Source of the DNA: Moniliella sp. 'wahieum'
Lineage: Eukaryota
Direction of reading: 5' to 3'
DNA: 64,000 nt
Assembly: GCA_003971905.1 (NCBI GenBank)
Contig: RSEE01000049.1
Location: 372,001-436,000 of the forward strand
Of the stretch, positions 1 through 64,000 are shown one piece after another. The notes beneath the pieces were generated by a model. That model saw nothing but the letters and a program-made list of their open reading frames with translations. It made no database searches and was not told the DNA's origin. The position numbers and the translations under genes are program-made. Every line of letters begins with the position of its first letter. Within the stretch, counting starts at the first letter, position 1.

Positions 1-364
1 CTTTGCTTTGCTTGCTTTGCTTTGCTTTGCTTTGCTTTGCTTTGCTTTGCTTTGCTTTGCTTGCTTTGCTTTGCTTTGCTTGCTTTGCTTTGCTTTGCTT
101 GCTTTGCTTTGCTTTGCTTGTTTGCTTTGCTTTGCTTTTGCTTTGCTTTGCTTTGCTTGCTTGCTTTGCTTTGCTTTGCTTTGCTTTGCTTTGCTTGCTT
201 TGCTTTGCTTTGCTTGCTTTGCTTGTTGCTTTGCTTGCTTTTGCTTTGCTTGCTTTGCTTGCTTTGCTTTGCTTTGCTTTGCTTTGCTTTGCTTTGCTTT
301 GCTTTGCTTTGCTTTGCTTTGCTTTGCTTTGCTTTGCTTGCTTTGCTTTGCTTTGCTTTGCTTT
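1..364. repeat. (CTTTG)n pentanucleotide microsatellite with CTTG variant units, cut off by the window start
   Basis: Read directly: ctttgctttgcttgctttg... for about 360 bp. The L/C/F/A ORFs here are repeat artefacts. Confidence 0.97.
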
Positions 365-1598
365 GTTGGGAGTCGGCCGCGAATGGGGTAGGATTAGTAT
401 GGTGAGCAGAAGTAGAAGAAAGAGAAAGGAGAGGAACGCGCTCGCCCTGCTCCGGTCCTTGCGCACATAGTAGCCTATGGACGTGCTCGGCAAAAAAGGC
501 TGTCAGGCATCCCCCTCCCGGCCCCCAACGAGCTGACCGGGCAAGGGAACCTTTGTTTACTGTGCCCACTGGAAAGCACGCACGGTGAAGCAAGGTGCGG
601 TCGAACGTGCCGGTCGAAGCGAGGCGGGAAGGCGAGAAAGTGAGGGGGCGGGCGTGGGGAGGGGTAGCTGGCCTGATAAGCCATCGGCCATCGGCCATCG
701 ACCATCGCATTGCATCCACTGACATGAGCGCTAGTGAACATTTCACCTCCCTCGGCCTTTCGGCGTGCTGCCAGCTGTTGTTGGGTACGCTGGTGCGGCT
801 GTTACTAGTTACTAGTCCATACTGCTGTGCGTTTAAGCGCGCAGACACTGGGTGCTGCGGCAGGGTTTCATGCATAAAACGCACCCTCGGATCCCAAGCG
901 GATCATCGATCATCTCCATCATTGATTACGGATGCGACGGATCGATGACCCTGACATGGTCCAACGCCGCGCCCCCCAAGGAAGCGAGGGGGGAGTTAAA
1001 TCAACGCATAGCTCAAGCTTCAAGCGCGCCGATACTCGATACCCCCCCGCCCCAACAACAAAGGCGCCTCCCTGGATGCGTTTGAGGTTCTCCACACCGT
1101 CAGTACTGAATCTGAGTACGCACGCAGTACCCAGCACCGTCTGTGGCTTTGTTACATCCTGTAGCGGTGGCCGACGAGTGTGAAGCACATGAGCCCATCC
1201 TATCACACGGCCTCTGTTGTCTCCGTCGTGGGGGCCAAATAGGCCGAGTGTGGCCGAGGTCCCACGGGCGGCTATTAATAATGGCCCGGCACGGCGCCAG
1301 TGTGGCCTGCTGCTGTCCAGCTTCACGCGCACGCGTCACCCGTCACGCTTCACTGATCCTCTCGCCCAAGTGCCTTCCCACCCGCCATGCGCAAACTCGA
1401 CGATCACACATCACCCATTGCCATCCCCATCAGCGCTGGCTTGCACCGATCGCAGTGGACAACGTGGCTGGCTTCCCACTTCCCGCTTCCTGGTGCCCGC
1501 ACTGGGACATAAGTGTGGAAGCATTCAGATAGGCAGGTTTCTGCCGCCTTTCTTCCCCACCTCACCCGCAGGCCTCATCGACCTCATCCCCTCCCACC

Positions 1599-2142
1599 AT
1601 GGCTACCAAGATCTCTGCCGCGACGCTCGCTGAGCACAACAAGGCGTCGGACTGCTGGATGGCCATCAACGGCAAGGTGTACAATGTGACGGACTTTGTC
1701 GATGAGCACCCAGGGGGAGACGAGGTCCTCCTTGCTGAGGCTGGCAAGGACGCTACTGAGGCATTTGACGATGTGGGCCACTCGGACGATGCACGGCAAT
1801 TGCTTGTTCCGATGCTGGTTGGCGACCTGGAGGGGTGGCGGTACGTTGGTCCTTGGTCCTTGGTTCTTGACCCTTTTTCCCTCCCTGAAAACGGATTTTC
1901 TAATTTCTCTTGTTTGTTGTGCAGCTGTCCGGTCCCACACCCGAGGTCAAGACGGCTTCCAAGCAGGGCGGATCGTACGTTCTCCTCCCCCCTCTACCCA
2001 GCTCTTCTCCCAGCGTCATACTAACCTGCTTGGCACCTGCCCCCCTTCCACGCCCAGGAGCTCGGTGCTGATGTTCATTCCCATCGGTATCATGGTTGCG
2101 TACTATGGCTACCAATACTACCTTGGTCAGCAGGCCAAGTAG
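1599..2142 (+). CDS. CYB5: Cytochrome b5 with C-terminal membrane anchor, 2 introns (about 1841-1924 and 1975-2058)
   Basis: HNKASDCWMAINGKVYNVTDFVDEHPGGDEVLLAEAGKDATEAFDDVGHSDDAR contains the HPGG and GHS haem ligands. GTACGT donors and CAG acceptors are present. Tail anchor VLMFIPIGIMVAYYGYQYY. Confidence 0.95.
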
Positions 2143-3872
2143 ACGGATGTGCTGTGCACGTTCACGTTCTACTTGGCTGGTTTGCATGCATGTCCGCTTT
2201 TTCTGTTCCTCTGGCTTGTACACATTAGCCGCTTTCTCATATCCGGGCAGTTGGCTGATAGATAGTGTCTAGTGACAGTCGATAGGGCGAGCGAGCGACG
2301 ACAGAGGGGAGACGAGGAAGTCCTGTGGAGCATGTGCATGGCGCGTGAGGTCACCGAGGTCATCGAGATCACTAGCTACTCGCAAGGACACCGGTCCTGC
2401 TGCCATATCGGTCCGCCCAGGCGCGTTATCTTGGCTCGATAATCTTTCGAGAGCCGCTAACTGTAGCACAGCCATTGCGCTCTTACGCGCTACCTCTTCG
2501 GAAGATTTTAATTTTGGTCACGCGGTCCTCTGGCTTTCCCTCGGCCTAAACCCGTCTAGCAAGGGCAATGCCAATTGCTTTCCAATCCTAACTTGAATCA
2601 ACTTTTGAAGCATGAAGCTTGAAGGGAGCATGCATAAAGTCAGTAGTGCATGCGAACAAGGTCAGGCGGTCAGGAGGATGCGAAACGCTTCGGCTAGACC
2701 CGACCTCGCTCTTCTTCCTCCGGCGTTTTGGTTCTCCATTCACGACGCCCATAATATGATCCATCAATCCTTCACCATGCATCAGAAAAAGACGCAAAAG
2801 TTTTCTGCGTACACGGGGCGCAGTCACTACAGCAATTGCACTCTTCTCACTAGCTGCAGATACGAAGCTTATCAAGCCGGGACCCACGCGCCCGGAAATC
2901 CAAAGGAGGGGAAGCTGCGTGCCGTGTCAAAAAAGGAACGAGGCCGTCACATAACAAAAAACAACTAAAACAAAACAGAACAAAAAAGAGTAGCTACCGT
3001 CGGTCTTGATCCGACGACCTGGGTCACACGACAATTTATGAGCCCACCGCTCTTCCGCCTGAGCTAGGTAGCTGCTTACCTTATCTACCACCGCTGAACA
3101 TTTAATGTACGTTGAATATTGGATCCTCATCAGTATCTTGGTACACGTTCTTCTTTAAAGCCCAAACAACCATACCATGGCTCCTAACCACTGCGGTCTT
3201 CCTTCTTCCTTGTTCAATCACTCTTCATTGTTTTATTCTGGGCTGGTTGGTCTTGGAATCCAACGCTGCCTGTGGAATAGGTGATGTTCACGGTACGATG
3301 GACTATTAGGCCCTAGGTTTAGGTGAGCCTCGCAGGCCAACGCGCCTGCCATTCTACCCAGACCAGGCGCTGCATCGGCATCGACCGACGAACGTCGATG
3401 CACGTCGAACTGGAACGTTGACAGAACATAATGGTAGGATCAAAATCAACCCCGCGTGGAGGTGGAGGTATAGAGGTGGAAGTAGAGGTGGAGGTGGAGA
3501 GAAAAGAGAAAAGACTGGGTCTCTCCATCCTGGACAGGGATCGTCACGCTGTGATAGGCTATAGGAGGCTGTGGGAGCATGTGGCCAAAGCGGCCAACGG
3601 GGAGGGGAAGCGAAAAGAAGAGAGGAGAGAAGAGAAGAGAAGAAAGGCAGGAACCGCAACAGGAAGAAAGCAAGCGAAAACTATACATACGTGTGATGGG
3701 GGATAAAAAGGAATGTGAATGGCCTTGGGAGACGAAGGCATAGGATACGATGGGCAGGGGAGGGAAAGTGAGTTGTGGGAGGTAGGGGGGGAGGCAGCGG
3801 GGCAAAGGGGGGGTGGCAAAAGGAAAGCGTAAAGAAAGACATCAAGAATCGACGCTCCCGCGAAGGTATATA

Positions 3873-5888
3873 TCAAACGGGGGAAGGGGAACGGGAGAGT
3901 CGGGAGGGAGGGGGGCGGGGGGGGATATTACGATGCTGGCACTCGCTTGGATACCCGGGTAAAGCGCCGGAGCAGACGCGAAAGGCCCTTGGGCGAGCTG
4001 GGTTCGGGCCGTGCGGAAATCGTGTGGATGTCGCAGCGGGCGCCGAGGTGGTACGCTTCCTGTCCTCTGCTGATGGGGCCGGGGCTGGCGCGGACGCAGG
4101 CTCAGGAGCAGGAGCAGGAGCAGGAGGGAGCAGGAGCAGGGTCAGCAGCAGGCGCAAGGGGGAGGGAGGAAGGCGTCTTGCGCAGCGTGTCCGACTCGGG
4201 TTGGACGATAAGGGTTTGAGTGTCTTCCGTAGGCAGCTTGGGTAGTACATTGGTCTCTGCCGCGGTGGCGGAGGTAGATGGGGACGGGAGGTCCGTAGCA
4301 GAGGACTGTTCCTCTTCCGCAGCCGTCTTGGATACGGCAGAAGGAAGCACACTGGGAACGGGGTGCGAACGCGGATCCGTACCTCGTTTCGTGGCTGTAT
4401 GCTGCTCGGTCTCTTGGCGCACAGGCTCGTTGAGCCCAGCCGACACGTCAGTCATGGGCGTCACAGCTCCCTCCAACTCCGACATGGCATGGGACGGCGT
4501 CTGGGACGAAACGGAAGATTGTTGCGATGGGACAGCGACAACGGGGACGACAGCCGGGGGATCCAGTGCGTTGCCAGGCCCAGCAACCTCGGTGGTGGAT
4601 GACGGGAGTTCGGGCTGGTCCGATGGGAGGGATAGCTCGGCTTGGTCAGTGGCCTTGCGCATTCCGAACAAGGAGCGTCGCTTGGCCTTGCTCAGCGAGA
4701 CGGTGGAACGGTTGATGAGCTGGTGCAGACCGCCACTGACGGGGGAAGAAGCAGAGGCCGACATGCTGGCAGGTGACAAGGCCAGCGTATCCTGCAAATT
4801 GCCCTGGCTGGCGGAGGGAGAGACGAGGCGGGATCCCGGTCGCGAGCCAGCGCGCGAGCCGGCTAAAGAAGTGGTGCGCGACTTGCTAAATGGGGTGGAC
4901 CATCCACTTCGTTTAGGCGGTACAGCCACGGCCGCTTCAGCCTCTGGATCATGCAACGTCATGCTCATCACGGCCCGACGAATTTGCCCCCGCTCGGTGG
5001 CGGATACTTGTTCCCGTCCCAACGGCGACGGTTGGCCCATCGACCTCGTCCGCGGCTTGCTCGGCACCGCACTTTCCCGCACCAGGGTAGACCATAGTCC
5101 ACGCCTTCGGGCAGGACCGGATCGAGCGGAAGACGACGCGTCCCAGTGAAGGGTACGGCCCTTCCCCCCAGACACTCATCAGTTCGGAACTTGCGTACGC
5201 CGATCGGGCAGGGGAAGAGCGCGTGGCGCGGGGCAGAGCCAGCGCTGCGATGCGACACTCCGTCGAGGCTGAGCGTGTCGGCGGCTTCGGGAACGGAAGT
5301 ACTGGGACGGGAAAAGACAGCTTGCGGAGGAGGTAGATCGGGTGAGAGCGGAGAGATGGCTCGGGACGAGCCAGGTCGACTGGGCACAGACAAAGGTACG
5401 TGCAAGCTGCCCTGGCTCGTGTGGGCGAGGGGGCGGTACTGCCTAACCTGCTGGGCGGGGCGGGCGCGTATGCGCCGACGGAAGCAGGAGCGTGCATCCG
5501 CTGCGCTTGCGCTGCCTCCCACGTCTGTTCAGCGGCTAACTCACTGGCCAGCAGGTCCAATTGCCGCGTATCTGCGAACCGTCGACGATGGGGAGTCGTC
5601 GTGCCGGGGTGGCCTGTTTCGGACGGATACTGGTCCGGTGGCAAGGGAAGACCATCGTCTTGCACGGGCATTGGCATCTCCTCGACAACAGGCCGATGGC
5701 CTGGGAGACTCTGTTGGCTTTCTCCTTGGTGCGCTCCGTCGACGCTGCGCCCGTCTTGGACCCAAACATGCCAGCGAGGAAACTGTGGCGTCGGCGGGGG
5801 GCGGCGGGTGTCCAGACGAGCCGTCGGTTGCGCCGGAGAGGGGGGGGCAAGGACTGGTACTGCTGGTACTGCTCGTGGCTGGTGGCAT
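3873..5888 (-). CDS. Hypothetical Ser/Pro-rich, probably disordered protein (frameshifted, ends uncertain)
   Basis: Overlapping long minus-strand ORFs (4949-5911, 4102-5175, 3873-4352) with protein-like composition such as SRAGSRPGSRLVSP and KAKRRSLFG. No recognisable domain. Confidence 0.5.
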
Positions 5889-7836
5889 GGCAGCGAGCTT
5901 GTCGGCGTCACGGGGGGCGAGGGGAGCCCTGCGTCGGCTGGGACGCCGGTGCGGGGCTGGGGGAGGGGGAGGGGGCAGGGTTAGGGGCTAGCATGGCGCT
6001 GTCAACCCGGGGGGTGGCCGCTTGAGCTTGAGCTGGGTTTGGCTTGGGCGTGGGCTTGGTCCGTACAGGGCGGAGTGAGGGCCAAGGCTTGAAGCTTAGA
6101 TGGCACGGCTGCGATCGATGGGCGATGGCGGGGGGAGAGGGTGGGGGGCGAAGGATGTGGGGCTGGGTTTTGAAGCGGCTAGCCTGGGAGGAGCGGACGC
6201 TGGGCAGACAGCAGTGATAGCCCCGAGGGCAGCAGGCGCTGCACGGGGCAGGTGGCGAAGGGGCGCAAAGGGATACGGGGGGGAGTGTGCCCGTGTGCCG
6301 GGGCCGTACTGAGTACACTGAGAACCGAGTATGGAGTACAGCCAGTACCCAGGACAGATCTGCGGGCGATCGCGTGTCTGTGCTGGGCGGTGCTGTGTGG
6401 TGCGGGAGCCCGCAGCGCAGCGCAGACCAAACCAAACGGCACGATGCGAAACGAAACGAAACGCAAAATGCGATGCGGGCGAGCTAACGAGAGAGCGCGA
6501 GGGCGGCCCAGCTGTCATGCCGGGCTGTGCGGCGCGGTGCTTTGCTGTGGCGGCGGCGGCGAGGAGGGGGGAGAGCGGGAGGAGGAGGGGCGGGCGATGA
6601 TCGATGATGGATGACCGATGATAATGACCACCCACTGTGTTCCTGCCGGCGGGCCACCCGCCATGCCGCATGCCCTCGCAGGCGCCCCCTTGAGGCGCCC
6701 GGTGGATGCTGCCTGCCCGCCGCACCAGGCCGCAGGAGCGGCTGGACGGCGCACGTTGAGACAGAGCCCAAGGCTGGAACGGCGCGACGCACAATGCGTG
6801 CCCCCGTGCCCCCCTGTCCCCCGCAGCACAGCAGCCGCTGCAGCGATCTGGCAGACTGCCTCCGTGCAGCTGCATTGGCCCGAGGCCCATGCCTGATTAA
6901 ATACAGCAGTTCAATCTTCGTATTCATCAAGCTTCGAGCATCAAGCGAGTATACCGCGGCTGCTGGCTGTCGCTGGCCTCGGCCACCATGCATTCATGCA
7001 TCATGCGTCATGCGTCATTACATCATGTCTCCGCCTCTCTGATGCAGAGCTATATCGCTACTGCGACCATGCTCCTTCCCCCACACGGCCCACCAGTGAC
7101 GGACAGGGGGAGCGACGCTTCGTCAAACTCGGTATCACCCAGTACCTAAGTAACGCCTCTATAGAACGCGTAACGTAATTAGTAACTGCAGTAATATAAA
7201 CGTTCCTCCGCATCCGCCATATCTCGCGCGTAATCGCAATCATCTGCATCCAATCAGGAAAACCATTAATCAAGTCTCTCTCCACATGCTTTTCAAGCAC
7301 CAGAGAGGGAGAGAAGAGGGGGGACAGGAGGGGACAGGTGTGCCAAAAGTAACTTCTGCCGCCGTGGATAATGCATGTAACCCCCGAGTCCCGATGATGT
7401 GTGGACCTGACAGAGGATGCTGCGGAACGAGAGATGCTGGATTCGATTGCGTGAATCAAACTGGGAAGCAACGCGCAGTGCACGGTGGGGCCTCAGAGTC
7501 AGCGCTCCACGCTACGAGGCCACAGCGCCCCTCAGCTGAGGGCTGAGGCTCAGCAGCGCGCCCAGTACGGTGGAGTGTTGTCGCTCCACAATGAAGACTT
7601 CTGACACCGTGGGCGTTTTTGCGTTCCGTCCTATCGAGAACCGGCTCTGATTCAAACACCTGTGGGGAGAGAAAGAGGGTACAAAAAAGAGGCATGCCAT
7701 CCACGACAGAGATAGCATCGGGATAATCGATAAGATCGATAAGACGCAGAGAGAGTAGCAACAAAAGCTATTACAATCTCCTGTATCTTCCCCGGGCCCT
7801 CCTATTCCAAAACCGACATCTGGCAACTAAACCAAC

Positions 7837-7879
7837 ACCCCCCCCCCCCCCACCCCCCCCCCCCCCCCCCCCCCCCCCC
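7837..7879. repeat. Poly-C tract of about 40 nt
   Basis: Read directly. Confidence 0.9.
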
Positions 7880-9152
7880 ACATACACGCACACAGGCCTC
7901 CAACCGCGCCAAATGACAGCGTACTAGATCCGAGATATGGTATCGGATTATCCAAGAACAGCCCCAAGAGGCAAGAGGTCTGCTGAGGTGTGGCCAGTGC
8001 CGTTATGGCTCGAAGCGTTTCTCTTACATGTGACCTGTTACCAGAAGTGTGCCAAGGTTTTACCCTTGAAGATCTTGCCAGTCTCGACGTTCAATGTACA
8101 TTTTCACGGTCCACAGCACCGGAACTATGTGGTATTGATTCAGTTGTCGGATACTTCAGTACGTGGTAACGTTTAACTATAGTATAGAGACTAGTGACTA
8201 GGACTAGTGAACGTACGTTGAACTCAGTAGTTAGGAGTATATACTCAGTTACTAGTTACTATAGTTACTATCTACTACAAAATTGACTATGGTCCCCGGG
8301 TTACTCATTGACAGAGAGGGTATCCACAATCGATTCCCCCGTGTCGATCTAGGTGTTCAAGCTGAACGTTATGAACGTTGAGCATGACAATATCCCCACA
8401 GGGGATCACTCTGTGATCTGCTGTGACCATGTGACTGGTGCCCCGGCCTGGGCGCTGTTTCCCCATTTTCCCCACACGCAACAACTCGGAATATACCATT
8501 CTTTTTCTTTTTGAATCGGGTCTTGGCGCGATTGTGCACCGTGCCGGCTTCAGGTGTCGGGCTTCAATGATTAATGACCGTTGAACGTTGACCGGCCTGA
8601 GCCTGACCTCAGGCCTCATAACGGCCTTGTTCATGTGTCGGCGAACGACGGTGGATGTAGATTGAGGGCGCAAAGAACGGGGCCCCTCAAGCTCAGGGGG
8701 CACCAGGAGCGCAACTACGGTTGGTGCTGGGGTGGGACCTGGCCTGTCTGGGCCTGCTTTGGCCCACGCAAGTCAGCTGCCATGTGTTCCGCCCTGGCGG
8801 CGCGCAAGCATTCCGCTCGGCACGCCCGCTGCAACCGGCACGGCGCATTGGTTAGTGGCTGCGCTACGTAAGCGGAGCGGGCTGCAGGGGGCGGGCATGC
8901 AAGGTTGCACCCGCAAGCGACGGCGATCGCTCTGGCTTGACAGGCGTGGCACCGCGGGCGTGGTGCATGGTGCGTGGTGCATGACGCGTAACGCGTGACG
9001 ACGAGCGAGCAGCCAGGCCGGGCGCAGGCTGCCCCGTACCTGCCTGCACCTGCACCACCTGCACTTCCAGCATTAGAGCGCCTCCACCTCCTCCCGCTGC
9101 CATCGTAGCCCCGCAGGCCTCCTCCTCCTCCCTCTCCTTGGGCCACCCCACC

Positions 9153-10583
9153 ATGCTCCCCGCTGCCCCAGGCTCCTTCCTGGTCATTGTCGGCGCTGCT
9201 ATCCTCGCCGTCGTCACCTGCAGCACCCCCATCATCAAGAAACTCAGCTTCCTCACCGTCGACTTGTCTGCCGTCCAGATCAGCGGCCACTCGCTCCAGG
9301 GCGAGGCCTCGTTTGGATGCCTGGGATACTGCGTCGCCTCCTACTGCTCTCCCGCCAAGTTGGGCTACACATTGACCTTAGCCACATCCTCTCCCAGCTC
9401 GGCGCTGGCTCCGATGCTGGCTCCGCTGGCGACAAGCTTTCGTCCGGCATCCTCAAGGGCTTAACCTACACCATGGTTCTCCACCCTATTGGCGCCGGCA
9501 TTGCGGCTGCTGCCGGTTTGTTTGGACTGCTTTCCATGTGTGATGGCTGTCTCTCCCCCTGCTCAGCGGAGTGTTGACTGGCATTGCCTCCACTGTTGCT
9601 GGCCTCGCATTTGCCTTTGACTTGGCCACCTTTCTCATCCTCAAGAGCCGCCTTAAGGATGTGGACAAATCTCTGAATCCCAAGCTAGGATCGGCCCTCT
9701 GGGTAACCCTGGCGGATGGATCGTGATTCTGCTGGGGTCCTGTGGACTGGGCGCCGGGTTGTGTCGGGCACGGCGGTACTATGCCGATCGGCATCGCCAA
9801 CGCGCCGACGATATCTCCGGTGGAGCCAACGCGACGCCCTATGGGCAGGGCATGCCTCTTGGCCGTGTTTCCTCCTCCCCTCCCGAGGTGGCAAGGGGCT
9901 GTGGCACAAGCGCGACGACGCGTCGTCGGACGAGGTGGTGATGGCCACCCCAAGTACCCTGACTTTTCCACAAGGGAAGACGAAGGTTTGCTCAAGTTGG
10001 ACCACGATGAATTTGCCACAACCGATAGCCTTGCTCATCTCAAACGCCTACCCCCAGGGCCGGTACCCGCTGGTCATGCGGTAGCACCAGCGGGAGGGTA
10101 TGGCGATCCGTACGCTACCCCCGCCGGACCTTATGCGCAGGCGTACACCTACCCGGCCACAGGGTATGCGCAGCACGACGCAGGGTATGAACCGCACGAC
10201 GCGGGGTACGCGACTGCAGGGTACGGGTACGCCCAGCCCACAGCTGGGTATGGGGATGGGACAGGTTCGCCCAGCCCTATGTCCCGACACAGGAACCTGC
10301 GTACGAGTTCCAAGCCTACCCGGACCCGAGTGGTGTCGCCACACGCACGGTATGGCCGCGCCTGTCCCTGCTTCCACCGTTGCTATGGAACCAGCCAACG
10401 TGTACTCCTCGTCCTACTACGGCGCGCCACTGCCTCGACGTCGGCGCCTCCTGTACCCTCCATTCCTACTGACCATACCTGGGGAGAAGCCTATGCCCAC
10501 CCCAGCCACGACGCCGTTCGCTCCGATGCACTCCCCTCCACCCTCCCACCGAGTACGATGCAAGGTACTTCCCGTCCCATTAG
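9153..10583 (+). CDS. PalI/Rim9 (SUR7/PalI family) membrane protein with a long Tyr/Pro/Gly-rich cytosolic tail
   Basis: N-terminal TM segment then TCSTPIIKKLSFL, the family motif FGCLGYC...CSPAKLGY, and LTYTMVLHPIGAGIA, plus further TM segments. Several frameshifts; 3' end approximate. Confidence 0.8.
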
Positions 10584-10814
10584 CTCCCTACTTGATCAGG
10601 GCGCTCGTGTTGTCTCGAACTTGAGTCCGAATGCGGCTCCCTCGGGCTTGCTCCCATATATCCAGCTGCGTCCCCCCCCCCTCCTACCCTCCTGCCCCCT
10701 GCCCTCCCTCCGCGCATTGTCCCCGCCGTTCTGTATTCAGGTGTGCCCCTGCTTGTATTTCTGGTGCGAGGGAAAACTTGTAACGAACTTTTGTTTTACT
10801 TGCCATCTTGGGCG

Positions 10815-11663
10815 TTGAGTTGACCGAGTAGGTTGGGCTGTAGCTCCTGTGCCCTATGGAGAGAGACGTTCCGAGAGGCGTTAGCACGTAGCGGGGCTGA
10901 TAGAGCAAGTGGAACGCACTGCCACCCAATCCCACGCCAAGTGCGATGCCCACGACACATTGGGCCAACGTATGCCGTTTTTGTCTTACCCTTGCCCGAC
11001 CATGGCGAGTGGCAGAAGCAGGAGCAGCGCTTGGCCTACCCGAATCAGGTACACCATTCCTCCCACACGCATCGCCTCGGCCAATGCACCTTCCTGCACG
11101 CCCAGCGCACGGTCGAACCAGCACAGCCCATAGCTCGTTGCGAATCCTGTGACGCTGGGTCGGGAACGAGGGGAAGAGGCAAAGGGGCAAAGGGGCAAAG
11201 GGGCAAAGGGGCAAAGGGGCAAAGGGGGGAATGGTTACCAGGTGCAACACAAGACGACCATGAAGATGACCATGAAGATGAAGATAGAGATGACGAGGGG
11301 GAGGAAGGCGGGGGGGGGTAGGAGGAGGGAGAGGGAGGAGGGAGGAGGGAGGGGGAGGAGGGAGGAGGGAGGAGGAGGAGGGAGGAGGGAGGAGGGAGGA
11401 GGGAGGAGGGAGGAGGGAGGAGACGCAGAGAGTACCAGCAATGCTACTGGGCATGCCATGGGGGGACTTGGCCTTGGGTTGGGTTCGTTTCCATCCCAAT
11501 GCGCCGTATTGCGACATGGTCTGCTCGGGGGGACGAGGCTGTTTGATGATGTTTCAGGCCGCGCGCCACGTACGCACTCGCAAGCGATAAGCACAACCCC
11601 AGCACAAGAAGTGGTGCTTCCTGTTGCAGCGCAGTCCACAGCACAGGCCACGGTCCCGCCATG
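10815..11663 (-). CDS. PAP2-family lipid phosphate phosphatase, dolichyl-pyrophosphate phosphatase (CAX4/DOLPP1)-like
   Basis: After correcting a 1-nt slip near 11550: LKHIIKQPRP (C1), GMPSS (C2, His obscured by an indel) and RVRQKRHTLAQCVVG (C3), with flanking hydrophobic helices. Confidence 0.7.
11175..11420. repeat. Purine-rich tandem repeats: (GGGGCAAA)n, (GATGAC/GATGAA)n and (GGAGGAG/GGAG)n, inside the PAP2 gene
   Basis: Read directly: about 6 copies of aaaggggc at 11179-11229, and a ggaggag array at about 11320-11420. Confidence 0.85.
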
Positions 11664-11908
11664 ACACTGGAGTTCAAGCGCAAGCGCAACGTCGGCGTCG
11701 TCGGGCGTAGAGTAGAAATGCGGTGGTGGGAAACAGGAGATCCGAGTCCAGATCTTTTGGCTTGAAGATTGGATATTGGAGAGCCGGCGCAAAATCCGAC
11801 AGAAATTCAATCGCCCCGCTTTGAGCGATCGACGATCCACCACACCAGATCGCGGCTTCCAGTCGTTAGCTCCACCTTCTGCTCCAGGTTCTGTTCCAGC
11901 TCCTGCTC

Positions 11909-13240
11909 ATGCCCCGACCTCTTTTCCTGCGGCTCCAACGCCGGCGGGCAGCTGGGGCTGGGACAAAGGAGGATGCACGCATGCTCACCCTGTAGTGGCT
12001 GAGGGCGGCGCCTTCCCGCCCCGCGACCATGTCTGCTTCATCTCGCTGCCGGGGCGAACCATGCGGCATGTCTTCTCCGCAATCCGCAAGGGAAAGCACA
12101 AGTGTACCTCACTGGTGATCGGGCAGGCCGCTCTGCCCACCCTTTTGTTCCCCAATCCGACGCTCAATCGTTCTCCCCCCTTCGCCTTGCGCACGTGGAC
12201 CAGTTGTTGGCACAAGCTGGTGGGGGCAGCGGTGCTGCCGAGCCGATCCACCTGGCTTGTGCGTGGGATACCACCTCTTTGCTCTTCGTCAGGAGCACGG
12301 GGACGTTCTTCTTGCCCTGTCCACGCCGGATGAGGTGGGAAGGGGTCTGGTGGGCCCCCAGTCGGTCCAGGAGGGCGCTTACCTCGTGCCGTTGGAGATG
12401 GGACTCGATCCTCGGCCAAGCCAGGCCACTGCAGATCCACACCCTCTGCGCCGGACCACGACATGCTCTCGCCCATATCTCTGTTGTGGCCGAGGACGGG
12501 CGCGGACACACTCACTATGTGCTAGGGTGGGGCGCAGCCAAACACGGACAACTGGGCCCGTTCCTTCCCCTTCCTTGGCTGCCCCCGCTGGACGAGGACG
12601 GATCACCCATGTGGCACCCCGCGCCTTGGCGCGCTGGGGTGCCATACATGACCAACACGTTTCCCTCGCGGCAGGACAGGCACATACGCTCATCTTGCTT
12701 CCGGAGGGTGTGGCACAGCCTCGCTTTCTCGCTCTTGGCCATGACGCGGTAGGTCAACGTAAACCTTGCGTCTGGTGTGCAGGCATCTGTGGCAGAAGTG
12801 AGTGCGTGTGGAAACGTCCGCGGCGCTCGTTCGCAGTGCCGAGGGGGACACACTGCATTTGTTTGGCAATGGGGCTCATGGGCAATTAGGTTCTCGCGCC
12901 GCGGCCAAAGCTTACGCCCAAGGCCAAGTGGTGCACTGTGCCCAAGCGGATTTGGCCCCTGGGACACAAGTGGGACAAGTACGGTGCGGAAGCGAGCATG
13001 TCCTGCTACTTGTGTCTTCGGTGGGAAAGGACTTTAGCCCGCACATCCTCTGTTGGGGGTGGAAACGAACATGGTAACTTGGGATTGGGCGACGAGGATC
13101 CGACGGAGGAAGAAGCGCCACCTCAGCTCGGCACCCGCCCGATCGGTGGGAACCCACCGAGCTTCCGCTACCCCCAGGCTTGGTCCCGCTCAACCTCTGG
13201 GCTGGGCGGGACGACTTACGTGCTTGTTTCGGAAGCTGTG
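11909..13240 (+). CDS. RCC1-repeat beta-propeller protein, ATS1/Kti13-like; possibly the N-terminal half of a fusion with the next feature
   Basis: Blades LFSCGSNAGGQLGLG, VLGWGAAKHGQLG, VSLAAGQAHTLIL, LHLFGNGAHGQLG, QVRCGSEHVLL and ILCWGW-NEHGNLGLGD, ending in TTYVLV. Multiple frameshifts. Confidence 0.8.
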
Positions 13241-13249
13241 CCGCCGCCC

Positions 13250-14339
13250 GCAGCGCGCAGGCAGTTCGCCTTCCTGCCCAGGTGGAGCTACATGCTCATT
13301 TGCACGGCAGCTTGCGTCGTCGGACTGTGGCACGCTGGGCTACCGCCGAAGGCCAAGATGCTTCCCACGCCGAAATCAGCATTGGCGATCCACGTTCGCT
13401 GAGCGCCATGTTTGGAGTGTTTGATGTGCTGCACCATGCGGTTGGAGGTGCGACGGCCGAGGCGATACGGGACGGGGCGAGAGAAGTGATGGAAGATATG
13501 GCAAGGGACGGAGTGGTCTATGCCGAGGTGAGGACTACGCCACGGATCCTTCCGGGCTGTAAGGACGAATGGGATTACCTTGTCTCGGTGGCACGAGGGA
13601 TTCAGGACTTTGTCCGGATGCAAGCTCGTGGCCGGTGAGGTTACCGGCACGGCAGATGACCCCTCGTCTCTGTTTAAGTATCAACCGGACCTATGGCTCC
13701 GAGGCGGCTGAGCGGGTGGTTGGTCTGCTGTTGGAGGCAGCCCGACTGCCTTCCACTCACCCTTGTGCTGGCCTTCTGGTAGGCTTGGACGTCAGTGGCG
13801 ATCCTACCAAAGGGTCGTTCGAAGCACTCCTTCCTGCCTCGAGCGTGCCCGACGAGCCGGTGTCAAGATCACGCTCCACATGGCCGAGCAGGCAGGCGAA
13901 TTGGGAAAGAGGGATACGGATGCCATGTTGGCCTTTGGTCCTGACCGAGTCGGACACGCCATCTCCTCTCCTCGGACAGTGGACCCTGCTCTGTGCCAAG
14001 CAGATCTTTACTGAAGTTTGTCTGACCTCCAACGTGGTCACCCAGTCCGTTCGCTCCTACCACACCCATCATGTTGCTGCGTTTTTGGGTCTGGAATCGT
14101 GGGCTGGGGAGGGGGAGAAGGTATTACCACCCCCCTTTGCGTTGGCTACCGATGACACCACCGTGTTTGGCTCCAACCTAACGGATGAGTATGTCCATTT
14201 GGATCAAGCCTTCCCCCCGCTCCCGTTGGCGAGGGCAAGGCAGATGAACAAAGAGGCACTGCAGGCTTCCTTTTGCCGGCTGGAGAGCAGAACGGCATTG
14301 CTCACGTGTTGGAGGCGGCTCTGCCAATCTAAGTTATAA
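13250..14339 (+). CDS. ADAL: Adenosine deaminase-like protein (ADAL/MAPDA-type, putative N6-methyl-AMP deaminase)
   Basis: VELHAHLHGS (metal-binding HxH), F..FD..H, DGVVYAEVRTTPR, VGLDVSGDPTKG, ITLHMAE, PDRVGHA, EVCLTSN and LATDDTTVFGSNLTDEY. Confidence 0.85.
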
Positions 14340-14801
14340 CACCTATGTATGGTTTGCAGATCATTGTGTTCTCGTCAAGAGCCATGGTGTGCATGATCGA
14401 TCGGCCAGGTATTATATAGGAAGAGGACTTTTCGGATCAAGCCGCCTCGGTCGGTGGCCCCACGACAGGGTGGCAGAGAACCAGAAAATGCGTGATGTCT
14501 CCAGCACATCTGTTGTCCCCCCCTTTGCGAAAACAGAGCCTGGTTCTGGGAGGTAATAGACGTACACGTACTGATCAACAAGCGCGCCATCCTTCGACGG
14601 ATCATCGAGATCCTCGCGGGGGACAAAGTGAGCACGATGGCATCCATGATGCATGATGTATGATGCATGATGTCCATGCTGCCAGTCCTGCGTAGTGCGT
14701 ATCCACGTTTGCAACATTTCATTTCAGCCTGCCTTTTTTCGTTCGCTTGGTTTTTTTTCGTGGCCATCTATCTAATGGTGGCCACCACCATCCCTCCGCT
14801 C

Positions 14802-17330
14802 ATGACCGACACGGGCACCAAGAGCGTAAAGCGAAAGGCGCCCGCTGCCAAGGCCGAGTCAAACAAATCGAATCACAAGGGGAAGCGCCCCCGCACGCTT
14901 CCTTCCCAAGCCGCTCTTCCCATCTGGGCTGGCCGAGACGCCATCCTGTCCGCTGTGGCGCACAATGCGACAGTCGTGCTCGTGGGCGAGACTGGGTCGG
15001 GCAAGACAACCAAGTGCCTCAGTTCCTCTTCCGCGCACGCAAGGAACTCAAACTGACCAGCAAATCCTCGCCTGTCATCGCTATTACTCAACCAAGGCGT
15101 GTCGCGGCAGTCACACTCGCAAGCGTGTAGCCGAGGAGATGCGCTGCCCCGATCCAACCACCTTGAATCGCAAGGGCGCGCCAGCTCCTAAGGACGAGGG
15201 AAAGGATGGCTCGGAGAAGCCAAAGTCTTTACCGATTGTAGGATACTCGGTCCGGTTTGACGATCGTTCTTCTTCCGAAACAAGGATCCGTTTCATGACC
15301 GATGGCTTTTGTTGCGGGAGATGCTAGGCTCCTCGCTTACCCCTCGCGCGGCAGCACCGTCCTTCCCCGTCTTCTGACAAACCAGAGAAAGAAGAAGAAA
15401 GGGGAGGAGGGGGAGGGGGAGGTGGTCGCTCTGGCTCCATCCGACTTGCGGCGGTATGGAGTGATCATTATTGATGAGGCTCACGAGCGGACGTTAGATA
15501 CGGATCTTTGCTCGGTCTGGCCAAGATGATCCAGGCAGAGCGGTACCGTCGCGCCCGAGTGTGGGATGAGGATCCGAGTTCCCGCTCGGGCCCGCGACCA
15601 CAAGAATTGAGGATCATCGTCATGTCTGCCACTTGGACGCTGGCAAGTTTGTTGATTTTTTTGCCTCGCCGTTACAGGTTCCGTCACCCCTGCATCCTCT
15701 AGAGGCCCGTTTGACCTCTTCACCTACCCACGTACCTGTTCTTTACGTACGTGGGCGGCAACACGGTGTGACACGCTTCCATACGTTGGAACCATGTGCG
15801 GACTGGCGGGATGCGGCGTTGCGTGCGATCTGTCAAATCCACACCTCCTACCCGCGCGGTGACATTCTTGTCTTTATGACGGGACAAGAAGACATTGAGG
15901 GCATGGCATCCCAACTGCGTACCTATGCCCCTGGTCTGGCCAAGCAGGTTCAAGGAAACTAACGATGAATCGGGCCAGGACACAGAGCCCAAACCGCCTC
16001 TCCTGGAGCCTGTTCCGCTTTATGCTGCGCTCGGCCCCAAAGGCGCTGCTATTGCTTTCGTCCTGCCGCTCCGGCACCCGAAAGGTGATCCTTGCAACCA
16101 ACATTGCCGAAGCTTCCGTCACCCTGCCTGGCATCCGATATGTCGTCGACAGTGGACTGGCCAAGGTGGCGCGCTGACCAGTACCGGAAGCGGCGGGGCG
16201 ACGGAAATCTTAGCAGTCGAGCCCATCTCGCGCTCTAGTGCTACCCAGCGTGCGGCCGTGCGGGTCGGGAAGCGGCAGGCACCTGTTTCCACCTCTACAC
16301 CTCCGATTCGGCCGAAACGCTGCCCCCCACCACCGAGCCCGCCTCAGCTCACGCCGACTTGAGCGGCTCCCTTTTGCGCCTTGCGGCTGTTGGCGTGGCT
16401 CCGGACCAGTTCCCTTGGCTCGATCCCCCCAGTACCGAGCGGTTGGCAGAAACTGTGATGCGCTTAGTGCAATTGGGTGCGTTGAAGTTGCCTGCGGCCG
16501 AAACGGCAGGCCAGGGCGCTCCAACACTCACGCCTCTTGGCGCCAGGATGGCACTTCTTCCTCTTGAACCAGGACTGGCACGGGTCATCTTGGCTGCCGA
16601 GGCGTATGGGCCCAAGGTCACGCGCGAGGCACGGGATCTAGTGGCCGTGCTGAGTGGGGAGCGAGGTATCTTTCTTGACCCGCGCCAGCGCCAGCGGGAC
16701 AAGCCAAACGGGTGGCGCGTGCGCGTGGCTAGGTGCCGAAGTGGCTTTGCCCGAGTCGGAACGAAGAAGAATTGGTCCATCCGTTGTTCATAGTGGGGAT
16801 CACGCTACGGTGCTCGAGGCATTTTATGCGTATTTGCGCATGCGTGCGCAGGGCCTACCGCCAGCGGAGGTCCGTGCCTGGTGCACCAACCACGAGTTGA
16901 CCATCGTGCTGCGGCCGAGGCAGCGCGTCTCCGCGTGCAGCTCAAGAGGTGTGCAAGCAACAGCGAATCGAGTGCGACGATGGCCATGTTGATGAGATTG
17001 AACCGCTCGAACCACCCGATTCGGAAGAGGAAAGTGACCTGCCTGCCCTCACCGTCCTCCGTCCCGGTGGAGCAGGACGACAAGAGGCGTATGTGGATCT
17101 GCGACTGCGCTCGTTGCGGCGCGGATGGGGCAGTATGCCGTTCGTGCCCCCGAAGGCGGTGGGTACCGCCGGGGAGACGAGCTGGTCAAAATCCACCCAT
17201 CCTCGTGCTGCACTCGAAAAAACCTGGGGTGATTGTGTTTGAAGAAGCAGTTCTCACAACCCAACTGTTTGTCCGCACCGTCAGTGCCATCGAGCCTGCT
17301 TGGCTGGCCGAGGCGTTTGCGGCACAATGA
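14802..17330 (+). CDS. DHR2: DEAH-box RNA helicase, DHR2/DHX33-like (ribosome biogenesis)
   Basis: [73 protein letters not shown] and QRA-RAGR, then HA2 and OB-like C-terminal segments. The short N-terminus fits DHR2. Confidence 0.85.
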
Positions 17331-17857
17331 ATTGCCATTCTTGCCCCTTCCGCGGCCTGGAGCACAGGAGAGGGTCCGACGCTGCAGGAGATGCCGGCTG
17401 AATAGATCGTGAGTTTAAGAGCAGGCCACGCCCGCCATCCAGAGCAACGCCGCTAACTCCGCTTGAGTTGGCGTGGTTGGGAATGGCAAGCAGGGGGGGC
17501 GGATAATGGTGACGCGTGAGTACTCAGTTACTGAGTAGTGAACTAGTGAAGCTAGTGACGGGGCGGAGACAGCCAAGGGGCCAGACGATCTGCCGACGGC
17601 AGGGATCATCAACGGTGTGGCGACCGAAGATCCATCGATGATATCGATGCCGATACCGTCCGTGCACCCCTCTCTTGCCCGCTTAGGCCGGCTATAATGT
17701 CGGAGACTCGGAGACTGGCAAGTTTGATTGGAGTTGGCGGAGTTAAAATTCACTAGCAACCACTTCTCCAGCGGTTAAATACCCTCTCTCTTGCCCCGCT
17801 GGACTTGAATCCCAAACTCCCAACTCCCACGCTTGTTCCCCGTTCTCCATTGCCAGT

Positions 17858-18755
17858 ATGTCAATCAACGCTGTTGCCGTCCAAGGATTCAACAATGTCG
17901 GCGCGTCGGGGTGTATGACCGTGCGCGTCCCACGTACCCCGCGGCGGTATTGGATACAATGCTCGATGCCGCGGTGAAAGCGTCATCTGGCAAGCCGCTG
18001 AAGGTGGTGGAGTTTGGCGCCGGCTCGGGCATCTCGACACGCGCCTTGCTCGGGCGAGCGAAGGAGCGGGGCATTGAGGTGGCGTCGTTGACCGCCGTGG
18101 AACCCAGTGCTGGAATGCGCACCGCCTGACGCAATCTACCGCTCCCCTCCAACTTGCTCACTCGCTCAAGATCTATGACGGCACGTTTGACACCTTCCCC
18201 CCCGCAGTGGTACCTGAGGGGGTGCGGACCTTGTGCTGATTGCCCAGGCTTGGCACTGGGTCGTCTCTCCCACTGCTGCAATCGTAGCGATCGCCCATAC
18301 TCTCCACAGCAAGGGTGTGTGGGCCCTGCTGTGGAACCTTGAGGACCGGGACGGGGGCGACGGTATCCCTGCTACTCCTTGGGTGGGACAGCTGAGGGAC
18401 CTGTACGAAAAGTACGAGGCGGGCACACCGCAGTACCGGCTTGGGAAGTGGAAGCAAGGCATGGTCGCTGCTAAAGACACCTTCCTTACTTTCTTCCAGC
18501 CGCCTGCGGGGAGTTGTGGGCCGGAGAGCCCCACGTCGTTCACACTGAGCGCGAGACGACGGTGAACGGGTGGTGGGAGCGCGTCTTGTCCAAGTCTTAC
18601 ATTGGAATTCTCTCTCCGAGGAACAGGAGGGCCTTAAGAAACAGATTCAAGACCTGTTCGCCCAGTCGGATGCTGCATTGGGTCGACGTTGGTTGGGAGA
18701 GGGCACATTTGCCTATCCTTATCGGACTGACTTGTTCCTCTTTTACCGTCTCTAA
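17858..18755 (+). CDS. Class I SAM-dependent methyltransferase (Methyltransf_11 type, small-molecule substrate)
   Basis: YDRARPTYP, VVEFGAGSGISTR (motif I), AVEPSAGMR, DLVLIAQAWHW, GVWALLWNLEDR, and C-terminal YPYRTDL. Confidence 0.88.
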
Positions 18756-19337
18756 TATGGGCCGTTATCTTGTGGTGCCCTTCCGAAGAGAATATGCCAT
18801 CAGTGCGTTGGGTGTGGCATGGGCAGTCTATACTAGGTGTGAGAGGCAGTGAGAGTCGCCCAATCGTGAACAGGAGAGGAAGAGGAAGAGGAAGACGAAG
18901 AGTTGACTAGTGACTGGTGACTACCAGAATGCCCTTGGAGAAGTTGGGCAGCCGGCTGTCGTTGCGTTTCGACGCGTTCCAACGCGTCACGACTTGGCCT
19001 TTTGCTGCGTTTCAATTTGCTGTTTGCTTTCTGCCGGGGGCATTTTGCTGACGTGACAGTGCAGCCGCGGCACCCCTCGATTAGTAAGCATCCGACGTCC
19101 CCATCTGGGCCGGTGCGAGTCGGCACGTGCCGAGCAGTGCGCCCCTCTGCCGCCCAGGCACGGGGCCAGCCGGGCGGCCCAACCTGCCCATTCGGTCCGC
19201 CTGCTTATGTACGCAGCAGCGCCGAAAAGCTTCGCTGCAATCGCTGATCGCTGCAAACGGGCTTGCCCACCACCACCTGGGGTATTCCTCCCCCACGCGT
19301 CGCGCCCAACCCCACCTCCACATCCACATCCGCCGCC

Positions 19338-22196
19338 ATGCACGCCGACGCCACCCCGCCCAGCTCCGCTACCCCCGCCCCTCCGCCGTGGAAGCAGGCG
19401 AGGCACGTGTCGTTCCCCGCCCCCGCCTGTCGGTGACGCTCTCCACCCCTCCTTCCCTCCCCCGCCCCAATCCGACGCGGAGATCTTCTCGCGCGACGCC
19501 GCGCGAGCAGCGCGTAGCCGCTCGCGCAACGACCCCACCTCCTCCACTGCCGCCGCAGCCTTGGCGATGGCCGCCTCGTCCTTGGGCCCTCCCTCGATCC
19601 ACGTCCCTCTCCCTGGCGATTCGGACCCCTTGCCGCCCAACCCCCCCTTTCCGCGCTCCTCGGCTCCGCTTTGCCTGTCCCCCCCCGGACCATCGCGAGG
19701 GGGAGAAGGATACACCCGCTTTGCCGGCAGATGTGCTGGGAGCGCTTCAGTCCATTGAGCAGGTCTTCAGCACTGCTCTTCCGACCAGGAGAGGGCAAGG
19801 GTACTGCAGCGCACACTGCGTGCCCGTGCGGTTCTGGGTCATGGCCCGCTCCCCCCTCCCGGCGGACCTACCTTTCTCAAGCACAGGTTGGACACCAGTT
19901 CCCCCAGTACGCTCAAACAGCCCATATTCCGCCGCATGTCCAACTTACTACGGGGGCTCCTTCCTCTACCCGATTTCCGCCCTGCCGCACACTTCCTCCG
20001 GCTCCCCTCAACCCCTCAGTTGTCCGCCGCTCCTGGGCATTCTGGCCCGGCCGCCGTGCCGGCACCGACATCGGCACCGGCACATTCGCCTATTCCTTCT
20101 AATCCTGGTGTTGCTGTCGGTGCTGATACTGATGCTCCTCCCCTCCTCCCCCTCCCGCCCCTCCCCTGGAACCTGCTTCTGCCCCGTCTTATGTCCTCCC
20201 CTTCTGCTGCTGCTGCCGCTGCTGCTGCTGCTGCTCAGGCTAGCGCCGCTGCCAAGCTATTGCTGCTGCCCAAGTTGCCGCCGCCACTGCTGCCACTACG
20301 CCCCCGCGTCTGCATCGGCCCCCCATCCCCTTGCGGGGGTAGCGACAACATCAATGGCATCGCCAACCGTTACACCGTCGGCATCGGAGCATTCGAGCTC
20401 GGCGATTCCGCTTCCTCCGGCAGGAGCGTCGAACAGTGCGACTTCGGCCGGTTTTTCGTTGGACCTCAGGCAGGACCATCGGAATCAGCGCCCCTGTGCC
20501 AGAGACGTGGATCAGCAATGTAGTGCCGAGTCAACGGGAAAATGTGCCGGCGTGCGACCGATGCCGCTCGCAGAAGCTCAAGTGCGACAAGAAGATGCCC
20601 TGTGGGCGGTGTGTGAGGCTGAAACACCAATGCACACGAAACGACGTGTTGATGCGACGTGGCCCGCCCACGCGGCTGCAACGCGAAATCTTTAAGCACA
20701 TTGGCCTGGAGTACCGTACCTTCCGGGACCGTTTGGCGGAAAAACGAGAGGCGTCTGCTGGCCCTTGGAATCGGCCCGGACGGCCTCCCCTCGCTTCTCA
20801 ATCTCAAGACGGCACGGGCGACCCAGCCAACTCTCGGCCGCTGCCGCACGGCACTGGCCAATCGCTCTGCCCCGTCCCTGGAGAAAACCCGTACTGGCGC
20901 TCGGTTCCAGCTCCATGTTCCAGCCTATGTCGCGCCAAGCATAAGGCTGAAGCTCGCCAGGCGGCGCTGCAAGCTGGCATCCAGCCTCCCGCCGTCAGTC
21001 CCAGCACGCCCCCTGTTCAGCCCGCTCTACCCCTCTACCGCTCGAGGGGGAAGCTTCGGAGCAAGCGGCCGTCGCTGCGGCTGCGGCTGCGGCAGCAGCT
21101 GCTTTCCTCCCTTCCAATGGCCACTCTTATCCGTTTGGCGTATTAGATTCGGACGAATTGCATGCATTCGTACAAGGCTACGCGGAAGCTGCTGCGGCGC
21201 AGGCCCAGGCTTCCCTCACCCGGACCCACCGAGCGGACCGGAACCGACGCCTTCGGAACCGGATGCACCTCCGCCTGTGCTCCTCCTGCGCCGGCCCCCG
21301 CGTTACCCCTACAAGAAGGCACGTTCAATCCGGACTTTTACACCACGGTGGCGGACCATGCGGATCGTGAGGCGGGGGAAGAGAAGGAGCCTGATCCACC
21401 AGCTCCCACCGACCCAGCCCAACCACCAGCACCAATGGTGGCAACAATGTGCACCGCGTGTACGGTCGTTTCCCGCACCCACACCCTACCCCCTCTCGGC
21501 CGCATGCGTGGGCACGTCGACCAGTGCTGGCGCAACAAGAACGGGGCCATGTCGCTGGCCGATGCGGTCGGGGCCAGTTCGCGGGCTACCAGCCCGCTGC
21601 CCGATGCACCAGCGACCACGAACGAAGCGGCGATCGAGGCATTGTTGTTGTTGCGGGACCATGGCCATGCAGGGGACGCCGAGGTACCGGAGGACACGCC
21701 GCACGAACCCAGGATTCAGATCCACCCCATCTCCTGCTCCACCACCGGAGACGAGGACCCCGCCCGCTTTTGCCCAGCGCACCGTTGGATGCCCAAGCGC
21801 GGAGTCTACGTTGCAGCCGACCGAGCAAGGTGGGCAGGTGCCGCCTCCGCCTGCGCTGGAAGGGGCGCAGGCACACGCACCAGAGCAGCAGCAGCAGCCG
21901 ACCCAGGAACAAGAGCCGACGCAAGAGCAGCAACGGGCCTCTCTTGCTTCGGCGGCGCAGGGTCTGGTACCGACGGGGGAGCTTCCCCCCACGACCGAGG
22001 AGGGAGGGGACGTGGCCCTGACACGACCGAGGTGCCGGAGGGCGTGGCTCACATGGTAGCGCTTGGTCCGGAGGATGGGCCGGAGGATGTGGCGGCTTCG
22101 GGTAGCAGCAAGCGCCGGCGGGACGCGGGGAGGCGACCGAAGCAGACAGAGGCCGAGGCAGACGCGTTGCTGTCCAAGCGGCTGCGTGCCGAGTAG
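19338..22196 (+). CDS. Zn(II)2Cys6 binuclear cluster transcription factor with low-complexity flanks
   Basis: CDRCRSQKLKCDKKMPCGRCVRLKHQC (C-x2-C-x6-C-x5-C-x2-C-x6-C) at 20553-20633, followed by RRGPP. Basic C-terminus SKRRRD...SKRLRAE. Start and end stitched across frameshifts. Confidence 0.8.
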
Positions 22197-22924
22197 AGGG
22201 GTCGGACGTTGTTCAGCGTTCAACCGTTGTACGTGATCGGTGGTCCTGGTTGGGGGGAACGGAGGGCCCAGCCGGGAGGGAGATAGATGGGACACTTGCG
22301 CAATTCTTACTGATTTGACCGTCGAGCTGGAGCGCTGGAAGAAGCAGCGCGTGTGTGCCCCAGACGTAGTGGGTACTTTAGCGTTATACTTGGCAGTATT
22401 TTGGTAGTGCCATGCTGGAGGACGCCGTTCGGGTGGAAAGTTGAAATGTTGATCCGCGCGTCGCTCGCGTGCTTGATAGCTGTCCAGATCACGCATCGCG
22501 CGATGGCCGTGACCGATCAAGGATCGCTGGCTCAGGCGGCGGCTCGCGCGCAGCACCTCCGCCGCCGCTGGCTGGCGCCGTGCCTGCACCCCCGCGGCGG
22601 CAGGGGGGGAGTGGCACGTGGTGCGCCCAGCCAACCCTAGGTCTGGGAGCCCGCGTCGTCGCCGGCGCGTGGCGCGGGGGCAGTGTTGGGTGCCGCGGCT
22701 GCGCGGGAGGCGGCACGGGGGCAGCGAGCGAGCGCACGCCACTGGGCTGGTGCGGCACACAGGAGCAGGGCGGCGGCTGGCTGGCTGGGACCTGGCGCCT
22801 GGCAGGTGGCAGGTGGCAGTCGCCTGCCTCCGTTCTGCTCTGCTCGGCTCGCCTCGCCTCGGCTCTTTCGCCCCCCCCCCTTCTCCAGCTCGGCGCCACC
22901 ACCCTCCTCTGGCATCTGTTCGCG

Positions 22925-23703
<779 letters not shown>

Positions 23704-26095
23704 ATGCAAGGGTAGGGGATCTGTTAACAGTTCGGATTTGTTGGGATCCGGATTGGGATCGCCGTCTTGGGTTCCTGCCCTGGTTTTTTCTCGAGGAGGC
23801 GAGGATCGTAGGGCCGATCCCCATGTACCGATGATAGCCCTCTATAGCCCTCTTCTGCCACCATTGCTATCGATCGTCATTGGCCTATTCCGCAGGGATG
23901 GTAGATTGCCTGGTGAGGTCAGTTGGTTTCGGGCCAGCCATGACACATTGATGCCATTGCCTTTGAAGCTTGAAGCCTGAAGCTTGAAGGTCAATTCGAG
24001 GCAAGACAACCCCTGTCTCGCCCGTTGACGTAACAGAACCAGGGGCGCAGAGAGTAGTGTGGGGGGAGTTAGTACTAAAGTGGTGAACCATGAATGACCG
24101 TCGGAAGGGCGGGCAGCAGAAAAAAAAAAAAAACATAGATGCCCAACTGCTGCCTGCCTTTCTTGGGCCTACTAGAAGACCACGGGCCTACGGCCCGGTC
24201 AGCTGGGGCTTCGCCCCAGCTTGGTGCTTTGTGTTTTGTGCTTGCTCGCCACCTTAGCCACCGTTCCAACAGTCCACCGATCTACCGTTCCAACCCGTCG
24301 CCACCGTAGCCACCGTTCCACGTGGAGGAATTTTATCACCCATGTGCATCCGCCTGGCTGCGTCGGCCTGGAACGTGCGGGTGGCACGCTTACCACATAA
24401 TCTTGTGCTGGCGCCAGAAAAAACGCCCCAATTTTATGTAGTAGTAGATATTATTGCGGTGAACGCAGCGCGACCACTTTTTCTCAGAAAGGAACAGAGG
24501 GATCGGCGGCCATCCGGGTCCACCCAGCAGCACAGGGCGGGGCTCAAGAAGGGAGGGAGGTGGTGGGCAAGGGGATCGTTGTTCTCGATGCAGAGGATGA
24601 ACCGGTTGGAGCCCCCAAAGCATATCTCTCTGCCTGGTTTTCTGCCTCTTTCCCACCTCCTTCTCTGCAAGCGCCACTGCCTTCCCCTCCCATCCCTGCT
24701 ACTCTGCCTGATGTATTCGCCCGATGGCTACCAATTACGTTCTCTTCTCTTCCCTACGCAGCACAACCCACGTACCACCCTTGAACTGCTCATTGATCCG
24801 AGACAGGTCGGGTCGAGTTGACGACCCTATCCTCGCACCCCATGCGCAACCTGGGCGTCCTACGCATCCATTCACCCAACTGGCCACTTGTCTTTGTCCT
24901 CTCGGCAACCCCACCCTCCCCTGCCGCGGTCGCGGTCAAGATCACGGTCAATATCACGGTCTTGGCGTCAACACGAGACGCACAGGACTGCTGTAACCGC
25001 CTCGATCGTGCAGCGCTGGTCTTAGCTTGGCATCCTTGCCTGTCCACAGGCGCAAGGTGGTGGCGGGTAGGGACGCCCAGGCACCAGGGTGCAGGGACGG
25101 GGTCTTGCTTGACATATGGGCGCCGGCACGCCATCTCTCCCTTTTGCTCGTTACGGGACGGGACACTACGGCGTCCGCGGCCGCAGGGAGCGTAACGGGT
25201 GCACACAAGGGGGAGGGAGGATGGGAAGGCAAAAAGAACAGTGGATTGCTTCGATTAGATTAGTATCGTTTACTACGAGCATGTGAATGCCACTGGCTCG
25301 AGTAAGTAGGTCACGCGACGAAGGCGGTAGCTGGTACCCGATATCACGCGGGCGGTAGCCGACAACGGCCTTGTTTGGTCCGTGGAGCTTTGCCGCCGGA
25401 GCAGGCGAGGCGGAGCGAATCGGGGAGGGGGTGGCAAGCGGGATGATCGCTGACTTGATGACCAGGGATCGATGGTCGATGGTCGAATTGATCGCGAATG
25501 GCTTTGAAACTTTGTGTTGTGAGCCCCGTGTTGGTCGGGTCACTCGGTCATTAGCTAGTTGCTGCTAAGGGCTAAGGCTTAGCGCTACCCAAGTGCCAAG
25601 GCCTAGTAAGAAAGAACACGTACGAACCCACCGTCCCCCCCACCCTGGGGGCAGGCAAGCCGCCAGCCGCCTGACCTGAACCGAACCGAATCAAAGGGAT
25701 GGCGTGATGCGAGGCGTGGTGGTGGCCCATCGCCGTGGACCTCGAGGCGGCCCCCCGAAGCACAGGCGGGCGGGAGGCAGTGATATGTGATGTTGTGGTG
25801 TGGATGAGAGATGATGGATCATGCATTGCTGGGATGCCCGGTGCGATGCGTTTGCCATGGCCTGACCGAGGGCAGCTGGGCGGCCTGGTGGAGCGGCTGA
25901 GCGGAGCAGCTGATCAGTGCATCTCCCAGAACCCCCGTTTATTATCGCGGACCGATTAGGCGATTACGACGGGATGATTCATCCTACAAAATAAGCAACG
26001 GTTGGTGGGCTTACTGTGGTTTGGTTCGGCCCGCCTCTCTTTCTCTCCCCTCCACCTCCACACATCACTTCCGTTGCTCCTTCCCCTCTCCTCCC

Positions 26096-26490
26096 ATGTC
26101 AGCTGTCTTCCGTGCATTCAAGAAGTACTGGTACGCGCCCGAGGCGGTGCCGATCTACATCTTCACTGGCGGTACGTTCGCCGGGTCGATGTGGTACCTC
26201 TACCGTCTCTCGCAGGGTCCGACCATCGTGTGGAACCACAAGGACAACCCCGAGCCTTGGAACAAGATTACCCCCGGTACCAACACCAAGCTGCTCACGG
26301 TCAACGTACGTAGTGCTCCTCCCCTATGCGCTGAGCCGGGATGGATCTGGGTCTGGGATCTTGTCTTTCCTGGCTTTTGATTTTGTTTGTTTTAAGTGGC
26401 TGGATATGGACCGCGGTGAGAACAGTTTGGACTGACATTTGATCCCTGCTGCCACAGCAAGATTTTGACCGCCAGTACAAGCGCGAGTAA
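26096..26490 (+). CDS. NDUFA4: NDUFA4/MLRQ-family small mitochondrial respiratory-chain subunit, intron at about 26306-26457
   Basis: WYAPEAVPIYIFTGGTFAGSMWYLYRLSQGPTIVWNHKDNPEPWNKITPGTNTKLLTVN|QDFDRQYKR matches the B12D/MLRQ pattern (NPEPWN). Confidence 0.85.
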
Positions 26491-26877
26491 GGCACGCAAC
26501 CTATCATCGGAGGGCATCTGCCTAGCGTTTGCACTGCGCTGCTTTGGAAAGGGAGAGACGTGTCCATCGAATCTTTGGTGGGCAGAGGTGGTACACCTTG
26601 GGTGCCGTCTATGGAAATCCATTATGCTTGTCTTATGCTTGCTTCATGCGCAGTGTCTCACATTTGCTTCATGCCCTGCCTCAACATCACTGGTGGAGCC
26701 GCCACCCCTCGACAGCACACAGCCCCAGAGGTTGCCCCCATCCACCATCCTACCGTGCCAGCAAGTGTCAGCCTGCTTGAGTACTGGGATGCTTGTGAAA
26801 AGTAATACCTGTTGGGTCCCAGGTCAGACCGGACCCGAACAACGACAACGAGACAAGAGGCCGACAAAGGCACATGA

Positions 26878-26934
26878 TTTGGACTGATTTGGATTGGATT
26901 AGATGGGATTCTTGGATTGGATTGGATTGGATTG
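26878..26934. repeat. Degenerate (TTGGA)n microsatellite
   Basis: Read directly: ttggattggattagatgggattcttggattggattggattggattg. Confidence 0.75.
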
Positions 26935-27829
26935 TCACATGTCACCGAGGCAACCCGGGAACCCACTGGGATCTGAGGAACCGGTCCTTCTTCTATATAT
27001 CTGGCAAACTGACACAGAGGAACCCACACCCCAAAAAAGAAAGAAGCAAGGGCCAAAGGTTGGAGCGCAACCAGTGGCCAAACACGAAAAATGAAACAAA
27101 AATGGCCCATGTAAAACGCAGCGCATCATAACGCAAAAACGCAACGCAACTCAGCCCAACCCAACCCACCGCGGCCACCGTTCCCCGTTCCCATTCCACG
27201 TTCCCGGGACCCGGTACCCCTCTCCTCGGATTCACACGCCCACACGTGGGCGCAGAAGGTAAAGACCGAGTGCATAAGTAGGGGAAGGTGGGGGGGCACA
27301 ACTCTGCCAATATACAGCACAGGTCCAGATGGACGCGCAAAGGAAGGGAGGGGTTGTGGGCCGGTACTGCGGCATCAGTGGACATGGGTGCGAGATGCGG
27401 TACCAACTCCTTCCCCCTCCCCTCGCCGCCCACCCGACTCACACACCCCGCAACACACAACACACATATCCAGGCGCAGATGCATTTGCAGATGCAGATG
27501 CAGATGTACTCGGCAGCGATGCACATGGGAGAGAGCAGGTCCGGTCCACGGAGCGGAAGACCTACGGCCGACCGCCTGCCCGGCCGTAGTAAAAAAGTGA
27601 GACAGAAAAAAGAGTTGGAGTAGGTTGATCAGGTCACAAGGCACGACCCTGACCATACCCCAACCGTACCCCGAACCACTGGGCTCCCGACTCCCGATAA
27701 TAACAAGGACAAGGTCCAATGCAGGACAGGAACCTGGACCAGAGCCAGTTGTGGAGGAGCAAGGAAGCTGTGATTGTAGACGGAAACGGACACGGACAGA
27801 GACAGGGAGACTGCAGAGTAACATTACTC

Positions 27830-30800
27830 TTACTCCATCCGGCGCCGTTTATGGTCGCCTTCCTCGTCAGCCGACCTTTGAGCATCAAGCCGCCAGGGAT
27901 TCGTCCCAACTGGCCTTGCTGAGCCTGCGCACGCCGTTGCTGGTAATGGTTCAGCCTGCGATTGGGACAGGAAAGGTCCCACGGAAATGCGGACCGGAAC
28001 AGTCGTTGCAGATCGGGTGGGAAGTGTGGCCGTGGCTATTCCTGCGGCTCTGGCTTGGCTCTGGCTCTGGCTGGGGAGCGGGGGACGAGCAAGATGGGTC
28101 GGGGAAGAAGAGCGGGCATCACGACCCGAGACTTCCGGTTCCCGTCCTACATCCGCTTCTTCCTTTTCCCCAAAGCTGGTGGACCCTTTGCGTTTGGAAG
28201 GGACGGCAGCCGCGCCCGAGCGTCTTGCACTTCGGTCCCACCCGCCCGAGCGCGGGGGCGAGGTGGGCGAGACCGAGGCCAACGCGTGGCTCTCTGACCG
28301 GGACGAAGCTCGACGTGGCGAGGGCATGGAAGGCAAACTTTCCCACTCGGACGCGTCGCTCGTGTCCCCCCGTCCACTGGCGGTAACGAACAACGTGCCT
28401 TGGCAGCCACGTGCGACGTACCGCCACTAGGGTCCGTCCGTATGGGCGACGTGCGCCCGGGCCCGGAGACCCAGCCAACTGCGAGGGTGCACGACGAGGG
28501 TCCGAGGTAGTTGAACCAAGGGCGTTGGGAGGAGGCTTGGATGCCCCGCTGGTGCCGTGGGAGTGGCCGACCTCGATTGGGATGGGGATACTCCCCAACG
28601 GGATGGACGAGGCAAGCGGTCGCCGAGGAAGCGCATGTCGTTGTCGTGGGCACTGCACCATTTCCCGATTGGGTTTGCTTCTTCTGCAAAAACGGGGGTC
28701 GAGGGAGGGGTGTCGAAGACGGTGCCCTGACCGTCACGCGGGCGGGAAGAGAAACTTCGGCTGAGCCATCTGCGCGAGGGGCGTGGAACCTTGACCAGCG
28801 GGTGCACGGCCGAGGGAGATGGCACGTCTGTTACTTGCAGACTGGTACGACGAGAAGAGGAAGCCGAATGCGTCGAGACGGTGGCTCGAGCAGCGTGAGC
28901 CCCCAGTCAACCTCGACGGTCTGCATTACCATCATCTGGTAAGATCCACTTGATGCCTGTCTCGCCGAGAAGCGTTCGGTAAAGAGCTGGACAAACTCGG
29001 TCCAACTCATCTCCGAGTCGTCCTGGTCAAAGGCTTGGACCAGCTTGGTGTACCATCTTGCAGGCGGACCCGAAGGCAACACAGCCGAGATGGCTTGTAG
29101 CCGCTCGGTTCCGAAAGAGACGCATGCACGCCCTCCTGCACACGAAGCCAATGACGGGCATCGGTCGTACTGTGCCGCTCGAGCGAGCGGAAACGGGGAT
29201 TCCGTGCGGTGGATCCGGCCTGCGCTTCAACATCAGTACCTGCCGACGGCAGTATTACAGACTGGGTGTTCGAAGCAGAGGGAGACTTTGAAGAGAGGGG
29301 CGGAGCAGAAAGGGGGCGAAGCAAAGGACATGGTTGGACTGACAGGCTTTTGCAGGGAAGCAAGAACCAAGTTTTGATCGTCGTCCAGATCCATCTCACT
29401 TACCGAGTCTCTGGGGCGATTCACGTCGCGACGCTCGACTGCTTCGAGAACGACTGACGATCCTGCGATGTCGCGTAGCCGTCTTACCCTGCTGGAACGG
29501 ACGGCCTTCATGCGCTGATGCGTTTCTTTGCCCTGTGTTGTTGCCGAACCGATTGAGCCTGGAGCGGGGCTTGGGTGGTTGCGACGAAGAGGCTTGCTCC
29601 GCATCTTGAGCCCTTGCTGGCGTCGGTGCATCACATTGGTCTTGTGTGCTGGCTTTGCCTCTTGGGTTCCGCTTGGCCTGGTGTGCCTCGGGTCTGTTGA
29701 TCCCGTGAGTGGGCTCAGACTTAGGCACCTGCGGCGAGTGGCGCGCCTCAACGGCTTGCTGCCATGAGCAGTATCCTGCTGAGGTGAGGTTGTAGACTTG
29801 CCTGGCGGGCCCGCTCGGTCTGTTTCACCACATAGTCGTGATTGTCCTGCCGCGCTTGCTTGTCTGCTGGGCTTGCTTGGGTTGCTGGGCTTGTTGGGCT
29901 GGGCTGCTTAGGCTGCGGGTTTGTGGGCCGCTTAGGTTGCTGAGTCTGCTTTGCCTGTTTGGCCTGCTTTGGTTGTTTAGCCTGCTTGGTTGTGGGTCTG
30001 CTTTGGCTGCTGAGCCTGCTGCTGGGCCTGTGAGACCACTGGGCCATTGGGTCCACTGGGCCTGCTGTTGGGCGAGAGGTGGAAGAACCAGTGGGCCTGT
30101 TGGGCTGAGTACAACTGTGGGACCTGAGGTGGCTGCTGTCCTTGGGCCCCCGGCCTGGCCTGTTGATCCCAACAGACCGGGGGCCTGCTGGATCGGTTGG
30201 ACTCCCGGTGTCAGCGCGGGCATCGCATTCCAAGTCCAAGTCAACTGAGCCGTTTCCATTTGGACCATCGTCCGCACGTCTTCCCGCAGCGACGACCAAG
30301 CCAGCTCGACCGCTGCTTGGCTCGCTGTCTTGGCCCCCTCATCGATCAGCGGCCGGAGCTGTTGTTCCACTTCGGCGAGGAAGAGGGGCCGCAGCTCCTT
30401 GGCCATTTCAACGTGAAGCCAGGGACGCAATTCGGCTTCCAACTCGGTACGAATTTGTGGTCGCAGTTCCTGTTCTACCTCGGCGCGGAGGTGTGGTCGC
30501 AGTTCGTGTTCCACCTCGGTGCGGAGTTGTGGTCGCAGTTCCTTGGTCATCTCGGTGCGCAGTTTGTTTGTGAGGGTGTCCAACAGTTCCGCTTGTAATT
30601 GCGTACGAGCCTTGTCCACCTCTCCGGGCACTCGCTCCTGTACCCATTGCATCGCTTCCGACTGGACTGCCTTGGTCACGTCAGCGGTCACCCCCGACGT
30701 TTCCATCGCGTTGGTCAAGGAGCTGCAAGAGAGCAAGGTCGAGTTGACTTGTTCTTCCGTGCGAGCCAACACGTCTCTCATCACCTGTTCCCGCACTTCA

Positions 30801-31442
30801 GACAAGGTAGTTTCCTGTGCCTTTTGCATCTCCTCAATCCGCGTACGCCAATCGTTTTCCAACGCTTGGATGCGTTCTCGGTATTGGCCGACCAGGCGCG
30901 TTGGTTGCGCGCCTCCTCCTTGGTGGACTCGGTCAGGGCGCTGCTGACGGCCACCAGGAGTTTGTTGAACAACTCTTCCTTCAACCCTCGACTTTGGTCC
31001 TGCGTTCGTTCCACCTCCTGACCAGGGCTAGCACCACCTCTTCCACCTGCTGGAACGAATGGCCGAGGTGCAACGACCACTCGGCCCCGACCATCTGGAG
31101 CTTTTGGGTCATCACGCTGGAGGCCAATCGTTTAGCCTGGACCGTTGCGCGCTGCGACAGGCCCTGGCCCTCGGGCAGTGGTTTGGAAGGCGCCGTTGTC
31201 GCTGTATCACGAAACGGTGGGCGGGTAGGATCGGACCAGCGCTTGACCAGATCGTTGATCACTTTCTTCCATCCGAGCGTCGAGGTACGCGAGTGGCCGC
31301 CACTCGTGGTGGACAGTCCACTGCTTCTCCGAGGTGGCCGCGTGGAAGTAGAGGCGCTGCGGCCCATGATGCGCACCCCCATCTCCTCGTTTGTGTGCCG
31401 CCCGAGCGCGGGGAGGTCGAGAGGCAAGCTGGTGTCACCCAT
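27830..31442 (-). CDS. Long hypothetical protein: N-terminal coiled coil with 12-aa repeats, low-complexity linker, and a retrotransposon Gag-capsid-like segment
   Basis: Chain of overlapping minus-strand ORFs (30981-31442, 30781-31080, 29825-30862, 29007-29399, 28831-29151, 27830-28393). The segment PRFRSL...DARHWL...LPSGPPARWY...MSWTEFVQLFTERF resembles Ty3/gypsy Gag CA patterns. Confidence 0.55.
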
Positions 31443-32603
31443 GGTCGCGACAGGATGGACGTGGGGGGTGGGTCAGTGGGGCGTGGACACACGAGGCGGA
31501 GGGAGGGAGGGAGAGATGGATGGATGGGAGGGAGGGAGGGGCAGGTGGAGGGCGGATGCGGGGTGCAAGAGGGAAGCGATGGTGGGGCGGCTGCTGGGCT
31601 GGGCTGGGCCGGGGGATTGGCGAGCGAGGGAACGTGGAACTGAGATAGGGGACGACGGGGCGGGGGAGGAACAGTCCAGTTGAACGTTGCAGGTGCAGTT
31701 GAACGTTGAACCGAGCCTAGCGGCGCTGCTGGGCGTGGCCGTGCGCAGCGCTTTCTATTAGCCATGCCCAGTACGTACGGCGCCTGTCTCTGCACTACGC
31801 CACTGTTCTGCCCCACTTCTCCTGGATCGGGGGTGTAAGCTGCAGGCACCGCACACAGCCGTCCAACGCCAGAATGGCCCAACGCCTAACCCACAGCGCG
31901 CTACTGCCACCGGTTTGAACGTCTGAACCCTGCATTCATCATGCATCATGCATCATGCATCATGCATCACGCGCCACCTGGATGATTCCCGCACACCACG
32001 CGTCACGTGCATCGCACGTTAGCCTGACGCTCCGGCCTCAAGAAGCGCTCCGGCCACCTGGACTGCTTTCCCCAACTCGCATGGGACTCAATCTTAAGCC
32101 GGGGGAGCCCTTGGTGTCAGATCTCAAGAGGCGTTGAACGTTGAGGTTGAGGTCAAAGGTCAGAGAGGTCAGAGGTCAGAGACGAGGCGAGTCGATCGGT
32201 AGGGGCGCCTGGCAAGGTGCAACCCAAGCTACCTCCCGAAGGCACGCACACGCACGCACGGCCCCAACTAAGAAATTCAAGATTCGAGTATACCACCAGG
32301 GCCCATGCGCCCATGAGAATCGATAAAGTCAAATCATCAAAGCAGAGTAGCGATCCAATCGTACACAAAGAACAGCCGAGCAAACGGGGCACACCCATGT
32401 TCCTCGAGGAACGTGCGGGGGAAGGGGGGGATAATAAGGGAGCGGCAAAGGGGTAGGATAAGGGTAAGAGGAGGGTAAGGGTAAAAAGCCAGGCAAAAGG
32501 GGGAACCGAGCCAGGCGAAAAAAAGGAGGCCGGTGAGAAGGAAGCTCAATTCGATTCGATTCGAGCCGAGTCGAGCCGAGTTGGTCGAACGAAACTTCAA
32601 CCT

Positions 32604-34941
32604 TCAAGCAGTCTCGTCCGGAAGCGAGGCGGATGCGGCCGGGTGGGGCGACTGAGACGCCGGGGACGGCGTTTCGGAGGAAGGTTTGGCCAGGATAGCC
32701 TCAACGTCCGTCGCTTGCGTTTGGTCCTCCTTCAACGCGCCGACAATCGCATCAATCATCTTGAACCCCAACGATCCCTGTGGGAAACAAATGTAGGCCA
32801 CAATCTCGTGCGACGCACCAAACTTGGTCCGGAACGAACCCTTGGACGCCAAATGGAACGTCTTGCTCAGTGCATTGTACGCGGCCGTGACGGTGGTGAA
32901 ACGTAATCCCACATGCAGGTTCCGGCCAGGTTTCAGCTCCCCGCCCGAAATCCCAAACGAAAGCGAAGTACAGACCGGACGCTTACTTTCGTCCCACGTC
33001 GCAGACGCTTTGTCCAGTCCTTGAAGCGGGAACAGAGCGGCCGAGGAAGTGTCGACGCTCGAGGCAGTAGATCGGACTTGCATCGGCGTCGACTCTTGGT
33101 CCGCCAAGACCGTCGCTTGCGGCGTCGAACCATCCGGGGTAGGCTGCTCCGACGTGGGCGTCTCCGTACCGGCCGCGGGGGCATTCGTCGGTGGCGCCTG
33201 CTGGGCCTCGGCAAGCTTATCAACCGGCGCTTGCACCGCAATGATCTTACCCGGCGCACCATCCACCTCGGCGGCAGGAGGGTCTTGCTTCTCCTGAGTC
33301 GGTTCCTCAGCTTGAGGCTGCGCTTGGGCATGAGCTTGGGCTTGGGCCTGAGCGGCCTCTTGGCGCGCCTTGCGTGCACGCCGCGCCTTTTCCCGGTTGG
33401 ACAGCGGCTTATCTTCCTCCTGCTTCTTCTTGGACGGGGTAGGCCAGTCGGGCGAACCAGCATCGCGCAACCGCTCAATCACATGCACAATCAAGCACTC
33501 TGACGTGCCCTTGACGTCCTGATCAAACTCCAGCAACCACTTGACCACGTACTTGCCCTCGGCAATCGGAGCCAGCACACACATTCCCACCACCTTCTCG
33601 TCCTCGTGGTAGTCCAGCAGCACATTGGGTACACTCAAGTTGGACTGGCTGGTGACACGGCTGTTGGAAGTAGCGGGAAGCGTGACGTTGCTCACGGCCG
33701 TTTTGCTCGGATGCTGAAGCTCGTCCTCATCGTCATGAGGCGGGATACGAGGAGCGACAGCGTAAAAGTACTTACGGTTGGTCAGGTCGCGCCACGGTTC
33801 GGTATCGGACGCATGGATCTGGGAGCCCTTGGCCGCCTTGGACTCCTTCCACGTCAAAATGCCCTCTTCGACGTGGTCGCGCGTCAGGGCCGAGGAGCCA
33901 TCGAGGATTGGATCGGGGAACCGGCCGTGGGCCTCAACGATCCGCAACCCCTTCCGATGCGCCTTGCGCAACTTGGTCCGCACAAACTTTTCCGCTTGCT
34001 CCACGTGAAACTGGCGTGGGTCCACCGCGTCCTCATGAATGCACGTCAGCGACGACCAGTCCAGTTTCGCCCGGGGTGAGCGTCGTGGCATTACCTCCCA
34101 GCGGCTCGGAACCGATCCGATCAGGGAACGAACGGGTCAACACGTCCATAAAGTCTTCCGAGCAACACGACCACAGCGGCTTTTTGCCCTCCGACTCGAT
34201 TTGCTGCACCCAGCGCTGGGCAACGTACGCATAGTTGTCCGGGTGGCACAGCGGGTTGCCCCAAGCGATCGCATACGTCTGCTTGCCATCGGGCGAATTG
34301 AGTAGGTAGCCCACATAGGCAAACTTCTCGATCGGGTCTATCGTAGGCAAAACAGGATGTCAGCAACTTGCCTGTCCCAGTGGGTTTGCAGTGCCCCAGA
34401 AACAACCAAACCAAAACCCAGAACCCAGAACCCAAACAAAAAACAAAAATAAAACCGAACCCCAACAAAAGGTACGTACCGTGTCGCCGCTCAGCGGGCA
34501 GAGGCAGCTCAAAGATGGTGTACATCGGTTCGGTCCAGGCAGTGTTGGTGGCTGTGCCGTACAAGGGCAACAAGGTGGGCAAGAGGGGTAGGTAGCAATG
34601 TTGCCCGAGCCAGGCTCGTGCAGTCGACCGTCATTGGAGAACAAGTCGCGAAACTGCGCCGGAATGGTGTCGGAAGACCCGGCGGGGGTCACATCGGCAT
34701 CCCCGGCACCTGTGCTGGACGCGGGAGGATCCGCGTCCGTTGTACCGGAAGCAGTGTCATGGTCAGCGCCACTGCTCAGGCTGGAATGGACCGGATGGGG
34801 GTGGCCCAAGCCACCTGGGTGCAGATGGGACGAAAGCTTGTGCCGGATGGAGCCCAAGTTGTGCGACAGACGCCCGCCGTTGAACGAGTGCCGCGGCGAG
34901 GCTGGCGGGGACCCATCGAGCGAGGGTCGGATGGCGGACAT
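32604..34941 (-). CDS. Free-standing DUF2156 / LPG_synthase_C (dupli-GNAT) aminoacyl-tRNA transferase of the fungal ErdS type, intron at about 34339-34479
   Basis: LYGTATNTAW, YVGY, AIAWGNPLC, KKPLW, WSSLTC, VRTKLRKAHRKGLRI, WKESK..GSQIH....PWRDLTNRKYFYA, VKWLLEF....GTSE.LI, SLSFG, KGSFRTKFGA and YICFP..SLG occur in the order I recall for the ErdS C-terminal domain. Confidence 0.82.
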
Positions 34942-37413
34942 GGAGGCGCGGGGAGACGAGGTCGAGGCGCGCGACTGCTGCACGCTCTTGCGGGGTGCGG
35001 CGCGAAGCGTCCCGGCTAGGCCGCGGGCTGGCGCTGGGGGAGGGGTTGGCCGGGTCCGAGCCGTCGGGCGCGTGGGAATGGAGGGAGGGAGAGTGGGTGT
35101 GGTGCGAGCGCAGGCGCGTGCGGAGAGCGTCGAGCATAGTGGGCAAGGGATGGAGGGGGTAGCCTGGTGTCGCAGCAGGTGGTGGCGGGGGAGGGTGGGG
35201 GCGCGGACCGGCTTGGCGTTCGGTTGCACTTGCCTGTGGTAGCCCGTGGATCGGCGATAATTGGGAGGGCCGTGGGTACACTAGCCTGCTGCGGGCGGGC
35301 AGAAGGGCAGGCGTGGGTGGCCCGGGGGCGGTCTTGGGCTGGGATCGATCATGGATCATGCAAGTGCATCATGCATCCGACACCAACGTAGGCACCACCA
35401 GCACTGGCCGAATGCGGCCGATGCCACGGGCCACAACTGGGCCTTCGAAGCTCCAACCTCCATGGAGATCGGTTGCGTAGCTCCGATTCTAAACGTACGC
35501 GGAATATGCCACACTCTGGCAAAGCGCACACTGCCCCCACGCGGCAGAACACGCATACATGCGGATGCATGATGCAAGCATGCACAGGCCCTGTCTGCAC
35601 GTGCAAGGGGGCGGTGCTCGGGACAGTCGCATGTCACATGTCATGCATGTCCTGCATGTGCAGCTGCAAGCTGCCATGGTGCCTTGCAGCTTCCTTCTTG
35701 CCACTTGAGCGCTTCTCCCTGCAGACAAACAGGGGGGGCGGGTACTGGGTGGCAGTCGCACGCCCGCGGAGCAGGACCGCAAGAGACAGCCAGACCCAGC
35801 TGTGGCCTGCGGCAGCATCAGTGTGGCCTGCTGGGACTAGCATGCATGCATGACGACGCGGGTGACAATGACGCGCGTGACGCGTGACGGAAATTCAGCT
35901 GGCAATCCACAGCACTCTGGCACTGGGCGTGGCGTGCGCTTGTTTACAATTTCATACGCCAAGCCGTGCAGCTTGGCAGCTGCAGCTTGCAGAGCGAGCG
36001 TGCTCCGCGCTCCCCCCCGTACCGCGGCATAGAATCCTAGAATATTAACAACCCTGCCGCCCCCCTGTCCAGTCTTGCGTCTTGGTCAACGCGTGTTTAT
36101 GACCAGTAGTATATAGTGACCAGTGACTAGCTAGTCACTAGTGTATATAGTGAGTCGAAGATTCGAGGACTCGAGGATCGGTCTGAAGATCTGAAGCCTT
36201 CCGCCCGCGTTCCTGAGGCCTGACATTGACATGGACATTGTTGACCACCAGTGGTCTAGGTGGTCTAGAGCCCATCGGCCTTCAGTGACACGTGGCCCGA
36301 TGCACACAGTGCACCGGGGCAGTGAGTTCCGGACCTTCCACGGGTTTCCACTGGCCTCCAGGCCAGGAGCCTATCAGGGCCCATAGCTCTAGCTCTCCTT
36401 AGCTCTTGAATGCCATCTCCATCCATCATCGCCAGCATCGCTAGCTAGGCCTGTGACAGACATCGATTCAGAAAGCCTAGCTGGCAGCTTGAAGAAACTT
36501 CCGCCGCGCAGCCCCAGTCCTTCCCCGCATAGATCCAGATTCACTTTTCCTGAGGCAGCCGGAGGTCTGATCGGTGATCGATTGGATCTTTCCAGCGAAC
36601 CACACTGGCCAGACTGCAACCCAGACCGTAACTGCGCGGAATCACGCGCCAACTTGACAAACGTTCGCCGCGCAACGTCCAACGCGCAACGCGTCGATGA
36701 CCGAGGGGTCGTTCGCGTTGTCCGCCTGCTCAGTTACCGGTTATCGATTCTCGATTATCGATTCTCGGCCGAGTGAACGTGAGCGTGAATATTGAATTCT
36801 CGTTGGTGTATCCCGCGGGATACTCGATACGCCCTGGTACGCGGTACGCCCGCGTACGCCCGTGGCCACCGCAAGCTCAGGACTGGCCTTTCATCGGCTC
36901 GTCCGGTGGATCATCATGCATCATGCATCATGCATCATGATGCATGACCGGTGACCCTAAGGCCGAACACATCTCCAGCAACACTAGAGTCGGTTGGACG
37001 GGTATGCCGCACTGGTGTGTAAGGTTGGGTACTCGTCCCCAGCGCCAGCAGCGCGGCCAACAATTACCAAGTGTGTACGCGCATCGCATACCAGACACTA
37101 GACACATAGAAAGGGCCCTCCTACTTCCCCCCCTCTACCTCGCGATCCCCGCCTAGGCCAAACCAGGTCCAACCCCACGCAGTCTACGCCTCCTGCCCAG
37201 GCTCGAGCCTGTCCCGACATATGGCCAGCTATATATCTCGTCACGCGTCACTATGACAGTCTGCGGTTAGACCAGGATGAATGCCACAGGCTCGGATCGG
37301 GTCGGGTCAAAAAAAAGGAATGGGAATCCCGATGTGGAGAGGGGGGCGTGGGTACTATAACGAGAGGGGACCAAGACCAATGCGACGGAATAGGGGTCAC
37401 GACAAGAAGCGAG

Positions 37414-39468
37414 TCAAGGGGTAGGATCGGTTCTGAAAAGAGAGGGGGTCAAGGGACGGTAATGGTGAGCCATACCAACGCGCATCACTATAAGGTAGTA
37501 GTTATTGCCGTCGGATCTGCAACTTGATACACTTAATGGAACACCGTGCCGCGTCCCCGTCGGTTGCGACCGTGCTGGCGCAGTACAGTTGGTGTTCGCC
37601 TTGTGCTTGTTGAAGGCCAAAGGGTACGTTTGTGCCTGTAAGGCCTTGGGCAAGGCGGAGATATAGGGACCAACGGCGCGCGAAGGCGAACTATTGCTGT
37701 GGCTTGCGTTCCGATTGGCCGGCAGGGCATTCGCCTGGCTTGCAACGTGCGGCAAGGGGACAGAGCGGGGCGCGAAGCCTTTCTGTTGCAGTTGGAACGG
37801 GTGGCCCTCGGTGTTGAACACGACCTGGTTCAAGTCGGCCGTGCTGGCGTCGGAAAACGTGAGGTAGAGGTACTTGTACAGTTCGGCATAGGCAAAACTT
37901 TGTTCTTCGTTCACCTGGCCGCGGCGGGAGAGCGCACGTCGTTGATCCCGACCAGACCGTCCTTGAGGCCGACTTTAGGCTTGCACGCGCTTTCCAGCGC
38001 TTCAAAGGCGGCCCAGGCAATCTCTTGCCATTTAGGATCCAGCGTTGCGCGCCACGCATAAAACACCGATTCGAGCACCTCTGGACGCAGCACATAGTCT
38101 GCCATCGAAATCGAGAACCCCCACTGGTCAAATTCCGTTTGGTTGAGCGGAGTGGAAGGGACGTGGTAGGAGCCATTGGCAAAGCGGTAGGTGAACACTT
38201 CCGGTCCCAGCCCCGTCGGCGTCCGGGCATAGGTCTGCGCACACGATTCCGTCACCTCCAATCCGAATGCAAGCAGGGACTGGCTGCCTAGGATCTTGCC
38301 GCCCAAAATCAAGTTGCCACCCACAAAGCATTCGAGGTGCGAGCCTAGCGAGATCAACCCGCCTTGGCTCGGGTCGTAGTCAGCGAGGAAAAGGAGGTCG
38401 GGATGGTGCTGCGGGACAGTAGCCAGCACGCCTACTGTACTTTCACCGTGTCGATCCAAGTATCTATGTAGGCTCCTGACGAGTTGCCCCAACAGTACGC
38501 CGTCTTGAGCAGGTACTCAAAAAACGAGTCGGACCCCCCGCCCCAGGTCATGTAACTATCGGTGGCGGTATTACTGGCAGGATCGATGCCTTGGCCAAAG
38601 AAGCCTTTGGGTCGGGGGTTCATGGTTTGCCGGCTGGTGATGATGGCCTGCATGGCCTTTTTCGCATACGCTTCGTACGTCCCATTGCGCGTGTGTTGGC
38701 TCAACTTGGTCCATTCCAACACGATCGTCCCGGCCTGCGCAATCCCTTGGCCATCCGATTTGTCTACCGTCACAGTCGTGTTCCAGTTCAGCAAGGAGTT
38801 CCACGGAATGTCCTGTCCTTCGACCCTAGATAGCATGCATGGGTCAGTGCCAAAGAAGTACCTTGGTAGTGCTTAGTGCTAGTCGGGCTCGACCGAACAC
38901 GCTGACATAAAATGAGAGCATCCACCAAGCCAAGAAGAAAGGATGTGCCACGTACCAACCACCCAGCAACTTATCTGCCACGCGGGCCGCCTGTTCAATC
39001 AGACCAAATCGCTTGGCCCCGTCCAACTCGTAGGCACTCACCAAGCCGGCAACATACCGAATGTTGGTCTCGAACAAGGAGATCTTGGTCTGACGTTCGT
39101 ACCAAAGTCAATGTTCAGAGCCAAGTTGATCAATTGTTCGCCTGCTCCGTCTGGCCCATAACGAACGCGGGTGGAAATCGCATCAACTGCTGTGGCGCCC
39201 CAATCGCCATACAGGTCGGCAGAAAGGCTGCTGCCATTCGACGTTAGTGCGTCCAGCTCGTCCCCTGGCCAGGCGTAGTGGAGGTAGGCTTCCAGGTTGG
39301 CAGAGAAGGCTTGTTGGATTCGTTGTGCACGCGAGGCGGCCAGAGGCGTAGATGGTAGGAGCTGTCAAACGCTCCGTCGGCCACTACCTTGGGCAGATGG
39401 AGCAGGGCAAAGGCACCGCCCCAAATGAATGTACGCATGGGGGCCTTCCCAGAGCGGATGAGGACCAT
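37414..39468 (-). CDS. Glycoside hydrolase family 47 alpha-1,2-mannosidase with N-terminal signal/anchor and at least one intron (about 38850-38953)
   Basis: WGATAVDA, FETNIRYVAGLVSAYEL, AGTIVLEW, WGGGSDSFFEYLLK, HLECFVGG, TPTGLGPE, YVLRPEVLESVFYAWR, QSFAYAELYKYLYLTF and VFNTEGHP. C-terminal end uncertain. Confidence 0.93.
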
Positions 39469-40761
39469 GTAAAAGGATCGTGGGTAGGGGGAGGGGGCGG
39501 TGTTGGTGAGAGAAAGAACGTGGAGAGGAGGGGGGCGAGGACAGTGCGGATGCAGGTGGTGTAGGAGAGGGACTGTGCAAGGGCAAAGGGGAGGAAGCGA
39601 TGACAAACAACGCGAAGCGCTGTGTGCACTGTTTATGTAGCAGAGCCTTGTTCAGTGGCGTCTGTTGGGTGGGATTGGCAAGCAAATCAACGTGGCGCCA
39701 ACCAGGTCGCGCACTTTGCCGAAGAGAGCCACAGCCACGCAGCGGGAAGACGCTGTGGGGTCGCTCTACCACGGCCAATCGGAGGCTCTGACCAAGATGC
39801 AGTGGGGGATGGATGCTCTAGAAAAGATGATAAGTGTGGCCGCGCCACATCATTAATCATTATCGGCCTGATTAAACTGATTGATGATCATCGATCATCT
39901 CGATCTCACGTACGTCGGTTTCCTATTAATACGCAATGCAGCCAGGCCGTCGATCACGTGGGCCCCATGCGGACGTTAGGGTGTGTCGATCAGGTCGATC
40001 AGGTCGTTGGGATCGATGATTGATTGCGTCCTCCCTCGAGTCGTTAGCGCGTAAGTGCTGATCTCCCCACCTGTTACCTCATCCCATGCATGCGCCCCAC
40101 TGCACAGCAGAAGCGCACAAAGGGGAAGGTGGGGTAAAGGCGCAGATAGTGCCTCGTCGTGCGCTCAGCGCTCATGCAGCTCTTCGTGCAGCTCACGCCC
40201 TCTCGCATCATGTTCATACGCCGCGCCCCCTCTTTGCCCGTGCATCTTATTTTCTCAGCAAGCAAGCTGCATGCCTCTCCAACGGCCAACGTCCAACGTC
40301 CAACGGACAACGTCCAACGTCCAACGGACAACGTCCAACGGCCAGCATGCAACATGCACCCCCTGTGTACCCCCTCCACCCGTCCCCGCCCCCTGGCAGG
40401 TGCTGCTGGCCGCTTGCTGGCCGGCCACGGCGCGCTGTCTGGGTGTGCGCTACTCCTTTCCTGGGTCGGCAGCATCGCCCTATCTTCTCCTGCAGCCAGA
40501 GGCCAGAGGCGGCAAGCAGAATGGTGCCCGGTGCTTGCCTGCCGCAAGCCACACGTGATGTCTGTGTCACATGTTACATGTCACGTCCCGTCACATGTCC
40601 AGTCACATGTCCATGGCCTGTCGCCACCCTAGTCACAGTGACTAGTGCCTAGTGCCTACAGTGCCTGGCCGATTCGGTAGGTCCAATTATACGAGGGAAA
40701 GGGTCCAAGAGCGTAACAAGGGAAGAGTTGAACTTGAACGTTGATGGACGTTGGGCGTTGG

Positions 40762-40818
40762 AGCTTGAAGCTTGAAGCTTGAAGCTTGAAGCTTGAAGCT
40801 TGAAGCTTGAAGCTTGAA
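40762..40818. repeat. (AAGCTTG)n heptamer tandem array, about 7-8 copies
   Basis: Read directly: gcttgaagcttgaagcttgaag... Confidence 0.9.
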
Positions 40819-41359
40819 GGCTGGGTTATAGAGGATCAAGACGAAGAAGGAAGTGCGTCAATCAACAGGGAATGGCAAGTGGTTCGGGAGGATGAGGATG
40901 AGAACGTTCGTATCTAATGAACCGAGACGTTCGTATAAATGGGAAGAGAGTGGGGGATTATGAGAATGGGAACAATAATACATCAAACGCGGACGCATGT
41001 GGCTTGAGTTCCCCAGCCCTGATTCATCTCTCTCTCATCATGCATCACGACATCTCGTGTGTGGGAGCCAAATGTGGTTGGGGGTCAGGAAGAATGTACA
41101 AGGAGGGATGGGATGAGCTGGACAAGGGGGGATGCGTGGAGGAGGAGTGAGGAACGTTGAACGAGGCGAACGGAAGAAACCAAGGAAAAGGAAAAAAAGA
41201 AAAAAAGGAGTGGTGGTTGTGAGGCTACAGTGAGGCGCCCACACGTGCAAGGTCATATATCATACAGAGAGCTGCACCCGCCCCTGGGGACTGTGGGACA
41301 CATTGCCCCCAGAGGGGTCTTGAGCAGCAAGCGGCGTCGTAACCATTTCAATGGTGGGC

Positions 41360-42897
41360 TCAAAAGACAAACGTGGGCAACGTCTGGGCAATCAAATCCC
41401 TCTGTTCGTCCGTTAAACTTTCCCGCGCCAAGTGGCACTTGAGGTGTCGGTGACAATCGTGTTTGCGACTAAAGCGATCGTGGCACAGAGGACACTTGAA
41501 CGGTCGTCGACGTTTGTGCACATCCAAGTGTTGGCGTAGGTTAGATTTCCGCTCAAACGCCCTTCCACACGTCGAACATTCCACGGCCGTTTGCCCTCCT
41601 GACCAACACCTGTACCAACCACTGCCGCCGGACTGGACTTGGCCCGGGAGCGTCGGCGTCGGCGCGATGCGCCCACAGACGGAGGCTTGCCTACCTCTTC
41701 GGTTGCTCTTCCTCGTCGGCGTGGGAAGATGGTCGCCCAGAGAGGGGGGGTCTTGCTGCTGCTCGAACTGGGTGCATGGGCCGGGCCGGGTGGGTATTCG
41801 TGCGATGGCGGGCACGCGGGCCAGGTTCCGTCTGGTCAATACTCGGACGGCACGCATGGGGCGTCGGCGTAGTCGTTGGGTTGAGCGGAGGGAGAGGGTC
41901 GGAAGAGTGCGGCGGCAAGAAAGAGGGCGGATCGGGAGGATTGGCCATGTCCTTGGCCTTGGCTTTGGTCTTGTCCTTTTGGGACAACATGATGCAGTAC
42001 ACGTCGCGCATCGCCTTGGCTGCCTCGTCGAGCATCGGCGCGGTAGAAGGGTGCTTCCCCGCAGGCAATGTGGGCCCAGCGAGCGGGTCACGCAATTGGA
42101 CGGGAATGGGAAGCACCTTGGTCACCGTCTTATTAGTTTCGCTCATCTCCTCCATCTCCACCATGCCCGCAGGGATGACGAGCCCACTTGGTACCGCACA
42201 ATTCCGATCCTCATCCCATCCCATCATCTTCCGTTTCCGGATCTGTTTCCGTTTCCGTTTCTCTTTCCCCGTCCCGGTCCCCAGTCACGTCCATATCAAC
42301 ATCAACGTGGGTGTTGGCAGTGATAGCGTCCTCAAACCACTTGGATCCACTGCTGGGCGTGCGAATCAAGCTGGAAAAGCCCGGGTGGTAGGAACTTCCT
42401 GTGCTTCGCCTGGGCCTGGATCCGACTGGGGCGGGCTGCAATGGGGCAGGTCGAAACGGGAAGAGGAAAAGAGGGGCAGAGGTTGGGTCGGGTAAGGGGA
42501 AAGCGCAGAGCAGGTCAGTCCCGTCCCGCTTGGAAGAGAATAGAGCGAGCTAAGAATCAAATGGTGACCCGATAAAGTGGTGGTGGGGCAGGGCGCGCAT
42601 CCACCCGCCTGATGGGCCGTAGGAAAAGCTCGGGTCGAGCATGGCGTCAAAGGCGAACGGGCCGGGGTGGGTGGAATGCAGGTCGAGCGGGGCAGGGTGG
42701 GAGGAGGCGTTCATCTCCTGCGGGGGGGAGAAGGCGAGGGCAGCAGAGAGGGCGTTGGGCCACAGGGAGGGGTAGTCGATTATGCCCTGGTCGCCGAGGA
42801 GCGAGGAGGGCTCGGCAGGGGCGGTGGAAAGGGTGGTGGCGGTTGTGGCCGGAGGCGGGGGCAAGAAGGGCGAAGAAGCGGTGGTGGAAGAGGGCAT
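41360..42897 (-). CDS. C2H2 zinc-finger transcription factor (two C-terminal fingers)
   Basis: VECSTCGRAFERKSNLRQHLDVH-KRRRPF-KCPLCHDRFSRKHDCHRHLKCH. The P/S-rich N-terminal region is stitched across frameshifts. Confidence 0.82.
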
Positions 42898-44594
42898 AGC
42901 CGGCAAACGGTGCAGAGGAGAGTGGCCGGGAAACAACGACGGGACAATAGCGGTGAATGCGGCTGTCGGTGGCAGGTTGGATGTATGCCAGCAGCAGGAG
43001 GCGGAGGCGGATGAGGGAGTGGAAGGGGAGGTGGAGGCGGGCAAGCGACAGGGTGCGGCGAGGCCCGCGGTAGAGGAATCAATCTACACGTGTGCGCCGA
43101 TAGAGCGGGAAAACTCGGAGTGGGCCTTGTTTCGCTTCTATATGCTGAGAGAATGCCGCTCGGTGGAGTGAGGGTGAGGGTGAGAGGGGGGGCGGCTGCA
43201 GGGTGTGGGAAGAGGCGTGGGCTAAAAAAGACACAGAGAGACACAGGCGTGGGTGGCAATGCGAGCGAGCAGCAAGCGGCGAGTGCACGCAGCGCCAGCG
43301 GATGTGGGACGGCGAATATACATCGCATGTCGAGTATGTGTGCGCACTCTTCGAGCACCGCACGGCACCGTGAATGTTCAGACGCTGTTCCTGCCTGGGC
43401 CTGGCCGGTGACCCTTCGTTTGCACAGAGCGTGGGGGTGGCTACGCAGCGCCTGGTGCGAGTGCGATGCTGCCTACGACTGACGCTCTGTGACCAACGCC
43501 CTGCCACCGACGCTCTACAGCCTACGCGTCGCTTGAAGCTTGCAGAGCAGTCTATCTCCGCGGCAGGGAGGCTGCTGTCAGACGCACGCCAACCACCAAA
43601 ACGTCCTAAAGAACATAAGCGAACATCGATCGGACCACACTGCTAGCAGGTGGTGGCAGGCCGCGGCTCTGGGAGCTCTGGGTAGCGAGGTATAGCCAGT
43701 AGCCTGTCGCTGGTAGCTGTGGGTAGAGGTCAAAAGGTTGCCCACATTGGCGTGTGGCGGAGTATGAACGCGTGACGCAGCCGATCACAGTGGCACCGAG
43801 CCTCGCCAACCCCCAAACCCACCTCTCCTTTGGCGCGCACTCCCGACGACATCCAGGGGCCAACAAGTGGGAGAGGACGGGCGTACGTATACATGGTGGT
43901 GATGGCAGGGTGACATGGTGACATATTGACAGCCCTCGGGCCTCACTTACATATGTGTTTCTCAGCATCATTGCAGAGCCAGCATGCGTAGCCAGCATGC
44001 ATAGCCCAACAGCGCCCACCCAACGGCCTCGCTGCGTGGCTCACGATCTGGCTTTCGACAGAGGGTCGACAGGGACCACAAACGCCTCGAAACTCGAAGA
44101 AAAAAAACGGCGCGTGGGAAGAGAGAGGAAGCAATACAAGCTTTTCCATCTCTCTTGAGGCTCGAGAGGGGGCTTGCATCCTAAACTCCTTCTGCGCATC
44201 ACTACAGTCGCCCTCTTCTCTTTGGCTCCGCTATGCATATAGTTCGGTGGTAGATACATACCATACCACCCTCTCCTACTGCTCGCTGTACTCCAACGCA
44301 ACAAGCTCGGGGCTGAAGCCTGAAGCTCTAAAAAGCTTATTCAAGGAAAGAAATATGTGTGTTCTGGTATGTATATGCACCTGTGACATGTCATGCATCA
44401 CATATGATACACCATACATCATGCATCATGTGATGAACTTTTGTGGTATGTGGGGCATTCGGCAGGAGATCTCTTTGGTGTGGTAAGAGATCGATTTTCA
44501 GTGATGAGTACAGATAACACACTGTCGCCCGTCTCGTCTTATAAATTAGTGCACTTTTCCCCACGCTGCAACACCTCACTTTTTCATCTCTCTT

Positions 44595-44666
44595 GTTGCC
44601 ACATTCTCTCCTTGCCACATTCTCTCTTGCCACATTCTCTTTGCCACATTCTCTCTTTGCCACACG
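44595..44666. repeat. Minisatellite of 15-17 bp units (TTGCCACATTCTCTC), about 4.5 copies
   Basis: Read directly. Confidence 0.85.
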
Positions 44667-47600
44667 CCCTCACTCTCCCGGCAATCCCAAACCCACATAC
44701 GGAGTCCCATCAATTAATGCCTCAAAAAGAAAGGCATATATAGATCCGAGCATGTGTCTCCTTCCCGGTTCTGCGATAGAGAGAGCAACCGTCCAGAAGG
44801 TACAATCAATATTAGACGCTACCCATAGGCGAGATGTATGGGTGTTGGGGACCGTGCACCTGGCGCCTGGGTCTAGAGCACATCCTCAGCGCACCAAATT
44901 CAACCGTTCGGAAGCACGTTCAAAGTACTCAACGCCGACCCAATCGCCTCACAACCGAAATTCCCCGCATCTGAATGATTGATGCGTTGTTGAACGTTGA
45001 TCTGCTTGATTGTTGCCCTCTCTCTCAACAGTGTGATGATCAATACATGGTTCCGCAAGAACCTCAGCTAATAAATGGCATAGGACTGCCTGTCAACGTA
45101 GTGATATAGCGAAAGTCTCTGCAAGTAAAACGGAGGAACGTGCGCAATGTAGCAATGGATGACGACCTGTGTCAAAGATGTAGCCAGCACACCCATGACC
45201 AACGGGGGTACTTGTGCCACGTGATTGGTCAGTCTTCTTCAGTTGATAGCGTACCTACTCAGAAGGGGTTCGTTTCCTCTTGTAAGTATAGCAACGCCTG
45301 TATTTGCCTCTCTTCACCTCCACCACTTGTATCTCGCACCCGCTTCAATATACTCGAAACTCCTCTCTCTGCTTTATCCGTTATCTGCATCGTAAAGCCC
45401 GTTGTCTCGCTTGTGTTCTGACGTATACTTGCGTTCGCTACAGTACAACTGCACGTCCAATAAACCTCTGTCGCAGAGAGTCTGCCAGTGTGTACAGGCC
45501 TACTGTAGTAGTACTGTACAGCCCGACGGGGGGCACCAGCCATAACGCACCTTCTTGTACCATGTATCTCATGTAGAGTTTGGAAGCGATGAGGGAGAGA
45601 CGGAGGTCCTCTCCTCAGCTGATAAAGGGGTCCACACTCTGCTGTTCGGCCGCCGGAGACGAGGAGCGCCCAAGTGCGAGCGGGGATGGGCGAGTGGGTA
45701 GATCTGCAGCGGCGCAAAAAAGGGGGCCGCAGAGGCGAGGGGCATTGAACGTGGACGTTGTGAACATGTGAACGTTGGACATTTGGATATGCAATAGGGC
45801 ACCGCGGCGGTGGGGGGGGACTCGGAAGAGGTGGCAATGGGCCCAGCGACAAGGATGCCGAGTTGACGGCCACGCAAGCTTCAAGCGTTAAAAAGGAGAC
45901 CGTGAGGTGTGACGTGTGACGCGAGGGTTCAGCTGAGCTGAACGCTGAGCGCCCCGGTGAGCCTCAGCGCGCCCTCAGCGCACCCCAGCGCGTCAGCCCC
46001 AATTCCTGAGGTCGGGGCGGGATGTGTTTTAGCAAATTGGGTGTGGGCAAATCCTTCTTAGTAGATTTTTGCCGCATCTCTCGTTGATTAGGGTCTCATC
46101 GTTGGTTCCTGAGGGATATTTTCCCGAGGGGTCAAGCATGCGGGGCGAGCGCCAAGGGACGGATCTGTGCGTCAGTACGTTAGCGGTCCGGTTTGCCTTT
46201 TAATATATCACAAGAGGACCCCTACTGTGGGGTAATGCAATACGGCGCTTCCTGTCTGTATTATTTTACCGTGTGCATATTATGTCTTGGGGGGTGGCCG
46301 GTGGGGTGGAAGAGATTGCCAAGTTGGCGCCATACTAGCCTCACCAACAGAGTACAGGGGGACCCTCAGCACCACGTTTTGTGCCCACAGGCGCGCGCAG
46401 CCTCCTCATTTCATCCTTTTCCCTTTTGCTTCTCTCTCTGTTCCACAGTAGCTTCTTGTCTCCTTACCACCACCACGCTCTTCACTCTACTTGTAACTGT
46501 GTGGCCTCCCGGGCGATGACAACCTTGCCTGACGAGCCAGAGGGGTGACTCCCTTTGTGCCCCCGTCGGGCGAGGTTGTCATCGCCCGGGAGGCTACACC
46601 GTTACACTACTACTCGTCGTACCCTCGTTCTCGTTCATGGCTACTACCGTACCATTCGCCCTCGATTACTTTTTGTGCATATCGCGCGTCGAATAGAGTC
46701 GCCTGCATTCACGGCGCAACAACGCCCCCCCCCACCGTCAAATCCACAGCACAATCTCTGCGCTGTGACGTCAATATTCAAAGCCCCACGAAGTGTGAGC
46801 CTGACATGGAGGGCGCCGATGTGTTGCTCTCCATCGCCTTCCGTTCGCCCACTGGCACCTCTTTGCTATACGGGGATGAGTGGTAATATATAGTACTTGC
46901 CTTTTCCCACTAAGGATGGGGGTATTGCTCTTGAAACTCTCTTCTTTTTGTCGATTCCCGCGTTGCTGGTCAAGTGCAGAAGGGATGTCTCCCTTTGATT
47001 TTAGATGGTACGGTGTGGCGGTGCCCAACGTGGCAATGTTGTGCCGTGGGCTTAACACCAGCAACACACTCGGCTGGTGTTGTAAAAGTACTAATCAGGC
47101 CAGACACGATATAATGAGCGGTATGGAAGTGTCGCGCGGAGAGAAGAGGATGGTGGTGGCGGTCACACGCCACGCGAGGGAGAGAAGGACACGAAGGCGA
47201 GGCGCGCGCGCACGCATGGGCTGTGCCCGCTGCGCATGCTGCGGCCGCCTGGGGGCAAGCTACCTATCTACGTTGTACGACACTGGCCGCAATATGGTGC
47301 CTGCCGAAAATCCGCGTCTTCCTCCTAAGCAACACGCCTGGCCAAAGTGCCGAGAATGGTGGTCACGTGCCTGTTTTCGGCCGCTGCGCGCAAGGGAACT
47401 GGCAATTGTGGTTGCCTCGCAGTCTCCTCGCAGCCCGCACCCGCCAATGTCGTTTCGCAGCCCAGCAATAATGCCTAACGGCTGTGGGCCAGGCCTTCTC
47501 GTTTCTTCATCGAACCGAGGCGACGCAAGAGGGGAAACGATACAGTGAGGAGCTAACCCACGCGCACTCTGGCTTCCTTCTCTACGCTCCTACGTTACGC

Positions 47601-47741
47601 CAATACCACCGCCGGTCTCCCACCGCAGGCCGGTGGTGGTGGTGGTGGCGCCGCCCAGCTGCTAGCGTATATATAGGAACACTGCTCCGAGCAAGTATTA
47701 CTTCCACCCCCATCATCTAACGCCTCCCCCATCCATCCACT

Positions 47742-48784
47742 ATGGCTACCAGTCCCACCCCCTCCGCCGCAGCCACGCCCAGCCACGCCAGTCTGGTGGT
47801 CAACGAGGTCTTCATTGCCGTTTACGCCTTGGTCTTCTTGGGCGCTTTGTTCAACGTGTTCAGACATGGCATTTACCGCAAGGTCGGGTTCATTTTCCTG
47901 CTTGTCTTTGCGACCTGTACGTCACCCCTCTTCACCCACCCCCTTCACCCGCCCCCATCCGTGCTTCTTCGTACCAATTCTGACGACCTACTGCTTTCTC
48001 ACCATTAGGTCGACTGGTCGGTAACATTCTGATGATTGTGGCTCATGGAAACCACTACCACAACAGTGGAATCATCATTGCGGGTTCGGTTCTGCAAAAC
48101 CTTGGGTACACTTGGATTATCCTTCCGACCTTGATCTTTTACTTGCACGCGACCGAGCCAGACGCGGCCCTGTTCTCGGGAAAAGGCCTTATCAAAGAAC
48201 TGGCGGGAGGAATTCTGATCAGCTTGTTCACTGGTCACTTCCACCTCTTGCTCGTCAAGATCCTCCATGCTCTCAACGTACTTGGCCTGATCCTGCTCAT
48301 TGTCGGGTTCACCAGCATGTCCTTCCCCTTTACCCACTTGCCCGTCACCGCCCGCGCGGGGGATGTGATCTTGGCCGTGGTGACGGGCTTGATCATTGCG
48401 CTGACAGTGTGGCAACTCGTCATGGGACCATCTCGTGAACAGCAACAGTCCATGACAGCATCCCGCCAGAAGGAGCGTACGATGCTGCTCTGGTTCATTG
48501 CAGCTGCCTTGCCCTTCATGGCGGTGCGTGTGGTGTACGTGGCGATCAAGGCGTTTTCCTCCGGCCCGATCTCGGGCTCGGTCGCGGTACGAACGGTGCT
48601 GGAGTACGTGATGGAGATTGTGGCAGTGAGTGTGTATTTGGTCATGGGCGTCATGATTAATGCTGCTGGTACGAGCGATTATTGTGATGATCGCCATTTG
48701 TACGACCATGACTTGGAGGAACGCGGAGATAGCGTCCAGCTGGTGAAACATGACACTCATGAAGCACCAGGCTACCCCGCTTAA
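47742..48784 (+). CDS. Fungal multi-pass (about 7 TM) integral membrane protein of unknown function, intron at about 47917-48008
   Basis: Hydrophobic helices: FIAVYALVFLGALFNVFRHG..., GFIFLLVFAT|CRLVGNIL, and a late ALPFMAVRVVY...YVMEIVAV motif typical of DUF7702/RTA1-like proteins. Confidence 0.75.
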
Positions 48785-49408
48785 CACATCTTTTCCGTGG
48801 TGGGGACGACCCACATACTGCGGCAGGATCATTTCGAGTACGAAATGCCACTGCTTGAAACAGGACATTTATCCCCCCCCCTCTTCCCCTCCTCTTACCA
48901 TGTGTCCTTGACTCGGCAATCGAATCTATGTACTCGCGAAGGCGTCTGTTTCATCAGGTATCTTGCCCTCCAGCCATATCGTAAGGGGGTACACAGAAAT
49001 AACAATCAACAATCATACTACAGTACGCTGTCTCAGGAAGATAGCATGCAATACACTTGCTAACTGACTTGTGGGGGGAGATTAGAGGATGATAGAGGGT
49101 AGACGCATTTTCGGTCATATCGAGGTCTGTGGATTGAAGGTACATTCACTGGGGGCGCAGCTATTGAGCCTTTTTATTAGTATGCCCACTGTCGAGGGTA
49201 GTGAGGGTAGTGAACTGAACATTGCCCCTCGCGGTACGCAGATAAGGAAAGAGGGCACACTGATTGGGTCCCATAACAGGGGGGGCAGAAGCGTCAGCTA
49301 CTCGCCCAGAGGGCCGTGGCTGGTATTACCGCAGATACGTTATCGCGGCACGCACTGGGGGGGAGGAAGAAGGTCCATGAGGAAAAGATAAGAGGAAGAT
49401 GGAGGGAA

Positions 49409-51874
49409 TCACAATGAGGAGGCGCAAAAGGAAGTTCGGAGAGGCCCCAGGCCTCTCTTAGGCCCAAAGGAACGTGATCCACTTTTTCCACGCTGGCTGT
49501 GGGGGATCGGGGGGTTCGGGTTGTCGACAAATTGGATGAGCCAAGGCCGGATGGGCACCTCGGAAAGGGGAGTCCAGTCCCATCCGCTCCAGATTACCTG
49601 GTACCCAACCAACAGGGCCAGATCAAACAGCGGACACGCATATGCAGACACGAGTGTTTCCGCTTTGAAGTGGTGGGGGATGAAAATAGAATAGCCACCG
49701 GTAAGAAGAAAGAGCACACACCCAATCAGCCCAAACCAGGCTGTGTACGGTTGTCCCCACGTCGCCCATGGTAGCTCGGAACGAGGGATGGATTGGCTGC
49801 GCATGCCATAGTACACTTGTAGGCAATTGATGTTGATCACGCCCCAGGTCCAGAGGATGCCAGACGAGCTAAAGGACACGGCCCACTGGAACACTTTTTC
49901 TGCCGTCTCTGTGACTGACATGTAGGACATGGCAATCCACATGCAGATAAACAGCACCGCCACGTACGGAACGCCCCACCGATGCACCCGTAAAAAGATC
50001 TCGGGTGCGTTCCCATCTTGAGCGAGGCAAATCAGGCTGCGGGAACCGTTGAGGATCAGCGAGTCGGCCGCGGACCAGGCCGAGATGAGAATGCCGGCGT
50101 TGATCACCGACTCCAACCCTTTCCACCCGGCGCGATGGGCGGCGACAACAAAAGGGGATCGAGATGTGATGAGAGGGTCGTTGGACGCAACCACCAACCC
50201 AACAAAAAAGCAAATGCTGAGGTAACAACAGAAAATCCGTACAAACACACGTTTCGTTGCCTTTCTCATGCCTCGCCGGGGGGTGCTGGTCTCGGCCACC
50301 AGCAAGGAAATGGCTTCGCAATTGGCATATGAGTAGAGACTGGCAATCGTAGCACTCCAGTACCCGGCAAACCGTCCGGCCGATCCACTTACAATGTGTT
50401 CCGCCGTGGGCCCTGGGTCGTGCCAAAAGTGGAAACCAAGACGTGGGCCAGCACCGGCACCGAGGTCAATGCAGAGGCACACGATGATGATGCCAATAAC
50501 CATGATCAGCTTGATTAAGGCAAAGTAGAACTCGGTCTCGGCCCAGGCTCGTACCACTAGACCAGGTCAGCACATCCATCCCTCCATCCATCCAACCACC
50601 CACTCCCTTCCCCACGTTAGAAAAAAGTGCGTACCAAAAATGTTGGTGGCGACAATGGCCAAGCCGAGGATGGTGACAAAGATGGCGGGAGACAGATCGG
50701 TCCAGAACTGAATCAGAACGGCACAACTGGTCACCTCGCCCGCACAGGCAATCGCATTGTAGATCACTAGGTTCCAGCCTGTTGCAAAGCCCAAACTGGA
50801 GGAACTGAACACGGACGAGTGACGGGCATAAGCACCAGTAACTGGGGCTAGTGTTGTGACCTCCCCCAACGACAACATGGTCGCTGCCACAACCAGACCG
50901 AGGTAAGGTAAGCAAGCAGAAGCAAGAGCGGACCACACCATGAGAGTGTCCTTCCTAGGTTGAGCCATACCCCCACCCCAATCGTCCCTGTCAAAGCGAT
51001 CATTTGCACACTGCACCCGAAGAAAGCAACGGCCAGAGTCCTAGGTTAGCCACATTTGCAAAATGCATGTCGGAAGGGAGGAAGGGTAGAAGGGACGCGT
51101 GACACAGCAGAGGAGGTAAACGTACTGTCGTTGTTGGACGCCAGTCCTCAAGCCATCTTCACGGAAGAACTTGTCGCGTGCAGGCGAGTCGACACGGGTA
51201 AGGTCGCCATAATCCTTCTTGGGACCCGCATAGCGGTCCACGGTATCCTCCCAAGCTTGGCCAAGCGGGCTCGGAGCAGAAGAGGGCCCCGCTTCTGGCT
51301 GGCCTCGCTCCAGATCAAAGGGAGTCTGAATGGGACCATGCAGTTTGACTGGCGAGAGCCACGTGTCGCTTTCGGCATTGACAGAGCGTTTGTCCGACTC
51401 GGTGTAATTCGGCGGCTCGAGGGTCATCGATAGAGATTTCATGCGGGACGCGTTGGTCGGGCTGCGCCACAGAGGCGGCTCGGTCTCCTCGTGCTCGGGG
51501 ATGGTCTCAAACCCCGTGTAGTTCTTTTCGTACTCGTGGGATAGAGGCAGGTGAGGGTTTTGGTCCAGCCCACGCGAAAAGGGAGGGGGGACCCCTGCGT
51601 TGTACCCATACCCTTCGGTGGTGAAAGCCAAGGGGGGGAGATGGGCTTGCGACGGATCGGGTTGAGCGAAGTGGGTTGAGGGCGCAAGTTCGGACAGGTC
51701 AAGCTCGAGTTGCTCAGGATGGTCCAGGTGCTCATCCGATGGTCCGGGGTGGGGTCGTGCGGAGCGGGCCTTGGAGCACCGCGAGCGGGAAGGCGCCCTG
51801 GAAGGGGCGGGCGGGGTGCCAAAGTCAGCCGCCGTGTCCCGACTGCGGCGGCGGAAGCGGGGCAGGGTGGGCAT
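49409..51874 (-). CDS. Amino-acid permease (APC superfamily, yeast amino acid transporter family), several introns
   Basis: LRTGVQQRQ, MLSLGEVTTLAP, SLGFATGWN, AETEFYFALIK, LGFHFWHDPG, AETSTPRR, SPFVVAA, VINAGILISAWSA, SRSL..LAQDGNAP and WGVPYVAV. Confidence 0.9.
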
Positions 51875-53607
51875 GGGGGCGATGGGAGGGGTGGCCTGGC
51901 GGCGCCCGGTGCGGAAGGTGGTGCGGAAGGTGGGGGGGCGGAGATGCTTGCGAGATGCAGCTGGCAGCATGCAGCTTGGCGGTGGAGCAGAGCGCAAAAC
52001 AGGCGCCACCCCCATGGATGGCAGCAGGCACGGGGCAGTGGAGATGCGGCTGGCAGCACTGCGCTGCAGCAGATGCGGGCTGCGCTGAGCTGCACTGGGA
52101 CAGCGCCTGCGGTGCAATCCGCGCTGCATGTGGGTGCACAGGCCCCGTGCAGTGCATGTGCTTGTGATGTGTGCTTGTGCATATGCATGCGCCGGGTCCC
52201 TGCGCGGCCTAGTTGCTCCACGGCGCACAGCCAGGCTCTGTTCCCCGTGTCTGTGTCTGTGCCTGGTCTGGGGCACAGGCAGCACAGCTCACAGGCAGCA
52301 CGGCAGCTAGCGCAGCACGCACCCCCTTCAGTAGCTCGCGTGTGTGACATCTGACCGGTGACGCTGCTGGGCGAGGCTTGGCACTGCCCCTGTCCCCTGC
52401 CTGGCTCCAATCGGCCATCCGCAAGCTTTTAATCAGGCCGCAGCGCACGGCGGCGGGGCAGTGGCATAGCGCAGGCAAGCCACCCGCCCCGCATGGCCTG
52501 CATGCATCATGCATCACAGGCATCACACGACTCTCGACCCAGGCGAACGCATCAGAGTGCTTTCGATTGTTGTTAGCGCCACACGCGGAGAGTCACCGGT
52601 CACGGCCAGTGCTCCCTTCTGGCAATGCACGAGAGGCGGAGGAGGACGCGGAGGACGACCATGTGGCCATGAGACCATGCGATGATCGAGCGTCTGAGCG
52701 GAGACCAGAGATCAGAGACGCTCGCCCAGGACCTGTAGGAACACGTATTTTTGTCCTCCACCCACACAATCTTACTGCCGAGAGGGCAAATGCCCAAGTT
52801 GGCAGAGCAGGATGCCGCTATCGGGGAATACACGGCTAAGCAAGGGTCGATCAGGCAGGGCACCCTATGGTGTGCGGCCGAAGATGTTGCTCGGTCAAAA
52901 GTTGATGTGCTGCACCCCATTGTACAGGTCAAACCGCTGTAGCCACCCGTAATACCGTTGCCAGACACAACCCGCCTGAGAAGACTTCAATTGGCCTACA
53001 CACAATTTGTGTTCAATTGGACGTTGAAGAGAGGACGGAGGATGGCCAGGATCCAAGAAGCTGTTGGACCACACACAACGCGCCGGTTGACAGCTCCACC
53101 AGCCCCCGCATGTCTCATTCTGAGAGCCACTGCCGGCGTGGTGCGGGCCAATCCGATCTTAACTCACATGTCACATAGCTCGGGAAGATAACCAACTAAG
53201 TTGCCTCCAGTCATCGTTACTACTCCCCCCTTTCTGTAACTGATCCGGCCTCATTCTGTCGGCGAGCGGCCTCAATATCAGGGCATTGGACGGTAATCCA
53301 ATTGGGTTGACCAACGTAAACGACGGAGCATCCATCCGTCTTGTTGGAAGGCTCATAGGTGATACGTTTCCTAATACAAGGTCCGTTTGGGCGGTAAGCA
53401 CCTATGCTCCCTTGACACACAGCTGTATGTGCTACGTCGAAAATAATACCCTAAACCACATTATGATGCATGGCACACGCGCCAAGTCTCCAGCGTTCGA
53501 CAAAAAACAACGCTGATTTTGATTGAATCAATACCACACGACGTATCACTTCGCTCAGGAACAGTTGCTCTACGCATAATGGTTGTTCCCCTAGGAGAAA
53601 TACGTAA

Positions 53608-55689
53608 TTAAAACTTGCGTTTGATGCCTTGCCTTTCTTCTTCGGCACGGTATTCGAACCTGAGGACAAGGAAATGTCAGTCTTCCTTCTTGCCATTGCC
53701 ATCCGCACGAGGTAGAGAGCGGGGGAGGGGGGGGGAGGGGGACGTACATGACCTGAATACCAATGAAGAGTCCGCCAATCGTACCAGCAAAGAAGAGCCA
53801 GCCCGACCAGGATCCCAAAATCTGGTGCCAAAGATACTTGATCCCATCCATACCAATCACAAAGCCCACCAAGTTGGCCGTCATCATCATCAGCACGTTG
53901 CCCACAGCGCCAAAGGCGGCCAAGTGGCGGAACCAAGGATAGCGACCATACTTTTTTGCTGGTAGCAGTGACGTGGCTGCCACCTCAGGGATCAAAGAGC
54001 GTCACAAGCCACGCCCAAGTAAGGAGGGTGAGACTAAGGTCGTGCCAGAGGGCGACAAATGTGAACACCAACAAAGTAGCCAGAACGGAGGCGAGTGGTC
54101 CATGATGGTTGCCCCCGACAGGGATGTAGATGTAGCGCACAACCCATTGGTTGTAGGAACGGTGCCAGGAACGCCAAAAGCCGAGGGTGGAGTAATTGTT
54201 GGCCATACAGCGAACCATGTTTTCCGGTGGATCCACCTGGTCCAGCAGCGCCCACAGACGAAAGAACCGCCAAGGAATCAGTAGCTTGAGCCACACGGTA
54301 ATTAAGCTCCAAAAGCCAATCATGCTCAGCTGCATGGGGGTGTCCCCGTGCCACGCTCGTGCATCCTTGATGGCACCCACATACATAAAATGAAGGATGA
54401 ACTCCATCATCAGGAAGCAGACGACAAACCGCACAATGTATCGCACTTGCACTCCGAGGCCAATCCGAGGAGGGCGGTGCAGTTGGTGCAGCCAGTCGTT
54501 GAATGTCATGATCGGACCGGCAACGAAGAGCGGCGGGTAGAAGATATAGAGAAGGAAGTTGCCATAGCTGTATTGGTTGAGTTTATGGGCTTGGCTGGCA
54601 CGCGCACGGGTACTGTCCAACGGACCAGATGCGTGGGAGTCACCCACTTCACCCTTTTGAACCGCTTGCACGGCCCAGTGGTAGTCGAATGCAAATGAGA
54701 CAAGGCGGAGCATGGTGATGTTGTAATTAATCTGCCAGCGGGTGAGGATGCCCGTATGTCGTTCCTGGGGGATGAGAAACAGTGTTAGAAAAAGAGGTGC
54801 ATGCTTTAGTGGGGAAGGAGTGAGCGCACCAAAAGAGCAAAGAGTGACCCGTACTGGGCGAGGGGGATGCCATTAAAATAGTGGACCAGGTAGAGGGTCA
54901 AGATGTTAAACGTCCATATCACAGTTGGCGTGAGAAAGCGGTGGCCAGCCAAGTGCTTGGCTAGGAGGTAATTGCTGCTACAGCAGGCGAGCAATTTCCA
55001 CACGTTCGTCCCATGCGACACGAGCAGGTACACGGAAGAGAAAAGCGCAAGAAAGACCCTCCTTCCTGGGCGATGGTTGGGAGAAGGAGATGACAGGGCA
55101 ACATCGTTGTCCCCCTGGCTGGTGGATGCAAGAGGCGCAAAGCGTCCTCTATGCCCGCCTGCCGAGAGTCGGCGCGATACAAACTCGACCAGGAAGGAGA
55201 GGGTGAGGTACCCTACGCTGAGCCCCACCAAGACCGGAATTGCGTCGCGAAAGGTGCGGTATTGAAAGTCGGAATTGTCGCGCTTACGGCCTGCCATCCA
55301 TCCTGGGACGAGATAATGGGCGTACTCGTGGTAGTGCTCGTTGCTCTTGGCTCAACTGCATGGGCACATACCACATGTACGGGAAAACAACGGCAAACGC
55401 CAGGGCATAAAAGTAGAACTCAGGTGTGCCCCAGCGCGGTGGTGGGGGGGAGACGGTAGCGTGGACGCAGTAGACACTGCAGATGGACCAGGGGCTGGCG
55501 TGGCGTGCTCTGGGTACCTGCGTCGTTGAGGTTGACCGTTAGGCGGACGAGGTTAGCACGGATCCAGGCAGGCAAGTCGGAGGAGTGGGTGAGGCGGCGT
55601 GTGGTGGATGCGCCCGAGGGCGGGTAGGATGGTGGCGCAGCGGAAGAGTGTGCGTCCATGGGTACGATCGTGTGTGTCGCCGCCGCCAT
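53608..55689 (-). CDS. GUP1: MBOAT-family O-acyltransferase Gup1 (GPI-anchor remodelling / glycerol uptake)
   Basis: RDNSDFQYRTFR, RWQINYNITMLRLVSF, WLKLLIPWRFFRLWALLD..PPENMVRCMANNYS..FWRSWHRSYN.W..RYIYIP, FVALWHD (catalytic His), MMMTANLVGF, and C-terminal FEYRAEE.R. Confidence 0.93.
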
Positions 55690-56130
55690 CCAGGTCGTGG
55701 TCCAGGTCGTGGTCCGATCGTCCAGGCGCTGCTGGCCTTTCAGCCCCGCTGTGGGACAGGTGGTGCAGCGGACCGGAATTGCAATGGCGGAACTCGGAAG
55801 CCGCCTGCGTCCTATCTAGGGAGCCGCTTACCAATATATACACGCTTTCCTTTCTATACGCGTGCACCAAGCCAGGCCATGTCGATGCCATGGGGGGACG
55901 GCCTGGTGGGATCGCAGCCTCGCCTATCTGGTCTGTTTCGGGAAGGGCAAAGCGTGGGAGGCGAAGCTGACTCAACCTGAGCGCTCAATATTCAATCAAG
56001 ACATCTAACTAGTAACTCGAGACCAGGAGGGTGCTCGTCGCTCTGGTCGCGAACTTAGGACGCGAACCAGACACGCACGGCAACTTGGGGATCCATCCAC
56101 ATACGATCATGGATGGCTAATAGGGCACGC

Positions 56131-59100
56131 TTAGGCCAGCGCCCCTACCAGCAGCGAACAGTAGTCGTTCGCCGCGGTCAACACCGCGTCGACACTGGGC
56201 GTAGGCTGGTGCTGCTCGACGGTGGCTGCGCCATCGAGGGCAGAAGCCGCCGCCAAGGACCAACTGGGGTCCACCTCGCCATCGTCGGGACCTTGCTCCC
56301 GTCCGTGCGTGTACCGGAAGAGAGCGCGCGACACAATACCCAACGACGCCATCACTGCCGAGCAAAGGAGAGGTTAGTTGGCCAATTCAAAGTCAAGTAA
56401 GCGAGAGCAAAACGTACTGTCGATTTTCGCCGCGTAGCGCGTCAGGGCACCAGGTGAGTTGTCCTCCTCGGGGGGGAGCAGTACGGTAGGCACCAGCGAC
56501 GCCAGCTCCGAAATCCGCGATGACAGGGCTTGGATGACCGAGTGCGCTGTCGTTGCCTCTTGCCGCCGGAAGGAGTGGAGAGCGGGGTGAGCGACTGGGT
56601 TACTTCGACCCAATCAAGGTAAAGCTTGCCCCCCCAAGCCCAACCCGGAACCTTCTCCTCGCCCGCTGCAGCTCCCACTTCAAGAAGGAACGGGTCAAAC
56701 AGTTTCTTGAGCAAGTTCCGGTCGCCGCGCACAACGATCTCTGGGGCCAAATCACGCACCGCCACCGCATGAGCTTGCGCCAGATCGCGGGCCTCGAGAG
56801 CGTGCTCGTACACCCGCCAGAGATCGTCCTTGCCACGGGCCATAAAGGCACGTGCGAGTGCAAGCCATGACCGAGGCACCTTCAGTGTGGAGACGATAAA
56901 CTCCTCTTGTTCCGAAGTGAGAAGATGAATCGAACGGGCGAGCAAATTTTTGATCGCTTGCGCCCGGCTCTCGGGCAACTCCAAGTACAACAGCACAAAT
57001 GCTGCCCATTGAAGGTGCCCGCCTGCCTCAAGCTGGCTTGCTAGGTCGAGGGTCAAACGATCCGCCTTGGCACTGTTGTGGTCCATCACCACCAACTGCA
57101 GCTCCTCCTCACCCTGCACCACATTCTCCATCGGATCTTCCACCGGCGCCCCCTCGCGATCGGCAAAGTCACGGACACCCAAAACGCGCGAGAGGAGGAG
57201 GTAGAGTTGCCATGAAAGGCGGTAGGATGCCGAGCTGGTGCTGTGTCCCGTAGGAAGAATGGCATCTTCGAGCAAGTAGTCCTGTTCGGTATACACCTTG
57301 AGCAACTGATAGATGGTGTCCTTTGCGTACTTGTTCGATCGAGTTAGCTCCTTGGCTTTGGAAGAAGGGAAGCTCGTCTCATCCGCCAAGTAAGGCGGCA
57401 AAGGCGGGGGTGCAAGCATCGAGGTCACGGCGTCGTCGAATGTGCCTACAGCCTTCTGCAGTGGCTCCTCAGCAAGCGTACCATACCAAAGATGAAGGCC
57501 AAAGGCACGCTTCCAGTCAAGCGAGTCGGCCAGATGCATCTCGGCCACTTTATCCCCCGAGGCAGCGCCCCCTGCAGCCTCAGCGAGGGTAACGTTGCCT
57601 GCCAGGAGCTCGTAGAGTTTGCGCATATCCTCACTCAACAGCGAATAAATCCCCTCATCTCTCCACGTGCTGAGCTGGTCCAACACGTCTTCCCTTGTCC
57701 CCTTATCTCCAGGCAGCTGGGCCAGAAGAGTGGCAAGATGAAAGTCGTTGGCCCCCATGGCGGCTAGTGTGGCCTTCTCCACATCATGACTGGTCAGGTG
57801 GGAGAAGATGGCAGCCTCAACCCGTTCCTGGGCTTGGAAGCCACGCGCGTTGGCATCGGCACTAGGAGTGACTGCCGTCTTGAGCCACTGCGACAGGGCA
57901 GCCTTCCGGCGCAGGTCGGTCGCCTGCTGGCGAAGAGCGGGGGGCGCCGTGTCGGGGAGGCCGAGCTCCAAATCATCAAACAAGGCACTTCCCAGACGCC
58001 AAATGTGTGCTTCTTGCCGGTGATCGCCAGTCTCGAAAAGGGAAGCATAGTCGCGAAAGCGCAAATCATTTTGCGGCAGGGCGCGTGGCACCCCATCCTC
58101 AGGAATGAATTCGATCGTCGTGTGTTCCAACTGGGCCGCCAACATTTTGAGAGATAGCTCGTCCTCAGCGGGAGGCAACGTAAGGACTTTCACCTGGGAC
58201 GCCGTCACGATGTCCACATCCTTCTGCGCACCCACCCGAACAAACAGGTTGGGGAACCCGAATCCGGGACGGAAGCTACCCGTAAAAGCAACGACAGGAT
58301 CAGTCCACGTTCCCTCGGCACCAGCGAGGACAGACTTGTCCATCGACGTTTTGATAAACTTGATCCGTGGCTGGGTCGTCAACGTCGACTTGGCCCCAAA
58401 GTTGGCGCGGGCGGTCGAAGGGACCAAGGCAGGAGGGAGACTCCCCTCCCGAACGCTACTCTCACGTACAGAATGACTGCGCACAGAGCCAACAGCTGGA
58501 GCAGGACTTGATGCCACGGGGACAGCCAAAGGTGCAGCCACGGGGGCGGACGAGGTCGTGGGAGGACCATTGCGGAAGACGCTCGATTGGAACAACAATG
58601 TTGGCTCTTCAGCCGGTGTAGCCGACACTTGCCGCCCAACCCGCGGCGGGGGACGTTGCTCGTCCAAATCGCCAAAGAAGCTGGCTTGCATGACCTGCAT
58701 TCTGCGAGGTTCGACATGCATCGCTTCAGCGAAGGAGATAGGTCCTGAAGTAGAAGGCGGGATGATGGCGCTCCTCTTCCTCTTCTTCTAGCTCCTCATC
58801 GTCCATCACATCGTCCTCGCTCTCGGCGGTAGCGGCGCTGGTAAGAGCCTGTGACCGAGCGCCGACAGCCACAGGCTTAGAAAAAGAGTGAGACGGGGCC
58901 GTGTTGTTGTGCGCCGCAGCTTCCTCCTCTGCATCATCGTCCGAATCGTCATCAAGGGCATAGCGGGAGAAGTGCTCCACCTGGAACGACCATGTACCCG
59001 TTTCCGGCTCAAAGCTGACAAACTTTTCACTGCGAGACTGGAGGCGAACAAGATGCTGCTTGTACCGGGGGTGGTTCGGGTCTTTGATCGGCGCCTTGGT

Positions 59101-62100
59101 CGACTTGTCCGTAGCCCAGCAGCGCTCTAGCGAGACGGTGGCTGGCTCGTTGAGACCTGATCCTGGCGGCTGCGAAGGGCCGGGCAAATAGCCCGGAAGC
59201 AGCCCATCATTCGACAGCAAATCATCGTCATCCGGATAGACGATTACCTCTTTCAGTCGAATCAGGACAATCCCTCCGGCAATCTCGTTAAGGTCGTTGA
59301 CAGTTGTCAGGTCAACAGGCTTGTCGAAGTGCACTTCACCAAACCCGGTACGACCGACGACAAAGTTGGACACTGAGGTCAACTCGGCATGCGCCCATGT
59401 CCGCAGCTCCGAGACGGGAGGCCGCATGTAATAACCCAGGGGCAATTCCGACTCAAGCGCGCTCGTGTCGGCGGGGGCAGGGGAGGTGGCATGGGAGCTG
59501 TAGCGGCCGAGAGGCGCGGCAGGGCCGAAGCGGCACGAAGGTTCGGCTCGAAGCGGCGACGCAGAGGCGTGTCGTCCAGACTGGCATTCGAATTAAACGT
59601 GTCGTCGCCAAGCGCCGGTGGCGCGCGATGGCGGACGGACGTTTCGAGCGCAGGGCTAAACAGCCTGGCTGCAGAACCCCCTAGCGGACGGTTGCTTGAG
59701 CGGTCCTCTGCATGAGCAGTGGCGGCGCGGGTACTGCGCAAAGCGCCGATACGGGAGAAGCTCGAGTTGCTGACATCGACCGAGTCGTCCAAGACAAGAC
59801 GCTTGACACTGGGCTTGGGGACAAATGCCTGTGGGGACAACGCTTGCTCATCGCTCAAGCCACGGAAAAGGCTCGGGCCGGCGCTGCTCAGACGGGAGAA
59901 GCTCGTGTTTCCATCGCCCAAAGGCGTGCCTTCCCGACCGCGCGACATGGACAGACCGGGAGTGCTACCCCGCAGGCGCGTGATACTCGTCTGGTTACGG
60001 GGAGACGAGAAGACGCTGGGAACAAGGGGTGGCTTCTTGGCCGACTTGGGCGCCACATTGAATGGAATGACAGGCTGCTTGTTGTTCAGGTCGGCAACCG
60101 AGAGAGAGGAGCCAAAGAGAGCATCAGTACCGTACGGGTTGGACATCAAGCTGGGAGGAGCCTGGGTCTGGGACTGCTGCAACTGGCCAAAGGCCGGGCC
60201 CTGCGAAGTGCCCAAGGTTGATTGTTGGCCAAACAGACCTCCACCAGTCCCTGTGTTGGCCGCACCACCACCCATAGTCGAGGTGCCTAGTCCACCCGTC
60301 TGGCCAAAGCCCGTAGTGCCTCCGGGTTTGCTTCCAAACAGGCCAGTACCGAGACCGGTTGTTGCTGGTTGTTCTGACCAAAGAGTCCTCCGGTGGCAAT
60401 GCCAGTGTTGGCCTGGGTCTGGTTCGTGTTACCGAAGAGGCCGCCACCCGTGGTCCCAAAGCCTGGCTTTGCCGCGCTGGGGTTGGTGTTACCGAACAGT
60501 CCACCTCCCGTGTTGGTTGAGGTAGTAGTATTGCCAAACAGACCACCACCCGTGGCGGGCTTGGCCTGTTGGCCAAAGAGGCCACCACCTGCAGGCTCAG
60601 GGGGCTTGGCACCAAATAGACCTCCCGTCTGGCCAGCAGGCTGAGCTTGGTTGGCAGTATTGGTGTTGCCGAACAAACCCCCACCTGTATTGGCTGTATT
60701 GTTTTGACCGAAGAGACCTCCGCCCGTCGCGCCCGCTTGACCTTGGTTGGCACCAAACGTATTGCCGGTATTGCCAAAGAGGCCGCCTCCAGTCGGGTTC
60801 GTCTGATTGTTGGTGTTGCCAAACAACCCGGTGCCAGTTTGGCCTGTAGCACCAGAGGTGCCCCAAACCCAAAAGCTGGTTTATTGGCTTGGGTATTGTT
60901 GGTGGCTCCAAAGCCGCCGAAGCCAGTGGTGCCCGTCGTCCCCGTGTTGGCGGCAGGAGTGTTCCCAAAGAGCCCCGTTCCAGCGGGCTTATTTGTCCGA
61001 ACAGGCCGCCGCCAGTGTTGCCTGCGCCAAAGGTTGTTTTGCTGTTGTTGAGGTTGCTGACCGAAGCCAAAGCCAGTAGACGGTTGTTGTTGCTGTTGTT
61101 GCTGCATATTTTGCTGGCCAAAAGTGCCACCGCCACCAAACAGTCCACCACCCGTGTTGGTGCCGGTGGCAGTGTTGCCGGTTTGACCAAAACCACCAAA
61201 GCCTGTGCCGGTGCTGGTCCCCGTGTTAGCCGCACCCGTGTTGCCAAAGCCAAACCCGGTCGTGGGTGGTTTAGTCGCACCAAACAACCCCCCGCCTGTA
61301 GCAGGCTGCGTCGTACTGGTCTGACCAAAGAGGCCGGTCCCGGTGGCGGGCTTGGCTTGCTGACCAAAGAGGCCAGTACCCGTATTGCCAGCCGTATTGC
61401 CAGCACCGCCAAATACGCCCCCGCCGGTATTGGCAGTTGTGCCGGTGTTGCCAAACAGGTTGGTCCCAGTGTTGGCCGGATTGCTCTGGCCAAATAGCCC
61501 ACCCGTTGCTGGTTGGTTGGCTTGGCCCATAGTGTTTTGAGCGCCGCCGAAACCACCAAAGCCCGTGGTCGAGGCAGTGCCGGCTGCGCCGGGTGCTCCG
61601 GGGCCCGTCTGGCCCGTCTTGCGGCCCTGTAAATAGTCTTGAACTCGCAGTTCCTCAAGACTGGCTTTTTGGTAAGCGGGCATGCAGGTGATGCTCGTGT
61701 AGACCAGGTTGGAAGGATTTCCGTGGGCGTCTTTCTCTTGGATCTTTGTCGGCTCGTAGGGGGGCGCGAGGGTGCCTGTCGAAGGCACGGGCTGGCTGGA
61801 GGTCGTGCTCATCGCCCCAAACCCGGACGGAGCAGCGGCCGTGTTGCCAAACAGGCCCGTTCCAGCCGGCTTGGCTCCGAAAGCATTGCCGCCTCCAAAA
61901 GTGCTTGTCTGAGGTTGCGCTGCGCCTGGTACATACAAAGAGTCAGTGTGAGTCACACAAGCCGAAAGGCAGGCGACGTACCAAAGCCTCCGAGACCGCC
62001 AGTTGCAGGGGCAGCCGTGCTGGAACCAAATCCGCCAAAGCCGGTGGTTACAGGCTTAGCGGCAGAGCCAAAGAGCCCAGTACGGTTGAGTTGGCGGCCG

Positions 62101-62411
62101 CTGCTGGGCCGCCTGGCCAAAGCCAAAACCAGTGCCAGCGGGGGTTGGGTTCGCTGCGCCAAAGAGGCCGCCAGCGGGAGGGTTGGCAGCAGCGCCAAAG
62201 CCGCCAGTGGCGGGCTGGGCGGGCTGTCCAAAGCCTGGGGAAGGGTCAGCGGCGCAAGCGCGGAAGGGGGGATGAGACGTACCACCAAAGCCGGTCTGTG
62301 CGGGCTGCTGCTGCTGGGGGGCGCACCGAGACGCCGGTGGCGGGCTGCTGCTGCTGCTGGGTGTTGTGGGTTGGCGGCGCCAAAGCCGCCGAAGCCTCCG
62401 CCACCAAACAT
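56131..62411 (-). CDS. NUP98: Nup98-Nup96 precursor nucleoporin (Nup189/SONB/Nup145-like)
   Basis: N-terminal FG/GLFG repeats; GLEBS motif (SITCMPAYQKASLEELRVQDY, about 61620-61700); peptidase S59 domain (YYMRP...FVVGRTGFGEVHF..PVDL) ending in WSFQVEHF|SRY (58966-58974); downstream Nup96 domain (LDWKRAFGLHLWYG, WAAFVLL). Last exon MMASLG...LVGALA* follows an intron at about 56355-56417. Confidence 0.95.
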
Positions 62412-62957
62412 GATGGACGTGGAGGGGAGTGGGGGGGAAGGGGTCCAGGCGCAGGCGGGAGGGAGGGGGGGGGTGCGCTGGGCGGAGGCGGTGGTGGGCG
62501 AGAGCTCGGGAGCAGCGGCGCGCGGCGAGGCTGGCCGCCGCAGGACTCGCTTCCTGCCGCCCGGCCTGTTCCGCACAGCAGCGCCCCACGGGGGGGCACT
62601 GCCGCCAACCCTACTGCGTTGCGATTTTTCTACGCACTGCATTCTGTCGCCCGCTGTCGCCTGCAGGCAGCACAGCGCCTGCCCGCCCTCCGAGCCATCA
62701 CCGGCACATCACACCAGCCTGCGAGGGGGTCTCATGTGCAGGTCACATGTGATGTTGGGACATGATGCATGGCGTCATGCACATGATGGTCCTGTCTCAG
62801 GCTGCTGCTGCTCGGGCCGTTGCCACTGGGCACGCCCGTCCCCCCCCAGCGCTCACTTGCTATATGCCCACGACGCCCCTATCTCGCCCTCCACCGCCAG
62901 CCCCACCCCTACTTGCACGTGCTTCCCACTCGCTTCCGTCCCACCACCGCATCCCAC

Positions 62958-63848
62958 ATGCCGCCCCCGCGCAAGACGCAGCCTGCCATCCAGCAGATGC
63001 TGTTCCCAGCCGCTCGCCCCACGCACAAGGCCCGATCTGCCTCCGCAGCGCCCAACAGCACCACGGCAAGAGCAAGAGCAAGAGCACGAACACGAACAAA
63101 AGCAAGGTCATGCCCTTGCACCCTCCCCGCCCGCCTCTTCCATTCCCAGTGAGGCAGATCTGACCGATGCGCGCACCTCTCCCGCTCCTCCGCAGGTGGG
63201 GGCCATCAGCAGCGATGCCGACGAGGACGAGGAGGAGTACCCAGATGAGGAGCCAGAAACGAGCAGTGGTGGAACACCTGCCTCTCCTGCCTCTCCTTCC
63301 TCGTCTGGCTCTGTCTCGCTAGCTAAATCGCAGCAGAGCCAACCTGGACGTATTCCCAATGCGCACTCGCCGAAGCGCATGGCGGCGTGGAAACCGTCAG
63401 TTGCCCAATTGCACGATACGGCCAAGTTGCCCGAGCTGCATGGGACGATCCGGCATTCGATGCGTACTGGAACGTAGCCAAGGCCAAGCTACGCTACACG
63501 CAAGTCAAACCTGGTATGCCCCCTACTTTTTGGCCACCTCGCATGCGTTTCCACGACCCGGATCCTAGTTCATGTCGAAGGGGAGAATCGCGTACAGATC
63601 ATGCTGCGAGTGTTTGACCTGGATCCCCAGTGAGCGCCAACCCGCCTCGTCTCTCTATGTGTATTGCTGGCTTGAAGCACTGACTCTTTCTCTAGGTACG
63701 GCCATCAAAAGGCATGACTAGGCTGGCGCGATGGAAGCGGGCTCAAGCGCTAGGGCTCGATCCGCCCGAGGGGGTACGTGCGATGCTGGAAACAAAGCAA
63801 GGCCAGTTGGAGCTGAACCGATCCGTTCTCGAGCGATACTTATTCTAA
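62958..63848 (+). CDS. POLD4: DNA polymerase delta subunit 4 (p12/Cdm1), two introns (about 63513-63568 and 63631-63695)
   Basis: Spliced and frameshift-corrected C-terminus HVEGENRVQIMLRVFDLDP|YGPSKGMTRLARWKRAQALGLDPPEGVRAML matches the DNA_pol_delta_4 signature (LR.FDL...YGP..G.TRL.RW.RA..LGL.PP). Confidence 0.88.
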
Positions 63849-64000
63849 GATCCGTGAATCAATCAATGTTGTAACTGGGCATACATATATGTGAAGGGAA
63901 ACAGAGGTACTTTGCAACGAATAGAGCCAAGCGTCATTCATCATTGGTTCAGCATTTTGGTCCAATCGAACGGTGCCCACAACCCAACAAACGTATCCTG

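What the first reader, a model, noticed from the sequence alone, without database searches (positions are those of the whole stretch)
32604..34941. Stand-alone ErdS-type DUF2156 aminoacyl-tRNA transferase with no AspRS domain: candidate new tRNA-dependent lipid aminoacylation enzyme
Seen: a complete DUF2156-like domain is preceded only by about 120 aa of S/P/H-rich disordered sequence (MSAIRPSLDGS...). No class II aminoacyl-tRNA synthetase motifs appear in the upstream 2.4 kb before the GH47 gene. Established: fungal ErdS is an AspRS-DUF2156 fusion that makes ergosteryl-aspartate, and free-standing ErgS makes ergosteryl-glycine and was described from Ascomycota. Inference: the motifs here (YGTATNTAW, PWRDLTNRKYFYA, VKWLLEF) look like the ErdS clade rather than ErgS, and the host appears to be a basidiomycete. 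It may be an AspRS-less paralog that takes cytosolic aa-tRNA, possibly with a different amino acid or acceptor.
Basis: partly seen in the sequence, partly recalled or inferred. Interest (0 to 1): 0.8.

Follow-up and report, generated by a model that had tools for sequence, protein, structure and literature searches.

The report
Free-standing ErdS-like tRNA-dependent lipid aminoacyl transferase gene
This fungal gene encodes the lipid-modifying half of the known ergosterol-aspartate synthase without its usual fused aspartyl-tRNA synthetase; it belongs to a small uncharacterised basidiomycete lineage with an altered substrate pocket, though its reading frame is broken twice in this assembly.

Summary
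The gene is real and lies on the minus strand at 32604-34941. It encodes a complete DUF2156 (double-GNAT) aminoacyl-tRNA transferase domain. The domain matches the transferase domain of solved A. fumigatus ErdS (E=4e-21). No AspRS lies anywhere in the 64 kb.

- One 142-nt intron.
- Two 1-nt frameshifts, at 34585 and 34071.
- Two lineage-specific inserts.

The neighbouring GH47 gene also has two frame switches with no room for an intron. Assembly error is therefore likelier than decay.

Named relatives are AspRS-less hypothetical proteins of Tilletiaria anomala and Microstroma glucosiphilum. In trees, all 30 fused ErdS rows fall on one side of a branch and all 19 free-standing rows on the other (90/68).

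The tRNA CCA-pocket and catalytic residues are kept. Gln836, invariant in 30 of 30 fused ErdS, is Val in 7 of 7 members of this clade.

Most likely it is an active transferase that takes ready-made aminoacyl-tRNA and esterifies a sterol. The amino acid is unknown. I could not obtain ErgS sequences, so exclusion of ErgS is only indirect. I rate it a new variant of a known kind, of moderate interest.

The parts
34585..34941 (-). Piece 1: ATG at 34941-34939, then a 119-aa S/G/P/H-rich N-terminal extension ending in the clade-conserved EPGSGNI motif (34597-34617).
   Evidence: The motif is colinear with P0003, P0107 and P0108. No Pfam family was found.
35117..35137 (-). Possible alternative upstream start (MLDALRT...), in the frame of piece 2. 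Using it would need a third frame switch before 34941.
   Evidence: GC3 is 0.87 in that frame at 35160-35041. This is suggestive only.
34585..34585 (-). Frameshift 1. Pieces 1 and 2 share this base, so one base is missing in a C run compared with the colinear reading ...GNIATYP|LLPTLLPLYG.
   Evidence: P0003, P0107 and P0108 read through with the same spacing.
34481..34585 (-). Piece 2: start of GNAT I, with YGTATNTAW. These are sterol-pocket positions 637-649 in A. fumigatus ErdS numbering.
   Evidence: Alone it is too short to match the PDB.
34338..34479 (-). Intron of 142 nt, with GTACGT donor, CTGAC branch-like site and ATAG acceptor. It splits a GAC (Asp) codon (34480 + 34337-34336).
   Evidence: The ORF-based relative P0001 starts inside the equivalent stretch.
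34072..34337 (-). Piece 3: the rest of GNAT I (FAYVGYLL...WGNPLC...SCCSEDFMDVL...TLTP).
   Evidence: It matches ErdS 9w9f residues 667-717, E=1e-4. PF09924 gives E=0.0022.
34071..34071 (-). Frameshift 2: one extra base in a CCCC/GGG run, between ...TLTP and AKLDWSS...
   Evidence: P0001 and P0002 read through in one frame. The tblastn HSPs abut each other.
32607..34070 (-). Piece 4 (488 aa): end of GNAT I, alpha(+) helix, GNAT II with two inserts, and the C-terminal tail.
   Evidence: It matches ErdS 9w9e at E=4.2e-21 in two stretches. The AlphaFold2 core has pLDDT 80-95. Foldseek top hits are DUF2156, MprF and FemX.
33945..33986 (-). Positively charged alpha(+) helix (FVRTKLRKAHRKGL), the tRNA acceptor-arm binding element.
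   Evidence: The role is taken from PMC13219428, section 10.
33813..33851 (-). CCA-pocket motif WKESKAAKGSQIH. It holds the equivalents of W785, R789 (here K), K790, G791, Q793 and the proposed general base H795, plus a 2-aa insertion.
   Evidence: Roles are from PMC13219428, sections 10 and 13.
33600..33752 (-). Insert 1 (51 aa). It is shared with P0001 and P0002, and partly with P0003. It is absent from P0004, P0107 and fused ErdS.
   Evidence: pLDDT is about 49-67.
33546..33548 (-). Val at the position of ErdS Gln836, the clade's diagnostic pocket change.
   Evidence: Q in 30 of 30 fused rows, V in 7 of 7 rows of this clade. Q836R abolishes ErdS activity (PMC13219428, section 11).
32967..33455 (-). 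Insert 2 (163 aa, A/P/Q-rich) inside GNAT II. It begins with DKPLSNREKARRARKAR (33363-33413), which is identical in the window, P0001 and P0002. A basic helix is predicted at 33324-33398. The rest is predicted disordered.
   Evidence: helix at residues 225-249, block pLDDT 84-93.
32817..32837 (-). SFRTKFG motif: equivalents of F913, R914 (proposed oxyanion stabiliser) and K916.
   Evidence: Roles are from PMC13219428.
32604..32606 (-). TGA stop codon.

Best explanation
The gene encodes a free-standing aminoacyl-tRNA transferase of the double-GNAT, alpha(+)-helix (DUF2156) type. It is related to the transferase domain of ergosteryl-aspartate synthase (ErdS). It belongs to an AspRS-less lineage found in Ustilaginomycotina-type basidiomycetes.

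Proposed mechanism (inferred by homology, not shown):
- It has no synthetase of its own, so it captures an aminoacyl-tRNA already charged by a cytosolic synthetase.
- The basic alpha(+) helix and the W/K/K/G/Q pocket hold the acceptor arm and the CCA end.
- The Arg equivalent to R914 stabilises the oxyanion.
- The amino acid ends up esterified to the sterol.

Several pocket positions that are constant in fused ErdS are changed here (Q836V, D647E, S644A, R649M). The amino acid, or less likely the acceptor lipid, may therefore differ from Asp and ergosterol.

The lineage-specific basic helix at the start of insert 2 may add tRNA or membrane contacts. That is speculation.

The two frameshifts are most likely assembly errors.
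For: Fold and family:
- Piece 4 matches solved A. fumigatus ErdS at E=4.2e-21, and piece 3 at E=1e-4.
- Clade member P0004 matches it over the whole domain at E=1.7e-49.
- Foldseek top hits for the AlphaFold2 model are DUF2156/MprF, FemX and other aminoacyl-tRNA-dependent transferases.

Architecture:
- No AspRS lies in the 64 kb.
- The gene models named for Tilletiaria anomala (665 aa) and Microstroma glucosiphilum (389 aa) also lack it. The Microstroma model starts 10 aa before the conserved PGSGN motif.

Catalytic residues in the window:
- W785, K790, G791, Q793, H795, F913, R914 and K916 are identical.
- R789 is Lys.
- The alpha(+) helix keeps R/K at 750, 752 and 753, with further R/K around them.

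Feasibility:
- The ErdS DUF2156 domain without AspRS still makes the lipid in yeast from endogenous Asp-tRNA, at a lower level (PMC7334510, passage).
- ErgS works free-standing with Gly-tRNA (PMC8913301, abstract and passages).

Selection:
- The window's terminal branch (0.058-0.064) is no longer than those of its sisters (0.041-0.092).
- A 17-aa stretch inside insert 2 is identical in three species.

Frameshifts as errors:
- Both lie in homopolymer runs.
- The neighbouring GH47 gene has two frame switches where Pfam coordinates abut or overlap, leaving no room for an intron.
Against: - No activity, substrate or transcript was measured. Every mechanistic step is inferred by homology.
- As assembled, the reading frame is broken twice, so a recent pseudogene is not excluded.
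- Q836 is invariant in fused ErdS and Q836R kills ErdS. Val at this position could reduce or alter activity rather than retune it.
- S644A lowers ErdS activity strongly, and the window has Ala there. However, 7 of 30 fused rows also have Ala.
- Pfam PF09924 is sub-threshold on the window's pieces and on P0001 and P0002.
- There is no erdH-type hydrolase (PF07859) nearby that would point to a lipid turnover pair.
- The trees have no outgroup, and the fused/free branch has only 90/68 support.
Confidence: 0.6

Rival explanations
1. It makes the same product as ErdS (ergosteryl-aspartate) and simply uses Asp-tRNA from the housekeeping AspRS. In other words, it is the lineage's ErdS equivalent without the fusion.
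For: - The ErdS transferase domain alone uses endogenous Asp-tRNA in yeast (PMC7334510).
- The clade is 29-40% identical to ErdS transferase domains.
- The catalytic and CCA-pocket residues are kept.
- None of the 120 fused ErdS listed (of 142 found) is named for a member of Ustilaginomycotina. This fits replacement rather than addition, but only weakly.
Against: - Gln836 is invariant in 30 of 30 fused rows and is Val in 7 of 7 here. Asp647 is found in 29 of 30 fused rows and is Glu in 5 of 5 here.
- There is no erdH neighbour.
- PMC7334510 states that Ustilago maydis has ErdS, so a fused form may exist in the subphylum.
Confidence: 0.3
2. It is a basidiomycete orthologue of ErgS, the free-standing ergosteryl-glycine synthase.
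For: - It has the same free-standing architecture, with a variable N-terminal extension that lacks homology to known proteins, as described for ErgS (PMC8913301).
- That paper reports one basidiomycete ErgS, in Trichosporon oleaginosus.
Against: - ErgS is only 20.25-22.88% identical to the A. fumigatus ErdS DUF2156 domain. This clade is 29-40% identical to ErdS domains, at E down to 6e-89.
- A phmmer search of 1.84 billion representatives with P0001 returned 105 proteins. Of the 45 I scanned with Pfam, 21 carry an AspRS match and 24 do not. The AspRS-less ones with enough domain coverage fall among the free-standing rows of the trees.
- This evidence is indirect. No ErgS sequence could be put in a tree.
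Confidence: 0.1
3. It is a decaying pseudogene. The two frameshifts are real.
For: There are two frame breaks in 2.3 kb with no intron that could explain them. A possible third lies near the start.
Against: - The adjacent GH47 gene shows the same defect twice.
- Both breaks lie in homopolymer runs.
- There are no in-frame stops within the pieces.
- The terminal branch is not lengthened.
- All catalytic residues are intact.
Confidence: 0.12
4. It is a fused ErdS whose AspRS part was lost by misassembly or lies in an unseen upstream exon.
For: About 2.2 kb upstream (35.2-37.4 kb) has no recognisable gene. The assembly clearly contains errors.
Against: - The window has no N.
- 122 of the 123 long queries hit the window, and none matched before its residue 482.
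- Orthologues on an 86-kb and a 904-kb contig in two other genomes also lack AspRS.
Confidence: 0.03

Closest known systems
ErdS, ergosteryl-3beta-O-L-aspartate synthase (A. fumigatus AFUA_1g02570; PDB 9w9e/9w9f/9w9g)
   Same: - It has the same double-GNAT, alpha(+)-helix transferase domain (E=4e-21 for the window's piece 4, 1.7e-49 for clade member P0004).
- Of the nine CCA-pocket and catalytic positions, eight are identical (W785, K790, G791, Q793, H795, F913, R914, K916) and R789 is Lys.
   Different: - It has no AspRS domain and no N-terminal tRNA-clamping helix.
- It lies outside the fused clade in trees.
- Pocket changes: Q836V, D647E, S644A, R649M.
- It carries two inserts of 51 and 163 aa.
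- It has no erdH neighbour.
ErgS, ergosteryl-3beta-O-glycine synthase (free-standing DUF2156 of Ascomycota; PMC8913301)
   Same: It is a free-standing DUF2156 with a non-homologous N-terminal extension, and it must take aminoacyl-tRNA from a separate synthetase.
   Different: - ErgS is about 20-23% identical to the ErdS domain, against 29-40% here.
- ErgS is reported almost only from Ascomycota. The named relatives here are basidiomycetes.
- A direct comparison was not possible.
Hypothetical proteins K437DRAFT_264063 (Tilletiaria anomala UBC 951, 665 aa) and BCV69DRAFT_270560 (Microstroma glucosiphilum, 389 aa)
   Same: - They are in the same starred clade (100/99*, 7 rows).
- They are AspRS-less.
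- They share the PGSGN motif before the domain and the same V836/E647 signature.
   Different: - Microstroma has neither insert. Tilletiaria has only part of insert 1.
- The N-terminal extensions are not alignable.
- Neither protein is characterised.
Bacterial MprF / aminoacyl-phosphatidylglycerol synthases (PF09924; PDB 5vrv, 4v36, 7duw)
   Same: Same fold and the same kind of chemistry. These are the top structural matches.
   Different: - It has no membrane flippase domain.
- Sequence similarity is weak (Pfam 17.5 bits; 10-15% identity in the Foldseek alignments).
- The bacterial enzymes modify glycerolipids, not sterols.

Membership tests
DUF2156 / LPG_synthase_C aminoacyl-tRNA transferases (PF09924) | Pfam PF09924 match above the gathering score (27.5 bits) | tested here: not met
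   Window pieces reach at best 17.5 bits, E=0.0022. P0001 scores 25.6 and P0002 25.1 bits. Clade members P0003 (39.7 bits) and P0004 (48.8 bits) pass. The split frame and the inserts lower the window's score.
DUF2156 / LPG_synthase_C aminoacyl-tRNA transferases (PF09924) | Two GNAT folds joined by a positively charged helix | tested here: met
   The sequence matches solved ErdS across 667-717, 720-814 and 864-942. The AlphaFold2 core has pLDDT 80-95, and the Foldseek top hits are DUF2156, MprF and FemX. The basic helix is FVRTKLRKAHRKGL. The first 35 aa of GNAT I are supported only by colinearity with relatives.
ErdS (ergosteryl-aspartate synthase) | N-terminal AspRS paralogue fused to the transferase domain | tested here: not met
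   There is no PF00152 in any ORF of >=110 aa or in the gene's own frames. 122 of 123 long queries hit the window, and none matched before its residue 482.
ErdS (ergosteryl-aspartate synthase) | Transferase domain groups with fused ErdS domains in a phylogeny | tested here: not met
   All 30 fused rows are on one side of a branch, and the window with 18 other free rows on the other (90/68; found in 90% of 200 bootstrap trees). There is no outgroup, so the direction is unknown.
ErdS (ergosteryl-aspartate synthase) | CCA-pocket and catalytic residues W785, R789, K790, G791, Q793, H795, F913, R914, K916 | tested here: met
   In the window 8 of 9 are identical and R789 is Lys. The residue list is from PMC13219428, sections 10 and 13.
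ErdS (ergosteryl-aspartate synthase) | Conserved sterol-pocket residues, notably Q836, D647 and S644 | tested here: not met
   In the window Q836 is V, D647 is E, S644 is A and R649 is M. Y637, T641, T643, W645, N677, C728, E731, W802 and K838 are kept.
ErdS (ergosteryl-aspartate synthase) | Divergently oriented erdH (alpha/beta-hydrolase, PF07859) next to the gene | tested here: not met
   No PF07859 match was found in any ORF of >=110 aa of the window at E<=1e-5. The family was named from PMC7334510. Small exons could have been missed.
ErdS (ergosteryl-aspartate synthase) | Produces ergosteryl-3beta-O-L-aspartate | not testable with these tools
   This needs lipid analysis.
ErgS (ergosteryl-glycine synthase) | Free-standing DUF2156 with no aaRS and no flippase | tested here: met
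   The N-terminal 119 aa are S/G/P-rich, not hydrophobic.
ErgS (ergosteryl-glycine synthase) | Clusters with characterised ErgS (AFUA_8g01260, YALI0E00330g, BBA_06338) | not tested
   No ErgS sequence could be obtained.
ErgS (ergosteryl-glycine synthase) | Only distant similarity (about 20-23% identity) to the ErdS transferase domain | tested here: not met
   The window is 29-33% identical, and P0107 and P0004 are 34-40% identical, to four fused ErdS domains. The published ErgS figures are 20.25% and 22.88%. The methods differ, so this is indicative only.
MprF / aaPGS | N-terminal multi-pass membrane flippase domain | tested here: not met
   The sequence before the domain is a 119-aa S/G/P/H-rich stretch. 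No Pfam match lies upstream.

The most novel reading that the evidence does not exclude
This could be a third class of fungal steryl-amino-acid synthase, confined to basidiomycetes, and here to a Ustilaginomycotina lineage. It would take a free aminoacyl-tRNA other than Asp-tRNA or Gly-tRNA and make a steryl-amino acid not yet described. Specificity would be reset by the clade-fixed Q836V/D647E pocket. The lineage-specific basic helix in GNAT II would serve as a substitute tRNA-holding arm for the missing AspRS and N-terminal clamp.
Probability: 0.2. Interest if true: 0.75.

Novelty: new variant of a known kind. Interest (0 to 1): 0.5.

Why it matters
Only two tRNA-dependent sterol aminoacylation enzymes are known in eukaryotes. 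ErdS is a fusion with AspRS and makes Erg-Asp. ErgS is free-standing, largely confined to Ascomycota, and makes Erg-Gly.

The authors of those papers asked how the AspRS fusion arose, why ErgS is distributed so unevenly, and whether other cryptic transferases exist in Dikarya (PMC8913301, discussion passage).

This is a free-standing, ErdS-like lineage in basidiomycetes. It keeps the catalytic residues but has a fixed change at a pocket residue that is invariant in fused ErdS. That bears on all three questions:
- It is either the unfused ancestral state or a secondary loss of AspRS.
- It is a ready candidate for a new amino-acid specificity.
- It can be tested with the yeast expression and TLC/MS assays already established for ErdS and ErgS.

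The interest is tempered in two ways. Orthologues are already deposited as hypothetical proteins, and nothing here shows activity.

Tried and rejected
- **Introns as the cause of the frame switches.** Rejected. At 34585 and 34071 the homologous residues abut, leaving 0-1 nt between them, and no GT...AG of workable length and phase exists.
- **Word-based homologue search with the large ORF.** It gave only 2 hits.
- **Profile search with A2.** It gave only 5 hits among 7,999 candidates scored and did not return several of its own members. The candidates were probably swamped by words from the low-complexity regions, so it says little about how widespread the family is.
- **The search for related loci on genome contigs, to fetch bacterial outgroups.** It returned an error (no conserved stretch).
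- **ESM Atlas search with P0004.** It only re-found PF09924 clusters and gave no ErgS lead.
- **Supplement search for Tilletiaria, Microstroma, Pholiota, Trichosporon, Ustilago and Basidiomycota in PMC8913301.** No occurrences.
- **Supplement of PMC7334510.** It is a PDF and unreadable here. It may list the 'standalone' DUF2156 proteins.
- **Piece 2 alone against the PDB.** No meaningful match, because 35 aa is too short.
- **Repeats flanking the gene as a sign of mobility.** Rejected. The identical 29-nt (CATCATG)n copies at 31936 and 36911 are one of five such intergenic loci in the window.
- **tRNA genes.** None in the window.
Full report
**What is in the sequence**

The finding's coordinates hold. 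On the minus strand an ATG at 34941-34939 opens MSAIRPS..., and a TGA at 32606-32604 ends the gene. The gene is not a single open frame. It reads as four pieces:
- 34941-34585 (119 aa)
- 34585-34481 (35 aa)
- 34335-34072 (88 aa)
- 34070-32607 (488 aa)

Pieces 2 and 3 are joined by a canonical 142-nt intron at 34479-34338. It has a GTACGT donor, a CTGAC branch-like site and an ATAG acceptor, and it splits an Asp codon.

The other two junctions cannot be introns.
- At 34585 the two frames share one base. The residues on either side (...EPGSGNIATYP | LLPTLLPLYGTATNTAW...) are colinear, residue for residue, with P0003, P0107 and P0108.
- At 34071 one surplus base separates ...NATTLTP from AKLDWSSLTCIHED.... 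P0001 and P0002 read through this point in one frame.

Both breaks sit in C/G homopolymer runs. With X placed at the breaks, the 733-residue reading covers residues 8-358 of the 387-aa free-standing relative P0004. The domain content is therefore complete.

**Are the frameshifts real?**

The neighbouring GH47 gene (37.4-39.2 kb, minus strand) shows the same defect twice.
- Pfam positions 409 and 413 fall in different frames only 8 nt apart, near 37.92 kb.
- Positions 234-243 are matched in two overlapping frames near 38.45 kb.
- Neither place has room for an intron.

In both trees the window's terminal branch (0.064 and 0.058) is no longer than those of its two nearest relatives (0.041-0.092). 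All catalytic residues are intact. I therefore read the breaks as indel errors of the assembly. A very recent pseudogene is not excluded.

GC3 is 0.87 in another frame at 35160-35041, which contains an upstream ATG (MLDALRT..., 35137). The true start may lie there, which would need a third frame switch. This is only suggestive.

**What it is**

Pfam alone is weak. PF09924 reaches 17.5 bits (cut-off 27.5) on piece 3 and nothing on the other pieces.

The decisive match is to the solved structure of A. fumigatus ErdS (9w9e/f/g).
- Piece 4 matches at E=4.2e-21 in two stretches (residues 720-814 and 864-942 in 9w9f numbering).
- Piece 3 matches at E=1e-4 (residues 667-717).
- Piece 2 alone is too short to match.
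- The insert-free clade member P0004 matches the whole transferase domain at E=1.7e-49.

An AlphaFold2 model of piece 4 was built on an alignment of 35 rows (mean pLDDT 69.3, pTM 0.62). The core has pLDDT 80-95. Its best Foldseek matches in the PDB are the DUF2156 domains of lysyl-PG synthases and MprF, then FemX and other aminoacyl-tRNA-dependent transferases. The E-values are weak (best 9.4e-4), as expected for a partial domain carrying long inserts.

**No AspRS**

Pfam found no tRNA-synt_2 in the 281 ORFs of at least 110 aa scanned, nor in the gene's own frames scanned. tblastn with 228 proteins, 123 of them at least 750 aa and nearly all AspRS-DUF2156 fusions, gave one HSP outside the gene. 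That HSP is at chance level (E=0.005, at 58.5 kb). No long query matched before its residue 482.

The window contains no N. No PF07859 hydrolase, the family of ErdH (PMC7334510, passage), was found either.

**Relatives**

- The word-based search with the large ORF found two unnamed proteins, of 71% and 67% identity.
- A full HMMER scan of 1.84 billion representatives with P0001 found 105 proteins.
- Of the 45 I scanned with Pfam, 21 carry an AspRS match and 24 do not.
- P0025 has no Pfam AspRS match, but its N-terminus reads like the end of an AspRS domain. I removed it from the search profile A2 and labelled it as fused in tree 1.
- Names came from two later searches. P0003 is hypothetical protein K437DRAFT_264063 of Tilletiaria anomala (665 aa). 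P0107 is BCV69DRAFT_270560 of Microstroma glucosiphilum (389 aa). P0039 is a Pholiota conissans protein (447 aa).
- P0006 is an AspRS-DUF2156 fusion annotated as cytoplasmic aspartyl-tRNA synthetase, from Laetiporus sulphureus.
- All 120 listed hits (of 142 found) carry PF00152 plus PF09924. The named ones come from Agaricomycetes, one tremellomycete (Naganishia) and Ascomycota. No name from Ustilaginomycotina appears.

**Trees**

I kept only rows covering most of the domain. The criterion was a match to P0004 starting at or before position 70 and ending at or after 320. This dropped 69 of the 108 matching rows before tree 1.

For tree 2 I chose 49 rows: 20 named fusions, 10 unnamed fusions and 19 free-standing rows. 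I left out the fragment P0029 and the other unnamed fusions to save time.

Results:
- In tree 1 (39 rows), all 19 fused rows plus P0029 form a starred group (95/88*).
- In tree 2, all 30 fused rows lie on one side of a branch and all 19 free rows on the other (90/68; found in 90% of 200 bootstrap trees).
- The window groups with P0001 and P0002 (100/99*), then with Tilletiaria (100/100*), then with P0004, Microstroma and P0108 (100/99*).
- A second free-standing group of nine rows (99/97*) includes Pholiota. The long-branched P0034 attaches to it weakly (90/84).

There is no outgroup. The tree therefore cannot say whether free-standing is the older state or a secondary loss of AspRS. The fused basidiomycete rows form a ladder leading to a 100/100* clade that holds all nine named Ascomycota rows. 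This fits either rooting poorly, and I leave it open.

**Functional residues**

The 2026 structure paper (PMC13219428; I read the abstract, outline, sections 10, 11 and 13, and passages) lists three sets of residues:
- The alpha(+) helix: R749, K750, R752, R753.
- The CCA pocket: W785, R789, K790, G791, Q793, H795, F913, K916. H795 is the proposed general base, and R914 is the proposed oxyanion stabiliser.
- Sixteen sterol-pocket residues. Q836R abolishes activity and S644A lowers it strongly.

I mapped these positions through the printed P0004-9w9f alignment onto a 49-row alignment. The window keeps W785, K790, G791, Q793, H795, F913, R914 and K916. R789 is Lys, next to a 2-aa insertion.

The helix reads FVRTKLRKAHRKGL. 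In the alignment, position 749 is Thr while 750, 752 and 753 are K, R and K.

The sterol pocket is partly changed:

| Position (A. fumigatus ErdS) | Fused ErdS rows | This clade |
|---|---|---|
| Q836 | Q in 30 of 30 | V in 7 of 7 |
| D647 | D in 29 of 30 | E in 5 of 5 rows that cover it |
| S644 | S in 22, A in 7, V in 1 | A or V in 5 of 5 (A in the window) |
| R649 | R in 19 of 30 | Q or M in 5 of 5 (M in the window) |

**Inserts**

Compared with P0004, Microstroma and all fused ErdS, the window, P0001 and P0002 carry two inserts.
- Insert 1 is 51 aa, after PWRDLTNRKYFYA.
- Insert 2 is 163 aa, inside GNAT II between ...RLRDAG and SLSFGISGGEL.

Insert 2 is not free-drifting. DKPLSNREKARRARKAR is identical in all three proteins, and further islands are conserved. 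The model predicts a helix at residues 225-249 of piece 4, with block pLDDT of 84-93. About 100 disordered residues follow.

**How it most likely works**

Shown here:
- The fold family.
- The absence of AspRS.
- The conservation of CCA-pocket and catalytic residues.
- The clade-specific pocket changes.

Established elsewhere:
- The ErdS DUF2156 domain without AspRS still makes the lipid in yeast using endogenous Asp-tRNA, though at a lower level (PMC7334510, passage).
- ErgS works free-standing with Gly-tRNA (PMC8913301, abstract and passages).
- The substrate specificity of DUF2156 proteins cannot be predicted from consensus sequences (PMC8913301, passage).

Inferred: the protein captures a pre-charged aminoacyl-tRNA, and the H795-equivalent activates a sterol 3-beta-OH for transesterification. 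Because Q836 and D647 are fixed differently, the amino acid transferred may not be Asp. I put about 0.6 on an active, free-aa-tRNA-dependent sterol or lipid aminoacyl transferase. Within that, I give roughly even odds between Asp and another amino acid.

**Comparison with the literature and novelty**

I found no paper describing a free-standing ErdS-like clade in basidiomycetes. The searches were:
- 'DUF2156' plus 'ergosteryl': 3 papers.
- At least two of 'ErdS', 'ErgS' and 'aminoacyl-tRNA transferase', from 2021 on: 5 papers.
- 'DUF2156' plus 'fungi', from 2020 on: 3 papers.

What the papers say:
- PMC7334510 (passages only) notes that 23% of fungal DUF2156 proteins are 'standalone' and 'often' truncated ErdS forms. 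It also states that Ustilago maydis has ErdS. Its supplement could not be read.
- PMC8913301 (passages, section 10, and parts 1-2 of its supplement) reports ErgS as absent from Basidiomycota except Trichosporon oleaginosus. ErgS candidates were found there by BLAST with the A. fumigatus ErgS.
- PMC9437257 I saw only in the search listing.

ErgS membership is excluded only indirectly. The evidence is 29-40% identity to ErdS domains against the published 20.25-22.88% for ErgS.

**Verdict**

This is a real, probably functional member of an uncharacterised AspRS-less, ErdS-like lineage, and a new variant of a known kind. The 'complete domain' is broken twice in this assembly, orthologues are already deposited as hypothetical proteins, and the paralogue and specificity claims remain untested.

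Noticed in passing
window 37417-39107 (minus strand): The GH47 alpha-mannosidase gene is split over several frames. At about 37.92 kb and about 38.45 kb the Pfam coordinates abut or overlap, leaving no room for an intron. These look like frameshifts, which suggests the assembly carries roughly one indel per kb of coding sequence here.
   Followed up: partly
window 31936-31964 and 36911-36939; also near 6993, 14645 and 44411: A (CATCATG)n microsatellite recurs at five intergenic loci (9 matches with up to 2 mismatches, 0 expected). Two identical 29-nt copies flank the DUF2156 gene. Its recurrence elsewhere argues against a mobile-element boundary.
   Followed up: partly
proteins P0007, P0009, P0016, P0020, P0023, P0027, P0039, P0053, P0087: A second free-standing DUF2156 clade includes a Pholiota conissans protein. 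It has Ala (8 of 9) or Asp (1 of 9) in place of the proposed general base His795 of ErdS. These proteins may use another base, or none.
   Followed up: no
tree (rows P0176, P0169, P0159, P0205, P0182, P0006, P0227): Fused basidiomycete ErdS rows are not a single group. They form a ladder leading to a 100/100* clade that holds all nine named Ascomycota rows. One 'Auriculariales sp.' protein sits inside that clade. This could reflect transfer, contamination or a rooting problem.
   Followed up: no
window 49412-51040 (minus strand): The two ORFs of an amino-acid permease are in the same frame, separated by a single stop at 50567-50569. Their Pfam coordinates are nearly contiguous (135 then 132). 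This is either a short phase-0 intron or a base error.
   Followed up: no
window 29825-31027 (minus strand): The gene just downstream of the DUF2156 gene is a 400-aa ORF with repeated ELRPxLRxEVEQELRP-like units. It has no Pfam family.
   Followed up: no
window 35117-35137 and 34941-35160 (minus strand): An upstream ATG (MLDALRT...) lies in a frame with GC3 of 0.87.
   Followed up: partly
window 53988-54872 (minus strand): An MBOAT-family membrane O-acyltransferase gene lies about 19 kb from the DUF2156 gene. Some MBOATs acylate sterols. No link to the finding was examined.
   Followed up: no
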